The notes under the pieces are model-generated. The model did no database searches and was not told the origin of the DNA. It worked only from the letters and a program-made list of their open reading frames with translations. Shown piece after piece: positions 1 to 64,000 of a stretch of 64,000 nucleotides of DNA. This stretch comes from Octopus bimaculoides (lineage: Eukaryota), in contig NC_068982.1 of assembly GCF_001194135.2 (NCBI RefSeq), positions 49,761,148 through 49,825,147 of the forward strand, written 5' to 3'. Numbering within the stretch: the stretch's first letter is position 1; each line of letters starts with the position of its first letter. The translations under genes and the position numbers were made by a program.

Positions 1-2
1 TA

Positions 3-300
3 CTAAAATGATTCATGATTGTTGCCATGTGATGCCCTTGTATGACTTTTAAGCCCGGCGAAGCTTTTACACATTTTATTACATACTAGACAACTGTGCT
101 GGCTGGCAGGAGAAACAGGTGCCACCATATGCACTCTCTTAACATGTCTTTTTAGACCTCCAACTGAAAGGCAAACCCTTCCACATTTTACACATGTTCT
201 GTCATGAATTTTAATAGCCACATCATTGTTTATCATGGGTCGATTTCTATGAGAATTTTGATGGCTCACCAGGCCTGCACGACTCAAACACCTCTACCCA
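3..300 (-). mobile_element. Tandem C2H2-type zinc fingers, probably the ORF2 C-terminus of an RTE-X-like non-LTR retrotransposon (decayed, 5'-truncated)
   Basis: The minus frame reads CG*RCLSRAGLVSHQNSH...CVKCGRVCLSVGGLKRHVKRVH...CLVCNKMCKSFAGLKSHTRASH, then stops at 3-5. There are no TGEKP linkers. An in-frame TAG in the first finger argues against an intact host ZNF exon. Clade assignment is inference. Confidence 0.55.
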
Positions 301-342
301 CATATATATATTGGTTGTTTGATTAATATGAAAAAAAAAAAA

Positions 343-635
343 TGTCTGTATAATCACATTTCCTCTTTTAAACTTAAACATAAGGCGAATTGTACGTCAT
401 TATCTAGTAAGATTTGGGAACTGAAGGAAAGCAGAATTGGGTTTAGGCTTAAATGGGAAATAATAAGCAAAGCCATAGCCTTATACAAATAGTAGATATG
501 GGTGGAGCTGTACTCTATGGAAATATATGAAAGTTTTAAGCATAAAGATAAGTGCAACCTAACTAACAATAGATTAGACCTTAGGGTATCATGCATACAT
601 AGTGTCACCCATACTTTTAAATATTTTCGAAAGTA
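343..635 (+). mobile_element. Penelope-like element, C-terminal part of the GIY-YIG endonuclease region (frameshifted)
   Basis: The plus frame (not in the ORF track) reads CLYNHISSFKLKHKANCTSLSSKIWELKESRIGFRLKWEIISKA, shifts to PYTNSRYG, then MEIYESFKHKDKCNLTNNRLDLRVSCIH..FRK*. This matches the H..SF...T.LS..IW.LK...W.I...PY...LN.R.E..SCRH pattern of metazoan Penelope ORFs. Confidence 0.7.
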
Positions 636-779
636 GCACTTTATAGGTCTTGTGCTTGAACTGAATTTTGATGGAAACTTACTTTTAATATATTTAGTTT
701 GGAAATTAAAGTACATTGCACATATAATACAGTAAAAGCTATATAGTATAGTTAGTTAGTGTGCTACACAAAGTTAGTA

Positions 780-1690
780 TACTATCCATATGAATTTTCC
801 TACCTAGTTGGTCAGATTTCATTATGGTTTTAGTAATAAATCTATTTATCATTTTCCTAAACTGTTCCACCCTTCTGATCTCAGTATTTATAAGGGCCTT
901 TATGTAAGTAGCCCTTCCAATTAAGTACCCCTAAGAAACTATATTAACATGTATGGATTAACACTAAAAAATTTTTAAACCTGTATTATACCACTTAGTT
1001 TATAATTAATATATAGTTAGCATGTCCTATATCATCAATATTCCTTTAGTTAATACCAGGTATCAGTCTTTATAGATACAAACTAAATAAGTAAATAAAT
1101 AATTTTTAGCTTAAATATTCGAATAATTATACATTTTTTTTATAAATCTTCTCTATTGATGTTAATAAGGTATATATACTTCATCATGGTTTTAGTGATT
1201 AAGCTATTTTATTCCTTTTCTATGGTGTTCTACCAAACCTGATCATTTTATTATTTTATAACCTTTATGAAATTAAAACTAGTTTTTGTACCCCTAGAAA
1301 TTCATACTTAGCTTATATATATCAGTACCGGTATTTTCACAACTTATAATAAACTGCTTAGATTATAATTTAATTTAACATATAGTTAGCATGTTCTTTC
1401 GCCTCAGTACTTCTTTATTAAATTCCAGTAAATGCCAATGATCAATCTTCATAGATACCATCTACTAAGTTAATATTTAAGTATGAAATATGAATAAATA
1501 TTAAAAAAATATCCCTGTAATTTCTTTTCTCCCTCTATTGTGATAAATTTTGGTATATACTCAAAAGTATTCAAAAATGCTATCCTTTTGGTTATAATAT
1601 TCTTAATAATCTTCTTGATAACCCTAAATTTTAACTTTATACAATATAGCAATATTGTTTAAATCATTCAACTATAGTACCCCAACATAA
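780..1690. repeat. Diverged tandem repeat, period ~360-385 bp, ~2.5 units
   Basis: Recurring blocks: tcattatggttttagt (~819) and tcatcatggttttagt (~1181); gtacccc (~925, ~1288, ~1676); atatagttagcatgt (~1011, ~1380); atagatac (~1072, ~1451); ctctattg (~1151, ~1533). Confidence 0.6.
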
Positions 1691-1863
1691 AATTGCCCCT
1701 GTATTATCATCATTGGTTTACTAGAGTCTCGCTCCTTTAACTGATAACTAGCATCTTGATTTAAGATCTTACTTTACCAAGTACTTCAGACAATATAATA
1801 ATTATTCGTACTTTAAGATTCTTGCAGCATTTTTCATGCTGCAAGACAAATATATGAAAAACC

Positions 1864-2028
1864 AAATGTTGAAACACATCATCAATAGCCATCATTTAGC
1901 AGAATCCATAATAGTGAGACAAATATACAAAAGCTGAAGCAAATATCAAAATATACCATAAACATCCAACAGTATCAATACTGGCAACAGTTCTGATATT
2001 TTTATATTGATGATGTGTTTCAACATTT
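1864..2028. repeat. Small inverted-repeat element with perfect 24-bp arms
   Basis: aaatgttgaaacacatcatcaata (1864-1887) is the exact reverse complement of tattgatgatgtgtttcaacattt (2005-2028). Confidence 0.7.
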
Positions 2029-2747
2029 GCATGGTTTGTTGGTAAGGTGTATCACAGCTGTGTTCAATCCAAGTTTAACTCTTTAGCATTCAGATTACTC
2101 TGAATTGCTTATTTATTCACATATTTTTGAATTAATCATGCATTATCTCATAGCTTTGAAATTTTAACAGGGATGTGAGTTCGAGTCCACAGCTAGTCAC
2201 CTACACTTTTCTCTGCAAAATAGGGATAGTTTATCCTGTTCAGGCTATATTATTAGCATTATTCTGCGATTGAAAATTTAAAATATCACTTCGTTAACTT
2301 TCTAAAAAAGACATCTCAACGTTTCTAAAAGCAAGCTTCGCTTGTTTATTTACGTTTGTTGTAATTTGAATTTAAAATGTGATTATATATTTTTAGAATA
2401 AATTTAGGTGTGAGAGGCTGGATCTGGACGTTCTGATCATAAAACAGGTAGAATATATGGGTGAGATCTCGCCATTTCAAATGCCAAAGGGTTGTTGCTT
2501 TTGTTTAACTCAGGATAATCCTGATCAAATAGATCAATAAACAAAAGCTTTCCCACTTTGACTATCCCATCCACCATTGTTTTTTTTAAGAATGTTTCTT
2601 GGACTACGTTTTCCAAGGTATCCTTCACATTCTTCTGATGACTAGGTGCAATGTAAAGGGATTTTTGGTTGCTATTTCTTACTGGTTGAATAATCATGTA
2701 GAGAGATTCTGTTGTGGACTTTTTATAAATCAGGATTATTACCAAAG

Positions 2748-2794
<47 letters not shown>

Positions 2795-4180
2795 ATGTGC
2801 GTCTGTGTGTGTGTGCGCGTGCGCGTGCAAAAATGCAGAGATAAAACCACATACATACCAGGATAGGGATATGCAGGGAAACAGATATCAGCTGGGGTGT
2901 TTGTCTATTTATGTCATGTTAGTGTGTTATTCAGTGGAACAGTGAAACATTACTCAGTTATTCTTTTAAGCAACTAATTCTCTCCCTCCATAGCTAACAC
3001 GTCTAACACACAAACACATAACCACACAAGTATACATACATAAAGTGTTGGAGAACATAATCACTCAAGCAAAGAGCAATTTATCCTCCTTGCTGGCTGT
3101 TTATGGTGTCATATGTTGGTAAGCATCATGAACACTACAGTTAATTAAAATAGCCTACTATGTATTAACACCTGTTAGGAGAAGAGCACTAATTAGCTTC
3201 CAAAGTGTTCACCATTCTGTTAAAAGACTCCTTCGTTTAGTGAGATGCAATCAGCTAAATGGCCTTCCAATGATAACACTACCAGTAGTCACTGCATATT
3301 TCTAAGAATCTTGATCAATACATTCAGAGAAATAAAGTTCTGTGAATGTATATAGATATATGTTATACTTCCAGTGAAAAACTATAATGGGGCACATGCA
3401 TACCTATATGGATAAAATGTGAACTTCCCAATTGTGTGGCTTCTAGGTTTAGTTCCATTGTGTAGCATCTTGGACAACTACTTCCTACCTTCTAATATAT
3501 CTTTGGGTCCACCAGAGCCTTGTGAGGGGATCTGATGGTTGGAAACAAAGAAGCCTGTCATATATATATAATTATCGTCTTCCATGCTGGCATGGCTTGG
3601 ACAAATATATATATATATATATATATATGAATAATAATAATAAATGGAGCAAAACGCATATAAATAAAAGTTCCTGGTTTATATGCGTTTTGCTCCATTT
3701 ATTATTATTATTCATATCTTCTCAAAATGTATCACTTTAACTTGGTATCTCTACCTGTAAAATGGCTGTGATATCTTGGTTTCTAGTGTAATTTTGCTAC
3801 CTCTGGTAACCATTAACATATTTACATTATCAAATAAGTACCAGACTTAAAAAAGAGAAAAAGGTATTGGAATCATTTTTTTCAACTGAATCCTTCAAGG
3901 GAGGCTGTCAGCATGGTTGCACAGCAGTTCTATTACTGGAATGAGTAAAGCATAAGCGATATGATAATGTGTGTGTTTGTGTGTGTTTTTATCTTGATAT
4001 TAGATGGTAGTAAATAAATGTCATCATACAAATGGACACATGTTCACCTATGCAGAAATAACACCTTGTCTCAAAACAGGTGAGTGTTGGAGACAGTAAG
4101 AGTATCCAGCTGTAGATAATGAATTCTATCTGGCTCATGTTAGCATGGAAACGTGCACCTTAAAACAATGAGGATTTTTA

Positions 4181-5060
4181 TACAGGGTGATTCGTAAGTA
4201 ACTCCCTATTCTAAAATAACTATAATTTATTCAAATGCTGTAATATGATTCTCAATTTTTGTGTGTATGTTACTTAATGTGTGGCAATTAAATCTGTGCT
4301 TTTGTTTTCTTTTCAGATCTGTTATATGAATTTGGTTTTTAATCTTGTTAATTTGTTTGAAATTTCAAAGCCCTACAAAAATGGCTGGACGTCTTACTGT
4401 ACAGGAACGTGCCCAGATAGCTGCACGTTACAAAGTTTAGAGATCCATTGTTCAAGTGCAAAGATGGTGGAGAACCATCAAGGGAAGACATGCTCAAATT
4501 GACCCAAAGATAATCAAGAATTGTCATGCAAAACTCATGACTACAGGATTTGTGACTGATATTCAAAGAAGCGGTCGCCCTTCCAAATTCAGAGACCCTG
4601 AGGTAGTGCAAGTTGTTCAAAAAATGTTTACCCGTAGCCCACAAAAGTTAATTCGACAAGCAGCAAGAGAAAGTGGGTTCTCGTTTCGCTGTGTGCGTAA
4701 TGTGCTTAAAAATGAGCTTAAATGGTGTGCTTGGAATGGCCAGCCAGAAGTCCTGACTTAACACCCTGCGACTTTTTTCTTTGGGGTTGGTTGAAAGAAC
4801 AAGTTTACTCAACCAAACCAAGAAATCTGGAAGAACTTGAAGGGGAATACGTGAAGTTATTAGTTCCATCCCGCAAGCGTTTCTTGTGAAATCAGTTGAT
4901 GCGGTTCATGGTCGACTTGAAAAGCTGGTGGCGAATTATGGTGCCCATATTGAATTTTAAATAAAAGTCCATGTAATATACTTTCTTCTCATATTCATTA
5001 ATTGGAGAAATTATACTTCAAAAATATATTATAGTTATTTTAGAATAGGGAGTTACTTTC
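4181..5060 (+). mobile_element. Internally deleted Tc1/mariner-superfamily transposon (DUF4817-type N-terminus)
   Basis: TA then left TIR CAGGGTGATTCGTAAGTAACTCCCTATTCTAAAATAACTATAAT; the right TIR (ATTATAGTTATTTTAGAATAGGGAGTTACTT) runs into the gap at 5061. The transposase starts at 4381 (MAGRLTVQERAQIAARYKV*RSIVQVQRWW...RSGRPSK...SPQKLIRQAARESG) and jumps straight to WPARSPDLTPCDFFLWGWLKEQVY...GAHIEF* (~4960). Most of the DDE core is missing. Confidence 0.9.
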
Positions 5061-5912
5061 NNNNNNNNNNNNNNNNNNNNNNNNNNNNNNNNNNNNNNNN
5101 NNNNNNNNNNNNNNNNNNNNNNNNNNNNNNNNNNNNNNNNNNNNNNNNNNNNNNNNNNNNNNNNNNNNNNNNNNNNNNNNNNNNNNNNNNNNNNNNNNNN
5201 NNNNNNNNNNNNNNNNNNNNNNNNNNNNNNNNNNNNNNNNNNNNNNNNNNNNNNNNNNNNNNNNNNNNNNNNNNNNNNNNNNNNNNNNNNNNNNNNNNNN
5301 NNNNNNNNNNNNNNNNNNNNNNNNNNNNNNNNNNNNNNNNNNNNNNNNNNNNNNNNNNNNNNNNNNNNNNNNNNNNNNNNNNNNNNNNNNNNNNNNNNNN
5401 NNNNNNNNNNNNNNNNNNNNNNNNNNNNNNNNNNNNNNNNNNNNNNNNNNNNNNNNNNNNNNNNNNNNNNNNNNNNNNNNNNNNNNNNNNNNNNNNNNNN
5501 NNNNNNNNNNNNNNNNNNNNNNNNNNNNNNNNNNNNNNNNNNNNNNNNNNNNNNNNNNNNNNNNNNNNNNNNNNNNNNNNNNNNNNNNNNNNNNNNNNNN
5601 NNNNNNNNNNNNNNNNNNNNNNNNNNNNNNNNNNNNNNNNNNNNNNNNNNNNNNNNNNNNNNNNNNNNNNNNNNNNNNNNNNNNNNNNNNNNNNNNNNNN
5701 NNNNNNNNNNNNNNNNNNNNNNNNNNNNNNNNNNNNNNNNNNNNNNNNNNNNNNNNNNNNNNNNNNNNNNNNNNNNNNNNNNNNNNNNNNNNNNNNNNNN
5801 NNNNNNNNNNNNNNNNNNNNNNNNNNNNNNNNNNNNNNNNNNNNNNNNNNNNNNNNNNNNNNNNNNNNNNNNNNNNNNNNNNNNNNNNNNNNNNNNNNNN
5901 NNNNNNNNNNNN
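5061..5912. other. Assembly gap (N run); smaller gaps near 11401, 14327, 42493-42655, 46462, 48329, 49402, 54725-54801
   Basis: Runs of n in the sequence. Confidence 1.
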
Positions 5913-6142
5913 TAGACATACAGACAGACATATGTAAATAGGATCCGGGGATCCGAATGTAGGAAGTTTATAAGCTTCAACCAGTAGTCATTGGTATAGA
6001 GAAGAAAAACTAGACAGTATGTGACAAGACACAATAACAAGTTTGGCATTGAGAGTTACACACTTTTACCCATTTCAAAGTTGTGAAGAAATTCAATAAA
6101 CTGATAGTTTCTATATAGCTCACAATTAGCAATTAAAGCTGC

Positions 6143-6199
<57 letters not shown>

Positions 6200-7049
6200 A
6201 TGTACAATGCATTTTCCATTTTAAAAATATACTTATCAAATAAATGAATTTATTACCATTATTTCTTTACAATATTTTGAAAACATACTAAGATGAATAT
6301 AAAAGTGCTTCAGGAAAGTTTAAAACTCTCCTGAGAGTTTTACAGAATTTAGCTAAAAAACACTAATCTGGTGTTTTTAAGACTTGCTATTGACAGCTAT
6401 GACCAACAATGCAGTACAGAATAACAGCTCATTAAAATATTCATGGAAGGAAAGCATTTTACATAGATTACATGTGTTGGTGTGATGGCTATTAATATTA
6501 CTTAGTGAATTTCTGGTAAAATGGATAGTCAATTATCAGATTACCTATCTCATTAAATGGAGAATATTTCCCTGAAGGAGTACTGTTTATTAGAAAACAG
6601 GAAAGAAGGAAAACATCCATAAAATTCTTCTATAATTCTCCTGGAGGAAGAACTGAAGAAACTAAGCAAATTAGCAGAGAAGAAAGGCATTTTGAGAAAG
6701 ATATGCACACACAAACATACACAAATGTACAGTATTGTATGTGATACTGTGATTAGGTTTTTCATAAATATTTTGGCTTCTTCATTTAAAGAGATTTGGG
6801 GAGATTTTTCATTTTTGTTTATCATTGAACTGTTTCTTTCTGTTTAATTTTTAGCTTCTATCTTGTAATACATACAGGATATAATTAAGTTTTAATATTT
6901 ATGTTAACAGAGGCAGAAAGTTATAAACAGCTTGGTAAAATATCATATAATATTCAGTTTTACTTTACTACAGATTAATTTCAAATTTGGCTAACAAAGT
7001 GCATTGTTATCATTTGCTTTATGCATGTTTAAATTTTAATCAATAACAA

Positions 7050-7345
7050 AAGGCACCTGTGCTGGTGACACATAAATGGCACCCTTGCTAGTGACTTAAA
7101 CATATCACAAGCACATTTGTTCAGGTGACACATAAAAGGCAACCATGCCAGTGAAACATAGGAGGCACCCATGCTGGTGACACACAGAAAGCACCCAGTA
7201 CACTCTATGAAGTGGTTGGTATCAGGAAGAGCATCAGGTTTCAGAAACCAAGCCAAAACAAACAACTGGAGCCTGGTGCAGCTCTCCAGCTTACCAGCTC
7301 CAGTCAAACCATCTGATGATAAACCAGTCAATCACAATGGAGATG
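7050..7345 (+). mobile_element. RTE-LINE 3' tail fragment
   Basis: Short gcacc...gtgacacataaa repeats, then the conserved tail gtggttggtatcaggaagagcatc...cagtcaaacc seen in many other copies in the window. Confidence 0.65.
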
Positions 7346-7470
7346 CAGTATGGTTACAGAAAGTGAGGGAAGAGTGAGTGAGTGAGTGAGTGAGGAACTT
7401 GTTGGGAACTTGTTGTAGCCCAATGTTAGGATTCTTTTCTTTTCCAACAGTCTAATCTGTTGAGTGTATA

Positions 7471-7472
<2 letters not shown>

Positions 7473-7562
<90 letters not shown>
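7473..7562. repeat. (AAT)n microsatellite, ~30 units
   Basis: Direct read. Many other (CA)n, (TA)n, (GAT)n, (TACA)n and (GA)n tracts occur throughout the window. Confidence 0.95.
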
Positions 7563-8749
7563 CAGCAGCAGCAACAGCATTTTAACATCCACTTTGCTTC
7601 CTTGCATGGTCTGGATGGAGTTTAAATATGTTCTTGTACATTATTGGAAATGAATCACACATTGTATGACAGTGCCAATCAATTTACAACTACGATGTGA
7701 ATTCAAGACAAGTAGGTGCAAACATAAATACACATATATCTATGTATGTATATATACATATATATATTTACAAGTACACACACACACACACACACACGTA
7801 CAATGAGCTTTTAGTTTCCATCTACCAAATCCACTGAAAAAGCTTTGCTTAGTTCAGAGCTGTAGCAAAAAGGCATTTGTCCATGGTACTACACAGTGGA
7901 ACTGAACGCAGAACCATGTGGTTGGGAAGTAAACTTCTAACTGCACAGCCACCTAAATAAATTTAAATTAAATTTGACGTTAAAATAAAGAAAAAAGCAG
8001 AAATGCATCCAAATTTATTTAATGTTCTAGTAGAATAAGCAAGCTGCAGCACCTTAATTTCATTTGCATAAATGGAATGATAACAAAATTAGACTATTTT
8101 AATCCTCTTCTCATGTGTTTTAGTTGTAAATATATTAATTCCATCAAGCAAAATAATTAAAACAAATTCATGCAAATCATATATTCTTAATTGCTTATTA
8201 TTCTTGTCAACCTGTCATGTCTAAAGTTCAATTTAAATGAAAATTTGAATAGGCAATGTATTCAATGTATTCAAAATGTATGAAAATTTGTCCTCATCAA
8301 ACATGGTTTGAATAATTTTAAAATTTGAAAATGAAAGATACTTTCCATGCAAAATTTAATGCAGAAATGTATACACTTATGGCAGCCTGTTTCCCAATAA
8401 CAGAATTATTCCAGACACATACTGACATACATTCCAAAGAATTATAACAGCAAAATGAATCCTAATTTGTTTAATATGAACAGATATGCAAATAAACGTG
8501 CAAAGTTTGTATGTGTGGCTATGTGTCCATATGTCTAAATTTGTTTTTTAACTTGCAAAATTAATTATACATTCAAATATATTACAAACCATAAAGCTAA
8601 CAGTAGCTAAATAAATGACATTAGTTAAGTAGAACTCAAATGTATAACAGACAATAAATTCCAATGCATAAATTGGTTATGGTATTCTCTGGCTGAAGTT
8701 AAATGTAATGGTAAGTTTTGATAAAATCTACATATATAAAAAGTACAGA

Positions 8750-8896
8750 CAGGTGTAGCCACTTAGTAAGAAGCTTGCTTCTGGAAAAAATCTTAGTATG
8801 GCACCTTGGGCAAGTTTCTTCTACTATAACTCTGAGCCAACAAAGGCCTTGTGAGTGGATTTGGCAGACAGAAACTGAAAGTTGTCCATCACACAA

Positions 8897-8927
<31 letters not shown>

Positions 8928-9150
8928 AGCACATATCTATGTGTGCATCTTAGTGTTTGTCTCCCCCATCTACTTGAGAAATGATGTTGGTTTGTTCACA
9001 TCCCTGTAATCAAGCAGTTTGGTAAAAATAGACCGACAGAATAAGTATCAGGAATGAAAAAAAAGAGTACTAGGGGGTGGTCAATCTTATCACTAAACCT
9101 TTCAAGGTGGTGCCTTCATATGGCCGCAGTCAAATGACTGAAGTAAGTAA
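8750..9150 (+). mobile_element. Bipartite SINE with central microsatellite (representative of the most abundant family)
   Basis: Head gtagccacttagtaagaagcttgcttc...ggcaccttgggcaagt...gagtggatttggcagacagaaactgaaa, then (CA)n, then tail gtgtttgtctccccc...gaataagta...gcagtcaaatgactgaagtaagtaaaag. Related copies lie near 7800(-), 10855(-), 13200(-), 13640(+), 21530(-), 22180(+), 26555(+), 32730(-), 34900(-), 35570(+), 37000(-), 47300(-), 48340(-), 51390(+) and 55540(+). Confidence 0.75.
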
Positions 9151-9289
9151 AAGTGTGTGTGTTTGTTTGTTTGTTTGTTCGGGGTTGCAGGCCATGGTTT
9201 TGCGCCACCTATGAAGTTGAGAATCTGTTTAGGGGAGCATCATTTCAACAAGCTCAAAGACAATTTGATTTTGTTGCCATACCTTCAAG

Positions 9290-9550
9290 AAAGCACCTGT
9301 GTCACATAAAGTCACATAAAAAGCACCTGTGCTGGAGTCACATACAAGGCACTTATGGCAGCACCATGTAAAGGCACCCAGAACACTGTAAAGTGGATGG
9401 CGTTGGGAAGAGCATCTTGCCATGGAAAACTTGTCAAAATAGACAACTGGGACCTGGAGCAGCCCTCTGGATTGCCAGTTCCAGTCAAACCATCAAACTC
9501 AAGCCAGCATAGAAAATGGACGTTGAATGAAGACGATGATGACAACGATA

Positions 9551-9589
<39 letters not shown>

Positions 9590-9590
9590 T
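9290..9590 (+). mobile_element. RTE-LINE 3' tail ending in (GAT)n
   Basis: aaggcacccagaacactgtaaagtggatggcgttgggaagagcatc...ccagcatagaaaatggacgttgaatgaagacgatgat...(gat)n. Confidence 0.7.
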
Positions 9591-9895
9591 GTGTGTGTGT
9601 AAGTGTATGTGTGTGCATATATCTATGTATATTTTCATCCCACACCACCACTTGGCAACTGTTGATAGTCTTAGAAGTTTGACAAAAGAGACTGATAGAA
9701 TAAGTACTGGGCTTAAAAATAAACAATGGGGTCAGTTTGTTCGATTAAACCCTTAGAGCAGTGACCCCGCAAGGTTGCAGTCAAATGACCACAACACAAA
9801 ATATAAAAGATAGATGTGTATATCAATGTATATTGTATGTATGTACGTATATATGTATGCAGGTAGGTAAATAGGTAGGTAGGTAAGTGGGTAGA

Positions 9896-10275
9896 TCATC
9901 ATCATCATCATCATTTAACCATCATGTCCATGCTGGCATGGGTTTGATGGTTTAACCAGGGCTGGTAAGCTGGAAGGCTGTACCAGACTCCAGTTTAATT
10001 TGGCATGGTTTTCTATAGCTGGATGTCCTTCCTAACACCAACCACTCCAAGAGTCTAATGGGTGCTTTTATGTGCCACCAGCATGGGAGCCATTTGCATA
10101 ACAACAGTATCTGAGATGACTGCAATTTTGCTCACCTTGATGGGTCCTCTTCTCAAGCATGACATAATGCCAAAGGTCTCAATCATTGCCTCTGCAAGGC
10201 CCAACACTTTAAAGGTGCTCAGCCACTTTGCTTCCGTAAGGCCCAACACTCGAAAGGAACTTGACCAGACAGATA
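9896..10275 (-). mobile_element. RTE-LINE 3' end (ORF2 terminus plus tail)
   Basis: The minus frame reads FRVLGLTEAKWLSTFKVLGLAEAMIETFG, similar to the RTE ORF2 end DLRTLGLTEAM. The plus strand shows the reverse-complement tail (atc)n-tttaacc...catgctggcatggg. Confidence 0.7.
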
Positions 10276-11096
10276 GATAAATGAAAAGTTTGAGAGACAA
10301 ATACTTATGTAGGTAAATAAAATTTATACTAAAGTACTTCAACGTTACTGCGAATGATTCTAAACAGACATTTATGTAATCTTTCTAAATATTAACTAAT
10401 TAACTAATAACAGAAAAATATTGTTTTAGAAACTAGCATAATTTCAGGCAAAGTGTTTTGACAATAATGAAGATCAACAATAGATTAATTAAAGTGTAAC
10501 AGAGAAGAGTTTCTGGGGGTGAAATCCACATGACACTTAAGAGAATTTAATGAATTATGAAGTTTGTTAATGTTGTATCTTGCTGAAAGGAACAACTCTT
10601 AATAAGAAGAAATGAATCAAGTAGGAGTACACAAAACTTTATAAGCAACACAGAAATTTATAAAAGTGAGTGAAGAAGCTCTCTCAACAAGAACACATTT
10701 TTGCTTTTTAGGGCATATGCTTGGAATAGTCCATTGTTTGGGTTAACTCATATTTTTATATTATTTTTGACTTTTAGAGCAACAGTAGCAAGGAAAGTTC
10801 AATGGAAAGTTTGAGAGACAGACAGTTCAAATTCATATGACAAGACCAACATCTTACTTGTTTCAGTCATTTGACTGCAGCCATGCTGGGGCACCACCTT
10901 GAACCTTTGCTTTTTAGTCGAATGAAATGGCCCCAATACTTATTTATTTATTTTTTAAAGCCTGGTACTTATTCTATCAGCCTCTTTGCCAAAACTCTAA
11001 GTTACAGAGATGTAAACACACCAACACTAGTTGTCAAGCAGCAGTGGGGCACACACACACATATATATATTAACAATATATATATATTGCCACACC

Positions 11097-11716
11097 CTAA
11101 CAGTTGAGGGAACCCATGGAAGAGGTAGGCCCAGGAAGACCTGGGCTGAGGTGGTGAGGCAAGACCTTCGTACATTGGGCCTCACCGAGGCGATGACTAC
11201 TGACCGAGACCTTTGGAAATGTGCTGTGCGTGAGAAGACCCGGCAAGCCAAGTAAGATCGTTGCCAGTGCCCCTGGACTGGATCTTGTGCGGGTGGCACA
11301 TGAGATGCACCATTTGGAGCGTGGCCGTTGCCAGTACCGCCTGACTGGCTTCCGTAGGATTTTCGAGCGAGATCGTTGCCAGTGCCCCTGGACTGGCTTG
11401 NNNNNNNNNNCGGCAAGCCAAGTAAGATCGTTGCCAGTGCCCCTGGACTGGATCTTGTGCGGGTGGCACATGAGATGCACCATTTGGAGCGTGGCCGTTG
11501 CCAGTATCGCCTGACTGGCCTTCGTGCAGGTGACACGTAAAAGTACCTACTACACTCTCTGAGTGGTTGACGTTAGGAAGGGCATCCAGCTGTAGAAACT
11601 CTGCCAAATTTAGATTGGAGCCTGGTGTTGCCATCCGGTTTCACCAGTCCTCAGTCAAATCGTCCAACCCATGCTAGCATGGAAAGCGGACATTAAACGA
11701 TGATGATGATGATGAT
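11097..11716 (+). mobile_element. RTE-LINE 3' end: ORF2 C-terminus, 3' UTR and (GAT)n tail
   Basis: LTVEGTHGRGRPRKTWAEVVRQDLRTLGLTEAMTTDRDLWKCAVREKTRQAK* (stop 11253-11255) has the G.R.RGRP.KTW and DR..W motifs of RTE ORF2 ends. It is followed by the conserved tail and gatgatgat. Confidence 0.85.
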
Positions 11717-13588
11717 ATATACATGCATAAATATCATTAAGTATATATATTAAATCAGTTTTACTCTCATCACTGCTGGTTGGAAGTAACAATACAAGAA
11801 AAGAAATTCAGTTACATTTTAGTTATTAGAGAATCTGTGAGTAGAATGGGAGCAGGTTTTTATGATTTATTAACACTGATTATTTGTGCTGTTTCTTTGC
11901 CATTGTTCAGAATGATGTGATCTTTGAGCAGTAAACAATCTAGTTGTTCATTGGGCTTCTATCATTTTGACATTTACTACTTGCTTGCTCTCTCTCTTTA
12001 GAAACTAATTATATCTGCATAGGTGGAGTTTAGGTTTAAATAACCTTATTTTGAGTAGCATCACACACACACATACACACACAGTATTGTTTTTCTATCC
12101 TCAATACTGTGGCATGACTTAGAAACAGTAACCAGTGAAGCTTGTATAATAGAAATCCCACTCCCTCCAAGGCCCTTCTACTGTTATTAACATTTTGTCC
12201 TGACAGTACTAAAACTCCTTCTGACAAGTCATAAAATTCTAAAATGTCATAAATAATGCTATATCATAAAGATCAATATCACACATTGATGGCTGGATGA
12301 TCCGCTGAACTCTGGATAACCACTGTCACTTGCTTTAATTAAATGGCAACGTTCGTTTTGATTGATTTTCTTACATATTTTAAAGCATATTTCCAATGCT
12401 TTATTCTTCTCATAAAATACCTCTGCAAAATGCAAAGAATGGCTGATAATTTGGTAGAGTAATAGACACGCCAAAAGTGTATGGTATAGGAAGTGTCAAG
12501 ACCGGTCTGCAACAACTGTACCTTAAACAATGTGAAATGAAATAACAGCAAAATCAGTTCACAAAATCAATGAATATAGAAACAGAGCCAGCTGGAGTGT
12601 TATATCAGTTTAGCACATTCTTACATTCTCTGAAGTCATAACACTCAGATGTTTTCATAAAAGTGCAGTTTCTGAAACTGAAAATAAAATAAAATCCTCC
12701 TTTCACAATAAGTAAATGAATAAACTTTAATGCATTTTGCTTTTGTTGTTTAAATTTCACATGGAATTTATTTTATTCCATTTTACTTTTTTTCCTTTTA
12801 TTCAAAAGTTTCATTTCAAAAGATAACCACCTACAATCTCATGCAGAGATTTCCCATAAGGAAAAGTTCTTTGATAAAATCTAGCATTACCATTTTAAAC
12901 AAATAGGCCCACTAGTGAGAAAGAAATTCAATAATCTGGTCCAATATAATAATTTAATAGAAAAAGGAAGCTGATAAAATTGGAGAAATAGAATAAATAA
13001 TGGGAATAAAAGGATTTTTATATTCTAAAGTAATGTTAAAAGCAGCTCCTTTTCTCTAAAAATATACATACAGTATAACACAACTCCTAATTCCAGTAAT
13101 GCTTCAGACATCAATATTATTCCACCTTACAAAGTGGAGCTTTGAAAAAGATCCTGTGCAACTGGTTTTATACAGAAGTATATAAAATAAATATTTTTAG
13201 GTATACTCTTTACTCTTTTACTTGTTTCAGTCATTTCACTGCGGCCATGCTGGAGCACCACCTTTAGTCAAGCAAATCAACCCCGGAGCTTATTCTTTGT
13301 AAGCCTAGTATCAGTTTCTATCAGTTTCTTTTGCCAAACTACTAAATTATGGGGACATAAACACACCAGCACCGGTTGTCAAGCGATGTTGTGGGGGAAC
13401 AAACACACAGACACACAAACATATACACATACATACATATACATATATATACATATACGACGGGCTTCTTCCAGTTTCTGTCTACCAAATCCACTCACAA
13501 AGCTTTGGTTGGCCCGAGGCTATAGTAGAAGACACATGCCCAAGGAGCCATGCAGTGGGACTGAACCTGGGATCATGTGGTTAGTAAG

Positions 13589-13660
<72 letters not shown>

Positions 13661-14004
13661 TGGTTGGTTCCAAAATGAACTTTTTGACTGTACAACTATG
13701 CATGTATGCTTGGCTGTGTGGTCAGAAAGTTTGTTTTGCAAACTATGTGGTTCTGGGTTTGGTTCCACAATGTGACACCTTTGGCAAATCTCTTTAACTA
13801 CAGCCTTGATGCTTGTGAGAGGAAATTTAACAAATAGAAACTGTATGGAAGTCTGTCATATATATGTGTGTGTATATCTATGTATGCGTGTGTATATGTG
13901 TGCATGTCCTCCCCCCTCCACAATGTAAGCGGTTCACCAAAGAGATTCATAAAAGAGTTACCAGGTTTCAATACAAATACTGGGAACAATATAAATGAGT
14001 GAAC

Positions 14005-14168
14005 CAGTGTTTCTCAACTATTTTTTTTTTGTCTCTGGACCCCTTTAATTGCTATTTTTCTCTACTGAACCTTCATAGAACCAATTTATTGCACATTAAC
14101 AACAAAATTTTGTATGGACCCCCACCACTAGCCCCAACGGTCATGTGGACGTCAGTTGAGAACCACTG
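14005..14168. mobile_element. hAT-type MITE
   Basis: TIRs CAGTGTTTCTCAAC / GTTGAGAACCACTG; 8-bp flanks gagtgaac / gactaaac (6/8 match, decayed TSD). Confidence 0.75.
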
Positions 14169-15186
14169 GACTAAACCTTTAAAAAGCCTAAAATAATAAT
14201 AGATTTTAGGGATTGAATGAATCATGAATTATCATTTAGCTTCAAGATTTCAGTGATGTGAAAGTTTATTTTTATAACATTGTAGGGAAGGTGTGAGGGG
14301 CCAGATTTGGCCAGTTTAAACATAAAGCAAGTAGAATATTTTGACTGGATATAACTGGTTTAAATANNNNNNNNNNCGCATATCATCATCATCATCATTT
14401 AATGCCTGTTTTCCATGCTGGTATGGGTTGAACTGTTTGAGAAGAGCCTGAAGGACTGTTAAAGCTCCATATCTGTTTTGGCAAGGTCTCTATGCCTGGA
14501 TGTCCTTCCTAACGCTAACCTCTTTACAGAGTGTACTAGGTGCTTTTACGCAACACCGCTATGGGTGCTTTTTACATGGCACCAGCACCTATGAGTTTGC
14601 AAGATTAAGGATGCACAGCTGGAGAGGATTACAGGGGACAATCGAGCATCATAGCTGGGTATCTGGTTTGAGCCAGAGGGTTGATTGCACACAGTCAGTT
14701 GATAGTTTTTACTGATTATCTATAAGGATGCTATGGCTTCTAAGTAACTTCAGGGTTTGTCTCTCTCTTGTAGTACCTGGTACAGATGATAGCCAAATCT
14801 CTAGAAATATATTTATTGGTCTGCAGAGGGCATCCACAGTTTGTTGTTGGTGTTTTGACACTTACTACTTAACGCCAAAAATTTTCCCATGGCAAGCCAC
14901 AGTGAAAATAGCCTTTTCATTGGTCAAATATGTCACAAAGCATATTTCAACTCATCTAAAGTATGCACGCACACACACACACATATATATTAATATATAT
15001 ATATATATATATATCCAAGACAATTGAAATAAGGAGAATTATACACCTACAGAGTTTTTATCATTATTATTACCATTCAATCCATCTAGCTATACCTTGG
15101 CTTATACTCAAGTGCTTGTACAGTACCTGCCTGGATCTATTATTCCTATCTATTCACTATATATTTATATGAGTGAGTGTGTGTGT

Positions 15187-15234
<48 letters not shown>

Positions 15235-18200
15235 ATACATACATATACATATGAAAAACTGCAGGCAGGAATACAAAAACAAAAATGCATCATTCCATTA
15301 TGGAAATGGGTCAGAAAATCACATAAATACTGTCTCAATACAGAACTTTCAGCAAGCAACAGGTTGAAGAATAGTTAGTTTATAAATAATAGTTACAGAA
15401 AAGCAGGGCAAAAAGAGACCAAAATATTTGATAAAACAACATCATATTTACGAGTCAAAACAAGTCATGTTGAAAAATCAATATTTTTGATGTCAGAAAT
15501 CAATATGAAATGGTTAATTTAATCTGTTTAAGCCATGAAAACAAATTCCAACCACATGATGGTAAAGTTTGTTTTAAACATTTAGAGCATTAAGTGCACT
15601 TTTGACACTAAATGAAGAGAAAGCTAAATGAAAGTTTGCTACATCTTTTTTTAAAGATGCAACTCATGTCAGCACAGAAAAGCAGATAAAATGATGATGG
15701 TAATGATGACATGTTAGCAAAAAATAATCTCATAGATTTACAGAGTTGAGTTTCTCAAGAAGAAAAAAAAAAAAAAAATACAGGCCTGTTTATTTAACTG
15801 CACTGTGATTAAATATTTAGACCTTTAGATTACTAGCTTAAAGTTATCAAGTCTGAACTTTGATTGTGACTTTGAATTTCCATGGTGTGGTCATTCTAAC
15901 AAAAAAAAAAAAAAATAAAAAAAAAAGAAACAGAAAAAAATGGGCATTTTTCCCAGTTAATAGTTGAATGGTTGGCATCAGGAAATGAATTTAGATGTTA
16001 TGCAAAACAACTTGAGGTTCAACAACTTGTGCCAATATTGTAAATTGCAGAACAATCCAGTCTGTGTTGACCAATGAAATCAGGTGTAAAAACTTTAGAA
16101 AAAAGATGAAAAAAGGCAAATTGTATATTTTTTATTGTGATTCTAAAATCAACAATGTAAGTATTTTAACTAAGTATTTTACAAAAGAAAATAATAAATG
16201 CTACAACAAGCGATGCTTTCTACATAACTTTCACAAAAAGAGAACCAAATAACTTTATTAGGACTAAGTTTCTGGCATTGATTGTTGAAGAACATATTAA
16301 GTTTATAATACAACTAACTCAGAGAACTTAAAGCAACTAGAAGTGATATTTGTAAATCTTACCACAACAGCTCAACAATTTTAGTTGACAACTAGCAATG
16401 TGCTGTAGTAAATGAGATAATCACCATACACCTCATAAAGTAAAGATGTATTTCAGTCACCAAATTTCTCAATAATAAACTGATAGAGTGGTTCATTTTG
16501 GTACAAACTACTTAATCATTTTCTCAACATAAGAGCAGAGATCGTTTTTGTTTTTTGATCTTGACATTATTTGGATAAATTTAATTCTTCCATGAATTTG
16601 TCTGCTTATCATACTTAAATACACAAATTTGCATTAGCCTACCACTACTACTTTTTTACGGGTGTTTTCATTCGGCATGTGTTTCATTCTCACCACACAC
16701 AGTACCATTTCAATCACATTAAACTAGCCACCAACTCACCTGCAACTAGTATTTCAGATTCATACCTCATATTTAAAGAATAACACAATATTGTTCTGTT
16801 GTGTGATATGAAATATATCATGTGAATGTATGTGTAATATTTCAAATCTAATATTAACCACAGTGCACATGTACTGGAGCATCAAGCAATAATAAAAAAA
16901 ATAAAAGCAGGAATGGCAGAAAACTCAAATCATTGAATAAAATTTTTAGAAAAATTTCTTGTCTATATAACAATTTATTTAGCAATTCCTTTGATTTTCT
17001 GGTGGATTCATATGAGACAGCTTTACTATTTTATTATTGTAACTGTTAAAGCCACAATCACTATTACTACTATTATTACCGCAGCTATCACTGTTGTAGC
17101 TATTTGTGCTCAAGAATGGAAGGGATTCTTTAAGACAAGCAATATAGAAGAAGATGTAGTATTATCATGGGAATCATTCCACTTGATTTTCATATTGCCC
17201 CTGGACAACATATATTACATAGAAAACTGAAACAACAAGCATAAAGAAAATATAAAGTGAACTGAAATAAACTCCTTCAGTTAACTGTAAGCAGAAAAAA
17301 AAAATGGATAAAATTTTACAGCCAAAAATTATTTGATAATACTCCAGCTGGTTTCCAAGCTCAGGCAAAATAATCACATTATGATTACAGCTTTCATATT
17401 TTTGTAACCAACATCACCATGACAAAGGAAGCTAAAAAAATCATATTAATAAGCTATATGTTTACAAATATCTACGAACATACTGCATCATATCATGTCC
17501 ATAGTGACTGTATTAATGATCTGGTGTCTGCCAAATTAAACAGTTTTTTTTTTCCTGTCACTTTTTGATAACTTATATGCAACAACTTTTCAGATTTTAT
17601 TCATCTAGCAACTTCTAAAGCAAGATTGTAGTTTTAAACCAATGCCTATCATTGAATATAATGATGAAGGCATGCAGGTTACCTGTGTTATGGATTTATA
17701 TCAGAATGATGTATGTTAGAAATTGCTTGAAAACAGTGAACTCATGTTAAATGATACAGTATAAGTACAAACATTAGAACAGGTTAAGACTAATGCTGAT
17801 CACTATAATTCTTATTCTTCAATATATTCTACTAAAAGCCTTTACAACATGGTCCAAATAATTCTAATGCTTCTCTGTGTGAAGTGGTTTCTACATTATT
17901 CAGATAAAGTGAATCTATTCTTTAAATTTTTCATTATTCTTTAGCAGAATGACAAAAATGAATTGTAAAAGTTTCAGATTTTCTTTTCTTAAGGTTATAC
18001 TTAGAACAGTTGATGGAACTGAAGTACTTGCTCTTCAGACTAATAGATCTAGGGTGGTCATAACTGGTAAACTGTGGCAACATGATTGTTATATTAACTA
18101 CACAAGAACAAAAAATGGGAAGCCATCACTGAAAGTGTGAGGAAGTAGAGACAGTTATTTGCAAAACATCATCAGTTATTGACTGGTCAAGAAACTATTC

Positions 18201-18329
18201 CTTTCATTTACAATAACAAGCATTTATCAAAGGCTATACACGGTGTAACAAAATTACAATTTTTAAAAATCTTTGCTCAATAAGTACTATTTCCTATTTG
18301 CTTCTATCTAGAAATCAAAGAAAACACTC

Positions 18330-18625
18330 ATGCCACTCTGTTGGTTATGACAACAAGAGCCCTAGTTGATCCAATCAATGGAACAGCGTGTTCGTGAAAT
18401 TAACGTGCAAATGGCTGAGCACTCCACAAACACGTGTACCCTCAACTTGGTTCCTGGGGAAATTCAGCGTGATACAGAGTGTGACAAGGCTAGCCCTTTG
18501 AAATACCACCCCCTGCTGGAGCTTCGTGGAGCTTTGGGTGTTTTCACTCAATAAACACAATGCCCAGTCTGGGAATCGAAACCGCGATCCTATGCTGCCC
18601 TAACCACTGGGCCATTGTGCCTCCA
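18330..18625 (-). mobile_element. tRNA-headed SINE
   Basis: The minus strand begins tggaggcacaatggcccagtggttagggcagc...ggtttcgattcccagac (A box and B box). Related copies at ~34600-34832(-) and ~55000-55170(-). Confidence 0.7.
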
Positions 18626-19283
18626 CAAAGAAAACACTACTATTCGCTTTGAACTTTGCTTTTGCAACCTGGACATCAATGTTTTGAAACTAATCTATTT
18701 CCCATTACATTTCAGACAGATTCAGTGCCAAATTGCTGAAGCAGAAATATCGTTATAACAAATAATCTGCTCAATACCACAGATTTGTTTGTCACTTGCT
18801 TGACCACTTGAAGATTTTCACTTAGTGGCTGACAAAATGTGTATCTCTGATCATGAACAAGAATAGTGGTGGGGGGCATCATAGCCATTTGTTGAGAGGG
18901 ATTCCTAGGGGTTTGAATAAATGTAACAAATGCAAAGTTTGAAGGAAATATTAGCCATTTTTCATTCTTTCTAGGGGTAAGCAAATATGAAATAGCAGTT
19001 GCTACTCAAGTACAAAATCATGTTACAAGTGTAATAAACTGTCTATTCAGGCAACTATTAGAGTTGCCTGAATAAACTAATGACATATTGCATCACCTGA
19101 GAAGAGAAAATATTATTGTTGATACTTTCTCCAGGATTTGTCTTGTCTCTAATTGTCCTACATCTCAATTTCATAAACATCTTTGTCATCCTTGTATCTA
19201 AAGCATTTATCATTATATGAAATCGAAAATGTTATCCCACAGTATGGATGATATGTATACCCTTTGTTAGGAACATTTCTATA

Positions 19284-19453
19284 TTAACACTTTAGCATTC
19301 ACATAACTCTGTCACATTGAGTTAATGAATCATGTATTATCATGTAGCTTTGAGGTTTTTAGCATAGGTGTAAGAGATAGATCTGGCTCATTTGAAAATA
19401 AAACAAGCAAAATATTTAGTCAGATATGACTGGTTTAAATGCTAAAGAGTTAA
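19284..19453. mobile_element. TTAA-flanked piggyBac-like MITE
   Basis: TTAA-CACTTTAGCATT...AATGCTAAAGAG-TTAA. The same family occurs at ~2075, ~14180-14365, 31424-31645 and 63230-63481. Confidence 0.75.
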
Positions 19454-19539
19454 AGCATGAATTTTTACCCAACATTTGCAAAACATGCTTCTCAGTAAGA
19501 TAATCTATTGACTTCTATAAGACCAATGGAATCACATAC

Positions 19540-19578
<39 letters not shown>

Positions 19579-20684
19579 TCATTAATAATAAGTACTTGAT
19601 ATTTACATTAGCACACGTGTTGCTACAGTATTATAAATTATAGACTAAATTATGTGTGGTAACTGGAAACTCAGTTTGTATGTATTGTGACCAGGTATCT
19701 CAGTTTATATCTTTGGAAGTCTTAAAATCCTCACTTTTTTTTATTTTTTTACCAAGCTGGGAATAAATCGTAACTGCTGTATGCTACACAATCCTGATCG
19801 GAATGCAAATGTGAGCAACATAATGGAACACTATCCAATTAGCCTTGAAGACTGCAAATCTCCATATCTCCAACTGAGAATTAGTTCTCGCAGAAGCCTT
19901 ACATTCAGTGACATTTTATTAACAGTATCTAACTGCACACTAAGTAAGAGAAGTTTTCTCTTCTCAAGATGAATAACAAATGGTGAAACTAAACATGTTT
20001 GGATAGTGCCTGGTAGAAGTGGGTTTTTCTGAGGTTCAAATTCGTTCCATTTTTTAAAAAGTTTTATTTATTTGTTTCTTTGTTTATTTTTTGAAAAGTA
20101 TCTTCACTGATTGGAAACAGATCTCTTAATTGAAGATGCTAAGACAGTAAATACCAATCCATAGTAAGGTATTCTATTAGATTGAATAGAGAAGAAGATG
20201 CTGTAAATTATAAAGAGCTTCTATCTTGCTCTACTAAAACTCAAAATGCTCATGAATTATCAGTAAACTAAATAAAATGAGTCTTGGGAGGGCCATAACA
20301 CTAATAATAAAAACCACACTCACTGACTTAATTTCACTATTTTGCTTGTTTATTATGAGTCTAGTTATCTAACCAGCTAACAAATCATTTCATTGTTTAA
20401 TCACTCAGTTAATCAATCAATAAGCTGTTTGTCAAAGTCCTTTCATCACCTTTTGTGACCACATCAATAACATGCCCTCTCTACTTAAGGTTAGCTACAA
20501 ATCTGTCTGTCATCCAAGAATCTGTTTCAACACCCAAGTTCATCAAGAATCTTGCAAACCAAATGCAAACACTTAAAATGTGAAGATGTCAATAAATTTT
20601 CTGATCAATGTACTTGTTATAATCCTTATAGTAATACCACTGATAGATTGCATTCCAGCATCTGATAATATTTTTGGTAAAAAA

Positions 20685-21420
20685 AGGGTGGTAAGATGGC
20701 AGAATCTTTTTAGCATGTCAGGCAAAATACTTAACAGCATTTCATCCATCTTCATGTTCTGAGTTCAAATTCCGCAGAGGTTGACTTTGCCTTTCATCCT
20801 TTCCAGGTTGATAAAATAAATACCAGTTGAGCATTGGGGTCAATGTAAGTGACTTGTTTGCTCCTCAACATTTACTGGCCTTGTGCCAAAATTTGAAGCC
20901 ATGATTAAGGCAGTGAGCTGGCAGAATCATTAGCATACTGTGCAAAATGCTTAGTGGCATTTCAACCATCTTCGTGTTCTGAGTTCAAATTCCACTGAGG
21001 CTGACTTTACCTTTCAGATTTCAGATTTGATAAAACAAGTATGAGTTGAGCACTGGGGATGATGTAATTGAGTTACCTGCTCCCTGAAATTACTGGCCTT
21101 GTGCCAAAATTTGAGACTAATATTTTAGGTAGAAGCAAGTATGATGATGAGGTGCGCATCAATACTCGAAAAATCAAAGTTATGGAAAATCGCTGGCAAG
21201 GAGATGAATTGTTGCCATCTCTAACAATTGAGGGTCTATCGTTGATGAAAGCAAGAAAGGTTGAAATCATGTGATCTGATGGTCTCAGCACTGAAGATAT
21301 AAACTAGTGTGCATTTTGCACCAAAAGCCCATATGAGAGTTACCCACTCCCCAAAGTTACTGGCCTTGTGCCAAAATTTGAAACCAATATTTTAGGTTGA
21401 AGCAAATATGATGATGGGGG
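20685..21420 (+). mobile_element. Head-to-tail cluster of one SINE family (two full copies plus a 3' piece)
   Basis: Repeated aaggcagtgagctggcagaatc...gagttcaaattcc...gactttgcctttcatcc...ttactggccttgtgccaaaatttgaa at ~20685, ~20908 and ~21340. Confidence 0.8.
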
Positions 21421-21449
21421 AAAACATAAAGATGCACACACTTACATAC

Positions 21450-21518
<69 letters not shown>

Positions 21519-22322
21519 CACACACATATATACAACAGATTTATTTCAGTTTGTCTACCAAGTCCACTTGCAAGGCTTTGATTAGCCTAAGGCAATAGTA
21601 GAAGATACTTGAACCCAGAACCATGTGGTTGGGAAGCAAGCTTCTTACCATATAGCCACACCTGCACCTATATGGCAAAAACAAATAATAATCTAATAAA
21701 GAATACAGAATATTACATTGTCTTTACTTGTAGCAATGAACCAAAGTCCTCCACTCCATTCCCTTCGCCTCAGTAAAAATCAAAGCTCATAATTGTTACA
21801 GTCTGAAGATTCAAAGAAGAAACTGAGTTTATTCTCATCATTAAACGTTGCAAGAATTGAAGAAAAATCAAACAATCAAGATAATTTTAGACGTGTGTTG
21901 TTTCATAAATGAATGATCTGCAACATTTTAAAATAGAAATTTACAAATCCTGCTCCTACTTTGTGCTTTCTGCTTTTTCCATTAGCATTTTACTTTTGAT
22001 GCTAATGACCGGCAGCTTGTTATTTCTTTTGATGTAAAGCAGACACAATTAAAAATATAATCAAACTGTATAGAGTCAATTCATGAGTTATAAATACACA
22101 CACACACATGCACATCTGTATGTACATACACACAAACACATCATTATCACTTTTTAAGATTATTTTTTCCATGCTGAAGCATAGCTGTGAGGTTAAAGAG
22201 CTTGCTTCCCAACCAAGTGATCTTGGATTCAGTCCCACAGCAGGGCAGCTTAGGCAATCATCTGCTATAAACCAAGGCAGACCAAATCTTTGAGTGTGAT
22301 TTTAGTAGCCTGAAACCCATCA

Positions 22323-22362
<40 letters not shown>

Positions 22363-22544
22363 ATCATCATCATTTAATGTCTACTTTCCATGCTGGCATG
22401 GGCTGGAGGGTTTGACAGCAGCTGGCTAGGTAGATGACAGCACCATGCTATGCTGTCTGACTTGGCATGGATGCCTTTTCTAACACCAACCACTTTACTT
22501 CTTTTATATATATATATATACATATATATATACAGGGTCTCCCA

Positions 22545-24600
22545 AAAGTTACCGATGGAATGCGAGCAGTCTGTGTGGAAGGGGAACTGAGGTGTGTGAT
22601 GAAATGAGGAAGAGGAGGGTGGATGTGTGCTGTGTGCAGGGGGTTAGGTGGAGGAGCCAGGGTGCAAGATTTGTTGGGGATCAAGGGAAGAAGGTACAAG
22701 TTGTGGTAGTCACGAAATAGCAGGGGGACTGGAGGTGTGGGAGTTTTGATGAAGGAAGAAATCTGTGAGAAGGTGGTGGAGGTCAGGAGAAAGAGTGTCA
22801 GAGTGATGACAATAGTGTTAGCATTTGAGGAAGAAGTGGTGAGGGTGATTTGTGGGTATGGTCCACAAAATGGAAGAGGGATCGCTGAGAAAGAGCGGTT
22901 CTTTGATGAAATGGCGAATAAGTGTGACTTACAAAAGGTAAATGAATTGGTTAGGGGCATGGGTGATTTTAATGGACATTTTGGGAAATGGATCCTGGGC
23001 TTTGAGAGTGTTCATGGGGAAAATGGAATTGAGGAGAGAAATCTGGAAGGAAGGATGCTGTTGGAGTTTTGTGATGAGAAAGAGTTGTGTGTGGTGAATA
23101 CATGGTTTAGGAAAACAGAGAAAAGGAAGGTGACTTTCAGTGCAGGAGGGAATGAGACAGACATTGATTTTGTGTTGGTTGGCAGGAAAAACAGGAAGTA
23201 TCTGAGAGATGGGAAGATAATACCAGGGGAGTTGCAGCACAGGTTGGTGGTTGCTGACTTGGATAAGAAGAAAGTTAAAAAGTGTGTGAGAAAGGGAATG
23301 GTTGAGAGGAGAAAGGTGTGGAAACTGAAGGAAGAAGCTACAAGAGCAATGTTTGAGAAGAGAGAGAGAGTTGGGAGTTGGTAAGCATTGATGTACCGGA
23401 TATGTGGAAGTCTTTTAAAGAAGGGGTGCTAAAGGCATGTGACAAAGTGTGTGGAAGAATGAAGGGTAGGAGAGATCGAGGAGATACTTGGTGGTGAAAG
23501 GAGGAGGTGAGGAAGAAAGAAGTGCACAAAGCTTTATGTAATAACAGGACTGAGCAAATGGAAGCCAGGTATAATAACAGAAAGAATCATGCAACATTTT
23601 GGGTGGTTGTGAGATCTATGAGGAAGGAAGTTGAGGAGAGGTTGAGTGGATGGATGAGAACCCAGATAGAGTTTTTAGGTTTATTAAATCAATGAAAAAT
23701 GATGGAAGAGATGTTGAGGGAGGAAGATACATGAAGAGTGATGGAAGGTTGAATTTTAGTGAGAAGGACAGGAGAAGAGTCTGGAAGTAGTATATGGAGG
23801 GAATTATGAATGAGGAGAATGAATGGGATCAGAGGGTGGAAGTTGGTGTGGTGAAGGGGCCAGTGGAGAGGGTTAGTCGGGAAGAAAGTTCGTTTGTGTA
23901 AGATGTGAGAAAGGAGCTGGAGGGCTGGCGAAGTCAGTGGAAACACTATGTGATGAGGTGGAGACAGTGAGAGGGTTTTGTTATTTGGGAGATAAGGTGG
24001 ATGTATGTGGTGGATATGAAGCAGCTGTGACAGCAAGAGCAAGACTTGGCTGGGTGAAGTTCAGGGAACATGGAGCATTGCCATACAGGAAAAGATTCTT
24101 ATTGAAGATGAAAGGAAAGGTTTATAGTTGTGTGAGAGCTGCAATGCTGTATAGGAGTGAGACATGGTCATTGAGAGAGAGAGACATAGCAATTTTGAGG
24201 ACTGAGAGAGCAATACTGAGAGAATTGTGTGACATGAGGCTATTTGATAAGAGGAGGACTGAGGACCTGATGAAGATGCTGGGGTTGGTGGAAACAGTGG
24301 AAAGGTTGGACAGGCAAATGGAGTACGGTGGTATGGACATGTGTTGAGGAGGGATGAGGAGCATGCTCTGAAGAGGGTGCTAGAGTTTGAGGTAAATGGA
24401 TAGCAAAAGCAAGGTAGACCACAGAAAATTTGAAGGGGACAGGTGGCGGAGGAGATTGGGAGGGTTGGCTTGAGAAGGGAGGATGCCCCAAACTGGACAA
24501 GATGGTGAGATGGTGTGAGGGCAGTTGCTATGGCACTGAGGTAGATCTGCCCACCCCTGTTAATGTGGACAAAACCTGGATTCAAAATGATGGATAATGA
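22545..24600 (+). mobile_element. RTE-clade LINE, decayed: APE endonuclease and post-RT C-terminus present, RT core deleted
   Basis: APE motifs: RVDVCCVQGVRW, VICGYGPQNG, GDFNGH, VVNTWFRK, TDIDFVLV, QHRLVVADL. At ~23887 VKGPVERVSREE joins directly to post-RT sequence (CDEVETVRGFCYLGD...ARARLGWVKFRE...KGKVYSCVRAAMLYRSETW). No YADD-type motif is present. There are many stops and frameshifts, and the element ends in aaaatgatggataatgatg. Confidence 0.93.
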
Positions 24601-25231
24601 TGGCAATGCTGATCACAGCAATGAATTATGGCTATTGTACAGAATACATCAATACAGTCATTGTTGAGCTGCAAATTGGGATGAATCAAGTAAAAATATG
24701 TTCTGGCCTTGAACATTCTTTATGTATATCCATGACTGTATTAATTAATTATATACTCTTTCTTTTTTTTTTAAAGATGAGGGAGATCTAGCTGCTCTTT
24801 CTAAACAGGATGAATGACCACATAGAGTTGCATTGCTGGTTTATAACAGCACAGTATTGTAATATAGTGTGACTACACAGTAGAGTTTATCATTCCAGAA
24901 AGTATATAAAAACACCTTGTTTCCTTTCATGTTACAATTAAAAAAGAGAAAGTAAAGAAAACATACTCCAAACATTGATTAACACACAATGTATGTTATT
25001 TCTCTCCATGTAATACAACCACCCAGAGCTATCATAAATATGAATTCAATAATCAATAAACACCTTTTTTTTTTAAAGATATCAGAGTAAATAGAATTTC
25101 ATCAATTGAATTCAGCAATAACTAGGAAAAGCAGATAGAAATAGTAGCAAGTACAACTCTACTTTATAGGTGATAATATATTTTTACATCATTCTAGCTT
25201 GACATACTGAGATAAAAATATTTGAGTGGGC

Positions 25232-25453
25232 GCTACCTTAGCATGCAGTCTACTACAGTATCTATAGCCTACACTGTGAAGTGACCTGAGCTGGGTTAGG
25301 ATTAGGGCTGAAGGAGGTTAAGGCTGGATTTTAGAGTCAGGGTTTAAGGTTAACATTAGGATTTAGGTTTAGAGTTTACATGTAGGGTTAGGATTTAAAG
25401 TGAGACTGCACACTAAACTTAAAATGGTCAGAAAGACTACAGGCTAAAGTAGC
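25232..25453. mobile_element. Small TIR-bounded element with internal degenerate TTAGGG-like repeats
   Basis: gctaccttagcatgcagtc (25232-25250) matches the reverse complement of gactacaggctaaagtagc (25435-25453) at 16/19. The interior reads ggttaggattagggct...gggtttaaggtt...ttaggatttaggtttagag...gtagggttagga. Confidence 0.55.
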
Positions 25454-25482
25454 ATCCTTGAGGATTCCTACATCCTTTTATA

Positions 25483-26346
25483 TATCAGGCAGTATCAAAA
25501 AGTTTTTTGATTAGTTATGTTTAATAAAGAATAAATTATTTATCTAAGTTTTAACATTGTCTCCTTCAAAACAGTCACCTTGCACAACAATACACTAGTC
25601 TCAGGATTCCTGCCACTTTTAGAATCCAGACAGAAAGTTTTTTTCTGTAAGTGAACCAAGGATCTTCTGCAATTCACAGTGTTAAAACGGCGATCTTTGA
25701 GTTGCATTTTCATTTTGAGGAACAGATGGAAGTCCACAGGTGCTAAATTTGGTGAATCTGGATGGGTGAAGAGAGCTTGATAACAGGGTGCATTGTCGTT
25801 GTGAGGAATCCAATTCTTCATGCTCCACAGATCCAGTCACTTCCACTGAATATCCTCCTTTAAACACTTCAAAACATTGTTAATTGTCCTCTGATGATTT
25901 TCATAGACAAGCTGATGAATATTCTTGACATTCCTGGAGGTGACACTCATTGTAGATCTTCCAGATATCCTCATCGTCTTCCAAGGATGATCTTCAGCTT
26001 TTGAAGAGCCTGTACCACTCTAAACATTGTGTACGATCCGTTACCTCATCACCATAAGCTTGCTGAAACATGCTCAATGTCTCTGTAGCAGACTTCCCAG
26101 GTTTAATGCAAAATTTCATATCGGCTCTTTGTTCCAACTTCCTGTCCATGACAAAAATCGCAGACCACAGCATACATGTGATCACAAAAGCACAAATTTC
26201 ATAACTTGTGAAGTAAACATAGTAATTTCACTTGGCACATTGCCTTATGAAGATCACTGCAAGCTCTCATTGTGCACGAAACCAAGTGCTGCCATCTGTT
26301 GGTGTGCAACAGAAATAATCTGGGAATTTTTCGATATCATCTCGTA
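25483..26346 (-). mobile_element. Internally deleted mariner element
   Basis: N-terminal HTH MDRKLEQRADMKFCIKPGKSATETLSMFQQAYGDE...QCLEWYRLFKS and C-terminal HNDNAPCY...HPDSPNLAPVDFHLFLKMKMQLKDRRF. The diverged TA-flanked ends are TACGAGATGATATCGAAAAATTCC (minus, from 26346) and TATCAGGCAGTATCAAAAAGTT (25483). Confidence 0.85.
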
Positions 26347-26714
26347 TCAACCAGGGCTTCCTCCAAATCCTATTTCAAGGCATTGTGGAATCACAGAGAT
26401 ATGTCACAACCATTCCTGCACTTTCTTCAAATAATTTTCTTGCAAGAAATCTCTGTTTCCTCTAAGATATCTTTCCAATGCTTTTTATTTTTCCTGGACC
26501 CAACTTATGTCTAACAAACACTTTTTGACTCACAACTCTAGCAAAATTAGTTGTTGCATTGCTGTGTGGTAAGAAGCTTGCTTCCCAACCACATGGTTCC
26601 AAGCTCAGTCCCACAGTGTGGCACCTTGGGCAAATGTCTTCTACTATAGCCTCAGGATCACCAAAGCCTTGTGAGTGAATTTCATAGATGGAAACTAAAA
26701 GAAGCCTGTTGTAT

Positions 26715-26765
<51 letters not shown>

Positions 26766-26773
<8 letters not shown>

Positions 26774-27147
26774 AAAATAAGAGGGATGACCAGCAAAAGT
26801 GGAAGACATTTAAAAGGATACACTGAATGTAATTTGTAGAACTCTACACGTGTTCCCTTTTGGTTGGACGTCCTGTGTCTAGTTCTGGAAACTACATCGC
26901 AAATCGACAGACTATGCTGACGATCCTGCAGATATTTACTTATGTAAATTTTAACAGGTGAAACCATGGTACGTAGGTTAATCGTTTTTATTTAGTATTT
27001 TTTCATTTGTCTTGCCCTTTTACAGTCTGTTGTGTCGCTGAATTTTTACTGAGAACATATATTTTTTTCGTGGTTAGATGATTCGGCATCTATTTCTAGC
27101 ATATAGGAGTCCACTTTTGCTGGTCATCCCTCTTATTTTTGTATGTA
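26766..27147. mobile_element. TA-flanked MITE-like element with ~36-38-bp TIRs, nested in the microsatellite core of a bipartite SINE
   Basis: Left TA-CACACAAAAATAAGAGGGATGACCAGCAAAAGTGGA (26766-26803); right TCCACTTTTGCTGGTCATCCCTCTTATTTTTGTATG-TA (27110-27147), one mismatch. The SINE head is at ~26555-26760 and its tail at ~27300-27520. Confidence 0.85.
26901..26988 (+). ncRNA. Type I minimal hammerhead ribozyme (predicted)
   Basis: Stem I CTATG (26912-16) / CGTAG (26972-76); core CTGACGA (26917-23); stem II CCTG/CAGG with inner hairpin ATTTAC-ttat-GTAAAT; GAAA (26960-63); C-CATG-G with a palindromic loop; GTA cleavage triplet (26969-71). The pair closing stem II is a non-canonical U-U. 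Confidence 0.75.
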
Positions 27148-27704
27148 ATATAATTTCAATCTTCAGATTTTTTTAATATGCTAAACCACTGGTTCAAATT
27201 GATTAATATCTATTTCTACCCTCATAAATAAATTTTTATATATATATAGTGAGAGAGAAAGGCAGATATAGATATATATATACATATATCCATGTGTGTA
27301 TACCTTTGGGTATCTGTTTGTTCCCCACCACCATTTGACAACTGGTGTTGGTGTGTTTACATCGCTGTAACTTAGCGGTTTGGCAAAAAAGACCAATAGA
27401 ATAAGTACCAGGCTTAACAAAGAAATGAATACTGGGCTTGATTCATTCGACTAAAAAGTTGTTCAAGGCAGTGCCCCAGCATGGCTACAGTCTAATGACT
27501 GAAACAAGTTAAAGATAAAAGATTTACATTGATTTTATAATTTATGTCCTTTTTTAAATTTTCATACAGTTATAAATTATAAGTGCAAATTTTTCTGTGA
27601 TTGTTATATCATTTATCTTTGATCTTTTAGTTGTTTCACTCATTAGACTATGGTCATACTGAGGCAACCCTAGTAGTTATCTTTTAAAGTTTCATACTTA
27701 TTCT

Positions 27705-28030
27705 GAAGGTGCATGGCTCAGTGGTTAGAGTATTGAGCTCACAATCACAAAGTAGTGAGTTCAATTCCCGAACTGGACTATGTATTGTGTTTTTGAGCAA
27801 GACACTTTATTTCACATTGCTCCAGTTCACTCAACTGTAGAAATGTGTTGCAACATCACTGGTGCCAAGCTGTATCAGCATTTATTTGCCTTTCCCTTGG
27901 ATAATATCAGTGGCATGGAGAGGGGAGACTAGTATGCATGGGTGACTGCTGGTCTTCCATAAACAACCTTGCTTGGACTTGTGCCTCAGAGGGGAACTTT
28001 CTAGGCGCAATTTTATGGTCGTTCATGATC
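27705..28030 (+). mobile_element. tRNA-headed SINE
   Basis: A box TGGCTCAGTGG (27714-24) and B box GAGTTCAATTCCC (27757-69), then a non-tRNA body. An opposite-orientation copy lies at ~33460-33812. Confidence 0.8.
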
Positions 28031-29989
28031 AAAGGGGGTCTTTTTACGTTTACTTTATTCTATCTATTGGTCTCTTCTGCTGAAAAACTAAGTAATACAG
28101 GAGGATAAGGAATATGAGTATCATTGTGGGTATATATATGATGCACTAGCATTATTGGTCACTGCCGTCTCCCATCACCGATGTTGATGACTAAGTACAT
28201 ACTTTCATATGTCCTGCCACTCTTGAGGGAGAAGTATACAACTGGCCACACATTAACTCGGGCACCATCCAACTTCTCTTTCAAAAATTTATGGAGACTC
28301 TTCAGCTTTTCAAAAAATAGAGGTAGGCCACTTTCCTTTTTGTTCATACCTTATTAAATTTCTTAAATCACATTATACTCTCTTTGGGAATACACCCTTC
28401 CCAAGCATTTTCCTTTTATTTTCAATATGGAGCTCACTCATATTTTCTACTTCTTTTTGACTCACTATGCTAGTGAAAGAAAATATCAAATATCAAATGC
28501 TATTGCTATGAGTGCATTTATCATCATTTAAGTTTGCATATTCACACCCATTTTTTGTTGTTTTTTTTTTGTTCTCTCAAATTCTGTGTTTATAGATGGA
28601 CGTGTTTACTGTAATATTTTTTTTTATTAACTGTCCTTATGTTAGCAAAATGTTTTTGAAGGGGCACAACTCTTACTGCTATATTGTGGCTAACACCTCC
28701 TTCTTTTATTGCAGAGTGAAGCCATAATGAACCACAAATAAACAAAGCAAATGGGCATTTGTAGAAATATACATATATAATCTATAAAATTCAGGTGGAT
28801 GTTAAAATATTCCAAAACTCTTAGCTGGTAAAATGTGTGCACACACATCCCAACCCACATACAAAAAAAAATATTCTATGAAGTAATGTTCGAAGAAATT
28901 GCCTTCTGAGTAGAGCTCTATAAACATGTGAGTCAATGGTTAACAGCAACAATAACAACAACAATAACAACTAAGTACTGCACACATATTACGTGTTATA
29001 TATTCAACTCAATAGAAAAAAACAACAGAAAAAATATATGCTGCATGTATGAAAGATATTATATAGAGTTATGCATGGTTTTTGCCATGAAAGCATGCAA
29101 TAAAAGCAAAACTGTTCAAATAATATTAATGATGATAATGATGACGATGGTGGAGGTGATATAAGAGAAAAGAAAACAATGAAAAGAAACCACCACCACT
29201 GCCTCCACCACTCTCACCAACACCACCACTGCCGCCACCATCACTACCATATAATTTTATTTAAGGTTTACTTCACATGCCTGAAATGGCTTGACAGGTC
29301 AGTTCCCTTATATTAACAATAAGGGCAAGGTAATATTATATAAATCAGAAATTCCATAGCAGGGGAGGAAAAGCTGAAAGTCTTCCATATATTATATGAT
29401 ATTTGCATATCTATGAAGTCACGGAAAAATATTTTGCAGTGTAGCGATAAATCTGACCACTGGCTGTCACAAATCAATTGTATTAATAGGTTATGCCATG
29501 GTATTTTGGAGAGAGAAAGAGGCTGCATGGATTGTCTCCACATCAATCTAGAGAATAAATGATGAGCCAATGAAGGCAACAATCTATGGTGGTTACTTGA
29601 TCTATAATAAACAGCGGCTAAATTTCCTTTAAAGTGAATTCTACTTTCTTTTATAAAATGGATGGACATAGGTCTTAGACCAGTTTATCATCATCATTTT
29701 AATGTCCATTATATTTTTCAATGCTTGCATGGTTTGGATGAAGTTTAATGAAGCAGATTTTTCTATGGCTGGATGTGCCTGCCTGTTCCTAACCCTGACC
29801 TGTTCCCAAGCAAGGTAATATTTCCCCATAACCAGACATGCTTCTGAAGAATATTGGAAATGAATGACACTCCTTGAATGACAATGGTATATATTTTACA
29901 ACTGTCACAAACGTAAACACATACGTAAATAAATATACATACATACACACAGATATATATATATATAATGGACTTTCACAAAAATAGAA

Positions 29990-30425
29990 ATTGTAGTTGT
30001 GGGCAATGCCAGTACCACCTGACTGGCTCTCGTACTGGTGGCCTGCAATAAACACCATTCATGTGTGGGTCGTTGCCAGTGCCGCCTGACTGGCTCCCCG
30101 TGCTAGTGGCACGTAAAAAGCGTCATCCGAACATGGTCGATGCCAGCCCTCCCACTCCCCACCCCGACTGGCTTCTGTGCTGGTAGCACATAAAAAACAC
30201 CATCCGAACGTGGCCAATGCCAGTGCCGCCTGACTGCACATAAAAACCACCCATTACACTCTCAGAATGGTTGGCATTAGGAAGGGCATCCAGCTGTAAA
30301 AACATTGCCAGATCAAATTGGAACCTGGAGCGGCCTCCTGGCTTGCCAGTCCCTAGTCAAACTGTCCAACCCATGCCAGCATGGAAAACGGACATTAAAC
30401 GATGATGATGATGATGATGATGATG
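29990..30425 (+). mobile_element. RTE-LINE 3' UTR with internal tandem units and (GAT)n tail
   Basis: Repeated gccagtgccgcctgactggct...aaaaacaccatccgaac units, then the conserved tail and gatgatgat. Confidence 0.75.
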
Positions 30426-31200
30426 AATCCACTCACAAGGATGTTGGTCAGCCTAGGGCTGTAACATACACAAGAGAGAGAGAGAGAAGTGGGGTGGGTG
30501 GCCAGAGAACGCCTTTCATCTCAGAGTCTCTTTGATATCAGGGCTGATCTGGGGTTAAACAACTGAGAAAATAGGTCACAATTAATTAAGTACTCACAGC
30601 TAAGTACTGAACAGAGATAGAATAGTTCTGCATACATTCTCCCACTTGGATTTTATACTAGAAAGACGCTTGAATTAGTTTCAGCTAATGATATTAATAG
30701 CTGAATTGTAACCCAGCCATAAGTGTTCCAAGCCACTAACTTATGATATCAATTGATCAAGTATTGATTGATATACAGTATTTTGAAAATATAGAGTGAC
30801 TGGGATATATAGTTACAAGCAATCAAAATTGAGTAGATCGCCACTAATCTGTCAACTAGATTTGACGACTAACAAAGTATGGATTGTCTAAGCAATTATT
30901 TGATTATTTGAATGGATAAGGCAGCAAGGTGGCAAAACTGTGAGCATGCCAAGCAAAACGTTTAGCAGTATCTCATCTGTGTTTATGTTTTGAGTTTAAA
31001 TTATGCTGAAGTGAACTTTGACATTCCTCTTTTGAGGCTTATTGAAATGGGTATCAGTCACTGGAGTCAATGTAATCAACTAACCCGACTCGTGCAAAAT
31101 TTCAGGCCTTGTGCCTATAGTAGGAAGGATTGTTTGGATGTAGCCTCAGGTGAAACTTCAGCCAGAATTTCACAACTTACAAGTATAACAAGCACTAAAA

Positions 31201-32606
31201 GTTGACTACTAAATACATCTACCATTACTTGTATACCACTACTGCCACTGCTGCCACCCCACCATCACCTGATTCCTGTTTGTTTTTAACAGAGTTTATT
31301 ACATTGTGAACATTCAGACCAGATTCCAGTTTCCCTCATTGCTCATGCTTTTCCAGCAGACAATGACTAGCAGATGTTTAGGCTGGGCATTAGCTGCATC
31401 AATGTCACCAGTCTGGAAGGGCCTTAACCCTTTAGCATTCAAATTTCTCTGTCAATGCTAATTTATTGAAAACATTTCAAATCAATCATACATTATCTCA
31501 TAGCTTTGAGATTTCAATGAGGTGATTGTATATTTTTACAACAATATTGAAGGGTAGGTGTGAGGGGCCAGATTTGACCAGTTTGAACATAAACCAGGTA
31601 AAATATCTGAGCTGGATATGGCTTGTTTAAGTGTTAAACAGTTAATATATGCACTACTAGTTTTATTTTTTGTAGTTTTTCACTGAGTTTCTCTCTTCCT
31701 ATGAAATGGAAACTTTATTCCACAGTAATTTTTTTTTTTTTGCTTTTTGTACTTGCTTGGCCAGGAAGAAAAGGTAGTGCCCATGATACATCAACTCCTC
31801 ATTCATTTCATTCAGAGAGACAATCAGAAGATCATGGTATCGCTTTTCCTTGCTTCGTTAATTTCTATATCTGAAAAGCATTAACACTTCAATCGTTTCT
31901 CCCTGCTATAGTTAGAAGACCACAGCAATGAGAACGACCAAGTTGTAGAAAGAAATTTGTCATTTAAAACAGCAAGAAATCTTACGATGGTTTCAATGTC
32001 TAAGGCCCATTTGTCAGATCAATATTTTGAAAAGTGAAAATGTAAACCAAAATACCTGTGAGTAAACATTTTAGATTCTGTTGCTCGCTTTTTTCACCTG
32101 TTTCTCAAAGAAGGGATCTCTTATTCCACGCGTCTTTAAAAGCATAGAGCCAGAGGTCAAAGTGTTGGTAGAGAAGTAGCAACAAACTTCACTGCTTGTT
32201 ACTCAGTAGTTTGCCATATGAAGTGTGTCAGATGTAAACATACACACACAGCAACACATACATATAGACCCATACAGTCACACACAGATGTGTGTGTGTG
32301 TGAATTAAGTGTTAGCACTTTGTGGATATAAGTTAATGGAGCAAGAAAGAGCTATGCCATGATCTTTGAAGGCCCTTCAAGACTAGAGACATTGATGCAG
32401 CTAATGCCACGTATAAAAGTCTGCTAGTCAATGCCTGCTAGAAAAGTATGAGCAATGAGAGATCCGGAATCTAGTCTGAATGCTCACAACATAGGAAACT
32501 TTGAAGTAAACAAACAGGAATCAGGGGTGAAGATGATGACAGCAGTAACAGTGGTAGTGGTGGTATTCAAGTTATGGCAAATGTATAAATGTATTTAGCA
32601 ATCAAC
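31201..32606. repeat. Long diverged inverted repeat: arms 31201-31423 and 32371-32606, ~950-bp spacer
   Basis: The reverse complement of the left arm (ggcccttccagactggtgacattgatgcagctaatgcc...caaacaggaatcagg...atgtatttagtagtcaac) aligns with the right arm (ggcccttcaagactagagacattgatgcagctaatgcc...caaacaggaatcagg...atgtatttagcaatcaac). Confidence 0.8.
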
Positions 32607-32684
32607 ATTTAGCACATGCGGACAAACACACAAACGTTCGTATCCATGCACACACACACATGCATGCACACACGCACATACACA

Positions 32685-32724
<40 letters not shown>

Positions 32725-32890
32725 CAATGAGCTTCTTTCAGTTTCTGTCAACAAAATCCACTCATAAGGCTTTAGTGAGCTCAAGGCTGTATTAGAAGAC
32801 ACTTGCCCAAGGTGCCAGGCAGTGGGACTGAACACGAAACCATGTGGTCAGGAAGCATGCTTCTTGCCACAACCATGCCTGCACCTATAT

Positions 32891-32926
<36 letters not shown>

Positions 32927-33867
32927 TGAAGGGTTTCACGCAGTTTCCAGTCACTTAGAATACTCATTACTAGTAATTAGTTTTATTTAATTATCATGAT
33001 TATATATCATTTATTTAATTACCATGATTATATACTAAACTTCTAACACAGCGGGAAAGACTGTTGCAATCACATTTCTAATCCATTAGTTACTGTGCCC
33101 CTCTACTGCCAGTCTTTATTCATTTCTGTATCACTTCCGTTCACACTGTATAAATTGCCTAACTAACTCAAGTCAGCTTATTCCTAAGATTGAATAAACC
33201 ATTGGTTGTCACATTTTCAGTGTCTACTTACAAGAGTCACTGAGAATACTCATTACTCTTAATTAGTTTTATTTAATTACCATGTAAAGTGTAGTTAATT
33301 AATATAAATACAAGTCCATGACATTATTACTAGAGGCATCATATTGATCATGTAATTGCAAAGAGACAAGGCATAGATTTATCATATGAATATATTTCAT
33401 GGATCATTTAACATGAAAAAGAAGGAAGGCTGAAATAAAGAATTTATTTTTCAATTGCAGTGAAAAACAGACCCCCTTTGGTCATGAATGACTATGGGAT
33501 TGCTTCTAGAAAGTTCCCCTTCAAGGCACAAGTCCGGGAAAGGTTGTTTATAGAAGACCAGCAGTTGTCCGTGCATACCAGCCTCCCATCTTCATGCCAC
33601 TGATGTTGTTCAAGGGAAAGGCAAAGGCTGATACAGCTTGGCACCAGTGTCATCAAAACTCATTTTTACACCTGAGTGAAGTGGAGCAACATGAAATAAA
33701 GTGTATTGCTCAAGAACACAACACAGAGCTTGGTCTGGGAATTGAACTCATTACTTCATGATTGTGAGCTGGATGCTCTAACAACTGAGCCATGCGTCTT
33801 CACATAAAGGCAGTAATTGTTCATTTTTAAAGAAAAGTGTAAATCTTCAGAGAAAATAACAACTTAC

Positions 33868-34033
33868 CCCTCTATATGTATCTTCAGGATTTTTGTTATA
33901 ATTCCAAACTCGAATCCCAGATATTGTAACTGGTTGCGGAAATTCAAAAGAAACTATATGGGGCTTTTCAGGTGTAAATGGTATAAGCCACATATTTTCA
34001 TCAGAGTTCGTTACATTGACACCGTTTATTAAT
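33868..34033 (-). CDS. KATNIP: KATNIP (KIAA0556) internal coding exon, DUF4457-type repeat
   Basis: Acceptor tctactttcag|A at 34033, donor GGG|gtaagt at 33868; 166 nt. Peptide (K)LINGVNVTNSDENMWLIPFTPEKPHIVSFEFPQPVTISGIRVWNYNKNPEDTYRG resembles vertebrate KATNIP as I recall it (KLIDGTNIT.EDEHMWLIPFSPG...GLRFWNYNKSPEDTYRG). Phase matches the upstream exon (AA+A = Lys). Confidence 0.93.
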
Positions 34034-35733
34034 CTGAAAGTAGACATATCAATTCTTCATTTATTTCATTTGGTGAGATACAATTGATATACTATATTTT
34101 CTGGTATACAAGATGAATTTTTCAGACCAAAATTTACAGTCGAAGAAAGATAGGTTGATTTATACAAGATGACTTTATATGACGAAAAATTCCATATAAA
34201 AATGCAGCAGAATTTATAATGCAATGTTTGAACATTTATACTATATACTACATTAGCTTGTATGATGGGAAGTACAACAAAGACAATTATGAGTGGACAT
34301 GCGATTTCTGATTTCTTCAAGAGATTTTAAAAATTAAAGGACAAATAATGCTGAAACTGAAGCTTAATTAAAGGAAAAAGTTATAGCATTTTATGTAAGA
34401 AACACAGTAGATGAATTCAAAGGCATATAAGTTTATCTTCTGCTTATGAAAGAGTTTCAGTCATCTTTTATCTTCTGCTTTCTTCAGTCACTGGACTGTG
34501 GCCATGCTAGAGCACTGCTTTCAAGGGTTTTAGTTGAAAAACTTAACCCCAGCACTTTTTTTCTAAAGCCTGATACTTATTGTCAATTTCTTTTTAATAA
34601 TAATAAATGTGCCCTTTTAAAGCCTAGCCAGGCTCATGGGCCCGGTTTCCCAGTTCTAGTGGCGTATGCGTTCATCGCAGCGTTACTCATTTTTGCCAGC
34701 TGAGTGGACTGGAGCAGCGTGAAATGAAGTGTTTTGCTCAAGAACACAACGTGTCACCCAGTCCTGGAATCGAAACCACAATCTTACAATCATGGTGCTG
34801 ACACCCTAACCACTAAGCCACGTGCCTCCACCAATCGCTTTTTGCCAAACTGTAAAGCTATGGAGTCATAAACAAACCAACACCAGTTTTCAAGCAGTGG
34901 TAGGGGACACACACAATGGGCATTTTTCAGTTTCTGTCTACCAAATCTACTCACAACATCTTGGTCAGCCCAGGACTATAGCGAGAAACACTTGCCCAAG
35001 ATGCCACAAGGATTGAACCCGAAACCATGTGGTTCAGAAGCAAGCTTCTTAACACACAGCCATGCCTGATTAATTTTTTTAAACAGTCTCTAACTGAAGA
35101 ATAAGTAATCCAAGTACTTCAGCAATTTTCATTTAATATCTGTTGTAACAGATCTCAGAGCTCATCAATGAACAACAGTATTTCATTCCAGTAACAGTTG
35201 TTAAGATTAAAAACATTCCAGACAATGATGAAGTGCTTCTTCAGTTATTTTCTCTTTTATAAACCTCTATTTTGAGTAGGTTCATCACTGTTTATTGTCC
35301 AGTGTCATATTTATCATTTTCATATAGATAGCTTCTCAGGTTATAGAACTACATTTCACGATAGAGAGTAGTCTTATCCACAAGGTCCTAGATGCTATGT
35401 GACAGTTCCATCAATTGAAGTTATATTCAGACAATCTTTAGGTAATATCAGCTGGCTTCAATGCTATGTTAATAGACTATCTCTTGTTATCATTATTTTA
35501 CTTCTGTTTTTCTTTTACGGGTTTCAGATATTGGACTGTGGCCATTCTGGAATGTTGCTTTTGGAAAGTTTTCTTTGTGTGGTAAGAAGTTTGCTTCCTA
35601 ACCACATGGTTGCAGTTTCAGTCCCACAGCAGAGCACCTGGAGTAAATGTCTTCAACAATAGCCTCGGGTCAACCGAAGCCTTGTTTGTGAGTGGATTTG
35701 ATAAATAGAAACTGAAAGGTGCCTGTCATATAG

Positions 35734-35791
<58 letters not shown>

Positions 35792-36525
35792 CCCACCACC
35801 ATTGACAACTGGTGTTGCTGTGTTTATGTCCCCATAACTTAGCAGTTCAGCAAGGGGACCATGTGTGTGTGTGTGTGTGTGTGTATTTATATATATGCAT
35901 ACATAAATTTTTATATAAGTATACATATGTGTATGTTTATATCTATGATCTGTATGTGTGTATATTGGTGTGAATATGCTATCTTTAAGATGTCATGTTT
36001 TACATTGGCTTGATATCATTGTATCATATATTTTATAGTGTATATGTGTAAGTATACATATGGCAAGCATATGGGAAGAATACAACATGAATGACGCTTG
36101 ACATGCAATATGAATGAAGCTTGAACATCAATAATGGAAAAAGTAGGGCTATACGAGAACGTGTATTTATAAAGCAATGAAAAATTACTACCAAATTACT
36201 GCCAATTAAATTAATGATATATAAATATGTAGAAACACACTATAATGCATTTTAAATACACTTAGTATTCAATACTAAACACAATATCAATGTAAATACT
36301 GTTATCTTATTTATGTTTATGCGTAGTGAAAAATTGAGCCCATCTCATTCATAGTATTGTTACCCTTGTGATGTAAACTTAATGAAAGAAGTATATTCTT
36401 TGTTTATATATAACATACAGTTATATAATTAAATATTGTTACATACAAAATTAAAGTGAAGTGAAGCAAGCTGATATGTAGATATATAACAGCAACGTAA
36501 TCTTAGTATTAATTATGGGTAAACA

Positions 36526-36904
36526 TACACAAATGTACCCCAACTTTGATTCTTCATAATTTGCAGATAAATGGATATTCTTTTAATAAAATTTTCTACA
36601 AATATGCTGCAAACAGCATAGTTTCCAATTATATATGAATTTATTGCAAAACAACATGTAATTGGGGGGAGTGGGGAGAGGAGTTGCAGAACAATTTACA
36701 CAAATCAGTTTTGTTTCCTTGTAACTTTCAGAAAAATAGGTATTTTTTCAATGAAAATTTTGACAAATATCTTTTAGAGTGTGTAGCTTACAACTATAAT
36801 CAGAATCTACACCATCTGAAGCATATTTGTAGAAAATTTCATTAACAAATATCCATTTCTGGAAGTTACGAGGAAACAAAATCAGTGGAGCACATGTAAA
36901 TATA
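36526..36904. mobile_element. MITE-like fold-back element with ~80-bp diverged terminal arms and an internal partial arm copy
   Basis: aaatggatattcttttaataaaattttctacaaatatgct (~36570-36608) pairs with agcatatttgtagaaaatttcattaacaaatatccattt (~36820-36858). A third partial copy lies at ~36707-36775. Confidence 0.6.
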
Positions 36905-37506
36905 GTGCAGCTAACTCCAGCTGGTTACAGTATATCATTACGCATGCATTACTGGAAGTTCATAGTAAATATATATATATATATGCACACACACATATTT
37001 TATCTTTTACTTGTTTCATTCATTAGACTGTGGCCATGCTGGGGCATGGCCTTGAATTTTTAGTAAAATGAATGAATTGACCTCTGGTACTTATTCTATT
37101 GGTCTCTTTTGTTGAACTGCTAGCTTATGAAGACACAAACACTGGTTGTTAAGCAGTGGTGGTGAGACAAACAGACACAGACACACAGACACACACATGT
37201 ATATATAATGTACATATGTAAGTATATATATACAAGAGGCTTCTTTCAGTTTCTGTCTCCAAAATCCACTCACAAGGCTATAGGAGAAGACACTTGTCCA
37301 AGGTGCCATGCAGTAGGACTGAACCTGGTACCATGTGGTTGGGAAGCAAGCTTCTTAACATACAGCCATGCCTTTACCTATGTACATCATATACATTATA
37401 TATACAGATACATACATACAGAGATACACACACACACATTTAAGGTAGTACTCCAGTCAAATGGCTGTAGTCAAATGACTGAAACAAGTAGAAGAGTAAA
37501 AAATGA

Positions 37507-37553
<47 letters not shown>

Positions 37554-38419
37554 ATGAATTATGTATACATATGTATGTATATATATATATATACATATAT
37601 ACATGTGTGTGTGTGCGTGTGGTTTGTGTGCGTGTGGCATGTGTGTGTGTATATATATATGATTGTATGTGTGTATATATATGTGTGTATGTATATATGT
37701 ATGTGTATTTGTATGTATATATGTGGGTGTGTGTGCATTTATGTATGTATGTGTGTGTGAGTATTGGTCAGTATCTAGTGAAGGGACAAATGAAAAGTCA
37801 TTATTTGAAAACACAGCAAGTGAATTACAATGTCATTATAGTAATGATAATACTGAATTCATATTTTAAGTTTACATTCTTTTTTTTTTTAATACCCAAA
37901 TGGTCTTAAGGGAAACAACTGAAAGCCAAGCAAATACAAATGAATATAAGTAGAAAAATGATAGATGCATTCAGTAATTTGATGATGGTTGGGGGCAATA
38001 GCGATATAAAGCAGAACATTAATGGTGTATGGTAGATAAACTTAATGGAACAATCAGGAAAGAGAAGAAAATTGATACAGATTTATAGTCACAGTGGTTG
38101 GAGCTGTCAATATGTTAAAAGGTGCTAAAACTTATTATCATCTGCCCATGCCAAGTCAACCGGAACAATAATTGGATGCAATGAGTTATGACGTTGTAGA
38201 TAATACATATCATTAAACACACACTAAAATAGTAGTTGCGTAAATAATTGGTAACAGGGAAACAAACATCGAATTACTGCATACAACATCCACAAAATGT
38301 GTAGGTCAAAGTTTATTTTAGAGTAGAACTGAATATGTAGATGCCAGTAAATATTTTTAAGAAATGTGAAAAGATTAGTACAATACATTTCTCTAGGATT
38401 TCTGTCAATCATTTCATTA

Positions 38420-39470
38420 TATCAGGTCATTAAGAAAGAAATGTCTGATTTTGAACTGAAAGTTTATTTTACTTTATCTCAACAAAATGTAGTGCACCTA
38501 AATTATCAACACGATGTTACCATTTTATCGATAGTTTATTTATGCCAGCAGTGTAGAACTTTGGAGAGCAAGAGTTGATGAAATCACAAAAGGCTATTTT
38601 GGCATCTTTTCAGATTTGAAATTTTTTCCTTGTGAAAAGTTGTCTAGTGCCTGGAAAACATGATAGTCAGTTGGTGCAAGGTCTGGTGAACATGGTGGAT
38701 GACAGAGTACTCACAAGTTCAGTTCCTGCAACTTGAGTAGCATTCTTTATGCAACATGTGGTCAAGCATTGTCTTGCAAGAGAATTGGCTTGTCTCTTTT
38801 GACCAATCTCAGTTGTTTAATTGCAAGTTCACTTATCATTTCAACCAGTTGGTTGATGTATACATCCTCTGTAATAGACTTACCAGGTCTTATGAAGCTG
38901 TAGTGGATGACACCAGTGCTGATCACCAAACAGACACCATTAACTTTTTTAGGTGAATATTCTTTTTGGATTGTGTTTTAGCACTTCTTCTCTATCCAAC
39001 CACCATGCAGAATGCTTCCTATTGTTGAAGAGAATCCATTTTTCATCACATGTAACAATAAAATGCAAAACTGGCTTGCATTCATGCCGTGACAGCAAAG
39101 AACAGCACGTTTCAAGATGATGTGTCATTTGATGCTTCTTCAGTTCATATGGTATCCACTTGTCTAGCTTCTTTACCTTGTCAGTTTGTTTCAGATGGTC
39201 CATTACAGTTGGAATCAAAACATCAAACTTTGCTGCTAACTCACTCATAATCTGAGATGTATCCGCTTCCACTACAGTTAACTCATCACTATCCACCTTG
39301 GTCTCAGGTCAACCCCAAGGCTGATATTCAAGAGTAAAGTCACCAGACTGGAACTTCTCAAACGATCAATGTACAGTGTGCCCATTTGCCACATCTTCAC
39401 CAAACACCTCATTGATGTTTGGAGCTGTCTGGGATGCATTGGTTTCATGACTGAATTCATATTTTCCTCT
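38420..39470 (-). mobile_element. Decayed mariner (Mos1-like) element, left end missing
   Basis: YEFSHETNASQTAPNINEVFGEDVAN...FEKFQSGDF; KWIPYEL (WVPHEL motif); IVTCDEKW; PPCSPDLAPTDYHVF. The terminus TATCAGGTCATTAAGAAAGAAATGTC starts at 38420. Confidence 0.9.
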
Positions 39471-39474
39471 GGGA

Positions 39475-40135
39475 TCTGTACAGAGCCATCCTTTGATGTT
39501 GACTGTTTTTTGTTTGGCCTATGTATTGCTCTCGACACCCAGAGCAGATTAACACATATATCAGGTTCTCTGAAGCACATGTGAAGTTGCTTTCCACTGT
39601 GAAACATTGACCCTGTTTGAAAGAGAACTCTGATCCCTCAATTAGATTGATGCATATACCACAGTTAGGTCTTCTGCATTTTTTTACTGACGGCTTCAGT
39701 GTTGTTGTTGAGCATATTCGGGCTTGTATTAGGGGACTTTTCATCGATTTGGGCTGTCTTCTGCCTTTTATGATGGTGTGCGTTTGGAGGGTTAAATTCA
39801 TTGTGTGGTCCATTTCTAGTAGGGGAATGTTTTGGAGGATGGTGTCGAAGGCTTCATTGTTAACAAGGTTGTGTGTGGAGATGTATAGTAGGGCTTTTGG
39901 TTGTAAATCCTTCTTTAATTTGGGATGTCTGAGTTTGTGGATGTTGAGATGTAGGCATGTTGAAAGCATATGTCAATTAGTGATGGTGGGTAGTTTCTGG
40001 TGATGAGTGTAACCTTTAGTTCATGTAGTTGTGTGTCCCTGGTGCTTGTATTAGAAACTTTTTGCTAGGTTGAAAGGGATATTCATTCTAGTGTGTCTGC
40101 AGTGGCATGAGTTGAACTGTAGATATTGCTTGGAG
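39475..40135 (-). mobile_element. Penelope-like element fragment: post-RT helical region plus N-half of GIY-YIG endonuclease
   Basis: SKQYLQFNSCHCRHTRMNIPFNLAKSF, then KKCRRPNCGICINL...FTCASENLIYVLICSGCREQYIGQTKNSQHQRM (CxxC plus IY..YIG, GIY-YIG pattern). Confidence 0.88.
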
Positions 40136-42379
40136 CATACATATACATATATATATGTATATATACATACATACACATACATATATATATATTGGGACAA
40201 GGTGATGAAGTATGATCTTCGAACATTGGGCTTCATGTAGGCTATGACAAATGACCAAGACCTTTGGCGATATGCTGTGCTTGAGAAGACTTGTCAAGCC
40301 AGTGGCCAATGTTGGTGTCACGTAACGTGCACTCATGCCAGTAGTATGTAAAAGCACCCACGCTAGCAGTACACAAAAGCATTCTTGCCAGTGGCACATA
40401 AAAAGCACTCATTACACACACACACACATGTGCACACACACACACACACACATGTGCACACACACAATATAGTGTTCTGCAATTTGGAAGTCATCAAATC
40501 AGCATTCCATTATACTGCAGAACCAATATTTTATGTAAATATTGGCTTCACATTTTGACAGAAGGCCTGCAATTTTGGGGGAGAGATTAAGCCAATTACA
40601 TCGACCCTGGTGACAAACTGGTACTTATTTTATCGACCCCTAAAGAATGAAATGTAAAGTTGACCTTGGTGAAATTTGAACTCAGTACATAAAGACAGCC
40701 AAAATGTTGTGCTAAACATTTTGCCTGGCATGCTAACCATTTTGCCAGCTTGCTGCCTTACATAGATATTAACATTTGTAGATACACACAATCCACTGTA
40801 AAAGAAGAGCTGGAGATGGCAGAGACTTAAAATACAGAAAAAAAAAAAAATGTAATAATATATTTTATTAAAATACTTCTCCCTTCAGTTCTGTAGCAAA
40901 ACTTTTATTCACATACACACACACACACACACACACACATACACATACATACATACAAACTAGACCTTTTATAAATAAATAAATATTGTTACTCAAAAAC
41001 ACTGGTAATTTCTGTCATGGAAAATTCTATCAAATTTCTTCTACATTCAAAGATAAGCTAATCAAAATTTATATTTCGTTTGTTACAACTCTCTTTTCCT
41101 TCTTCTTTTGTTTGGCAATATTATAGAAATTCTATCCCTCCAACTATCTCAAATTCTATTACTCAGAACCAGAAGCTTACTTTGATTGTGCATGTTTCTG
41201 TTCACACATGACTGGTCACTGTAGGAAACAACTGCAGTTATTTCTTTTTCTTTTTATGTATTTTCTGTCCACCCTCTCTCACCTTTCTCAATAATTTTTT
41301 TTATTTATCTATCTATTTATTTTCGGTTTCATTTTTCACCAAATCTATTAATACAGGTATTATTGAATTCTTTCATGAAAACTATTTATACATATTGTTC
41401 TTATGTATTACTTCAAAATCAATTTAGTTTATATCTTTCATCCAGTAAAAGTTTCTGTGTAGGCATGGTGTTATGAACATATACCAGCCTATACATAGTA
41501 ACACAATTAAGCTACATACATATTACATATATACATACATACACACACGCACACACATATATATATATATATATACACATACACATATATATACATATTA
41601 CATACGTGTGTGTGTGTGTGTGTGTGTGTGCGTGTGTGTGTGTGTGTGCGTGTGTGTGTGTGTGTGGTTTTCTAGATGTATCTATCAATAGTAACTAGTT
41701 TCAATTCTCTAATAAAGGCTGTGGGTACTGGTATATATGTTAATACATAGCTTTATGGAAATAGCACAGCAGAAAACTGTTTTTCCTGGGATAAGCTAAA
41801 AATATAAAAATAAATAAATATATGTCTAGAATATTTAATAAAAATGTCTCCCTCTCCATCTTTCTCTCTGTATATAAATGTATGTATATCAAAACATTTA
41901 TTTTGGTTTTAAATCCTACTTATGTAAGATTTTCATGTAGATATAAGCTATGCAGAAGAAGCATTGGTTGTCAACAATATGTTGTTACACACTCATTTGA
42001 ATGAATGAATTTCTTTCACGACAAAAAAAAAAAGCAAGCAAAAAAATCATAATAAAGTAAACAAATGTATCTAGCAAAGGAAAAACAGAATAGTATTTCA
42101 AAACTAAATATCTAATAAAAGAAGACATATAACTGAGTAAGTATAAAGAAATAAAACAAATCACGTAAAAATCATAAGAAGAACACTAGAAGCTTCAAAC
42201 CAAAATATCAAATCCAATAATTTAAGGCTTTAGTTAGTGAAGAATAAATCATAACTCAATTTATTGGAAAATTTTCGATAAATACTCCAATTTATGTTTG
42301 ATGCATAATATAATATAACCGAACATAATATAATATCATATATATGTATGTATATATGTGCATGTATGTGTGTGTATGC

Positions 42380-42440
<61 letters not shown>

Positions 42441-42655
42441 TACATATATGTATATATATATATATATATATATAAATATATATATATATATTNNNNNNNN
42501 NNNNNNNNNNNNNNNNNNNNNNNNNNNNNNNNNNNNNNNNNNNNNNNNNNNNNNNNNNNNNNNNNNNNNNNNNNNNNNNNNNNNNNNNNNNNNNNNNNNN
42601 NNNNNNNNNNNNNNNNNNNNNNNNNNNNNNNNNNNNNNNNNNNNNNNNNNNNNNN

Positions 42656-42698
<43 letters not shown>

Positions 42699-44462
42699 GG
42701 AAATTCTGATTTAAGAGATCCATTTTTCTGTGCTTTACTTCTACAGTTTTCTCTCTTTCCCAAAATATAAATAGAGGGAAGAACAAGTAATGTTTATAAT
42801 AATATTTATATTTTGTTTATATGTGTGTATATTTGTAAGCACTCACATGCACTTACCCACATGTATACATAAATATATTTCTATCTCACACATTGTGTGT
42901 GCATGTGTGTGCGCGCGCATGTGCATGTATGTGTGTGTTTATTAATGTAAGAAAAATAATATACCATTCTGAATCCAACAGTAATAGCTGTAATTACAAT
43001 ACTTATTCTTCTAAAAAGATCAGTATACACATTTGAAACAAGCAGTGATTAAAATAACATGTACATAATTTATAAACACATTTGGGTGTGTGTGTGTCAA
43101 ATGCAGGACAGCATTTGATGTGAGATATAGACTTGAAGAGTAATTTAACCTAAGAGACTTTGTGCGTTAAAACATATGCACCAAATGACATTGGGAGACT
43201 GTCAGTCACCAGCATTTCTGTGTAATTTTGGTTCCTCAGAGACATATTCTACTTGATCATTTGGAGTTACCTAGGAACTTTTGTGACTATATAGAAATCA
43301 GTAAACAAAATTGTTGGTACAAGCAAAATTTTGCCCAGCTCAAAAGGGCAGAAATTGAAATATTGATGTATCCACTGTTCATGTATTCACAAAAATGAAA
43401 GAGTGCTCAATGTGGGATTTAGTCTCAGAGGACAACTTATCCCAAGAAACATTGTAAGTTAAAAATGCAGCAAGCTGCAAATAATATCAGCCACTGGTGT
43501 CAGATACCAATGTTTCAGCATAGTTTCTAGTGAAACTACTCAAGTGTCATTTGGTGATAGTTAAGGACCAACACTGTCATTTGGTGATGTCTAAGAACTT
43601 CTGTTCCTATACAGATATCAACAAATAAAATATTTGAGGACAAAATTTCACCATGCCAAAGATAAATAACTGTACATAATTGAAACAACAGACATTGAAA
43701 TAACGATCTGTACATTATTTATAGCAGGCACCATATAGTTATTTGAAGCTTGGAACTTTTATCAATGAGGAAGTGAAATTATGCTGAAACACTAGTAACT
43801 GTCAGTCTGAAAATGTCATTCGGAGTATGTTGTTTTGAATATACTAAGTCTCTAGAACTAAATCTCACAATGAAAACTGTTCCATATTTGTGTATAAACA
43901 GAAGGATTATAAATGATGCAGACATCAAAAGAGAATTCACATAAATTAATAGGTTTTAGACTTTGCATTGATGGCATTTTAGATACTGCTTTTAATCAAT
44001 TACATCAATCTCAATGCTTTCTCAGATAATTACTTTATCAATCTTGTAATTGGTGTAAAGGTAAGCCTACCTTAGCATAAAGGGACCTATCTGGGGTAGA
44101 AAGAAATACTACAAAGTATTTTCATTCAATGCATTGATTTTATTCAACTACCCCAACACTGATAAAAACAGTTTTTTGTATATGAGAGACATAAACGATA
44201 GTGTTAATGCAGAAGAAAACACACATGCACATAGATATATGTGATAGGCTTGAGTACAATTTCTATTCCTCAAATTTCATATACATAGCACATAGACTTC
44301 ATTTTAATAGCTCCAAGAAAGTTATGGGATGTTGCACAAGTACTCAGCTTGCACTGCTTCTTATGGGAAAAACAGTTGTGAATTAATAAAGGCGATTACA
44401 TAACTTCTGTTCTTTTGTCATTCATTAAGTTACACACACATACACATATATCAATTAACAAA

Positions 44463-44500
<38 letters not shown>

Positions 44501-44670
44501 CAATGACAATTCTATATTAGCATTGCAGTATACATATATACATATATACCAGGATGCAGTTATGCACTGCTAGTCACAATGATTGTACCATTCTTTTCCA
44601 TCTTTGCCTTAAAACATTTCAATGAATTGTCTTTCTATCATCGTGGAAACCTTCTGAGTAGCCTTTTCCA

Positions 44671-44705
<35 letters not shown>

Positions 44706-45041
44706 TGAGAGAGAGAGAGAGAGAGAGAATGTGTTTGTCTCCATTTGTTTTGCATTGACACCAGTTGGACAAGAATGACATTGTATATATTCTACATAAA
44801 TAAAAAGACTAGCAGCTCACCAGCTGCACAAGCAAAAGTGTGGGTTAAAGCATTTTGTTTGAAAACAAATAAGGATTAATATCAAAAAAAGATCACTCAA
44901 CTATAGGATGTTTTTCCCAAGATATCTTATTTCAAAACAAACCAACACAGAAAATATGAACTTAAATTAAAAATGAGGCATAGGATTTAACTTGAGGGAG
45001 GCCTGGGTGCTATTTCTAGCAAATTTGTTGACCACATAGAG

Positions 45042-45641
45042 CAGGGTTTCTCAAACACTTTTTTTTTCTATGGACCCATTTCATTCCTATTTTACTCTAG
45101 TGGACCCCCGGTGCCTGTCTCTCTGTCACACTCTAACCTTTCATCATCTGGCACAAGATCATCTCCTCCAGTGCCACATCATCTCTCAAAAGATCTTTGT
45201 CTTGCAACTTACTTGGTGACCCTGCCAGTGCTGGTGCCATGTAAAAAAACATCCAGTCCACACTGTAAAGTGGTTAGCATTTGGAAGGGTATCCAGCTGT
45301 AGAAAAAACCCTGCCAAAACTGACCTCATCTGTGCCACATAAAAAGCACTCATTCCACTCCACAGTGTGGTTAGTGTTAGGAAGGGCATCCAGCCGTAAA
45401 AACCATGCCAAAACAGACAGCAAAGTATGGTGCAATCTTCTGCCTAGCTAGCTCCTGTCAAACCATCCAACCCATGCCAGCATGGAAAGCAGACATATGA
45501 TGATGATGATGAAAAATATTTTGGATAAATAAATATTTTGTATACTGTAGAATAATAACCAATTTATTATACATAAGCTTTAACAGCAAAATCTTACATG
45601 GACCCACTAGAGGTCATTTAGACCCTGGTTGAGAACCATTG
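45042..45641. mobile_element. hAT-type MITE interrupted by a nested LINE-tail insertion (~45110-45512)
   Basis: CAGGGTTTCTCAAAC...GGTTGAGAACCATTG with flanks acatagag / atgtagag (6/8). Same family as 14005-14168. The interior carries a tail ending gatgatgatgat. Confidence 0.75.
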
Positions 45642-46078
45642 ATGTAGAGGATCCCCTCACTGGTGTGTGACACATGCAAGCCATTTATAGTTAGCAAAAA
45701 AAAAAAATGCTTCATTTAGATTCAGCCCAGCTGAACAGCCGGCGTTATCCTCTCCACTGGTTTTTACATAAACTATAATGAGATCTTGATAAGTTGACAC
45801 CAGTGTAACATTTATTTTCAGATCAGAATTTAGAATAAACTTTCAAGAAGAGTGTTTATTGATTTTTGTCAAATATTTCCCAATAACTTGACTGCAGAAC
45901 TTATTTTCTAGCATTTCCATCACATTATATCCTCAGAGCTTTCTGGAACAGCAGGAGTTTCGCAGCATGAGATCTATACATGGTAAGAAACTGGAATTCT
46001 TTTTTTTTTTTAATTTAAAAATATGGTTAAAATTTTAATGAATTTTTGAAGTTGTATTTGGTTAACAGAATTACTTAC

Positions 46079-46256
46079 TTGTCCAATGTTCTTTCATCTT
46101 GTTCATGGCCAGGTAGACTATGCAAATCTGATGGTTCTGCACTAAGCATATTCATGTTAACTGGTAATGTCTCTTTGTCTGTACTAAATATCTCTAGTCC
46201 TGTCAAGCCTAAATAATGAAGGTCACCCCAGGTTTCGGTGAAATTTAGTTTTAAAC
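46079..46256 (-). CDS. KATNIP: KATNIP (KIAA0556) internal coding exon, DUF4457-type repeat
   Basis: Acceptor ttttcatttgtttcag|G at 46256, donor AA|gtaagt at 46079; 178 nt (2+58x3+2). Peptide (G)LKLNFTETWGDLHYLGLTGLEIFSTDKETLPVNMNMLSAEPSDLHSLPGHEQDERTLD(K) resembles vertebrate KATNIP LQLNFTASWGDLHYLGLTGLEV...SPRDLNELP...DSRTLDK, recalled from memory. Confidence 0.93.
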
Positions 46257-46270
46257 CTGAAACAAATGAA

Positions 46271-46308
<38 letters not shown>

Positions 46309-46342
46309 TAATAATAATGATGATGATAATGATAATAATAAT

Positions 46343-46790
46343 AAGGATAATCGTGAAGTATATTTGCCACTTAAATGTGGCTAACCCTTAAGGGTGGAGG
46401 CTACTGTAGCTTGTAGCCCCAGGAGGACACCTCCTCCAACTGGCTATTGACACACTTTCTGNNNNNNNNNNTAACCCTTAAGGGTGGAGGCTACTGTAGC
46501 TTGTAGCCCCAGGAGGACACCTCCTCCAACTGGCTATTGACACACTTTCTGTGCCCTATCAGTATTTGCAAAGGGAAGCCATCTTTGCCATGTTCAACCT
46601 GACATGATACACATGGACCTGAGTTTCTGGGTATTGACCCATCATCAGCGTGTGACAATCACCGGTTGTCGATGTGAAGTGGTTCCCAATGCAAATATAT
46701 ATATCCTGCTTTGTCCAGTGATGAAAAATCACTGATCTCGAAAAAGTGTAACCAAGTAATAATAAATCTCTGAACGATAATAAGGATAAT
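46343..46790 (-). mobile_element. ~450-bp non-coding element inserted in an (AAT)n tract, carrying a hammerhead motif (retrozyme-like or non-autonomous Penelope-like)
   Basis: A more GC-rich block flanked on both sides by ataataaggataat (possible TSD) within AAT-rich sequence. It has no ORF and contains several small hairpins and the hammerhead below. Confidence 0.6.
46604..46662 (-). ncRNA. Type I hammerhead ribozyme (predicted), sense to KATNIP pre-mRNA
   Basis: Minus strand: GTGAT-tgt-CACACG / CTGATGA (46648-42) / TGGGT-caat-ACCCA / GAAA (46627-24) / C-tcag-G / TC, cleavage after 46616 / CATGTG-t-ATCAT. All conserved core nucleotides are present. Stem I has one A:C mismatch and a distal internal loop. 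Confidence 0.82.
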
Positions 46791-46846
46791 AAAATAATAA
46801 GGATAATAAAAATCAGAATTTCAAAAGTTCAACAATGCGAACATCA

Positions 46847-46884
<38 letters not shown>

Positions 46885-47064
46885 TTTTTTGATCGCTAGT
46901 AGTAGTAAACACATTTGACCTCTGCTGACTCCAAGGGTGTGAGGCCTCTGTGGTCCCCTTATCACACAGGAATGCCCACTGCTGATCTCCTTACCATCTA
47001 CCAGATGTATTTACAGACCTATTGAATTTGGTCAATTCACCAAGCTGCTTCTCTTTCTCCTACT

Positions 47065-47200
47065 CTTAAGATGGTTACAAAACCAGTGATTGTAGGAGCA
47101 CTTGGAATGACCAGTAAAGAAACTAAATGATGCAACCCTGAAAAACTGACTTACTAGTCAATATCACTAGGTAGCCGGCATAATGAAATAGGAGCTTTAT
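47065..47200 (+). mobile_element. C-terminal fragment of a restriction-like-endonuclease (R4-clade-like) non-LTR element
   Basis: LKMVTKPVIVGALGMTSKETK* contains the PV(I/V)(I/V)GALG motif typical of REL-endonuclease LINE C-termini. Confidence 0.55.
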
Positions 47201-47980
47201 TTGCATACCCCTAATGTTACGTTATCATCATCATCATCATTTAACATCCATTTTCATGAGCATTGCTCATCCCTTTTGACTAAAAGATAGAATGGACACA
47301 CACAAACACACATATGCAGTAGGCTTTATGAAACTTTCTCTGCAATAAATTCAAGCTAATGGCCAATCCAAGTCTACAGTAGAAAACACTTGCCCAAGAT
47401 GTGTCTCAGAGTGGAACTGAACCTGGAACAAGGTGGTTGAGAAGCAAACATATTAGCAACTCCTTGTTTACAGCTCCCTGTAAATCTGTCTTCTATCTTT
47501 TGCTTGTTTAGGTCATTGGACAGCAGTCATGAAGGGACACCATCCTGAAGGGCTTAGTCAAGCAAACAGATATCAGTACTTATTCCTTTTTTGAGCCTGG
47601 TACTTATTCTATCAGATTCTTTGGCTGAACTGCTAAGTTACAGTGACATAAACAAATCAACACTGGTTGTCAAGCAATAGTGTAACAAACACAAAGACAC
47701 GCACACACACACACACACATACACACAAGCAAAATAGGTTACTTCTAAAATCTCTCTAAGAGAGGAACGCAGTAATTGTACTAGCAAGTAATGTTCACAG
47801 CCACTTCAACATGGCTGTTCCGTTCGAATGGACTTTACTGCAATGTTTTAAACTTAAGAAGACATCTCTAGTTGGTTAATGAGGCACAGCTGCATCCGAT
47901 AAAATTGCAAGCCGGTGAATGAACCCCTACCACCTTCCAGCAATGGGACCAGCAGACCAGCATGGTTTCGGGCTATTTCT

Positions 47981-48239
47981 GCCTCTCTTCGGTACTGGAC
48001 ACCTCGTCTGCTAGAGATGGCAACAGCTTGCTTCTGCTTGCAATATATTTAGATTCAAGTGACATACAGTCGCTGATCTTGCAATAAGCAAAAAAAGCTA
48101 GTTCTAAAATCTCTCCAAGAGATGAACACAGTAGTTGTACTAGCAAGTAATGTCTGTAGCTGCTTGAATTTATTTATATTGCAAGCAGAAGCAAGCTATT
48201 GCCATCTCTAGCTGATGGGTTGTCCAGCACTGAAGAGAG

Positions 48240-48241
<2 letters not shown>
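47981..48241. repeat. Inverted repeat with ~79-bp arms (47981-48059 / 48163-48241)
   Basis: gcctctcttcggtactggac...ctagagatggcaacagcttgcttctgcttgcaatata pairs with tatattgcaagcagaagcaagctattgccatctctag...gtccagcactgaagagaggc. Confidence 0.85.
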
Positions 48242-48319
<78 letters not shown>

Positions 48320-48574
48320 GGTTTGTTTNNNNNNNNNNACGACAGGCGTCTTTCAGTTTCTGTCTACCAAACACACTCACAAGGCTTTGATCAACCCGAA
48401 GCTATAGTAGAAGACACTTGTTCAAAGTGCCATGCAATGGGACAGAACCTCGAACCATGTGGTTGGAAGCAAGTTTTTATCACACAGCCACTCCTGCTAT
48501 ATTATTCCTTAATAAGAGTAGTATTGACAATGACTCCAAAGTTTCAGCCAGCTCAACATTCATTGGACTATATA

Positions 48575-48629
<55 letters not shown>

Positions 48630-49411
48630 GGTTTGTTTCAGTGTTCATTTATGAAATCCACTCACAAGGCACTTGCCCCAAGTACCACGCAGTGAGACTG
48701 AACCAAAGACCATATGATTGGGAAAAAAAGTGTCTTAACCACACAGTCATGCCTGCAGCTATATTCTATAACAACTCATTTCAACCAGAAATAGTTTGGA
48801 TATTTAGTAATGGCTACATAAAAAATAAAATTTTAGCAAGTAAAAATAGCAATTAACAATTACTTTCTTCAAATATTTCTTTTTCTGTAAATAAACTAAA
48901 TAAACTAAATGCATCTAGAAAACATATTTTGTGATAATCTCACTTTTATCCTTGGTAAATATTGGCCAATTACCCACACACTTAAGGCATCTATGGAAGA
49001 AGCAAACCTTAGATTTCTTAACTGCTATGTCAAAGACTGCGTGCCATCAATAATATGAATTGGCATGCTAGTTCTAAATTATATACTTTAAGAAGCAGGC
49101 ACAGATTTGCTGTTAACTACACCACTTGCAATTCTTATTGTAGAAAACCACTTTAAGAAACCCTAAACAAATGGTAATCTGTTGGTAGAAACATATTTGT
49201 AGACAGGCATTACAAAAATCAAATGTCAATAATCGCTTCACAGACACACACTCAAACTCTCACACATCTGTACATATGTATGTGTACATGTGAGTATACT
49301 TACAAATATATATATATATATATATATATATTTGTATATACACACACAGATACAGATATGTAAATACATAGATATAGATACACAAATGTACGTGTGTATG
49401 TNNNNNNNNNN

Positions 49412-49490
<79 letters not shown>

Positions 49491-50049
49491 TATCACATGA
49501 TAGGTGACTGACTGATTGCTTTCAAGCAGAGACCATTAGTAGAAGTCATGTTCATTAGTGGAAGTCACATTCCTTTGTATCAACTTCCAAACAATCTTCT
49601 TGATATTGTAAATATAGCTATAAATAATAACAATAATAATAATTGTAGTAGTAAAAACATGAAAAACTCAGAAACACAACACACACACACACACCCACAC
49701 ACATACATAGTAATCATATGTAGATAAAATGGTACTGCCATTGTAGCATATGTCAATTAGGGAATGCATTGGTAGAATTTATTCAGTTCACAGAAAGTCA
49801 AATGTGGAAACTAAGTTCCTAAAAGCTTCTATTCAACATTTCTTTTCTATAGCAAAATGAAAATTTTTTTTTTAAAAAAAAGGAAGATTGCTGAGCTATA
49901 TCATTAAAAGATGCATTCTTCTATAATAACTGTTATGCTTTTCCAGGAGGGTGGCCTACAAAGTTTTTCTCTATGGCTATAGTTCTATAAATACAGACAA
50001 ACATATTTAAGAAGAATTGTTAAGAAATAACAATGATAATGATAATGGT

Positions 50050-51010
50050 TTTAAAATTTCTGACACAAGACCAGCAATTTCAGGGAAGGGGATAAGTCAG
50101 TTACATCGACCCCCCAGTACTCAACTAGTACTTATTTCATCGACCTCAAAACATGAAAGGCAAAGCTGATGCCAGCAGCGGAATTTGAAATCAGAACATA
50201 AAAATTAACAAAGTGCTACTAAGCATTTTGCCCGGCATCTAGTTGATTCTTTCATTTCACCACCTTAAGAAATAATAATAATAATAATAATAATATGGGA
50301 ACTGCCCATATCCTACGTAAAATACTGTCTATGTGATCTCAAATTTTAAAACAAACACATAATTTTCTTATGGTTTCTTAAACATTCTCTAGAACAACAC
50401 TATGTACAAATCCAAATATATGGTACCCTAGGCATAACACCTACATGAACTTCTAACTTGTCTCTTGAGGTCTCTGGGTGAGACTTGGATCCAACTTGTA
50501 CAAATGCAAAACAAAAGTCAAACATAAAATAACAATAATAACAATAACAATAATAATAATAATCCTTTCAACTATAGGCACAAGGCCTGCAATTTGTAGG
50601 AGGGGGATAGTCGATTACATCAACCCCAGTACTCAACTGGTACTTATTTCATCGACCCTGAAAGGATGAAATGCAAAGTTGACATCAGAGGAATTTGAAC
50701 ACAGAAAGTAAAGATGGATGAAATGCCACTAAGCATTTTGCCTGATGTGCTAATGATTCTGACAGCTTGTTACCTTAACGATAACCCTTTCTACTATAGG
50801 CACAAGGTCTGAATTTTTGTGGGGAGGGGGACAATCGATCATATTGGCTCTAGAATTTGACTGGTACTTAATTTATCAACCCTGAAATGATGAAAGGCAA
50901 AATCAACCTTGGCAGAATCTGAACTCAGAACGTAGTGAAAGACGAAATACTGCTAAGCATTTCGCCTGGCATTCTAATGATTCTGCTGGCTCACCGCCTT
51001 AATAATAATA

Positions 51011-51043
<33 letters not shown>

Positions 51044-51275
51044 ACAACAATAATAATAAACCTTTGTACAATAAGTAAGAAGCCTGAAATTTGTGGGGAA
51101 GGGATAAGTCGATTACGTTAAACCCTGTGCTCAAATGGTACTTATTTTATCAATCCCAAAAGGATGAAAGGCAAAGTGGACTTCAGTAGAATTTGAACTC
51201 AGAATGTAAGGATGGATAAAGTGCTGCTAAGTACTTTGCTCAGTGTGCTAATGATTCTGCCAGTGCACTGCCTTA
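50050..51275 (-). mobile_element. Array of four same-orientation SINE copies separated by (TAA)n tracts
   Basis: The family of 20685-21420, here reversed, at ~50050-50270, ~50567-50780, ~50790-51003 and ~51060-51275, plus a fragment at ~51720-51790. Confidence 0.8.
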
Positions 51276-51296
51276 TGATGATGATAATAATACTAA

Positions 51297-51395
51297 TTTC
51301 CTGTAGTAATTGGTGCATTAGGAACTGTGAGTAATGATATAGACAAATGGTTGAAGGAGATTGGAACATAATGTCCTGTAGAGCTTCCCACATAG
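51297..51395 (+). mobile_element. C-terminal fragment of a restriction-like-endonuclease (R4/Dong-like) non-LTR element
   Basis: FPVVIGALGTVSNDIDKWLKEIGT*CPVEL. Confidence 0.6.
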
Positions 51396-52504
51396 GGTGC
51401 TGGTTCCGGGTTCAGTCCCACTGATTGGCACCTTCGGCAAGTGTCTTCTAGTATAGTCTCAGGCTGACCTAAGTCTTCTGAGTCGATTTGGTAGATGGAA
51501 ACTGAAAAAAGCCTATTGTATATTTTATATGTGTGTGTGTGTGTGTGTGTCTTCATGTCTGTGGTTGTTGTCTTCCACCACCACCACTTGACAACCAGTG
51601 ATGGTGTGTTTACGTTCCAGTAACTTAGTGGTTCAGCAATAGACTCTCACAGAATAAGTGCCAGGCTTTAAAAAAATATATACTGGGATCAGTTCATTCG
51701 ATTAAAAATTCTTCAACTGCACTCTCAAGATTGAAATGAGTGAAGGATAAAAAGCAAGCATTTTGTGTTGTGTGCTAATGATTCTGTCAAGAAGAATGCA
51801 ATATGATAAATAATAAATAGAGATTGAGTCTGTTTATTGAAATGAATAATATTTTGACAGGACATGTCTTCTTCAAAATGAAATATGAAAAATACACACA
51901 AATACAGAAATTTAAAAGTTGAAGTAGAATATTCTATATTGCTTTCCAGACAAAATGACGTTATCAGGTTTTGCTTCTTCATAACCAGTAAGAAGGAAAA
52001 AGAAGAAAAAAGGGAAATGGAGAAGGAAGGAAAAAAAAAAAAAAAAGCAAATAGGATAAAGAAAACTCCATCAAAAGTTTTGTGTAAATGTGAAAGAATT
52101 CTTCTGTCATTTTGTTCATTCCTCCAGGAGATGATGCTAGTAAGTCACAAATATATTTCACCTTTTTGAGGACTGAAAGTGCAGCAGAGTCAGAATATTT
52201 CCTGAGAATACATTTTCAAGAGTTCCTCAAATTTATAGCAATTTGATGTAAAATGTTAGGCAAGTTTTGTCGAAGTACTGTCATTGTACTTGACTTCATA
52301 CCTATGTCCACTGAATCTTTTATTTCATTTTTCTGTTGTGCAAACTATTATAAATTGAGTTGCATTTGTTGTACTCAGCTGCATACACCAAAATGGTAAT
52401 AGCTACAGTTCCAATTTTTTGTATAAATTTTAACATTTCTGTAATGAGGTGAAACAAATCTACCAATGTGAGGTAAATCAATCAAAAACAGAGAACATTA
52501 AATT

Positions 52505-53115
52505 TGATCCAAGTGCTTCTCAAGCATGATATGCCGTGCTTGAGAAGACTCATCAAGCCAAGCGAAACCATGATCGTAGCTGACGCCAGTGACATGTAAC
52601 AGGCACCCATGCTGGTGGCACATAGAAAGCACCTTTCGAACATTAGGCATCATGCAGGTGATAAGTGATTGAGAACTTTGGCGAGAAGCCATGTCTGGAA
52701 AGACTCATCAAGCCAAGGGAAATCATAGTTATGGCTGATGTCAGTGTCACATAACAGTCACCTGTATTGGTGGCACATAAAAAGCACCTTTCGAACATTG
52801 GGCCTAATGGAGGTGATAAGTGACTGAGACCTTTGGCAATATGCCATGCTTGAGAATGCTTATCAAGCCAAGGGAAATCATAGTTGCAGCCAACGCCAGT
52901 GTCATGTAACTAGCACCAATGTTAGTGGGACATAAAAAGCACCCATTACACTCTTGGAGTGATTGGTATTAGGAAGAGCATCCAGCCATAGAAACCATGC
53001 CAAATTAGACTGGAACCTGGTGCAGCTCCCCAGCTAACAACTTTCAGTCAAACCGTCTAACCCATGCTCGCATGGAAAGCAGGAGCTAAATGATGACAGC
53101 GATGGTGATGATGAT
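52505..53115 (+). mobile_element. RTE-LINE 3' end with a triplicated ~160-bp ORF2-end/3' UTR unit
   Basis: atcaagccaag at ~52552, ~52709 and ~52862; aaagcacc after each unit; ctttcgaacatt(a/g)ggc twice; then the standard tail and (gat)n. Confidence 0.75.
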
Positions 53116-54801
53116 GATGATATAATGAAATCAGAGAATTAAAACAAAACCACTCACACATACTTAAGCGTAGAGAAAATGGTAAGATATAGTGTACGCA
53201 AATGAAGGAGGAAATTAAAAAAGTGTGCTGCTGGAGAATCAGAGTTATATTAAAAGCTAAACTCATTGCAAGAAATAAGATAATAGAACACTAGAAATAA
53301 AACAATGTATACATATACAAGGTATATCAGTTAAAAATTACAGCTTTTAAAGCTATACTTTAAATGCAACTTTAAAATGAGTAACTTAAAGAACTTGGAC
53401 AAAAGACAAAATAGGAAACTACTACAGCTTTCGGAAGCTACCACCTTAAAAACCAATAGAGACAGGAAGACAAGAGTACACATGGTGGTATATCAGAAGA
53501 TCACATGAAATTGGTGATGATGATGATGGCAATAGTTACAGAAGTGCTGAAAATAGTTACAGACAGTAAGGAGCTGTATGCTTCTGGTGACAGAATTCCC
53601 AGACTTGTTTTGATTCATTACTAGGGTCATTTTCTTTACTGGTATTGTTAATACATTTGGAAAAGGTAGAAGTATTCCAATTTGAATTTTCCCTCCCCTG
53701 AAATTCTCAGGCTTTATGCCAACATAACTATTATTAAAACAACATTATTTTGGCAAGTAATCCACAAACATCTTTAATATTTCTCAATATATATTTATGC
53801 ACTATAATAGCGAGAACAATATTTATGACTAAGGCCAGCCAGCAGGACATTTTGTTCTATTGTTGTTACTCATGTTATTTCATATATTATGTACTGGAAC
53901 AATCTACAAGCTGGTTAACAGTTTTAACTAATGTATTGTAAGTTGAGGTTTCCTTTGTGTATTTGGTTCCATAGATTTGCACATGATGTATGCTTGTTTG
54001 AAGCAAAACTGGTTAAATTTAGCTCTCAAACAAATAACATTAAAATATATAAATAAATTGAAAATATATGATAAGAAATGCTAAGTCATAATGTGAAAAT
54101 TCAGCATTTTATATTAATAAATAGATTAATGTTTAGCAGCAGAAATCTGTATGATTCACATGTGGTCGCCTTACCCTTTCTCTTTTAACCTCTCTTACTT
54201 TCACAATACATATGTACTCACAAAAGCATGATTACGGAAATAATTTTTATAAGTTTATTTGGCATGGTTTTACTACTACACATGCTTAAGATTGATCAAT
54301 GTTGTGTATTTTAAGTCTGATAGATAGAAACTGTGTGGAAATCTGTATTTCTATCAATTTATCTACCTATCTATCTATAGATAAATACACTGATATATAT
54401 ACATACAAACATACATATATATTTTAAGTTTCTCTCTCCTTCATTAGGGTGTTATTTATATACATATCTGAGGAGGTGCCTCTCCAGTGTCTAAAACTGC
54501 AAATATTACGTGATTTTTCTTAATTTTCACGTAAACTGGCATTGCAAATGGAAATGGCATGGAAACATTTGTAACTTATAATTAAAGATGTGTTAATGAA
54601 TTGTCTTTGTCTTCTTTTGACTGTGTATGTATATGCGTGTGTGTGTGTGTGTGTCTGTGTCTGTGTGTATGTATGTGTGTGTGTGCATATATGTATATGT
54701 GTGAGTGTGTGTGTGTATATATANNNNNNNNNNNNNNNNNNNNNNNNNNNNNNNNNNNNNNNNNNNNNNNNNNNNNNNNNNNNNNNNNNNNNNNNNNNNN
54801 N

Positions 54802-54858
<57 letters not shown>

Positions 54859-54859
54859 T

Positions 54860-55010
54860 TCAGATGAATATTCCTCGCACTTTCCCTTACTTTGTTGCCT
54901 CTATTGAACTCATAAAGCAAAATATGGCAAATATGCTCCTTTGTCACTTCAATTATAGTTTTGAAAAACTAACTGTTAAAATCGAACTGCACTCTTCAAA
55001 ACTTGCACTA
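54860..55010 (-). mobile_element. Mariner N-terminal fragment
   Basis: TKEHICHILLYEFNRGNKVRESARNIH (HTH start of mariner transposases), truncated by (GA)n/(TA)n. Confidence 0.65.
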
Positions 55011-58000
55011 TGAATAAGTACTTGACATACAGGTGATGGTGTGTTAAACATCAAATGTTGAAGTGATTGCAGAACGACATGAAATTAAGCCTTTTGCTCA
55101 GTCCAGGAACTGAAACCACAATCTTGCAATCATGAGTATAACACTCTAACCACTAGTTCATGTACCTTCTACATACTAAGATACCAAGTATATTATCATA
55201 TACCAGTATATTCGGAAAAGTCATGGAATGCTTTGGCATGCATTGGTAACGTAATTGAAATGGTTAACAACACCAGGGGCTAAAATTGATTAAAACTAGG
55301 TGCAATCAATTATTAAGTGTTAAGTTAATCTGGGTCAACATAACACTGTTATTTTCAGCACTTCTGAATATATAATGTGGATGAAACCTTAAATGATTAT
55401 ATGGTGTAATTAGCCTAATGACTACTGTGTTGGATGGCATTATCTCTAATGTTGTGACTATTGTTGTTTAACTCCTGGCCTGCCCTTAAAAAGCAGGCAT
55501 ATGATCGGGCTGAGACTATCCAGTCATTTTATCTTCAAACATGGCTGTGGTTAAGAAATTTGTTTTGCAACCGCATGCTGTTCAGTTCAGTCCCAGTGTA
55601 CCACCTTGGTCAAGTGTCTTCTGCTATAACTCTGGACCGACCAATATCTTGTGAGTGAATCTGGTAGGTGTGACTGTGAGGTTAAGAAGTTTATTTCCAA
55701 ATAACGTGATTTCAGGTTCAGTTCCATTGCAATACACTTTGGTTAAGTGTCTTCCCCTATGACTCTGGGGCAACCAAAGCCTTGTGTGTATATATGTTTG
55801 TGTCTCTTTGTCTTGCCATGGCATGTTTGTTGTAGATAAATGTCAATAATTTCCAACGTACTGAAAAAACATGCCCAGTTATGATGAAATATTGCCTTGC
55901 TTGGAAACAAGTAAAGGTTAACAACAGGAAGGACACCCAGCTGTAGAAAATCTGCTTCAATAAATGCCATCTGATTCTTGCAAGCATGAAAAAGTGGGCA
56001 TTCAAACAATGACAACAACAACGACGATGATGATGATAATGACGACGGCGACGAAGACAACAACAACAACGATTGTTACGATGAGTCAAATTGAACTTCT
56101 TAAAACTGTCAAACTTGAAACCTGACCATTATCTCACTATGGTAATATGTGAGATAACAGAAAAAAATTACCCCTAACGGGAGCCCAAATCTAGGCATAA
56201 TGCTGTCAACTTATTCCACTTATATATCGATGTCTTATTAAAGTTAGAACTAATCTTAGAATAGGAAATAACACAACTAATCATGCTTCCAAACAAAGCT
56301 TTTGTTTTATAAAGCAATGTATAAAAAATCTAAAATCAAAAATTCAAAATGTGGAGGACCATAGTTGTTAGAATTCTGGGCTTCTGAGGTTCAACTTGTA
56401 ATTATAATGCAATAAGGATGAAAGACAGTGTTGAATACAATATTCGAACACAGAGGCATGGAATACCAAACTAGATATCATTAGACGTCTATAAAAGTTC
56501 TCCTGCTCTATTGCATTCATCTTCCCCATACAGGAAATGCAAAATTTGGAAAAGAAATAACTATCTTGATAACCAAATAGTAGAAAAGAGATTAAAGGCA
56601 TCTCTTCATTTTAAAGAAATATAGATATTACAGTTATAACAATAGGGTATCAGACCACGGAAGTAAATCTGTGGAGTTGAAAGGAAGATGCACATATACA
56701 TTCTTTAGATTACAAATTTCAACACCTGACATCAGTCAATAATAGATGACTTCTGACTTCTTTTGGAAATAATGTAGAAAATAGTGGAACTACATTTCAT
56801 TCATCATATATTAATAGAGTCAGAAGATAGCTTAAATGTATGCTATATTTATGCAGCATTTTTGTCTACTTAAATACTGATAACAGCTCTCAGTCTTCTG
56901 GCTAAGATTTCACAGTGTCTGATAGGAATTGGAAATAAATAACAAAAATAATATTGCAAATCTTCTATTATTTATTCAAATCAATTTCCTAAACAAATTT
57001 TGTAAGTAATGATAGTCTTCTAACTACATTGTGTGTATGTCTTGGGTTAGGGATTAACATAAATTACCAGTTTCTCGCTGATATCAGTTACACTACATTA
57101 CCATATAGTTTTCCAGACTCTTGTTTGAATAAGAAATTGGTACTCAGTTTTGCTGTTTTAAGAGATCAAACTTCAGCTTATGAGTCATGAGCCAAACACA
57201 GCTCTCAAACCTTTTGGCTCCCAAGATCATATTGGGCTTCAGTACTATTTTTTTTTTTTTTAAACAGATTGAACATTTTGATACCAACCTACATGAAACT
57301 GCCCCTGGGTGTATGTTACATAATTTTTTTGTTTTAAATTGATCTAAATTAAAACCTTCCATCAAAATTTCATGTTCATTTACGTTTGAAACATCAGATT
57401 ATTAAAAACAAAGTTAACTTACTAAATTCTTCATTATTATCAAAATTAATTGAAATAAAGACAGTGTGTATCAACAGGAATAAGGTAACAAAAGAGTTAA
57501 AATCCTAGTCACCAGATTTTAACTATTAACAAGAAATTGAAGACTTAACAAAAGCCCTCAACAAGCAGAGATGGATTAATCTAATTTAATGACTAAAACA
57601 ATATCATGGTGTATCTTTTTTACTTGTAAATATCATTTTAAAAATATATGTTGCAGCGCTTGAATGTGAAATAAAAAGTATATGTGGGGTTTCTTATCAA
57701 ATAATTTGGCCACCTTTGCTATATTTTATGGCAATATCCCTTTGTAGTTAGCTTAAATGTACCTGTCCACATACAGGGGTGTGGCAATATTAAGTGTACC
57801 AGATACATAACTGAAGTAAAGGTTTATGACTTTGTGCATTTTCTAATAGCAGTCACAGTATTTATTTCTAATTTTACCAAAAGCACAATGCATAAGACTT
57901 CAAAGAACAGCTTGTGGGTGATTTATCTAAAACCCAGCACTTAATGTGGGAAAATCTATAACATAAAACACATAAGTCAGATTCCAAATATAGAATATAA

Positions 58001-59827
58001 GATATTCTTATGTTAGTGTATTATTTCAAAAATTTTTTTTTAAATATTGCTTTATGAACTTATTATATATAATATTCAGTTTGAAGGATATCTCCATAAA
58101 GAAGCTTAATTCCTCTCCTTCAATAAACAACACAGATATAATAACATTAAATAACAATATTTAAAAAATATATATACCTAGATAATATCTGTTCAATGTG
58201 ATGCAAAGAAATATGCTGACAGCAAATATTAAATCTTTTGTTTTTGTATATATGAACATAATATAATGTTAGCTTAAAACACAAATATCGATTGTTTACA
58301 AAAAAAACAAAGAGTAAGAAGATATCTAGCATTCCCACCTCCAAAAACTGTAGGGGGAACTGATCCCTAGAAACAATATAGATAATTCTTAATGTAAGTG
58401 TATTTTAACATGACATTTTAATACTTTCAGCTTGATCAGTAGAGAAAGATCAATAAAACATCATTTAAAATTTCAAAACAAGTCCCAAATAACTCTTCAA
58501 ATATGAAGCATGTTCTTTTGGAATAATTTTTTTCCCCACTTTCTACTTCAGTAGTCCCAGTTATTTACACTATCTCTCGAATTTCTAACTACAGATAGAT
58601 GATGGGAAACCAAGGGAGTTTTTATGATAAATACAGTAATTCATTTTTTTTTTTTTTAAACAAAATATGACAGACTTGTTTTGATAAAAAGTCTCAGAGG
58701 AAAAATTGGAAAATAACAAAATGAAATAAGAGAGATTAAACTGATGGTTGTTGGTTGTGCTTGTAAGAAAAATTATCTCCCATGGTGATTTTTTTTAATT
58801 ATATAACATTTATGAATATACAAAAGGATGGATCTGGTGAACAAACAGGAAAAAAAAAATTACAAAAATGAAAAATATAATACAAGTAAGAATAAAAGGG
58901 CTTTTTTTTCTTTTTGGTCTAGAAATACAAAGACTTCATGTAAATATAAATAAATCCCATTTAGCACCATATGTCAAAAAATGAATTTTGGATGAATCTC
59001 GATGGGATTAAAAATGCTTATCAATTTGATTATATTATTTGGTTCTATTCCATCTAAATTGAAAGCTTAAGATACATATATTCATAAATGCAAGAATATG
59101 CATATACCCATGCAAAAATATGCATATATATAAGCTTATGTGCAGTGTACGTGAATAACAGAATGTGTTGAAGTAAAACATGACTGAATATTGTATAAAA
59201 GAGCCACATCTGCATGTATCTAAAAGTACTCAATGTGCAACTGTTCACTCAGATGTTGGGGAGAGATATGACTCTGAGAAAGTATTCTAATAATTTATTA
59301 AAAGATATACAACTCTTTTCTTACCTTATTTCTTTTGAAATATACTACCTATGTTTCAATTAATTTTTAAAATGATGAAGAATTTAGTAGAATAATTGTC
59401 ACTATTAACCTGGTGTTTGGAACATAAATTAACATGGAATTTTTATTGATTGAATGCTCTAATTTTGATCACTTTAAGACAAAGTTTTTAGTATAGAACC
59501 AGGAACAGCCTCAGGGTGATTAACTTTAACGAGCCCCATAGCAAAGCTCTCACTTTGGCATTTTCTAGTTCAAGACAATAAGATTGACTACATTCCCCAC
59601 GATTGTAATTTCAAAATTTTCTAATAAGAGCAAATATTACATCTGCTGGTGTGTGCAAAGTAATATCGAATGAAATAAACCATAGGATGCATGTGTTTCG
59701 GTATTGTTACACTTCATCAGCTGCGAATACTGAATCAGTCTTTTACAGCCCTGCAAGAACAGCTGTTCTTATAAATAGAAATGTATTTATTACAGAGTTT
59801 TAACAGACTGAATCAACATTCATGGCT

Positions 59828-60243
59828 ATGGAGCATAACAATGCAGATATGCAGGCAACTGGCAATCAGAGGACAACATTAATGACTCAATGATGTTTTT
59901 TTCCGCATATATTGTGTATGAGGAGAATTTTCTTCTGAGACAATATCTGCAGTGAGAGATCTTCCTACATCTGAATATCAACAAATGCATTAAATATTGT
60001 TAGAGAGAGAGAGAGAGAGAGAGAGTGTGTGTGTGTGTGTGTGTGTGTGTACGAATGTGTGTGTGTGTGTGTGTGTGATTTCATTAAACATGTTTGCCTA
60101 AGTTCAAATGTGGGAAGATCTCTTGTTGTGAAAATAGTATTGGGACAAAATTCTCAGACACAGTATATGTGAAAATGTACCAGTGGGCTGTTAATGCCAT
60201 TGGATTGAAAAATGCATGTATATCTGTATCATTACTCTTCATT
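59828..60243. repeat. Diverged inverted repeat (arms ~59828-59975 / 60103-60243) around a (GA)n(GT)n loop
   Basis: Left gagatcttcctacatctgaa, gcatatattgtgt and gcagatatgcaggca match the reverse complement of the right arm (gagatcttcccacatttgaa, acatatactgtgt, acagatatacatgca). Confidence 0.65.
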
Positions 60244-60261
60244 TGCAACAAATACTGAATC

Positions 60262-60416
60262 AATCTTTCGTCACATATTTGTGACGCTGTCAGTGACATT
60301 TTTTGTTTTCGCGTGTGTTCTTGTGCCACTTACTCCATTCTGTTTAATGGAGTAAGTGGAGCAAGAACACACAAGAAAATGTCACTGAAGAGGTCACAGA
60401 TGTGTGACGAAAGATT
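60262..60416. repeat. Fold-back palindrome with ~70-78-nt arms and a 6-nt loop
   Basis: ccacttactccatt-ctgttt-aatggagtaagtgg is a perfect 14-bp core. Pairing continues through caagaacaca, aaaatgtcactg and gtcaca..tgtgacgaaagatt. Confidence 0.9.
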
Positions 60417-62018
60417 TCCGGACAATGGACATGAGTTAAAATAATAAAATAAAAACTAATAAACGAGTGAAGAAAAATATACAGTGCATGTGTTTGTTGG
60501 GCAAAAAAAAAAAAAAAGACCATCTCAAAATACAACAATGTCTGTTTCAACATACGATTTCACATGAAGAATCTTGCAATACAAATTGATACACACACAC
60601 ACACACACACACATACACATATATTTATAGTTCTTAATGGTATTGTATTCATTGGTTCTTAATTCCAGATGCACAAAATGCTACTTACCCATGAGAATAG
60701 AATAACTTTGTATTGTTGATAAGCTTCATCTTAATACTAATTGAGGTGGTCTATAATCAAAGGTGTTTTAACACAATCAGTCTTTGCATAAGATTTTTGG
60801 GGAATTTTTTAGCAGTGAATCTGGGATGCTGTTCCTATTTTTCAAACATTAGGGTAAGAGTTGAAGGAGGTTTGGCAGCTATTTCTAATGCCTAGCGCAA
60901 CCATATTATGATCTCTCATTGATGTGGAATTACCTTGGCTACGGCCAGTTGTGAAAAGGATAATATTTAGTTTCCAAATTAAAAAGACAATGCCTATTTT
61001 GTTGCACACATACACAAACACACACAGAGCTAAACCTTCATCACATAATCTTTAAATGATGCATTTCTATGAAAGAGTGTAATAATGATGTTAAATATTG
61101 TTCAGTTCTACAATTGCCTCTAGATTTTAACTTTGTTCTTATCTCTAAGAACATTTTATTTTGTAAATATTCATTACTTTGTTTCTTTTCCTGTTTTTTT
61201 TTTCTTTCGTTGTTTATTGTTTTTAGTTTTATCTCGATTTATTTTATTTTATTTATTTATACATTTATTTATTTCCAAAATGGAATACTTATCTCTCTTT
61301 TACACAGTAATACTGATTGGAAATATATTTAAATATTTTTCTTTTCTTTTCTTATTTTTTTTTTTCAAAATAAAGAACAAATCATAAACAAACAGTTTAT
61401 CAATAAAAAAGAAAAAGACAAATTTACAAACAAAATGCAAAAAAAAAAGAAAAAAGAAAGAAAGGAAATTAAATTAAAAACATGAATCTCATTAGAGGTT
61501 TGCGTCTAAACATTACAGTACGTTCACAGTCTTTCAGTTCAAATCAAGTCACTAAAAATGTAATCTTTTCTTTTATTCCTTTATTAAACTTTCTACCAAT
61601 ATGAATATTTCTTTTTCTCTTTAAAACATTTTGTTGCAGTGAAGAATGTAAATGATTTTATTTAGTGCCATTATGTTTCGTATCATCATTCAATTTCTAA
61701 AACCGTGCATGTGTGTGTATGCTTCCATGTATGTCTGTTTGCGACTCGCATTATTTTTGGAAAAAGGAACAAAATAAAAAAACCAATGTGTTCACTCATC
61801 CTTAGACCATAATGTACAGTTCAGTAAATATGTTTTTTTTTTTCTACTTTTACCCCAATTCTGTCTACATACAAATCGTTAAACGATCAAAATTTTACTG
61901 ATGAGGTAATTTATTTTCTTTAGAGCATTATTAAATGATTTTGCTTTTTATTTTCAATTTATTTATCAAAGTTTACTTCAAACTATTTTCAATTATAGTA
62001 AAGAATATATTCTATATA

Positions 62019-62063
<45 letters not shown>

Positions 62064-63229
62064 ATGTGTGTGTGTGTGTGTGTGTAGAACAAAAACAAAA
62101 CAATCAGATGAAATGGCACCTATTTGGAAAACTCCTTTCCTTATCCCCCTGCCCATCTACGCCTACCATCCAGAGTTGAAGTGGGAATAAAAAAACAATT
62201 AAAATAAACAAGTAATTTAAATAAGGAAATTATTGATGATGTGCCAAATAGTATAAGACAAGGTTAACAGGGAGAAAATAATTTGCTAAATGATTTGAAA
62301 GAAATGAAAAAAAAAGAAAAAGAAAAAAGATCAATAAAATAATAGGAAGAATATTAAGGCAATGAAACAGAAAAAAAAAATACAGAAAAACAAACAGAAA
62401 GCAAAAAGTACAAAAAAACCCAAAAATATCACGAGTAAATATTCCGATATAATCATCACAAATGCAAACGATGTTTCGATTAATGTGAAAGAAGTTAAAA
62501 TAATAATGAGAAGAAATAGCAAAAGTCAGAAAGGCTTCTGAAATTATCAAGTTCTGATTATTGTGAATATATCCTCCTCTTCTTCCTCCTCCTCCTCTTC
62601 ATCATTATCATTTGGAACATCCACTTTTCCCTTCTTACACAGGTCAGACAGAATTTATTGAGGCAGATTTTGTACAGCCAGATAACCTTCCCGTTGCCAT
62701 CAGCCCTCGATTGTTTGCAAGCATGGTGATGGTGGTATTTCCCCTAAGTCCAGACATGTCTTCGCAGAACACTGGAAATGGATGACGTTGCTTGTATGAC
62801 AGCAATACTCATTTACAACTATCATGCAATAACAAGACAAGGACATAAACAAACACACACATGCAGTTCCAGGAAGTAAAGATCTTGATAATAAAGAAAG
62901 CAAGACATTACATCTCGTTCAAGAGAGAGGATGAGTGGTGCAACAAGAACAAGCACTGAAGATTTGTAGAATCATCTGGCTCAGAGCTGCAACATCTGAT
63001 GCAACAAAGTTTGGTTGCCTACATCAGATGGGCCTGGGCAGCTCTGGTATCATAGGAAAGAAGGTGAAACACTTACAGAGTTGCTTCACTGCCTGATATG
63101 ACACTGGCTCCCACATCTTGCTTATTCAGGAACAGCACATAAATTAAAGCTTTTGGGAGGGGACAAAAAAGCACTTTAGCTGTGAACAATTGTTGATTCT
63201 CTTCAAGACATACCACTATTTAATCCTTG

Positions 63230-63481
63230 TTATCCCTTTCGTATTCAGATTACTCTGCCAAATATAATGCTTTCTTACATTGTTTTGAATTATTCACACA
63301 ATATCTTCAAGTTTCAACATTTTGATGATGCAATGGCTTAGTATTTAGAATGACACTGTAGGGTAGGTGAGAGGTGTGAGTGTATGAGGGGTAGGTATGA
63401 GAGGCAGATTCTGGCCAGTTTGAACAAAGGCAGTAAATTACTTCGACTAGATATGGCCAGTTTAAATGCTAAAGGGTTATA
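63230..63481. mobile_element. piggyBac-like MITE (TTAA family), followed by a second TTAA-flanked element at ~63510-63706
   Basis: ttat-CCCTTTCGTATTCAG...AATGCTAAAGGG-ttat. The next element reads ttaa-CTCTTTTGGTATC...GGTATCAAAAGGG-ttaa. Confidence 0.65.
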
Positions 63482-64000
63482 CCAACACACTTGAAACCTC
63501 CCCACTTGGTACTGTGGCTCAAATTTCCTATTTAACTCTTTTGGTATCATATTTCTATTGAGATGCTCTGTAACTTAGTTATAATTAAGCTAATGATAGG
63601 TACATAAATTGTGTCTAAGATTTAGAGGAAGATTTTAATTCAGAACTTTTGAAAACACTACAGAGTCAGAGGTGGTTTCAGCCTGGTTGGTATCAAAAGG
63701 GTTAAATTCATCTAGGCTTAAACCTTCCGTCAAAATTTATGCTAATTTATGTTTCAAACACCATCATACTAACGACAAATTATTTTACTAAATTCTTTAT
63801 TATTTTCAAAATTGATTGAAATAAAGGTGGTGTGTTTGATAGAAAGATGAAAAATGAAAGAAGTCAATTGTATATATATATGTATATAGTATGAGTGTGA
63901 GTGTATTTACATGAGTGTGTGCTACCACAACTTGAGATCATGTGACAGTTGTAAACAAGTGTCACCATCATACAAATGATGCAGTTCATCTCCAGTCTCT

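What the first reader, a model, noticed from the sequence alone, without database searches (positions are those of the whole stretch)
46604..46662. Complete hammerhead ribozyme in a KATNIP intron, sense strand, 359 nt upstream of a splice acceptor
Seen: every conserved hammerhead core element is in the right order on the minus strand (CUGAUGA, a perfect 5-bp stem II with CAAU loop, GAAA, a short stem III, GUC, and a stem I with a distal internal loop). This is the strand carrying the KATNIP exons, and the predicted cut (46616/46615) lies 359 nt before the acceptor at 46256. Established: type I hammerheads occur in metazoan Penelope-like elements and retrozymes, and intronic hammerheads are known in vertebrate genes. 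Inference: the KATNIP pre-mRNA could self-cleave co-transcriptionally here, affecting splicing of this exon or releasing a defined intronic RNA. Caveats: stem II closes with U-A rather than G-C, and stem III is very short with a non-palindromic loop, so activity may be low.
Basis: partly seen in the sequence, partly recalled or inferred. Interest (0 to 1): 0.85.

Follow-up and report, generated by a model that had tools for sequence, protein, structure and literature searches.

The report
Solitary hammerhead ribozyme motif in KATNIP intron
A complete hammerhead self-cleaving RNA motif really does sit on the gene's own strand in a KATNIP intron, but it most likely arrived with a small mobile-element insertion and is probably a weak, harmless passenger rather than a splicing regulator.

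Summary
The motif is real. On the minus strand, 46662-46604 holds CUGAUGA, a 5-bp helix II, GAAA, a 2-bp helix III with a tetraloop, GUC, and a 6-position helix I followed by an internal loop and a distal helix. It lies on the sense strand, upstream of a well-supported KATNIP (DUF4457) exon.

A core this good is expected by chance about 0.002-0.01 times per window. Rfam's hammerhead models do not report it, even at E<=10. It lacks the usual G10.1-C11.1 pair and a palindromic loop 3. No second copy or relative was found.

- Helix I continues into a ~135-nt hairpin, matched by only 0.4% of same-geometry genomic pairs.
- The surrounding 335-nt block is unusually structured (z about -5).
- The block is flanked by a 14-nt direct repeat found nowhere else in the window.

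A covariance model built only from three retrozyme hammerheads assayed for self-cleavage in the source paper ranks it first (18.8 bits, E~0.005).

Best reading (confidence ~0.6): a solo retrozyme- or Penelope-like insertion carrying a canonical metazoan type I hammerhead, probably slow or inactive. A regulatory role in KATNIP splicing has no support. It is a new member of a known kind, of modest interest.

The parts
46604..46662 (-). Type I hammerhead motif as reported. Helix I 5' strand 46662-46649; CUGAUGA 46648-46642; helix II and loop 2 46641-46628; GAAA 46627-46624; helix III and loop 3 46624-46617; C17 46616 (cut 46616|46615); helix I 3' strand 46615-46604.
   Evidence: Read directly from the sequence. 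It is the only hit of the strict descriptor in the window. It is the top hit of CM R1, built from three retrozyme hammerheads assayed for self-cleavage: 18.8 bits, E~0.005, spanning 46656-46608.
46563..46697 (-). Long imperfect hairpin that extends helix I, about 31 further base pairs beyond the first six. The hammerhead core sits at its tip.
   Evidence: Duplex energy of the flanks beyond the first 6 bp is -32.3 kcal/mol. Only 0.38% of 5806 same-geometry segment pairs from this window reach that value. Inverted repeat I8 lies within it. The MFE fold of the block shows the same hairpin.
46352..46776 (-). Candidate inserted element. It is 425 nt as assembled and 335 nt after removing the gap and its 80-nt duplicate. 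GC is 44%. It holds the hammerhead hairpin followed by four short hairpins.
   Evidence: MFE -109.9 kcal/mol; z = -4.6 folded as linear and -5.0 as circular, against 200 dinucleotide shuffles. No second copy in the window.
46777..46790 (-). 5' copy of the flanking direct repeat ATTATCCTTATTAT, a candidate target-site duplication. A further tandem copy lies at 46794-46807.
   Evidence: The 14-mer (one mismatch allowed) occurs only three times in the window, all at this locus. Expected 0.07.
46338..46351 (-). 3' copy of the flanking direct repeat ATTATCCTTATTAT.
   Evidence: Calibration: isolated non-simple direct repeats of >=14 nt spaced 200-600 nt occur at only a few loci per 64 kb, so this evidence is modest (p roughly 0.03-0.1).
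46382..46551 (.). N10 assembly gap (46462-46471) flanked by a perfect 80-nt duplicate. It is probably an unmerged contig overlap and inflates the hammerhead-to-acceptor distance by 90 nt.
46079..46256 (-). KATNIP (DUF4457) exon immediately downstream of the motif. Acceptor tttcag|G, donor CAA|GTAAGT.
   Evidence: Pfam DUF4457 E 2.3e-18 for the exon alone. Homologous exons at 65-76% identity in other eukaryotic contigs.
33868..34033 (-). Next KATNIP exon. It joins in frame to the previous one.
   Evidence: The joined translation matches DUF4457 positions 1-112, E 3e-47.

Best explanation
This is a single copy of a small, non-coding, highly structured retroelement. It resembles the non-LTR 'retrozymes', or the hammerhead-bearing terminal repeats of Penelope-like elements from which retrozymes are thought to derive. 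It inserted into an AT-rich microsatellite-like tract of a KATNIP intron, in the sense orientation.

It carries a canonical metazoan type I hammerhead: helix I of six positions followed by loop 1, helix II of 5 bp with a tetraloop, and a minimal helix III with a tetraloop. The catalytic core is intact (CUGAUGA / GAAAC / GUC).

Shown: the motif, its strand and position, the long helix I hairpin, the structured 335-nt block, the flanking 14-nt direct repeat, and the KATNIP exon structure.

Inferred: the retroelement origin, and the following mechanism. When the KATNIP pre-mRNA is transcribed, the motif can in principle fold and cut between 46616 and 46615. Several features predict slow or negligible cleavage:
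- It is a lone copy, with no partner for a dimeric helix III and no second site that would release a unit-length RNA.
- It has U10.1-A11.1 instead of the conserved G-C.
- It has an A.C mismatch at positions 1.2-2.2.
- The core CUGA can pair with loop 3 (UCAG) in a competing fold.

The acceptor is transcribed only about 270-360 nt later. The insertion is therefore most likely a tolerated passenger with little or no effect on KATNIP expression.
For: Core and topology:
- The core and three-helix topology are present.
- It is the only strict-descriptor hit in the window, against a chance expectation of 0.002-0.01 per window.

Match to known metazoan hammerheads:
- The architecture matches the published definition of canonical metazoan type I hammerheads: helix I 6 bp, helix II 4 bp, helix III 1-2 bp with a 2-4 nt loop (PMC4209133).
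- The mussel retrozyme hammerhead has an identical helix III design. The axolotl Ax353 hammerhead also has U at position 10.1 (PMC7229834 supplement).
- CM R1, built only from those three assayed ribozymes, ranks this site first: 18.8 bits, E~0.005.

- Helix I extends to about 36 bp in total. The extension energy is -32.3 kcal/mol, in the top 0.38% of genomic background, and comparable to axolotl Ax353 at -28.4.
- The 335-nt block has z of -4.6 to -5.0. Its size and 44% GC fall in the retrozyme range of ~170-400 nt and <45-50% GC.
- A 14-nt direct repeat, unique to this locus, flanks the block.

Thermodynamics does not count against it. The energy gap between the hammerhead fold and the MFE is 7.2 kcal/mol, versus 7.4 for the mussel ribozyme.

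Background:
- A cephalopod genome paper reports 235 Rfam Hammerhead_1 loci (PMC6962438).
- Penelope-like and retrozyme elements favour microsatellite targets (PMC8557442).
Against: - Rfam 15 reports no hammerhead family at the gathering threshold, or at E<=10 even on a 91-nt slice.
- The motif lacks two hallmarks specialists use to separate real from random motifs: the G10.1-C11.1 pair and a palindromic loop 3 (PMC4209133).
- Helix I has an A.C mismatch next to the cleavage site.
- No other copy exists in the window.
- No relative appeared in 241 million metagenome records. The only two hits were bacterial coding sequences.
- A six-frame probe against 5.8 billion proteins found nothing.
- There is no tandem arrangement, which defines retrozymes.
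- There is no adjacent RT/GIY-YIG ORF. The nearest GIY-YIG-like ORF is 6.6 kb away and reaches only E=0.1.
- The source genome could not be searched, so family membership is untested.
- The flanking repeat is AT-rich and sits next to (TTA)n, so it is only modest evidence.
Confidence: 0.6

Rival explanations
1. Chance look-alike. An intronic hairpin with no ribozyme ancestry happens to carry the hammerhead core boxes and two short helices at its tip, and does nothing.
For: - Descriptor matches are expected at 0.002-0.01 per window, which means tens to hundreds per Gb-sized genome.
- Rfam is silent.
- There is no G10.1-C11.1 pair and no palindromic loop 3.
- The motif is single-copy everywhere I could look.
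- The local fold z-score for the 76-nt motif alone is only -0.34.
Against: - The chance rate has to be multiplied by the ~0.4% chance of the long helix I extension and by the modest chance of the flanking direct repeat. That gives roughly 1e-6 to 1e-5 per window.
- The helix sizes and the position of loop 1 match the canonical metazoan design without having been required by the descriptor.
- An independent CM built from assayed ribozymes ranks it first.
- The whole 335-nt block is strongly structured.
Confidence: 0.2
2. Exapted regulatory ribozyme. The hammerhead is maintained by selection in the KATNIP intron. It cuts the nascent pre-mRNA in kinetic competition with splicing of the downstream exon and so tunes KATNIP mRNA output. 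This would be analogous to the intronic CPEB3 ribozyme of mammals or the HH9/HH10 intronic hammerheads of amniotes.
For: - It is in sense orientation, only ~270-360 nt upstream of the acceptor.
- The catalytic core is intact.
- There is precedent for an intronic ribozyme competing with co-transcriptional splicing (PMC10919898, abstract seen).
Against: - No hammerhead lies upstream of the homologous exon in three related contigs. These contigs are distant (65-76% amino-acid identity), so the test is weak.
- There is no match to the Rfam HH9 or HH10 models.
- The insertion-like context suggests a passenger.
- The sequence features predict low activity.
- Retrozymes are reported to be depleted from introns, implying that genic copies are usually selected against rather than recruited (bioRxiv 10.64898/2026.07.22.740005).
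Confidence: 0.07
3. Fragment of an autonomous Penelope-like element. The block would be a solo pseudo-LTR left after loss of the RT/endonuclease body, rather than a retrozyme-type non-autonomous element.
For: - Penelope-like elements carry hammerheads in their terminal repeats and prefer microsatellite targets.
- A GIY-YIG-like ORF remnant exists in the same intron region at 39457-39969 on the minus strand.
Against: - Metazoan Penelope-like hammerheads are described as 'minimal': helix II of 7-8 bp, helix I of 4-5 bp, a poorly defined loop 1, an extra base before 10.1, and often no helix III. This motif has the canonical helix sizes instead.
- The GIY-YIG-like ORF is 6.6 kb away, is below the Pfam threshold, and no RT was found between it and the motif.
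Confidence: 0.1

Closest known systems
Non-LTR retrozymes of invertebrates with canonical type I hammerheads (for example Mytilus galloprovincialis Mg353 and Acropora millepora Amil224; Cervera & de la Pena 2020, PMC7229834)
   Same: - Type I topology with the core CUGAUGA / GAAAC / GUC.
- Helix I of six positions followed by an internal loop.
- Short helix II with a small loop.
- Helix III of A-U and C-G capped by a tetraloop, identical in design to Mg353.
- Element size about 335 nt, GC 44%, and a strongly self-paired RNA.
- Flanking direct repeat longer than 4 bp.
   Different: - A single copy, not a tandem array, so there is only one cleavage site and no unit-length or circular RNA can form.
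- U10.1-A11.1 instead of G-C.
- Non-palindromic loop 3.
- An A.C mismatch in helix I.
- No sequence similarity to the mussel or coral elements outside the core.
- A multicopy family has not been demonstrated.
Axolotl retrozyme hammerhead HHR_Amex2 (Ax353)
   Same: - U at position 10.1, which weakens the base of helix II.
- Two-pair helix III with a tetraloop.
- Long, stable extension of helix I: -28.4 kcal/mol versus -32.3 here.
- The axolotl ribozyme cleaves poorly as a monomer (22% in 1 h), which is the behaviour predicted here.
   Different: - The axolotl motif has a U.U mismatch rather than a U-A pair.
- It occurs in about 60,000 tandemly arranged copies.
- It is rescued by dimer formation between neighbouring copies, which is impossible for a lone copy.
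Minimal hammerheads in the pseudo-LTRs of Penelope-like elements (Cervera & de la Pena 2014, PMC4209133)
   Same: Association of type I hammerheads with retroelements that target microsatellites. Low intrinsic activity.
   Different: The minimal motifs have a long helix II (7-8 bp), a short helix I, an extra unpaired base before 10.1, a conserved G10.1-C11.1 pair, and little or no helix III. This motif has canonical helix sizes and no adjacent RT/GIY-YIG ORF.
Conserved intronic self-cleaving ribozymes of vertebrates (hammerheads HH9/HH10 in amniote introns; the HDV-like CPEB3 ribozyme)
   Same: Sense-strand location inside an intron of a protein-coding gene. Potential kinetic competition between self-cleavage and splicing.
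   Different: Those are defined by deep conservation at orthologous positions, and HH9/HH10 have their own Rfam models. Here no Rfam model matches, and no conservation could be shown.

Membership tests
Hammerhead ribozyme (any type) | Conserved catalytic core: C3 U4 G5 A6 N7 G8 A9 / G12 A13 A14 / A15.1-U16.1 / H17 | tested here: met
   CUGAUGA 46648-46642, GAA 46627-46625, A15.1 46624 paired with U16.1 46617, C17 46616. This fits the published CUGANGA / GAAAY / RUH boxes.
Hammerhead ribozyme (any type) | Three helices radiating from the core, with helix II directly flanked by A9 and G12 | tested here: met
   It passes the strict structural descriptor: helix II 5 bp, helix III 2 bp, helix I 5 of 6 positions paired.
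Hammerhead ribozyme (any type) | Site-specific self-cleavage 3' of position 17 | not testable with these tools
   This needs an in vitro transcription/cleavage assay or mapping of RNA ends.
Rfam Hammerhead_1 (RF00163) and the other Rfam hammerhead families | Covariance-model score at or above the family's gathering threshold | tested here: not met
   No hammerhead family was reported at the gathering threshold on the whole window, or at E<=10 on 701-nt and 91-nt slices.
Canonical metazoan type I hammerhead (Cervera & de la Pena 2014 definition) | Open helix I of ~6 bp followed by loop 1; helix II of ~4 bp with a loop; helix III of 1-2 bp capped by a 2-4 nt loop | tested here: met
   Helix I has six positions (one A.C mismatch), then an internal loop UGU/U and a 5-bp distal helix. 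Helix II has 5 bp and loop CAAU. Helix III has A-U and C-G with loop UCAG. CM R1 from three assayed members gives 18.8 bits, E~0.005.
Canonical metazoan type I hammerhead (Cervera & de la Pena 2014 definition) | Highly conserved G10.1-C11.1 pair and a palindromic loop 3 | tested here: not met
   Positions 10.1-11.1 are U-A, and loop 3 is UCAG, which is not palindromic. The axolotl HHR_Amex2 family is a natural exception at 10.1.
Non-LTR retrozyme | Short tandem repeats (dimers to multimers) of ~170-400 bp, each with a type I hammerhead | tested here: not met
   There is only one hammerhead and one copy of the block in the 64-kb window. Solo monomers are described for retrozyme families, but they do not define membership.
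Non-LTR retrozyme | Unit size ~170-400 nt, low GC, RNA with extensive self-pairing | tested here: met
   335 nt, GC 44%, MFE z of -4.6 to -5.0.
Non-LTR retrozyme | [quoted passage not shown] | not testable with these tools
   The source genome and its transcriptome are not available. Surrogate searches found nothing but do not cover this species.
Penelope-like element | RT plus GIY-YIG endonuclease ORF flanked by hammerhead-bearing pseudo-LTRs | tested here: not met
   No RT or endonuclease ORF lies next to the block. The nearest GIY-YIG-like ORF is 6.6 kb away at E=0.1.
Conserved intronic hammerheads (HH9/HH10 type) | Presence at the orthologous intron position across species | tested here: inconclusive
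   It is absent upstream of the homologous exon in L001-L003. Those contigs are only 65-76% identical in the exon, and their introns do not align.

The most novel reading that the evidence does not exclude
The motif is an active, host-retained ribozyme. It would be a sense-strand type I hammerhead with an unusual U10.1-A11.1 pair and a ~36-bp helix I, cutting the nascent KATNIP pre-mRNA about 270-360 nt before the 3' splice site. In that case it would set the yield of a ciliary/microtubule-regulator mRNA by kinetic competition with splicing. This would be an invertebrate counterpart of the CPEB3 ribozyme.
Probability: 0.05. Interest if true: 0.65.

Novelty: new member of a known kind. Interest (0 to 1): 0.3.

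Why it matters
Hammerheads embedded in animal retroelements are common and well described, so one more copy is not surprising.

The case is useful in two small ways. First, it shows that a motif with a perfect core and canonical helix sizes can be missed entirely by the Rfam models. Context, meaning helix I extension, block structure and flanking repeats, was needed to separate it from the many chance matches expected in a large genome. Second, a sense-oriented copy this close to a 3' splice site is a natural test of how much intronic self-cleavage a gene tolerates. That matters given the reported depletion of retrozymes from introns. If the motif proved active and conserved, it would be a rare invertebrate example of an intronic ribozyme acting on a host mRNA.

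Tried and rejected
1. Rfam cmscan, at the gathering threshold and at E<=10 on small slices, gave no hammerhead hit. I kept this as evidence against typicality, not as a refutation, because the core and topology can be verified by eye.

2. I first read 'the MFE is not the hammerhead fold, z = -0.34' as evidence against the motif. I rejected that reading because retrozyme hammerheads with measured self-cleavage show the same or larger energy gaps.

3. I considered that the region might be a KATNIP coding exon, because L002 and L003 carry CGCTGATGATGG in the acidic exon just upstream of the homologous exon. I rejected this. The window frame has a stop codon immediately upstream and no acceptor, and the better though still weak counterpart of that exon is at 63727-63662.

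4. I searched for relatives in several ways, all without success:
- An exact-pattern scan of metagenome contigs gave only two bacterial coding-sequence coincidences.
- A six-frame probe of 46472-46770 against 5.8 billion proteins gave nothing.
- Exact look-ups of window ORFs returned 'not on record'.
- These collections evidently do not contain this species, so the negatives are weak.

5. I looked for a second copy or a tandem partner in the window with blastn (word sizes 7-9), nhmmer, TRF, a relaxed descriptor and the CM. None was found.

6. I looked for a link to the GIY-YIG-like ORF at 39.5-40.0 kb. It is too far away and too weak.

7. I compared the block with the mussel and coral retrozyme sequences. 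There is no similarity outside the core.

8. The organism could not be identified. The AT-rich sequence, TA/CA microsatellites and mariner/SINE content suggested a mollusc or cephalopod to me, but that is an impression and was not tested.

Full report
**What is in the sequence**

On the minus strand, 46662-46604 reads GUGAUUGUCACACG-CUGAUGA-UGGGU-CAAU-ACCCA-GAAA-C-UCAG-G-U-C-CAUGUGUAUCAU. In standard hammerhead numbering:
- C3-A9 is 46648-46642.
- Helix II is U10.1-A11.1 plus GGGU/ACCC, with loop CAAU.
- G12-A14 is 46627-46625.
- Helix III is A15.1-U16.1 and C15.2-G16.2, with loop UCAG.
- C17 is 46616, so the scissile bond is 46616|46615.

Helix I is C1.1-G2.1, an A1.2.C2.2 mismatch, four Watson-Crick pairs, an internal loop (UGU on the 5' strand, U on the 3' strand), and then a 5-bp distal helix.

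**Gene context**

The exon downstream of the motif is 46256-46079 on the minus strand, with acceptor tttcag|G and donor CAA|GTAAGT. It matches Pfam DUF4457, which I know as the KATNIP/KIAA0556 domain, at E 2.3e-18. It splices in frame to 34033-33868, giving DUF4457 positions 1-112 at E 3e-47. Homologous exons at 65-76% identity occur on eukaryotic contigs in public assemblies.

The motif is therefore on the sense strand, just upstream of an internal exon. I could not robustly locate an upstream KATNIP exon inside the window. The only candidate is weak, at 63727-63662. 'Inside the transcription unit' is thus an inference from the acceptor site and the domain architecture.

The stated 359 nt to the acceptor is correct as assembled. 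However, it spans an N10 gap (46462-46471) flanked by a perfect 80-nt duplicate. That pattern looks like an unmerged contig overlap, so the true distance is probably about 269 nt.

**Is the core more than chance?**

The linear pattern CTGATGA..GAAA..GTC is expected 0.34 times per window. I wrote a structural descriptor requiring:
- CUGANGA, then helix II of at least 4 bp directly abutting GAAA;
- helix III of at least 2 bp starting with A-U;
- U-H;
- helix I of 6 positions with at most 1 mismatch.

I ran it on 73 Mb of first-order Markov sequence with the window's composition. It gave 0.01 hits per window, or about 0.002 when helix II must be at least 5 bp.

In the real window the site is the only strict hit. 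Two weak hits appear only with a much laxer descriptor. The motif is therefore unlikely in any one window. In a Gb-sized genome, though, tens to hundreds of such matches are expected by chance. That is comparable with the 235 Rfam Hammerhead_1 loci reported for a squid genome (PMC6962438). The core alone does not decide the matter.

**Evidence against a typical hammerhead**

- Rfam 15 gives no hammerhead family at the gathering threshold on the whole window. It gives none at E<=10 on a 701-nt slice or a 91-nt slice.
- The motif lacks two features that Cervera & de la Pena list as emerging in real families without being part of their search descriptor: the G10.1-C11.1 pair and a palindromic loop 3 (PMC4209133).
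- No relative was found anywhere I could search. The pattern CTGATGATGGGT-N3-6-ACCCAGAAA in 241 million metagenome records hit only two bacterial coding sequences.
- A six-frame probe of 46472-46770 against 5.8 billion proteins found nothing, and window ORFs are not on record.
- These collections do not seem to hold this species, so the negatives are weak.
- Upstream of the homologous exon in three related contigs there is no hammerhead by pattern, by my CM, or by Rfam. Those introns do not align with this one.

**Evidence that it is nevertheless a real, element-derived hammerhead**

1. Architecture. The published description of canonical metazoan type I hammerheads is helix I of 6 bp, helix II of 4 bp, and helix III of 1-2 bp capped by a 2-4 nt loop. 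This is exactly the layout here. The supplement of PMC7229834 gives retrozyme sequences that were assayed for self-cleavage. The mussel Mg353 hammerhead has the same helix III (A-U, C-G, tetraloop) and cleaves at about 0.1 per min. The axolotl Ax353 hammerhead also has U at 10.1 and cleaves weakly as a monomer (22% in 1 h).

2. Independent model. A covariance model built only from the mussel, coral and axolotl ribozymes ranks this site first in the window, at 18.8 bits and E~0.005. This E-value comes from a shortened calibration and is rough. The next hit lacks the core.

3. Thermodynamics. The hammerhead fold lies 7.2 kcal/mol above the MFE. The value for the mussel ribozyme is 7.4, so the poor local z-score is not informative.

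4. The flanks 46700-46655 and 46609-46560 form about 31 further base pairs (-32.3 kcal/mol). Only 0.38% of 5806 same-geometry segment pairs drawn from this window do as well. The axolotl retrozyme shows a similar extension of -28.4 kcal/mol.

5. Structured block. The surrounding 335-nt block (46776-46352, with the gap duplicate removed) contains this hairpin and four more short hairpins. Its MFE z-score is -4.6 as a linear molecule and -5.0 as a circular one. Its size and 44% GC fall within the retrozyme range.

6. Flanking repeat. The block is bracketed by the 14-mer ATTATCCTTATTAT (46790-46777 and 46351-46338, with a third copy at 46807-46794). This 14-mer occurs nowhere else in the window. 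Isolated repeats of that kind are found at only a few loci per 64 kb. The context is AT-rich and microsatellite-like, so I count this as modest support for a target-site duplication. Metazoan retrozymes, when they have such duplications, have ones longer than 4 bp. Penelope-like elements favour microsatellite targets.

Features 4-6 were not used to pick the site. Multiplying the chance rates gives roughly 1e-6 to 1e-5 per window, which is below one expected occurrence per genome.

**Most likely mechanism**

I conclude, with confidence about 0.6, that this is a solo copy of a small hammerhead-bearing retroelement of the retrozyme or Penelope-derived kind. It inserted in sense orientation into the KATNIP intron.

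The motif could cut the nascent pre-mRNA at 46616|46615. Several properties predict slow or negligible cleavage:
- a lone copy, so no dimeric helix III and no second site to release a unit-length or circular RNA;
- U10.1-A11.1 in place of G-C;
- the A.C mismatch next to the cleavage site;
- a competing CUGA/UCAG pairing seen in the MFE fold.

The acceptor is transcribed only a few hundred nucleotides later. From my own knowledge of the literature (not checked here), slow intronic ribozymes do not disturb splicing because the exons stay tethered to the polymerase, whereas very fast ones do. The CPEB3 ribozyme is a documented case of such competition (PMC10919898). Retrozymes are reported to be depleted from introns in Xenopus. 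That fits the view that a surviving sense-strand copy is a weak one.

**Rivals**

- Chance look-alike (0.2).
- A solo pseudo-LTR of an autonomous Penelope-like element (0.1). This is disfavoured because metazoan Penelope-like hammerheads are of the 'minimal' type with different helix sizes, and because no RT or endonuclease ORF is adjacent.
- An exapted regulator of KATNIP splicing (0.07), for which there is no positive evidence.

**Comparison with known systems and novelty**

It works like, and looks like, a canonical metazoan type I hammerhead. I do not file it as a retrozyme, because the defining tandem arrangement is not met and the multicopy family could not be tested. I do not file it as an Rfam Hammerhead_1 member, because the score threshold is not met.

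It is best described as a new, somewhat atypical member of a known kind. Interest is modest (0.3). It would rise if the motif proved active and conserved at this position.

Noticed in passing
window 46382-46551: A perfect 80-nt duplicate lies on either side of the N10 gap 46462-46471. It is most likely an unmerged contig overlap. It inflates the distance between the hammerhead and the KATNIP acceptor by 90 nt.
   Followed up: partly
window 39457-39969 (-), with 38949-39296 (-) adjacent: An ORF ends in a GIY-YIG-like motif (LIYVLICSGCREQYIGQT) preceded by a CxxCxxC cluster. Pfam GIY-YIG reaches only E=0.1. It may be a remnant of a Penelope-like or other GIY-YIG element, and appears to be interrupted by a mariner-like fragment.
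   Followed up: partly
L002 1993-2004 and L003 359-370 versus window 46650-46639: The 12-mer CGCTGATGATGG, which overlaps the hammerhead core, also occurs in the acidic KATNIP exon just upstream of the homologous exon in two related contigs. I judged this a coincidence, because the window frame has a stop codon and no acceptor there.
   Followed up: yes
window 63662-63727 (-): A weak candidate (45% identity over 22 aa, E~0.1) for the acidic KATNIP exon seen in related contigs. If real, the intron holding the hammerhead is about 17 kb long.
   Followed up: partly
window 45902-45936 (-) and 21803-21843 (+): Hammerhead-like matches that appear only with a much relaxed descriptor (3-bp helix II, AT-rich). 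About 0.1 such matches per window are expected by chance.
   Followed up: yes
window 22737-24347 (+): Fragments of a non-LTR retrotransposon ORF. The endonuclease-RT family Exo_endo_phos_2 matches at E 3.6e-4, below the Pfam cut-off.
   Followed up: no
window 54582-54947 (-) and 25540-25821 (-): Mariner/Mos1-type transposase fragments. Only the first (54582-54947) has Pfam support: HTH_48, E 1.8e-7. The second (25540-25821) had no Pfam hit in the same scan, and I label it mariner-like from the look of its sequence alone.
   Followed up: no
window 50559-50985 and 52533-52943: Long-period tandem repeats (224 nt x 1.9 copies and 155 nt x 2.6 copies) that may be SINE-like (not tested). No hammerhead motif is found in them.
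   Followed up: partly
window 3-287 (-): An ORF with C2H2-type zinc-finger matches lies at the edge of the window. It is probably an exon or a transposon-borne fragment.
   Followed up: no
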